Source of the DNA: Bdellovibrionota bacterium FG-2
GTDB lineage: Bacteria > Bdellovibrionota > UBA1018
Length of the DNA stretch: 15,736 nucleotides
Direction: 5' to 3'
Assembly (NCBI GenBank): GCA_051382305.1
Contig: JBBCAV010000411.1
Location: forward strand, 1 to 15,736
Position numbers and translations under genes: made by a program
Notes under the pieces: model-generated
The model's input: the letters and a program-made list of their open reading frames with translations, nothing else
Told to the model about the DNA's origin: nothing
Database searches by the model: none
Shown here: positions 1 to 15,736 of the stretch, piece by piece
How positions within the stretch are numbered: the first letter of the stretch is position 1
Layout: every line of letters begins with the position of its first letter

Positions 1-4
1 CACT

Positions 5-1300
5 ATGTCCGATCTCAAAGATGCGTTTATGAACTTTCGGATCGTGGACGAGAACCCTGAAGCGGTTAACGCCAAAGCCACTCTCTTCGGGATGATTTTT
101 GATGACTGCAAGGGCCTGTTTGTCATCGAAAACACCTCCATCAATAAGGGTATCGCGACCGACAACTCCGCCCCCAACGGTGCGTCAATTGGTTTTTCGA
201 TTCGGGACGAAGACGGCAAGGGCCGCGCGTGCATGAAAAAACACCGCGCCACTGGTGACGTTTGTGGCAAAACCGCGCCCCTCACTTGCTCTCGCCTCTC
301 TTTGGCTTACGAAGGTGCTGCCACTTTCGACATGAGCGCACAGGGCGATGGCACCCCTCGCCTCTGCCACCAAGATCCAAACAATGATCTCACTCCCCTG
401 GTTTGCGAAGATTTTAGCCCAGCCCTCCCAAAACACTTGAGCGCCAAAACTATGCTTGAGAACAGAAAGCGGCTCGCAAAACAAAAGCGAGACGCCAAGA
501 TTGCAAGCCTCACCAGTCTCGTAAAGTCTTGCCGAGCCAACCTCGATGAAATCGGGACGGCCCGCGCTTCTCGTGACGAGCTCCTTGGAATGAGCGCGAT
601 CAACGACGACGTACTCAAACAACTCAACAAGGAACTCGATGCGGCTGAAAAAGCGCTTATTGCTGCTAAAAACTCCGCAGACCTTGCTTCACTCACAAGT
701 CGGGTAAAGAAGGCCTCTTTCGGCGATCTCGACGCCTTACGTGAGGACCTGGCTGCTTATGGCGCAGCGAACGCTGACTCGGGCGAGAAACTAGCGCCGC
801 TGTATCGTGAGTTAGCGCTCAAATACATCAATCCCAAGAATCCCGAAGGCCCGTCTTATGAAGCAGCCTCCGCCACGCTTTTTGAAGCCGGATCACTCTC
901 GGGTCTTAAGCCTCAGACTCAATTGCGCCTCGATAATTACCAGCTCGATCTTTCTGTTGGTAAAGTCCAGAGTATGGCGCAGTACGGAATTTCGAACAAC
1001 AACCTATTCTACCCTTCTTACTACTCTTTGATGATGGATCTCCAAAACAAGTCCATGACATCATGTAGCGGCCCTTATGCAAGCCAAGAAGCATGCGCAA
1101 GCTTACAGACGGCAGCGCAGGCGGCTTCCCAAATTCCGGTTCAAGCAACTCAAGTTGAACAACAGCGCCAGCAAACCCAGATGAGAATACAACAACTCAT
1201 GGGCGCGGGTGGAGTGAACATGCCAATGTCTTACAGCGGTGGAATGGCTGGCCCTTCTGCCGGAATGGGCGCGGGACTTGGCTTCATGCCAAGGATCTAG
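5..1300 (+). CDS. Hypothetical protein (>=431 aa), Cys-containing N-terminal region, helical/coiled-coil middle, Gln/Met/Gly-rich tail; possibly 5'-truncated by the window edge
   Basis: Long ORF followed by an intrinsic terminator. The frame is still open upstream (codon 2-4 ACT). No family motif recognised. Confidence 0.75.
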   Translation: MSDLKDAFMNFRIVDENPEAVNAKATLFGMIFDDCKGLFVIENTSINKGIATDNSAPNGASIGFSIRDEDGKGRACMKKHRATGDVCGKTAPLTCSRLSLAYEGAATFDMSAQGDGTPRLCHQDPNNDLTPLVCEDFSPALPKHLSAKTMLENRKRLAKQKRDAKIASLTSLVKSCRANLDEIGTARASRDELLGMSAINDDVLKQLNKELDAAEKALIAAKNSADLASLTSRVKKASFGDLDALREDLAAYGAANADSGEKLAPLYRELALKYINPKNPEGPSYEAASATLFEAGSLSGLKPQTQLRLDNYQLDLSVGKVQSMAQYGISNNNLFYPSYYSLMMDLQNKSMTSCSGPYASQEACASLQTAAQAASQIPVQATQVEQQRQQTQMRIQQLMGAGGVNMPMSYSGGMAGPSAGMGAGLGFMPRI

Positions 1301-1345
1301 ATCGACGCTGATCATAAGATCGCATCGCGTTAAAAATCAATTTTC

Positions 1346-1387
1346 AAAAGCCCTCACCTGATAAAGTTGAGGGCTTTTGTTTTTTTT
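1346..1387 (+). terminator. Rho-independent terminator
   Basis: Perfect 11-bp inverted repeat AAAAGCCCTCA (1346-1356) / TGAGGGCTTTT (1368-1378) followed by a T-run to 1387. Confidence 0.9.
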
Positions 1388-1389
1388 AT

Positions 1390-1419
1390 TTGACGTTCGC
1401 TTTAATCCGAGTTTACTTC
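1390..1419 (+). promoter_or_regulatory. Possible sigma70-type promoter for the cold-shock gene
   Basis: TTGACG at 1390-1395 directly after the terminator. The -10 match is weak (TTTACT/TTACTT around 1412-1418). SD AAGGGGG lies before ATG 1462. Confidence 0.35.
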
Positions 1420-1461
1420 TAGGAAGTTGATTTTGTTTTATCTTTTTAAGGGGGTACTTAG

Positions 1462-1668
1462 ATGGCATCCGGATCAGTGAAATGGTTCAACGATAGTAAA
1501 GGTTATGGTTTTATTCAGGCAGACGGCGTGGAAAGAGAAGTTTTTGTCCACTATACGGCTATTACGGGCGAAGGTTTCAAAACCCTCGCTGAAGGCCAAA
1601 AAGTGGATTTCGAACTGATCGATGGCCCTAAGGGCCCCCAGGCTTCTAATGTCTTGAAGGCAAACTGA
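1462..1668 (+). CDS. cspA: Cold-shock protein (CspA family, 68 aa)
   Basis: VKWFN, RNP1 KGYGFI, RNP2 VFVHY, FKTLxEGQKVxF and GPKGPQAxNV motifs. The exact paralog is not assignable. Confidence 0.97.
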
Positions 1669-1693
1669 AGCCCATCAGCCAATTGAAATTCTT

Positions 1694-1727
1694 AAAGCAG
1701 GGTGCTTCGGTACCCTGCTTTTTTTTT
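1694..1727 (+). terminator. Rho-independent terminator with C(UUCG)G tetraloop
   Basis: AAAGCAGGGTGC-TTCG-GTACCCTGCTTT followed by a T-run. It lies between the convergent csp and aldehyde dehydrogenase genes. Confidence 0.93.
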
Positions 1728-1753
1728 GCTCGTTCTCTACCCACTTCGTGGGC

Positions 1754-3283
1754 CTAGTTCAGCCCTGGGTATTTCTTAAGTACTGCGGGCGGCTCAGGAA
1801 TCTCAATCGAAGTCACCGGCACCATACAATACATCGCAGAAAAAAGTGCTGTCGCGTAGTGGTTTCCACTCTTCTTGAGTCCGCCAAAAGGCAGCTTCGA
1901 GGAACCCCCGACGGTGGATCGATTCCAATTGATCAGCCCGGTTTCAAGTTCCGAAGCACATTTTTCAAAGATCGCGCGATCCTTCGTAAAGACGCTTGAA
2001 ACAAGACCGTATTGAGTTGCATTGGCCAGCGCGAGTGCATGATCCAGATCTTCAGTAACCAAAACCGCAGCGTTCGGCCCAAAAATCTCCGTCTGTTGAT
2101 AGACGCTCTTTAGGGCTGCCGCCACAGAGCACTCTTCCACCAGACAAATAGAAGGGGTCACATAATTGGAGCCCGAGGCCTTCACCCCTTCAACTTCTAT
2201 GGATTTACCCCGCATGATCACGTCACACTTTTCGCGGGTCGCGATTCCAATAAATTTCATATAGCGATCCACCGCCCCTTGATCAATCATTGGCCCCATA
2301 AAGGGCTGATTCAAGGGATGTCCGATAGTAAACGACTTCGCCCGCTCGTGAAAACGCGCCATGAACTGATCCAACAATTTTTTATGAACAATCACCCGAC
2401 TCGTGGCGGTACAGCGCTGGCCGGCCGTAATAAACGCGCCCACCAAAACCTCCTGAACTGCATACTCGAGATCCGCATCTTCCCAGATAATGGCAGAATT
2501 CTTGCCGCCCATCTGGAGGACTAGAAGCTTCCAGTGCTGTTGTAGGGTTTCTTGTTTGATTCGTGTACCGACTTCAAAAGAGCCAGAAAAGAGCACACCA
2601 GAAACATCTGGATGCGCACACAGCCTGCGTCCTACTTCACGCTCGCCTTGAACTAAATTAAAAACTCCCGACGGAAAACCCGCTTCTTCGAAGCACTCTG
2701 CGATCGCCTGCCCCACGAACGGCGTTTTTTCAGAGGGTTTCAACACAACCGTATTTCCAGACGCAATCGCCGGAATAATGTGGCCAAGCGCAACACTTCC
2801 TGGAAAATTAAAAGGCGTAATAACCGCCAAAACGCCTAACGCGCGGTAGCGGGATACTCCCGAGACTTCCCCTCCTGAAGCTGCAAGGACAATCTCCTTG
2901 GGGGTACGATCCACATCTTCGAGGGCAAAGCTGACTTTCCCTAACATGGATTCAAATTCCGTTTCAGCTTCCCAGAGGGGCTTTCCCGTCTCGCGAGAAA
3001 TCGACTGAACAATGAGCTCCCTCCGCGCCTCAAGCGCGGCGCTAAGGCGTACCAATAAATTCTTACGTTCTGTGGATAGGCTCTTCTTCCACAAGCGGAA
3101 CGCCTCACGCGCACTCAAAACAGCGGCATCAATCTGCCGATAGGAATAGGTAATTTTCGCAATCTCGTCAGCGGGGTCAACGGGGCTGCCGGCAATCCAC
3201 TCTCCACTGATGTCGGAAGAAATATCAAAAACATTTCGCACAAAACTTCCGCGATAATAAAGCTTGTTCCAAGAATGTGTCAT
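1754..3283 (-). CDS. astD: Aldehyde dehydrogenase, N-succinylglutamate 5-semialdehyde dehydrogenase (AstD)-like
   Basis: ETGKPLWEA, PFNFPG, GNTVVLKPSEKTP, FSGS, FITAGQRCT (catalytic Cys), EIFGP and PFGGLKKSGN motifs. Start chosen at 3283 (ATGA overlap with the upstream stop); 3289 is an alternative. The general-base Glu position reads Gln (LQMGGK). Confidence 0.8.
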   Translation of the reverse strand: MTHSWNKLYYRGSFVRNVFDISSDISGEWIAGSPVDPADEIAKITYSYRQIDAAVLSAREAFRLWKKSLSTERKNLLVRLSAALEARRELIVQSISRETGKPLWEAETEFESMLGKVSFALEDVDRTPKEIVLAASGGEVSGVSRYRALGVLAVITPFNFPGSVALGHIIPAIASGNTVVLKPSEKTPFVGQAIAECFEEAGFPSGVFNLVQGEREVGRRLCAHPDVSGVLFSGSFEVGTRIKQETLQQHWKLLVLQMGGKNSAIIWEDADLEYAVQEVLVGAFITAGQRCTATSRVIVHKKLLDQFMARFHERAKSFTIGHPLNQPFMGPMIDQGAVDRYMKFIGIATREKCDVIMRGKSIEVEGVKASGSNYVTPSICLVEECSVAAALKSVYQQTEIFGPNAAVLVTEDLDHALALANATQYGLVSSVFTKDRAIFEKCASELETGLINWNRSTVGGSSKLPFGGLKKSGNHYATALFSAMYCMVPVTSIEIPEPPAVLKKYPGLN

Positions 3284-4797
3284 ATACATGTTTTCTCTAT
3301 GAGTTTTTCGTAAAATAGGACCGCTTTTTCCAGCTCATCAACTAAAACGTACTCATTGGGTCCATGAGCGTTCCCACCGGAAATGCCCGGCCCAAATCCA
3401 ACCGCCTCGTAACCGGCATGAAAAAAGTGAGACGCTTCACTTGATGAAGACTGCTTGTCAAAATGAGGCTCCATTCCTGCAGCGGCCATGGCTTCCCGAC
3501 ACTTACCGATAAGGGGCTGCTCCGCGTTCATTTGAAGACCGGAATTTAGCCGCACCCGCTCAACACCTATGTTGAGACTCGGGTAGCTCGCCGTGAGTTT
3601 TTGAATACCCTTCTGAACCGTTTTTTCCATTTCTTCCGCAAAGGCTCCCGGCAAGAAACGAGCATCAAATTGTAGCTCCAACCGTCCGGGTTTCTGAATT
3701 AGTCTCCCAAAATTCAAAGAAGAATAAGGGGGTCTATAGGCATCGTCTCGAGCCTGGGTTAACTGCTCTGCTGAAACAGTAAAAAACCGGAGAATCTCTA
3801 AGAGGCAAGGAAAAAGGGGGTCTGGAAGAAAACGAATTCCGGTGTCTCCCGCTCCCCCAAATTCAACGCGAAATGACCGTGGAGGAAGTGAAGAGTCAAT
3901 GCCGCTTCCCGCTTCTAAGGGCCCATCTGGTTTTGCAACCTCCCGAAAAAACCGTTTAAAATCTTCAAACTGATGCGAGGTGAGATAAAATTGAATTAAA
4001 GAATGATCAGGAACCTTAGAAACGGTATCGCCACCTTCAAAATAGGTGAACCGAAGATCAAACCCGTTCTCAATCGCGCGATCCACAAAAGAAACTCCTT
4101 CATGAATGGCATTCACTCCTTTTTCTGGGAAAGCCCCATGGGCGGAGCGACCAAAAGTATGGAGATCGATACGGCGATTAAAGCCTCTGGCGTCTCTCTC
4201 AACCTGTTGATAATCAATTGTCAGCTTGAAGGTATTCACCGCTTTATGCTCAAAAACAACTTTGAGCTCTGATGGCTCACCTACAACAACATACCGAGGA
4301 TTCAGATAGTTCGATTTAATGAGATATCTAATTCCGAAACTCCCAAGCTCCTCGCCACAACTCCCCGCTAGATAAATGGGCATCCGCAGTTTCTTTTCTC
4401 GAAACTTGAGGACCGCGCGCAGTTTGCAGAGAAAATCAATTTTGCCATCTGCTGAACCCAGTCCAAAAATTTTCCCGTCGCGGATGACCGCCTGAAAGGG
4501 ATCCCCTCCCGTTTCTGTCCAACTCTGAAGAATTCCAGGACTAACTGTGTCGAGATGGGTTGAGAGCAATAGACCTTTGCGAATTTTCTTATCTACCAGT
4601 GGATCACCCAGAATACCGACTACATTGAACTGCCTTTTCGATACTCCCTCAAAAGAATGGGTAACTTGTTGAACCGTAGAGCGCAGGCCCCGATCGCTCA
4701 TCATCGTAGAGATGAAATTGGCGATTTCCTCATTGCCATCACTACTTACAGAGCGAATCTTGATGAGCTGTTTTGCGTCTTCTAGTAGTATTTTCAT
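3280..4797 (-). CDS. M20 family metallo-amidohydrolase (ArgE/DapE-like), ~505 aa
   Basis: STHLDTV, GLGSADGK, GEELG, VVGEPS, GRSAHG..P..GVNAI and AHGPNE motifs. Start MKILLEDAKQLIKIRSVS at 4797 matches the usual M20 N-terminal helix. Confidence 0.88.
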   Translation of the reverse strand: MKILLEDAKQLIKIRSVSSDGNEEIANFISTMMSDRGLRSTVQQVTHSFEGVSKRQFNVVGILGDPLVDKKIRKGLLLSTHLDTVSPGILQSWTETGGDPFQAVIRDGKIFGLGSADGKIDFLCKLRAVLKFREKKLRMPIYLAGSCGEELGSFGIRYLIKSNYLNPRYVVVGEPSELKVVFEHKAVNTFKLTIDYQQVERDARGFNRRIDLHTFGRSAHGAFPEKGVNAIHEGVSFVDRAIENGFDLRFTYFEGGDTVSKVPDHSLIQFYLTSHQFEDFKRFFREVAKPDGPLEAGSGIDSSLPPRSFRVEFGGAGDTGIRFLPDPLFPCLLEILRFFTVSAEQLTQARDDAYRPPYSSLNFGRLIQKPGRLELQFDARFLPGAFAEEMEKTVQKGIQKLTASYPSLNIGVERVRLNSGLQMNAEQPLIGKCREAMAAAGMEPHFDKQSSSSEASHFFHAGYEAVGFGPGISGGNAHGPNEYVLVDELEKAVLFYEKLIEKTCI

Positions 4798-4872
4798 TTT
4801 TATATGAGATATCACGCGCGTATTTTTGTTGCAAGGAAACCACACCCTTCGCTAACCTACGATGAAACCGCG

Positions 4873-5670
4873 ATGATTAAATTCCTTTCCTTCACCTTTA
4901 TTGTTTTCTGTTTTTTTAGCTTTTCGGGCGTTGCCGCAGACATTCCCCCGGGAACGCCGGTCGGCACCCCAGCTACCCCAGCCGCTCAATGGCAGACGCT
5001 CAAGGATCTTTATGCGGCCGGAAAATTAGATGCCGCCATTACCCTCCTGCAAGAGCGCCCTGAAGAAACGAGTAGCTATTATTATAACCTTGGTACTCTT
5101 TTTCTTCGAACTGAAAAAGTGGGGAAAGCGGTGGCCTACTTAGAAAAAGCCAACCATTTGAAACCCTATGACCCTGCGATCCAGCAGAATCTCTATGCGG
5201 CTCGAGATCGCCTGAGTCAAACACGAGGAGCTGATCAAATTGACCCTGCATCTAACGTAGTCGAGAGGGTTGCTGACCGAATCCTGCTCGATGAACTCAG
5301 GGGAATTCTTGGAATGGTGGGTCTTTGTCTCGTTCTTTTATGGCTTAGGGGTTACCTAAAGACACGCAGCATTCGACGCACATTCTTGACCCCCTCCGGA
5401 TTCGTCGCAAGCCTAGGCATGCTAATAACTCTCGGTCTTTATGCTGCGCAGCGCATCACCGAAAGCCATCCCCCTGCTGTGTGTTTTGAGCAGACCGCAG
5501 TTAGAAGTGGACCCGCCGACTCATTTTTGGAGCTTTCGAAGATCGAAGCGGGAACGAAAGTAAGAAGTCTCGGACCCACTGCAACGACGCTCGAAGACCT
5601 GTGGCGGCAAATAAAATATTCCGATGGCGGAATTGGGTGGGTTCGGGCATCGAACATATTGCTCTTATGA
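4873..5670 (+). CDS. TPR + two transmembrane helices + C-terminal SH3b-like domain protein (BatE-like)
   Basis: Signal peptide MIKFLSFTFIVFCFFSFSGVAA; TPR YYYNLGTLFLR...GKAVAYLEKA..LKPYD.AIQQNL; two hydrophobic segments; VRSGP...GTKV...WRQI..SDG.IGWV tail. Confidence 0.75.
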   Translation: MIKFLSFTFIVFCFFSFSGVAADIPPGTPVGTPATPAAQWQTLKDLYAAGKLDAAITLLQERPEETSSYYYNLGTLFLRTEKVGKAVAYLEKANHLKPYDPAIQQNLYAARDRLSQTRGADQIDPASNVVERVADRILLDELRGILGMVGLCLVLLWLRGYLKTRSIRRTFLTPSGFVASLGMLITLGLYAAQRITESHPPAVCFEQTAVRSGPADSFLELSKIEAGTKVRSLGPTATTLEDLWRQIKYSDGGIGWVRASNILLL

Positions 5671-5693
5671 ATGGCTTGTTCTAGGGTTAGCCT

Positions 5694-6347
5694 ATGTTTT
5701 TTCAGAAGATCGGTTTTATTTTTCCCTTAGTAGCTCTCTCCTTGGCTCTTAACCTTTTAGGCTGCGCCGGAAAGCCCGTAGACGAGAACGATCCAGCGGC
5801 GCTCTTTAAAGAGGCTGAAGAGGAAATCAAAGGGGACCACTATCAGATTGCCATCGAGAAGCTTCGCGTGGTGAAAAACAAGTTCCCTTATTCAAAGTTT
5901 TCCATCGATGCAGAACTTCGTATTGCAGATATCTATTTTTTGCAGGAGTCTTGGGGCGAGTCTGCGGTTTCTTACGAATCCTTTCGCGATCTTCACCCTA
6001 AACACGAGAAAACGGCCTATGCGATGTTTCGGGTCGGAAAATCCTATCTCAATGACGTTCCCGGTAACGTCGCCCGAGACCTCACCTCAGCCCAGAAGGC
6101 CGTGGACGCTTATGGCGAATTCATAAAACGTTTTCCAAACGATGGACAGTTGAAGGAAGCGCAAACAGATGTTTCAACACTTCGAAAGACTTTGGCGGAA
6201 AAAGAGCTTTATATCGGCAACTTTTATTTGAAGCGTGATTTTTTGGACTCGGCTCGACCTCGGTTTAAAAAGATTATCGACCTCTATCCTGAGACCCCAG
6301 CCGCGACTGAGGCCAAAGCAAAAATTGCGAAGATCGACTCCAAATAA
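5694..6347 (+). CDS. bamD: Outer membrane protein assembly factor BamD (lipoprotein)
   Basis: Lipobox LLGC; KFPYSKF, F..LHPKHEK..YA.F, RDLT.A..A...F..RFP and LAEKELYIGNFY.KR motifs typical of BamD/ComL. Confidence 0.92.
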   Translation: MFFQKIGFIFPLVALSLALNLLGCAGKPVDENDPAALFKEAEEEIKGDHYQIAIEKLRVVKNKFPYSKFSIDAELRIADIYFLQESWGESAVSYESFRDLHPKHEKTAYAMFRVGKSYLNDVPGNVARDLTSAQKAVDAYGEFIKRFPNDGQLKEAQTDVSTLRKTLAEKELYIGNFYLKRDFLDSARPRFKKIIDLYPETPAATEAKAKIAKIDSK

Positions 6348-6360
6348 AGGGAATACCTTA

Positions 6361-7083
6361 ATGCCGCGCTCCGGATTCGATCAAGAGATCCAAGACCTGC
6401 TCAATCAGCGACAATTTGATAAAGCAGAAAAGCTTATTCGCGAATGGATTGAACGTGAGCCCGACAGTGCGGATGCGTATTATTTTTTGGGTGTTACCTT
6501 TTACTTTCAAGGCCAACTTGGTCAAACCGTCGAAAATTTAAAAACCGCTCTTTCGCTCGATCCCCACCACACTGATGCAAGCATTTGCCTGTCCGTCCTC
6601 TATAACGATATTGGAAAATACGATGACGCTGGCCGCGTTTTTGATCAGGCCAACCAATCTGTTTTTCAAAAAGAGAGATCGGGGACCGACGAAATCGACA
6701 GAAAGTTTGCCGTCAAACATTTGGAAATCGCCGACCTGTATTATCGATATCGCCGGTTCGATGAGGCCATCGAGGAATACGGTAAGGCCATTTTGTTAGA
6801 TTCGGAAACTCTTGATATTCGCATTCGTCGAGCCAAAGCTTATGCAAAGAAAGGGTTCGTCACTCGCGCCCTTCAAGAACTTCAACAGCTCAAACGGGAA
6901 CATCCCGACTTCTTGCCGGGAAAACTTCAGTTGGGGCTTCTGCATTATAGCCAAGCCAACATCTTAGATGCAGAGCTTGAATGGGAAAGCGTGCTAGAGC
7001 TTGAACCTACAAATCGCGAGGCATCTGCCTATCTGGAATTGGCTCGAAAAAATCGTGTCAAATCCGCGCCTGCAAAAAACTAG
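6361..7083 (+). CDS. Tetratricopeptide repeat protein (240 aa), probably cytoplasmic
   Basis: Several TPR units (ADAYYFLGVTFYFQGQ...ALSLDP; HLEIADLYYRYRRFDEAIEEY.KAI; LQLGLLHYS...VLELEP). SD AAGGG lies before ATG 6361. No signal peptide. Confidence 0.85.
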   Translation: MPRSGFDQEIQDLLNQRQFDKAEKLIREWIEREPDSADAYYFLGVTFYFQGQLGQTVENLKTALSLDPHHTDASICLSVLYNDIGKYDDAGRVFDQANQSVFQKERSGTDEIDRKFAVKHLEIADLYYRYRRFDEAIEEYGKAILLDSETLDIRIRRAKAYAKKGFVTRALQELQQLKREHPDFLPGKLQLGLLHYSQANILDAELEWESVLELEPTNREASAYLELARKNRVKSAPAKN

Positions 7084-7084
7084 A

Positions 7085-7657
7085 CTACCCGTGAAGAGTT
7101 TTCACAGTAAGTGACGGGGGTATGTTTCGAATAGCGACCGGACTCATGATCGGCCCCTGTTCCTGAATTTCGCTCGGAACTGATGGCGCGCGTTTTTGAG
7201 AGTTGATCGTAATTAAATGAGCACGCAGCTCTTTAAACATAGGGTGCTTGATTGTGTATTCATTTTCCTGAAGTACAACCTGTTTTGCGATCTGCTCCTT
7301 CAAGTTAACCACAATCGGGGCCTTTAAGTTCGCAGTCATTTGCGTAATATCTTCTGGAATCGTCAGGATACTAAACACCGCCGACTGATTCACGTTATCT
7401 AATTTCAATTCACGAAGCTCCGCACCTGAAAGGCGTACGGCATAATCCATTCTAAAGAGCTTGGGCTCTAAAACTGGAAAAGCGATCTCTAGGTTTTCTA
7501 AAGATTGGAGCCATAAGATCAACGTTTCATCGCCTGGATCAACCAGCGCAAAACGTGTGTACTCAGGAAAACCAAATACCCCCTGAGGAATCTGAATTAA
7601 CTCTTCGTCACCGATGGTGAGCTGTCCAAAACGTCCTGTTTTAATGATCACGCTCAT
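7085..7657 (-). CDS. fliW: Flagellar assembly factor / CsrA antagonist FliW, with C-terminal extension
   Basis: TGRFG, GVFGFPE, WLQS, ILTIP...MTANLKAPIVVN and QVVL...Y..KHP motifs; adjacent to csrA. Confidence 0.95.
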   Translation of the reverse strand: MSVIIKTGRFGQLTIGDEELIQIPQGVFGFPEYTRFALVDPGDETLILWLQSLENLEIAFPVLEPKLFRMDYAVRLSGAELRELKLDNVNQSAVFSILTIPEDITQMTANLKAPIVVNLKEQIAKQVVLQENEYTIKHPMFKELRAHLITINSQKRAPSVPSEIQEQGPIMSPVAIRNIPPSLTVKTLHG

Positions 7658-7699
7658 GTCCCCTTTGTTAGATGGTTGATAAAATACACTTCCATCCGT

Positions 7700-7921
7700 T
7701 CATGCTTTCAACACCTTTGAAACCTGCACCATGTTCACCGCCTTAACTGCTTCCTTGTTCTGATCTTGGATTGCAGTATAGACTTCTTCACGATGAATTT
7801 TCGTCTCTTTGGGCGCTTGAATGCCTAGCCTCACCTGTTTACCTTTGATCTGCACCACCACAATTTTAATGTGGTCGTCGATCGCAATGCTTTCCCCGAG
7901 CTTTCGGGTTAGTACTAACAT
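7700..7921 (-). CDS. csrA: Carbon storage regulator CsrA, FliW-responsive type
   Basis: MLVLTRKLGESIAI...VRLGIQAP..IHREEVY. R44 and N55 are present, with a C-terminal helix as in B. subtilis CsrA. Confidence 0.97.
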   Translation of the reverse strand: MLVLTRKLGESIAIDDHIKIVVVQIKGKQVRLGIQAPKETKIHREEVYTAIQDQNKEAVKAVNMVQVSKVLKA

Positions 7922-7922
7922 A

Positions 7923-7936
7923 AGATCTCCATATCT
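7923..7936 (-). promoter_or_regulatory. Putative CsrA site: ANGGAN hexaloop hairpin over the csrA SD
   Basis: mRNA reads AGAT-ATGGAG-ATCT-T-ATG. A second AGGGA lies at 7952-7956. Confidence 0.5.
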
Positions 7937-7998
7937 GCCTAAAGCAAGTATTCCCTCACGGTTGAACGTTTATTCTAACGCCCCGCCACTTGCAACTG

Positions 7999-8994
7999 CT
8001 ACTTTAAAAAATCAATTAATGTCGGCTGAATTAGTTTATGCGAACTCGTTAACGCATTCTTTAAAACAGCCTCCTCTCTAGAAGTATCACTCACCACTTG
8101 TGCCATATCTGCGTCTTCAATCGCTGAACTCAAGGTCGCGTTAGCAATATTATGACGCTCCAGGGTATTGCCTGTGGTTTCAATTCCATGAAGCCGAGAA
8201 CCCAACCTTGTTCGCATCGTAATCACTCGGCTTTGGATCTGATCCAGACGCTCCAAGGTTGAGCGCACACCCTCTGTGTCTCCCGTCAAGAGCGCAATCC
8301 TAAGATTCTGTATCTCGTCAAAAACATTGACATTTTGTGACTGATCGGGCGCCTGTCCGCCCGCCTCCTCTATCGCTGACGCGGGTGCCCGCGTCTTTGT
8401 GTCCTGGCCTTCATACGAATTTTTTCTGGAATCAAATGAATTTTTTGGATGAGTATTAAATGCCTCAATTCCGGAAACGTTGCTCGCTACAAAAACATCT
8501 TTTGCAATCTCTACCATCATTTGACCGGAGTCACCCTGATAGCGCCCTTCGGCGTCGATGGGTGCCTTTTGAGTCTTAAATCCACCAAACAAATATCGAT
8601 CACCAATCCGCCGGTTTGCCGTCGCCACAGCTTGTTGAAAAAGCTGTTGAACTTCCTCGGCAACACCCAAGCGGGTGTCCTCACTGGTATTGGCGTCGCT
8701 AGATTGCCCGAGCGCTATTTCTTTCGCACGCATCAAAATTTCTGAAATCTCACTCAACGCATGTTCGGTATTAGCTAAAAAAGTCTGCGCAAGTTTTGAG
8801 TTCATTTGAAACTGATCATTATTCACTTTGTCCGTCCTAATCTCCAAGAGCTTCGACACTCCCACGGGATTGTCAGAAGGGGTGTTGATCTTTTTCATCG
8901 TTGCCGATTGCTGCTGGAGCCCGTCCATCCGCTCCCGACTCTTTCGGATCGATTCCTTCACTGTTTCAAAATTTGTGTTCTCTGTGACTCTCAT
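7999..8994 (-). CDS. flgL: Flagellar hook-associated protein 3 FlgL
   Basis: MRVT, KKINTPSDNP, GDRYLFGG and C-terminal IEDADMA...IQPTLIDFLK motifs; follows flgK. Confidence 0.95.
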   Translation of the reverse strand: MRVTENTNFETVKESIRKSRERMDGLQQQSATMKKINTPSDNPVGVSKLLEIRTDKVNNDQFQMNSKLAQTFLANTEHALSEISEILMRAKEIALGQSSDANTSEDTRLGVAEEVQQLFQQAVATANRRIGDRYLFGGFKTQKAPIDAEGRYQGDSGQMMVEIAKDVFVASNVSGIEAFNTHPKNSFDSRKNSYEGQDTKTRAPASAIEEAGGQAPDQSQNVNVFDEIQNLRIALLTGDTEGVRSTLERLDQIQSRVITMRTRLGSRLHGIETTGNTLERHNIANATLSSAIEDADMAQVVSDTSREEAVLKNALTSSHKLIQPTLIDFLK

Positions 8995-8997
8995 TTA

Positions 8998-10419
8998 TTA
9001 CCGTTTCAAATCTAAAACTGTTTTTAGCATTTCATCAGCCACCTGAATAACCTTTGCCGAAGCATCAAAGGAGTGCTGAAACTGCATCAAATTCGCGGTT
9101 TCTTCGTCTACGGAAACTCCAGAAACCCTCTCCCGCATTTTTCCTAACTGCGTGTTAATGTCCCGCTGTTGGTTAAGCCCCGAGCGATTGCGCGCCGAAA
9201 TAACGCCCACATCGCTCACGATAGAATTAAACCAATCATCAAGAGTTGACTTACCCTCATGCATGACTTTCAGATGCTGCAAACCTGAAATAGCAAGGGC
9301 AATTCGATTATCGCCCGGAGCATCGGGTTGCGCGGCCGTTGCGATGTGATCCACATTTGATTTAACCGCTTCAGATAAATCAAAAAACTCCGCTGCGCGA
9401 TCCTTCGAAACAGGAGACGTAAAAAAGTCCACACCCTGAAGGCCGTTTCGCGTAAACCCTTGTTGATGAATTTCATTTACAGACTGAGACAGATTGAAAG
9501 CAAGGTCATCGAGTTTCGATAGAACTGTTGTAAGCGTCTTATCCCGAACCTCAAGCAACGCGCCAATTTTTCCACCTTTAACTTGATGAGTAATGTCGCC
9601 ACCCGCTCGCGCCGTGGTCTGCAAAGAATAGGCGCCCTCCCCTTTTCCCTGATCATCTGCCGGAGAGCGAACCACCATGAGTTTTTCTGACTCCGTGCCC
9701 GTCACCAGTGGACCCACGCCTTTAATATCAACAAAAAAATCTCCCCGATGATCCTTATGGAGGGCTACATCCATTAACGATCCCAATTTTTTCATCAGCT
9801 GATCGCGCTGATCGCGTAGGTCATTGGCGGGCGTTTTGCTAAGGTCCCTCTGATTAATACTATGATTAAGCCGCTTCAAATCTTCTGCCAGCGCACTTGC
9901 TTCACCTGCATAAGCCTCAACGCGCGAATCCAGATGGTTCCGGACATCCATCACTTCACCACGAATACGATGAAAATCATTCACGAGCGCCAATGAAGCT
10001 TCTCGAACAGATTCGCGAACCGCCTCATTTTCAGGCTCATTGGCAAGTTTTCTAAAATCATTAAAGAATCTCGAAATCACGCGATTCAAGCCTTCGCCAT
10101 TTACTTCATTGAAAATGTCCTCAAGCTGACGAAGACCCATATCTTTTTCTTCCATCCCAGCCATATCACGAGCGCCGTTTCTAAGTTGGCGCTCTAGGTA
10201 CTCATCATTCACGCGATCAATACCCGTGACCTCCACACCACTTCCAACCGCGCCCTTCGCAAGAATACTTCCTTGCGGAGACGCATTGGCGACACCCACT
10301 TTTTGCCGTGAATAGCCCTCGGTGTTCGCATTGGCGATATTATGACCCGCGGTCGCGATCGCAGTCTTCGCTGCGGCCATTCCCGATCGACCTGTGGTTA
10401 AAACGCCAGAAACACCCAT
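8998..10419 (-). CDS. flgK: Flagellar hook-associated protein 1 FlgK
   Basis: GHNIANANTEGYSRQ, NDLRDQRD, GGKIGALL and VSGVSVDEETANLMQFQHSFDASAKVI motifs. Confidence 0.97.
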   Translation of the reverse strand: MGVSGVLTTGRSGMAAAKTAIATAGHNIANANTEGYSRQKVGVANASPQGSILAKGAVGSGVEVTGIDRVNDEYLERQLRNGARDMAGMEEKDMGLRQLEDIFNEVNGEGLNRVISRFFNDFRKLANEPENEAVRESVREASLALVNDFHRIRGEVMDVRNHLDSRVEAYAGEASALAEDLKRLNHSINQRDLSKTPANDLRDQRDQLMKKLGSLMDVALHKDHRGDFFVDIKGVGPLVTGTESEKLMVVRSPADDQGKGEGAYSLQTTARAGGDITHQVKGGKIGALLEVRDKTLTTVLSKLDDLAFNLSQSVNEIHQQGFTRNGLQGVDFFTSPVSKDRAAEFFDLSEAVKSNVDHIATAAQPDAPGDNRIALAISGLQHLKVMHEGKSTLDDWFNSIVSDVGVISARNRSGLNQQRDINTQLGKMRERVSGVSVDEETANLMQFQHSFDASAKVIQVADEMLKTVLDLKR

Positions 10420-10424
10420 CTAAT

Positions 10425-10443
10425 TTTCAAACCTCCTTTGAAA
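10425..10443 (-). promoter_or_regulatory. Hairpin presenting the flgK SD (GGAGG) in its loop; putative CsrA site
   Basis: mRNA TTTCAAA-GGAGG-TTTGAAA, a perfect 7-bp stem ending 5 nt before ATG 10419. Confidence 0.5.
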
Positions 10444-10939
10444 TAAATCTTCCACCCGGGGCAGAGAGGACTTTCTTGCCATGCTGCCCGTATACCTGTG
10501 ATTTGGAGCCAGTCGTCCCCCTGGCGTTGCCCTGCATAGCGCGAACATGCTCCAGCGAGTGCTCCAAGAACTGTCGATTATCTTCATTTTGATCCGTAAT
10601 TCGCTGGATCATGATCACAAGCGTATTTTGAAGACTGCGAAAATGCTCTGCCTTTTTCTGATCCTCACCTTGCACGCGAATCGCTATCTCGCTCAGCGTA
10701 AGATCCTGGACGGGCGTTTTAAGATCCAAAGAAACCTCAACCAGCGTTCGTTGCCGTGCGGCCTCTGCATGTCGAATCGCCTCAATCAGCGCTTGCTTGG
10801 CATGAGTCGTCTCATCAATAGACTTCAAGTCAACTTGGACAAGTGCTTCACGTTCCATACGAACCGTGTCCAAAAGCTGCTTGTGCAAGCCGACAAGGGT
10901 CTGCAAATTAATAAAAAGATTTTCTAATGATTTCTGCAC
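10427..10939 (-). CDS. flgN: Flagellar export chaperone FlgN
   Basis: Helical protein between flgM and flgK, with LL....EREALV..D...I....K..L and N..N..FLEHSL...YG..G patterns. GTG start with AGGAGG SD. Confidence 0.88.
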   Translation of the reverse strand: MQKSLENLFINLQTLVGLHKQLLDTVRMEREALVQVDLKSIDETTHAKQALIEAIRHAEAARQRTLVEVSLDLKTPVQDLTLSEIAIRVQGEDQKKAEHFRSLQNTLVIMIQRITDQNEDNRQFLEHSLEHVRAMQGNARGTTGSKSQVYGQHGKKVLSAPGGRFISKEV

Positions 10940-10941
10940 GT

Positions 10942-10960
10942 CGCAATCCTCCTGATCGCG
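10942..10960 (-). promoter_or_regulatory. Hairpin presenting the flgN SD in its loop; putative CsrA site
   Basis: mRNA CGCGATC-AGGAG-GATTGCG, a 7-bp stem with one G-U pair, ending 2 nt before GTG 10939. Confidence 0.5.
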
Positions 10961-10967
10961 CGTACGT

Positions 10968-11306
10968 TCAGCCGAGGTCTGCTGTCTTCAGATGCTCATC
11001 CACGAGCTTATCGGCTACGGCGTCCGCGTTGACTTCATATTTACCCGCCGAAATTCGGCGCTTGAGTTCAGCAATTTTTTCTTCGCGCACATCTGGCGCT
11101 TGAGAGGCCACGGCCTTTGCTTTCGCAAATTCCTTGCCTCGCGCGGACAACTCCGTCTTCGCACTATCTGTCGAAGAAGACGTATCTGTTACTTTAGATT
11201 TTCCGGTTTTTTTCGCATTTTGAGTCGCAGCTGCATTTCCCGCTTGCCGCGTATTCGCGACATCTGCACCCTGAATCGAATTATTTCCTGTTTGATTGAC
11301 CCTCAT
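10968..11306 (-). CDS. flgM: Anti-sigma-28 factor FlgM (112 aa)
   Basis: ELS...PDVREEKIAELKRRISAGKYEVNADAVADKL motif. SD AAGGAGGT before ATG 11306; the longer ORF-track start is unlikely. Confidence 0.93.
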   Translation of the reverse strand: MRVNQTGNNSIQGADVANTRQAGNAAATQNAKKTGKSKVTDTSSSTDSAKTELSARGKEFAKAKAVASQAPDVREEKIAELKRRISAGKYEVNADAVADKLVDEHLKTADLG

Positions 11307-11757
11307 CGGTACCTCCTTGCACGCCTTGGGCTTTAGCTTGAACTTCGCCTTGCACTTCTTTGGCGACTTCTTGCCGCCCCGGGGCTCCTGCCCCTCTCCC
11401 TTGAGTGTACCTTTGTGCCTCAAGATAAGCAATAATCTGATCAGCCAATCCTATTCCACCCACCTGCGCCGCCTTCTGAGCATACTCGGAATCTAACATC
11501 CCGCGATAAATATTTGACGCCGGAGACTCAAGATCCATATCATTTTTTGGAATCGTCTGCCTCATAGCACTCATCATATGATTGATAAACATTGATTCCA
11601 TGCCCTCAGCGGCACGGATAACGCTCGGATCGACCTTAGAGCGGTCCACTGGGTAGATACGATGCGCCGGGGTTGAGGTGTCTGTCAATTTCCTGACGCC
11701 CCCCCCTTGGGGGGAGGGGGGAGGAACTGACCGTCCCAGGGCGATGGGTGTGGTCAT
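11281..11757 (-). CDS. flgJ: Flagellar rod-binding protein FlgJ (short form, no muramidase domain)
   Basis: AAEGMESMFINHMMSAMRQTIPK...IYRGMLDSEYAQ..GGIGLADQI rod-binding motif. Start uncertain (ATG 11757 or TTG 11688). The tail overlaps flgM by 26 nt. Confidence 0.85.
   Translation of the reverse strand: MTTPIALGRSVPPPSPQGGGVRKLTDTSTPAHRIYPVDRSKVDPSVIRAAEGMESMFINHMMSAMRQTIPKNDMDLESPASNIYRGMLDSEYAQKAAQVGGIGLADQIIAYLEAQRYTQGRGAGAPGRQEVAKEVQGEVQAKAQGVQGGTDEGQSNRK
11309..11405 (-). promoter_or_regulatory. Three GGA-loop hairpins upstream of and over the flgM SD; putative CsrA sites
   Basis: CTC-AAGGGA-GAG (11405-11394), GGGGC-AGGA-GCCCC (11394-11381) and GTGC-AAGGAG-GTAC (11322-11309). Confidence 0.5.
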
Positions 11758-11786
11758 CCTTCCCCCCTCCGCCGCAAAGACAAAGC
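11698..11786 (-). promoter_or_regulatory. Long imperfect RNA hairpin sequestering the flgJ SD and start codon
   Basis: GGAGGGGGGA(A)GGA pairs with TCCTCCCCCCTCC. It continues inward with TGACC/GGTCA and CCCA/TGGG, and outward with GCTTTGTCTTTG/CAAGGGGGGGGC (G-U rich). Confidence 0.65.
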
Positions 11787-11951
11787 TCGGTCGCCATCAC
11801 TCGCTTCCTTGCGAGCCTGGCTTGATTCAGAACGAAAGAGACCTACCATCCTAGCGGGCCGTTTTTCCTGTCCTGTTTCCTGGATATTGCCAACCCCATC
11901 TTCCATGATGATTGGGCGTCCGAGCCGCGTCTTGCGGCAACCTTTGATCAC
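11754..11951 (-). CDS. Putative 65-codon bridging/leader ORF between flgI and flgJ
   Basis: Its GTG start overlaps the flgI stop (GTGA, 11951-11948) and its TGA overlaps the flgJ ATG (ATGA, 11757-11754). No recognisable domain. Confidence 0.3.
   Translation of the reverse strand: MIKGCRKTRLGRPIIMEDGVGNIQETGQEKRPARMVGLFRSESSQARKEASDGDRALSLRRRGEG
11793..11938 (-). ncRNA. Candidate CsrB/RsmZ-like GGA-hairpin RNA element in the flgI-flgJ spacer
   Basis: Hairpins CCAAT-CATC-ATGGAA-GATG-GG-GTTGG (11915-11890) and GCCA..CTCGC-AAGGAA-GCGAG..TGGC (11821-11793), three CAGGA in 11882-11866, and TAGGATG at 11853-11847. Confidence 0.5.
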
Positions 11952-12988
11952 ATAATCTCCAAATCTGCTTGTAATGCTCCTGCTTGCTTCAACGACTGAA
12001 AAATTGAGGTCAAATCTTTTGGCTGAACTCCTAGAGCATTCAGCGCTTTCACTAATTCGGAAACACTCGATCCCCCTTTTACCTCAAATACGCGCTCGGG
12101 GCGGGTCCCCTTAGATGCTCCTTTGATTTCAATTGCAAGCTCCCCATGGGCCAAGGCTACGGCTGAAATAGGGATATTGCTTCCCATCACAATCGTTCCT
12201 GTGCGCTCATTCAAAACCACTTTTGCACGCGTATCTACATTAACATTAATGTTTTCAAGCGTCGCAAGCAGGTCAACCGAGGTACCGGTGTAATTAAAAG
12301 GGACAACAACATCAATCGTCCCACTGTCTCTTGCGGTCGCAAACTTCCCTGAAAGCTCGCCGTTAATTAGAGCGGCGACGCGGGCTGCAGTGGTAAAATC
12401 CGAATTATGAAGTGAGAGTCTGAAATTCTTTTTCGCTGCAAAATTCGTATCGACATCCTTTTCAATCGCTGCCCCACTCACGACTCGACCGACTGTTGGA
12501 AAATTTTTCGTCGTTCCATCTGCAATACTTCCAATACTGACCTGACCTTGAGCTACCGCGTAAACCGCCTGATCTCCGGCTCGAAGTGGCGTTACTAAGA
12601 GCGTGCCACCTTCCAGACTCGCCGAATCCCCAATAGAACTCACAGTCACATCAATCAAGTTACCCACTCGTGCGAAAGGGGGCAGTTTTGCGGTTACAAT
12701 CACTGCCGCTGCATTTTTTGATTTTATTTGCGCATTTCCCTGAATATCTAAACCAAGTTTACCGAAGAGTCGAGAGAGGGACTGATTCGTCACTTCAGAA
12801 CTCGAATCTCCAGTACCTTTTAGTCCCACTACAATCCCGTAGCCAATCAAAATATTATCACGAACGCCTTTGACGGACGCCACGTCTTTGAGTCTCGCAG
12901 TGAGCCCCTCTCTGGGAATCACCAGAATCAAAAGTACGAGAATTAAAAATGTGATGCGATTACCGAACTGCTTCAAGGCGATATTCAT
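11948..12988 (-). CDS. flgI: Flagellar P-ring protein FlgI
   Basis: RLKD...GVRDN.LIGYGIVVGL.GTGD, KNAAAVIVTA.LPPF, SLEGGTLL.TPL, NERTGTIVMG and LKQAGALQADLEIM motifs. Start taken at ATG 12988 (signal peptide follows). Confidence 0.96.
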   Translation of the reverse strand: MNIALKQFGNRITFLILVLLILVIPREGLTARLKDVASVKGVRDNILIGYGIVVGLKGTGDSSSEVTNQSLSRLFGKLGLDIQGNAQIKSKNAAAVIVTAKLPPFARVGNLIDVTVSSIGDSASLEGGTLLVTPLRAGDQAVYAVAQGQVSIGSIADGTTKNFPTVGRVVSGAAIEKDVDTNFAAKKNFRLSLHNSDFTTAARVAALINGELSGKFATARDSGTIDVVVPFNYTGTSVDLLATLENINVNVDTRAKVVLNERTGTIVMGSNIPISAVALAHGELAIEIKGASKGTRPERVFEVKGGSSVSELVKALNALGVQPKDLTSIFQSLKQAGALQADLEIM

Positions 12989-14027
12989 AAAGTTTTCCCG
13001 ATGTAACAACATCTTCTTCATTGATGTCTGATCCTTTTACAATCCCAACCAACGAAACAAGTCTTGTCCCGCCCCCTTTATAGGCGACTTTACGAATCGC
13101 GCGAACCTTGTAATTCCCATTTGGAAATCGCTCCGTTATTTCACCCATCATTGTATCGTCTGCTTTGATCTCAAGTGATTTTGAAAGATCAATATCGGAA
13201 ACCGTCGCGCGCGGCATCTCAAGCTCCACCTTCTTCTTGTCACCCATGACACTATTAGCTTCGGCAGGGGCCCGTGCGGGCGCGGCTGCGGCCGTTGCAA
13301 TGACATCCTTACTTTTTTCTTTGCCGTCTTTGCCGCTTCCGTCTTTATCTTTTTCTGCATTTGGGTCTTCCAGTCCCAAAATTTTCGCTCTAATTCGATC
13401 CTGTGCTCGCGCAAGTTCTAGCTGCTTCTCAAGGGGGGTCAGTGTTTTTTTGACTTCACTATTTACGTCTCTTACCAGCTCCGGCTCCACCTTCACAGTA
13501 ACGATGTCACCGACTGATCGAACCTTATTCTTCAGAAAGTAATAGTTTGTCTGCCCGCTTGAAGCCCAAAGCGAGCCCTCATTGTCAGACTCATCAATGA
13601 AATCCGACCGCGTTGCGCGTCCCGGGGATTTATAGAGGCGTTTCGTCGCCGGCTCCAACACAGGGGTCGCCCCAGAGCTCACGGCTGTTTCTTCTCCTCC
13701 CGTGCCTCCTCGTGAGCCGCCCGAACGACGCATTCCATCTCGACGATTTGCTTCCTGCCGAGACGGACTCACCCAAGAGCTCCGACTTCCGCTCTTTGTC
13801 GACCCTTCACTCGCGAGTCCGCGACCTTGAGAAGAATAGTACGGTTCATCATCACTGTTGGCGCCGCCCTCAGACATAAAGCCGCGTTCATCCCAAGATC
13901 CGCCATAAGTTCCGGAATCGGAGTCAGCATATTCATCCCCGCGGCCCCGGAAAGCCGCAAGGTTTGCACAGGCACCCAAGAAAAACACGCCAGTGACCAT
14001 CACGAGAGAAAGTCTTAATGCGTTCAT
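12960..14027 (-). CDS. flgH: Flagellar L-ring protein FlgH, divergent and elongated (355 aa lipoprotein)
   Basis: Lipobox LGAC (Cys20); GSLW...VGDIVTVKV, PNGN and LVGIV...DI....V.S.K motifs; located between flgA and flgI. Confidence 0.85.
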   Translation of the reverse strand: MNALRLSLVMVTGVFFLGACANLAAFRGRGDEYADSDSGTYGGSWDERGFMSEGGANSDDEPYYSSQGRGLASEGSTKSGSRSSWVSPSRQEANRRDGMRRSGGSRGGTGGEETAVSSGATPVLEPATKRLYKSPGRATRSDFIDESDNEGSLWASSGQTNYYFLKNKVRSVGDIVTVKVEPELVRDVNSEVKKTLTPLEKQLELARAQDRIRAKILGLEDPNAEKDKDGSGKDGKEKSKDVIATAAAAPARAPAEANSVMGDKKKVELEMPRATVSDIDLSKSLEIKADDTMMGEITERFPNGNYKVRAIRKVAYKGGGTRLVSLVGIVKGSDINEEDVVTSGKLYEYRLEAVR

Positions 14028-14725
14028 AATGGCACCTCAACAACTCCACCGGCTTTGAGTTCCCCTAGAAGAGCCTTCTTCGTTTTCGTCGCCATAACAC
14101 GAACGGGCTGATTCAAATAGGCCGCCTCCTCCGCAATTCCCGGCGCAGTGAGAAGTAGACCCGAGGTTAAGAGATGAATCCGAACCGAATCGCCTCTTCT
14201 TATGTCCGGAATCCGCTGGGTAGCCGATGAAACTAAGGGCTGTCCTTCTAAAATGGTTTGCCGGGATTCAAGTCGTGAGATCTCCTCTAGAGGAGACAGG
14301 ATTAAGCCGCGAAACTCATGCGCCTGCCCGACCGCTACATTTATACGTTGTTCTGAGAATTGCGCCGCGGAAAGTGCGGATCCAGGAAGAATTCTTTTAG
14401 TCGCAACTCTTGCTGGGACAAAAGCCGAAAATCCTACGCGTCCTTGGGCACGTGCCGCTCCAGGCTCGCCGACAACGGTGAAATAGATTTCTCCGCGACC
14501 ATTTTCTTCAACGCTCAAGACCGAAATACCCTGCTCCGGCACACGCCCCGAGAGCCACTCGATGTTCGTCGTTAAAGTAATATCAGAACCCGTAAATTGC
14601 TTAGCGAGTTCCTTACTGATGAGTTCTCGCAAATCTATTTCTGCCGAAAGGACAAGGCCCGACCAAGTCCCCACCAGCAGAATCGCCCAAAATTTAAACA
14701 CCCGTCGCCCCCTTAGTGTTTTCAC
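14024..14725 (-). CDS. flgA: Flagellar P-ring formation chaperone FlgA
   Basis: Signal peptide, SAF-like VATKRILPG, C-terminal IRRGDSVRI...L.LTAPG.A...VRV....KK.L.G....G.VEV; ATGA overlap with flgH. Confidence 0.88.
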   Translation of the reverse strand: MKTLRGRRVFKFWAILLVGTWSGLVLSAEIDLRELISKELAKQFTGSDITLTTNIEWLSGRVPEQGISVLSVEENGRGEIYFTVVGEPGAARAQGRVGFSAFVPARVATKRILPGSALSAAQFSEQRINVAVGQAHEFRGLILSPLEEISRLESRQTILEGQPLVSSATQRIPDIRRGDSVRIHLLTSGLLLTAPGIAEEAAYLNQPVRVMATKTKKALLGELKAGGVVEVPL

Positions 14726-14728
14726 TCA

Positions 14729-15511
14729 CTACTTGATGTTCGCAGTGGCTCCCCACATTTGATCCGCTACGCCCATCACTTTTGTTCCCATTTCATACGC
14801 ACGCTGTGTGGCAATCATCTCGACCATACTATTTGCCACATTCACATTCGAAGCCTCTAAAGCGCCCTGCTGAATAAGTCCGACACCATTTTCCCCTGGC
14901 ATCATCTGAATCGGCGCCCCCGTTGCTGGAGTCGGCTTATAAAGACCTTCTCCTAATGCATTAAGTCCCTGCTCATTTTGAAAATTCACCAACTGAATTT
15001 GCCCTAAAACTATTTCACTTCCATTGGGAAGCTGTGCCTTCACTTCGCCTGAATTGCTCACCACCATGTTGGTCGCATTATTGGGAATGGTTATTTGTGG
15101 CACGAGCTGGGCGCCATTCGAAAGCATCATTCTTCCTTGGGAATCCGTGTGAAAGGCCCCCGTTCGCGTGTAAGCAATCTCGCCATTAGGCGTTTGAACC
15201 GGAAAGAATCCTTTTCCTGAAATCATCAAATCAAATGGATGATAGGTCATTTTCGCGGGACCCGGCTCAAAAAGTTTATGGGAGGCACCTACTTTCACGC
15301 CAAGCCCCGTTTGAATTCCTACCGGCGTTTGTGTTGAAGCGCCTAAAGAGCCACCAGCCTCCTTGATTGTTTCATACATGAGATCCTGAAATTCATTTCG
15401 ACTGCGTTTGTAACCGTCCGTATTCACGTTGGCCAAGTCGTTCGAGATCCGCTCGATATTTGCCGCCTGTGCTTCCAGGCCTGTTGCTGCGGTGGTTAGC
15501 GCTCGAATCAT
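14729..15511 (-). CDS. flgG: Flagellar distal rod protein FlgG
   Basis: MIRAL.TAATG..AQ, SNDLANVNTDGYK, FQDLMY, G.Q.GLGV, AYTR.GAF and LEASNVNV...MI..QRAYEM..KV motifs; 260 aa. Confidence 0.97.
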   Translation of the reverse strand: MIRALTTAATGLEAQAANIERISNDLANVNTDGYKRSRNEFQDLMYETIKEAGGSLGASTQTPVGIQTGLGVKVGASHKLFEPGPAKMTYHPFDLMISGKGFFPVQTPNGEIAYTRTGAFHTDSQGRMMLSNGAQLVPQITIPNNATNMVVSNSGEVKAQLPNGSEIVLGQIQLVNFQNEQGLNALGEGLYKPTPATGAPIQMMPGENGVGLIQQGALEASNVNVANSMVEMIATQRAYEMGTKVMGVADQMWGATANIK

Positions 15512-15536
15512 TTATCTTGTCCCTCTAAGAAGAAGT

Positions 15537-15736
15537 TCACAATTTACCAATGTCATTTGCTTCCTTGCTCAAAAGTTCCCCGTACGTCTTCATCGCTTTC
15601 AGGTCGTGCTCAAAGAGCCGATTTGCCTGTAAAAGACGTGTAATCTCTTCGACCGGGTTTACATTCGAGGTTTCAATCATTCCTTGCCGTACCTGGGTGC
15701 GCGACAGCGTGGTCGATAGATTCGCGGGGTCAGGAT
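15537..15736 (-). CDS. flgF: Flagellar proximal rod protein FlgF, C-terminal part (gene continues beyond window)
   Basis: Not in the ORF track. Manual translation from 15734: PDPANLSTTLSRTQVRQGMIETSNVNPVEEITRLLQANRLFEHDLKAMKTYGELLSKEANDIGKL-stop, a rod/hook C-terminal motif directly upstream of flgG. Confidence 0.88.
   Translation of the reverse strand, partial: PDPANLSTTLSRTQVRQGMIETSNVNPVEEITRLLQANRLFEHDLKAMKTYGELLSKEANDIGKL

Follow-up and report, generated by a model that had tools for sequence, protein, structure and literature searches.

A conserved structured RNA overlaid on a small coupled open reading frame between flgI and flgJ in Bdellovibrionota: a candidate CsrA operator

The flgI-flgJ junction in an operon encoding CsrA and FliW

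The window, that is the whole stretch of 15,736 nucleotides of Bdellovibrionota bacterium FG-2 that was analysed, carries a flagellar gene string, and all features described below lie on its minus strand. The flgI gene, encoding the P-ring protein (11948..13021, TGA stop at 11950-11948; Pfam PF02119, E 2.4e-111), precedes flgJ, which encodes the rod-binding domain only (11281..11757; PF10135, E 1.8e-13). Pfam searches agree with the original prediction that the same gene string encodes both CsrA and its protein antagonist FliW: csrA is located ~3.8 kb downstream (7700..7921; PF02599, E 3.9e-26) and its product contains residues R44, E46 and N55, while fliW occupies 7085..7657 (PF02623, E 3.1e-38). 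In FliW-containing bacteria, the prevailing view attributes the control of CsrA to the protein antagonist and to flagellin mRNA. The gap between flgI and flgJ is, as first described, the largest in the ORF map, the remaining junctions measuring at most 77 nt.

On the mRNA strand, the 193 nt from 11947 to 11755 contain 10 GGA triplets, the number originally claimed up to the flgJ ATG, with their first G at 11921, 11904, 11880, 11873, 11868, 11851, 11808, 11770, 11763 and 11759. The motifs proposed there were also recovered, namely two GGA hexaloops (CAUC-AUGGAA-GAUG, 11910-11897, and GCUCGC-AAGGAA-GCGAGU, 11816-11799), three CAGGA at 11882-11866 and UAGGAUG at 11853-11847. The chance level of 3-4 GGA assumed at that time was too low, shuffled sequences giving 5.9 (mononucleotide) or 6.7 (dinucleotide). 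The claimed enrichment over shuffles is marginal for the raw count (P = 0.029 mononucleotide, 0.053 dinucleotide) and stands for the loops: three GGA fall in hairpin loops of the minimum-energy fold versus 0.54 +/- 0.68 in 1000 dinucleotide shuffles, of which 6 reach three. Hairpin-loop GGA are a stronger single-sequence statistic than the raw count, and only 0.7% of the 193-nt windows on the operon strand hold at least 10 GGA. A CsrA dimer can bridge GGA sites ~10-63 nt apart; the spacings between the GGA at 11904, 11880, 11851, 11808 and 11770 (24, 29, 43 and 38 nt) fall within this range, as in mRNA operators.

The segment had also been proposed to be a co-transcribed or processed RNA. Promoter scans near it (a sigma-70-type consensus as well as sigma-54 and sigma-28 patterns) and a terminator consensus scan of the mRNA strand beside it gave nothing above chance, so that no promoter or terminator consensus delimits a separate unit. 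Hairpins with an ANGGAN hexaloop cluster (two or more in 150 nt) at only six places in the genome, among them the flgI-flgJ element and two flagellin leaders, flagellin being the classical target of CsrA.

A folded RNA domain and its conserved GGA presentations

A covariance model of the element (R1) matches 11769..11940 over its full length (162.3 bits, E 7.9e-58), and neither the window nor the rest of the genome yields a second strong match. The element is a structured RNA of ~170 nt with seven helices. It is closed by helix P1, supported by the minimum-energy fold, covariation and duplex energy, whose 5' strand (GCCGCAAGACG.GGCUCGG, 11920..11938) pairs with the 3' strand (CCGAGCU.UGUC.UUGCGGC, 11771..11790); up to six pair types occur per position in the alignment of relatives, and the P1 flanks form duplexes of -39.2 kcal/mol when cognate against -30.1 kcal/mol when non-cognate. 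P1 encloses hairpins HP1, HP-B and HP2 and helix P-A, and GGA is presented at intervals of 24-43 nt, once at each of the three hairpin tips and once in an invariant junction that is single-stranded. HP1 (CAUC-AUGGAA-GAUG, 11897..11910) carries the GGA at 11904-11902 in its hexaloop, and three of its four stem pairs covary. The invariant junction UCCAGGAAAC (11875..11884; GGA 11880-11878) is followed by P-A (11828..11875), in which CAGGAC at 11875-11870 pairs with GUUCUG at 11833-11828, five of the six pairs changing on both sides. P-A in turn encloses a semi-conserved AGGAA (GGA 11868-11866) and HP-B (GGCC.GCUA-GGA-UGGU.GGUC, 11840..11860), which exposes the GGA at 11851-11849 at its tip, contains the invariant GCUAGGAUGG (11855-11846) and is paired in 94.9% of alignment cells. 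In HP2 (GCUCGC-AAGGAA-GCGAGU, 11799..11816; hexaloop GGA 11808-11806) all six stem pairs change on both sides. The minimum-energy fold of the window's own sequence includes HP1, HP2 and a third GGA hairpin. Part of block A is able to pair with the conserved GUCUUGAUUC.

In 77 aligned sequences, 86.9% of the cells assigned to helices are paired versus 30-45% in slid controls, double-change cells number 499 versus 114-159, and the covariation score is 0.497 versus about 0.1; on four of the five measures, none of 500 shuffles matched the observed value. An alignment that was not fitted to the model gave 89.8% paired cells versus 26-46% in controls. Across 185,579 species genomes, 70 of the 71 motif matches lie between flgI and flgJ. 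A G/A-rich spacer that merely happens to hold GGA would agree with a raw count barely above composition-matched shuffles (P 0.03-0.05); set against conservation, covariation on two alignments and this fixed position, such a chance origin is refuted and has a vanishingly small probability.

Conservation of the GGA presentations was followed in 29 relatives, the set found by FlgI homology. The HP1 GGA is kept in 28 of them (74/76 of all relatives) and the HP2 loop GGA in 29/29 (68/76 of all), both loops being mostly ANGGAN hexaloops. The HP-B tip GGA is kept in every one of the 29, and the junction CCAGGA is identical in all 29, codon third positions included. Of the tandem CAGGA, the first alone never varies in relatives; the second is part of a helix, most relatives having CAAGAC or CGAGAC in its place, and the GGA of the third is kept in 21/29. 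Beforehand, loss of the GGA loops in relatives that keep csrA had been named as the outcome counting against the prediction; the loops are instead kept in such relatives, on covarying stems. A defined, conserved RNA of ~170 nt with four to five kept GGA presentations lies inside a CsrA/FliW operon.

The element was found only at flgI-flgJ, in one order of predatory Bdellovibrionota, at one copy per genome; a MAG labelled Bacteriovorax stolpii carries it. In that MAG, a second weak R1 match (2481-2609, 23 bits) falls within a 310-codon ORF upstream of flgG. Outside the order, two loci (G104, G175) matched R1 weakly and were rejected as false, their folds being unlike the element and the window's FlgI and FlgJ being absent by tblastn from the 4.2 kb around each match. 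The csrA gene was found in 38/41 relatives, and genomes of the same order that do not have the element (G032) still keep it. In another family of the phylum, the flgI-flgJ spacer, much shorter and unrelated in sequence, contains two GGA hairpins in 6/6 genomes (one genus), the second of them right at the flgJ AUG in all six.

Such a fold could also serve a task independent of CsrA, the GGA being part of the fold or of another site: a processing or stability element setting flgAHI against flgJMNKL-csrA-fliW levels, a pause or attenuator tuning coupling, or the site of another protein. The invariant UCCAGGAAAC and GCUAGGAUGG and the helices P1 and P-A are under tighter constraint than is typical of CsrA sites, the possible pairing of block A with GUCUUGAUUC points the same way, and the element is confined to one order while csrA is universal in the phylum sample. 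On the other hand, GGA is retained in loops whose other letters vary (ANGGAN), and the same hairpin type occurs at the flagellin leaders of this genome and, in unrelated sequence, at the flgJ leaders of the other family. We consider a CsrA-independent role unlikely.

A bridging open reading frame and the flgJ start

The segment overlays two features, the folded RNA domain and a small ORF linking the flgI stop to the flgJ start. The gap first read as a spacer is filled exactly by this 65-codon ORF, orfX (11754..11951; 65 aa), which is coupled and kept in relatives: it begins with a GTG that shares bases with the flgI stop (GTGA) and terminates at a TGA that likewise shares bases with the flgJ ATG (ATGA, 11757-11754). 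The Shine-Dalgarno sequence of orfX, GGAG (11957..11960), is provided by flgI Leu-Glu codons (UUG GAG). At loci with a coupled ORF the flgI Leu/Val codon ends in G in 54/54 and Glu is GAG in 50/54, while the operon's own genes use GAA and GAG 90 and 87 times and Leu-NNG in 79/230. Frame 0 is free of internal stops in 26 of the 29 relatives, with 11, 69 and 150 stops in frames 0, +1 and +2 and a chance P(open) of about 0.02 per locus, and an ORF running through the RNA core and ending on the flgJ start was found at 65/72 unique loci. The reading that one sub-clade keeps the RNA without any ORF was rejected: its frame is likewise open and reaches flgJ, and only the start differs. In this sub-clade, where the ORF starts internally, the invariant GGA lies 6-8 nt after the AUG. 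In the window, GGA near starts occurs only in the orfX GGAG(A) (11960-11956) and in the flgJ G-run. The annotation is corrected accordingly, the flgI-flgJ 'gap' being a gene plus an RNA element, and one stretch is under two constraints, a covarying RNA fold and a reading frame kept open to bridge ribosomes from flgI to flgJ.

Could the locus chiefly be a gene for a small flagellar protein, with GGA and hairpins as by-products of codons (Q-E-T-G-Q-E, R-M, K-E)? The ORF is kept open with both overlaps, and an N-terminal block W-x-D-F-x-L-D-D..G-P-x-L, present in 39/54 unique coupled ORFs, shows coding periodicity (entropy 0.80/0.57/1.38). However, the window's own ORF does not have this block. 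In the core, residues vary where stems covary while synonymous sites are frozen: the GCU, AGG and CAG codons never vary and third-position periodicity is absent (entropy 0.41/0.50/0.54), and the HP-B Ala GCU and Arg AGG codons are invariant in 54/54 ORFs, 25 of these loci having been picked by that very motif. Eight orfX-type products gave no match above cut-off in Pfam or NCBIfam, and the ESM Atlas gave no usable match for the small ORF product, the model of a 99-aa relative reaching pLDDT 0.33. Overall, we regard a locus that is chiefly a protein gene as very improbable.

The ribosome site and ATG of flgJ (GGAGGGGGGAAGGAUG, 11770-11755) are locked in a hairpin (11706..11778), in which the predicted fold pairs the G-rich ribosome site with the C-rich flgJ codons 11-17. 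This sequestration, scored where 7 or more of the 13 nt preceding the start pair with downstream coding sequence, occurs in 50/54 loci (mean z -3.05). The flgJ ribosome site being buried, efficient flgJ translation would therefore take place only after a ribosome on orfX has melted the hairpin.

Candidate CsrA control and comparison with known systems

Based on the sequence comparisons above, we propose with moderate confidence that the element is a candidate CsrA operator with iraD-like translational coupling, acting on flgJ-flgMNKL-csrA-fliW. We infer that CsrA is the ligand, that its binding blocks the ORF and that the downstream genes follow. CsrA, whose gene lies downstream in this gene string, would in its free form clamp the GGA sites of the folded RNA and hinder translation of the bridging ORF, and flgJ would stay shut; flgM-flgN-flgK-flgL-csrA-fliW may be shut too, via polarity or decay. 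In this way CsrA would repress the operon that encodes it, in a negative feedback responsive to the flagellin/FliW state. The operator reading is supported by the ANGGAN type of HP1 and HP2, which also marks the flagellin leaders and the flgJ leaders of the other family, by the presence of csrA and fliW in the gene string together with the retention of csrA among relatives, and by the invariant GGA close to the AUG of the internal-start sub-clade.

Several points count against it. The GGA hairpins of the window, like those of most relatives, are found 45-150 nt into the ORF and not at its start, and CsrA is not known to halt ribosomes during elongation; at orfX initiation CsrA could cover solely the GGAG(A) site of orfX itself in these genomes. 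The rod requires FlgJ at an early stage, so repression of flgJ by free CsrA while the hook is still incomplete does not obviously fit. The 10-nt invariant blocks and the long closing helix exceed the usual needs of CsrA and could reflect another ligand or a tertiary fold. The persistence of csrA in same-order genomes that do not have the element, and the consensus scans in which no promoter was found, also weigh against the operator.

The element could instead act as a CsrA sponge, either as a domain in the mRNA or as a stable fragment protected by the closing helix, titrating CsrA from flagellin mRNAs; such a sponge would add an RNA antagonist to FliW. Four to six GGA sites are grouped in its compact domain, an arrangement like that of multi-hairpin decoy RNAs, and the flaA mRNA of C. 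jejuni is described as a sponge in a FliW organism (PMC4894983). However, promoter and terminator consensus are absent beside the element, ribosomes translating the conserved ORF would unfold the fold, there is one copy per genome, its capacity is small (2-3 dimers) within an mRNA that itself encodes csrA unless a fragment accumulates, and no Csr/Rsm RNA in Rfam matches it. Because of the coupled ORF and the sequestered flgJ ribosome site, a multi-site operator, with CsrA binding putative, fits the anatomy better than a sponge, which is the less likely role of the two and a doubtful possibility. A translated switch, in which ribosome traffic from flgI through orfX to flgJ melts the fold and leaves CsrA unheld, and the fold snaps shut and captures CsrA once traffic stops, seems to us quite unlikely. 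If it held, the pool of free CsrA, and hence flagellin synthesis, would respond directly to translation of the basal-body operon, and an RNA antagonist set by its own translation would work alongside FliW. The locus makes CsrA autoregulation, or RNA-based titration, directly testable in a culturable genus.

The decoy RNAs CsrB, CsrC and RsmX/Y/Z carry GGA arrays in hairpin loops and single-stranded linkers. The element resembles them in this respect, with several GGA exposed in the HP1, HP-B and HP2 loops and in the junction. The label 'CsrB/RsmZ-like' did not hold at the level of family: an Rfam 15 scan of 11200-12400 with E up to 10 matched no Csr/Rsm family and returned only sub-threshold microRNA-type and other chance matches. 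Unlike these decoys, the element is not a separate non-coding gene, the consensus scans being empty and a conserved coupled ORF covering it; in contrast to CsrB, it has far fewer sites and its host uses FliW. For B. bacteriovorus HD100, Karunker et al. 2013 (PMC3627812, Table 2) list APsRNA1 with 207 nt and an attack-phase expression of 50,451 RPKM; coordinates, size and expression are given, with no mention of CsrA or of adjacent genes, and flgI does not lie near those coordinates in any of the six genomes compared, all of one genus.

A further comparison is with the flagellar mRNAs of csrA-fliW bacteria. According to the cited reports, the RNAs bound by C. jejuni CsrA include several flagellar leaders as well as intercistronic sites (PMC4894983), and CsrA of B. 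bacteriovorus repressed a B. subtilis hag reporter (PMC13443453). The element shares with B. subtilis hag and C. jejuni flaA/flgI the presence of GGA hairpin loops in flagellar mRNAs of a csrA-fliW host (PMC4894983, PMC13443453), and with C. jejuni a location like that of CsrA binding between genes of polycistronic mRNAs (PMC4894983). Leaders of the hag/flaA type have one to three sites near the ribosome site, whereas here a seven-helix domain displays four conserved GGA presentations, plus a fifth in 21/29 relatives, is translated through and precedes flgJ rather than a flagellin gene.

The nearest likeness is to E. coli iraD, reported to have four CsrA sites, a Shine-Dalgarno-sequestering structure and an upstream ORF whose stop overlaps the iraD start (2017, PMC5574718). 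As far as that report describes it, the two share several GGA far upstream of the regulated start, a sequestered Shine-Dalgarno (50/54 loci here) and a stop/start overlap (the ATGA at 11757-11754; 65/72 loci). In contrast to iraD as presented there, the ORF upstream of flgJ is in most genomes coupled in turn to flgI, the gene before it, its GGA are internal to the ORF, in a large closed fold that is conserved, and not around the ORF start, and the downstream operon, whose regulation by CsrA is putative, contains csrA and fliW themselves.

A conserved GGA-bearing fold between flgI and flgJ

The flgI-flgJ spacer (11947-11755, minus strand) carries 10 GGA triplets, among them the AUGGAA and AAGGAA hexaloops with C-G closing pairs, three tandem CAGGA and one UAGGAUG, all as read in the original prediction. 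The chance expectation given there was too low, since composition-keeping shuffles give 5.9 (mononucleotide) or 6.7 (dinucleotide) GGA, against which the raw count has a P of 0.029 or 0.053, respectively; at least 10 GGA occur in only 0.7% of the 193-nt windows on the same strand of the operon. GGA in loops is the better single-sequence test, and the anticipated enrichment was obtained, with 3 GGA-bearing loops versus 0.54 +/- 0.68 in 1000 dinucleotide shuffles, six of which reach 3. The 261 nt at 11960-11700 are more stable than every one of 200 shuffles, with a fold energy of -118.9 kcal/mol (z -4.26).

The covariation analysis called for at the outset was positive. In an alignment of 29 relatives, the three GGA-tipped hairpins of the element (11769-11940, minus strand) covary, with 89.8% of cells paired versus 26-46% when partners are slid, and 59 double-change cells versus 8-28; none of 500 shuffles matches any of the five measures. 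The window sequence, folded by itself, further shows the long closing helix P1 (11938-11920 paired to 11790-11771), P-A as a helix enclosing hairpin HP-B, and a hairpin in which the flgJ ribosome site is buried. Independent support for P1, not relying on the alignment, comes from cognate flanks, which pair with a mean of -39.2 kcal/mol versus -30.1 for flanks of different loci, the cognate pair being better than the median non-cognate one in 96% of 53 loci. A covariance model, R1 (181 positions, 37 pairs), was built on 24 relatives. Over 78 loci it gave a single match at the flgI-flgJ site in 76, and none in L029, which is devoid of the spacer, or in L039, a chance motif match in a Terriglobales MAG. 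In the resulting alignment, which leans towards the model, paired cells reach 86.9% versus 30-45% slid, double-change cells 499 versus 114-159, and the covariation score 0.497 versus about 0.1; four of the measures are not equalled in any of 500 shuffles and the fifth is equalled in three, and all seven helices contain two-sided pair changes. A spacer that is G/A-rich by chance is excluded. R1 also gave one additional weak match (23 bits) in L042, a MAG labelled Bacteriovorax stolpii, at 2481-2609 (+) of that locus, where a 310-codon ORF that shortly precedes flgG contains the hairpins GGCC-GUGGAU-GGCC and GAGGC-AUGGAA-GCUUC.

Among 29 relatives found by protein homology, and thus unbiased for the motif, GGA is kept in the HP1 loop (first G at 11904) in 28, in all 29 at the junction (11880), the HP-B tip (11851) and the HP2 loop (11808), and in 21 in the inner loop of P-A (11868). 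The conserved GGA of the window are spaced by 24, 29, 43 and 38 nt; the second tandem CAGGA sits in helix P-A, and most relatives lack GGA at this place. Over 76 sequences, the HP1 and HP2 loops are mostly ANGGAN (AUGGAA in 23 and 21) and contain GGA in 74 and 68, respectively; junction and HP-B counts are biased in this set, 47 of its rows coming from motif-picked loci. In the nucleotide alignment of the 29 relatives, the blocks CCAGGA and GCUAGGA.GG are without any variation, codon third positions included. Such unusually strict 10-nt blocks would fit an RNA role independent of CsrA, which we consider quite unlikely.

The exact motif, searched in one genome per species over 185,579 species, was found in 71 stretches, of which 70 directly follow a flgI homologue; in 67, a match to flgJ lies further downstream as well. 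The motif-bearing relatives place the group in Bdellovibrionota, being labelled Bacteriovoracaceae, Bacteriovorax, or 'Oligoflexia' or 'Bdellovibrionales' MAGs. In a survey of 151 genomes spread over the phylum, R1 matched 18 of the 23 genomes of the window's order, its own included, and not the single genome of another order of the class. Two weak matches among 127 genomes of the rest of the phylum are counted as false, as tblastn found neither FlgI nor FlgJ in 4.2 kb around each. The element is present in one copy in the source genome (a draft of 433 contigs, 85% complete). The expected relationship to Csr/Rsm-type RNAs was not recovered in Rfam, where no family matched. The sole Rfam E-value matches, far below thresholds, were to animal microRNA precursor models on 11706-11778 (minus strand), where the flgJ start is buried in a G-run/C-run hairpin; they are artefacts due to the length and GC-richness of this hairpin. 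We found no publication describing the element in the literature on CsrA and Bdellovibrio, and none on Bacteriovorax among the top-ranked literature on small RNA, flagellar genes and CsrA.

An open reading frame bridging flgI and flgJ

The spacer is not non-coding; a 65-codon ORF (11951-11754, minus strand) runs across the whole region, from a GTG overlapping the flgI stop (GTGA) to a TGA overlapping the flgJ ATG (ATGA). FlgI of the window was searched against 41 genomes, 40 from the same family and order plus the source genome, and matched in 38, and the best 30 places, the window's included, were taken as loci. The gap between flgI and the flgJ match is at least 190 nt in 29 of these best 30; in the exception, L029, the flgJ GTG stands directly on the flgI stop. 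In 26 of the 29 gap-bearing loci the frame begun at the flgI stop is uninterrupted, whereas the mean probability of an open frame in shuffled spacers is 0.02, and interior stops in frames 0, +1 and +2 number 11, 69 and 150 (2468 codons). L029 suggests a history in which a junction with existing coupling acquired the fold as an insertion, the frame then being kept open to preserve coupling.

After pooling FlgI-derived and motif-search loci and removing duplicates (n=72), the ORF extends from flgI stop to flgJ start in 54 loci, whereas 11 have an internal start and still end on the flgJ start, L041, L070 and L071 start on the flgI stop and fail the criterion set for the 3' end, and L021, L022, L030 and L058 have no such ORF. 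There are additional signs that the ORF is translated. In loci with its start on the flgI stop, the GGAG ribosome site consists of the two flgI codons just 5' of it, a Leu/Val codon ending in G (54/54) and Glu as GAG (50/54); in the operon's own genes GAA/GAG stand at 90/87 and Leu-NNG at 79/230. The flgI stop is TGA in all 54.

An N-terminal block, W-x-D-F-x-L-D-D..G-P-x-L, is present in 39 of the 54 coupled ORFs with the periodicity of coding sequence (entropy 0.80/0.57/1.38 at codon positions 1/2/3), and is lost from the window's ORF. The core, read in frame, has no such periodicity (0.41/0.50/0.54), and its degenerate codons are frozen, with GCU and AGG in 54 of 54 loci, a count biased by the 25 that were motif-picked. 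The product has no family match in Pfam or NCBIfam, and a relative of 99 residues is disordered in its ESM Atlas model (pLDDT 0.33). That the region is mainly a small protein gene is very unlikely, as this would leave the frozen synonymous sites and the covarying stems unexplained.

Genomic context and the link to CsrA

The minus strand of the window carries flgG, flgA, flgH, flgI, flgJ, flgM, flgN, flgK, flgL, csrA and fliW, identified by Pfam matches except flgG, flgK and flgL, which were read from ORF translations. The flgJ product consists of the rod-binding domain only. FlgH (12960-14027, minus strand) begins with a long extension of low complexity (about 145 residues, with much G/S/R/D), its Pfam match covering residues 148-352, C-terminal to it; the flgH ORF extends 62 nt past the annotated flgI start, so that either flgH or flgI probably starts more 3' than the current position. 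N55 of CsrA is important for FliW binding. The CsrA translated from the window contains R44, E46 and N55; in its accessible text, a CsrA study considers RNA binding to depend on a conserved arginine and a conserved glutamate, and also draws attention to N55 as conserved (PMC11934962). Among the relatives, 38 of 41 yielded a csrA, which usually shares its contig with flgI and lies 4-5 kb downstream of it.

Both strands of the genome (8.68 Mb in all) together contain 380 hairpins with an ANGGAN hexaloop and a stem of 4 or more pairs, and two lie within 150 nt on one strand in only six places, including the element and the leaders of two flagellin genes on contig C413. The other three, on C1 (-, about 17511-17571), C159 (+, about 417-506) and C290 (+, about 14723-14795), could be additional CsrA targets or random occurrences, the chance expectation being about 2.5 such pairs. 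The tandem flagellin genes of C413 have near-identical leaders (about 975-1060 and 2245-2345; L121:975-1060 and L120:1405-1500), each with a GGA hexaloop hairpin (GAGC-AUGGAU-GCUC or CGAGC-AGGGAA-GCUUG), a second GGA hairpin and, 3' of these, a 4-codon mini-ORF, AUG AAY GGA GGC UAA; the flagellin AUG has its ribosome site in the GGAGG of this mini-ORF. GGA is also present at the ribosome sites of these leaders, which look like candidate CsrA operators with mini-ORF coupling.

In genus g54, from another family of the phylum, a flgI-flgJ spacer of about 95 nt carries two GGA hairpins in 6 of 6 genomes, the second right at the flgJ AUG (L124, L125, L129-L132). Within the first 100 nt or so after flgI, an extended -10 box resembling TGCTA(G/C)AAT is conserved 5' of both hairpins, and the spacer looks like a putative promoter with a canonical two-site CsrA leader for flgJ. 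In L126, from a third family (f20), the 421 nt between flgI and flgJ are unrelated in sequence and contain 7 GGA, of which several sit in ANGGAN hairpins (CGC-AGGAU-GCG, ACC-AAGGAA-GGU and UCGC-ACGGAU-GCGA); R1 did not detect this spacer. With GGA hairpins before flgJ in other families, GGA-hairpin control of flgJ looks older than the fold of the element.

The link of the element to CsrA, its predicted ligand, is circumstantial but consistent, and published work fits it. As far as the consulted parts of these papers go, C. jejuni CsrA binds flgI, flgH, flgA and flgM mRNAs and intergenic sites of polycistronic mRNAs, and is also titrated by flaA mRNA (PMC4894983); in Geobacter, flgJMNKL-csrA-fliW is transcribed as a single operon, and a regulatory region precedes flgJ (PMC11934962); and B. 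bacteriovorus CsrA, about whose targets 'very little is known', represses a B. subtilis hag reporter (PMC13443453). The abundant APsRNA1 of B. bacteriovorus (499,375-499,581 on the plus strand, 207 nt, 50,451 RPKM in attack phase) is no more than a lead here, its description mentioning neither flgI, flgJ nor CsrA (PMC3627812). A CsrA sponge would agree with the number of GGA sites and the closed domain, and is unlikely given the ORF through the element, the lack of promoter or terminator signals at the element, and its single copy.

A possible operator acting through the bridging ORF

In 50 of 54 loci, the flgJ ribosome site is base-paired to C-rich codons lying 3' of it (mean z -3.05). A buried flgJ ribosome site and an upstream ORF stopping on the flgJ start form a textbook set-up for obligatory translational coupling. 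Because of these two features and of the iraD precedent in E. coli, we favour, at about an even chance, a CsrA operator: by analogy, CsrA at the element would act on the bridging ORF, through it on the coupled flgJ, and would feed back on the gene string ending in csrA-fliW. In the internal-start sub-clade, the HP1 GGA precedes the AUG by about 25 nt and the invariant GGA follows it by 6-8 nt, a geometry that, judged from position, is canonical for a CsrA operator. The weakest point of the operator model is that the hairpins are well inside the ORF in the window's own type, where CsrA would need to cover the GGAG(A) of the ORF, or the fold to hinder re-initiating ribosomes.

The flgI-flgJ junction has the same set-up as E. 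coli iraD, namely a sequestered site and an overlapping upstream ORF; there, according to the text available to us, CsrA blocks the upstream ORF and hence also the coupled gene (PMC5574718). A CsrA-type GGA array in an mRNA that is coupled via an upstream ORF is of a kind already known, and what is new is the fold, its location and its double use.
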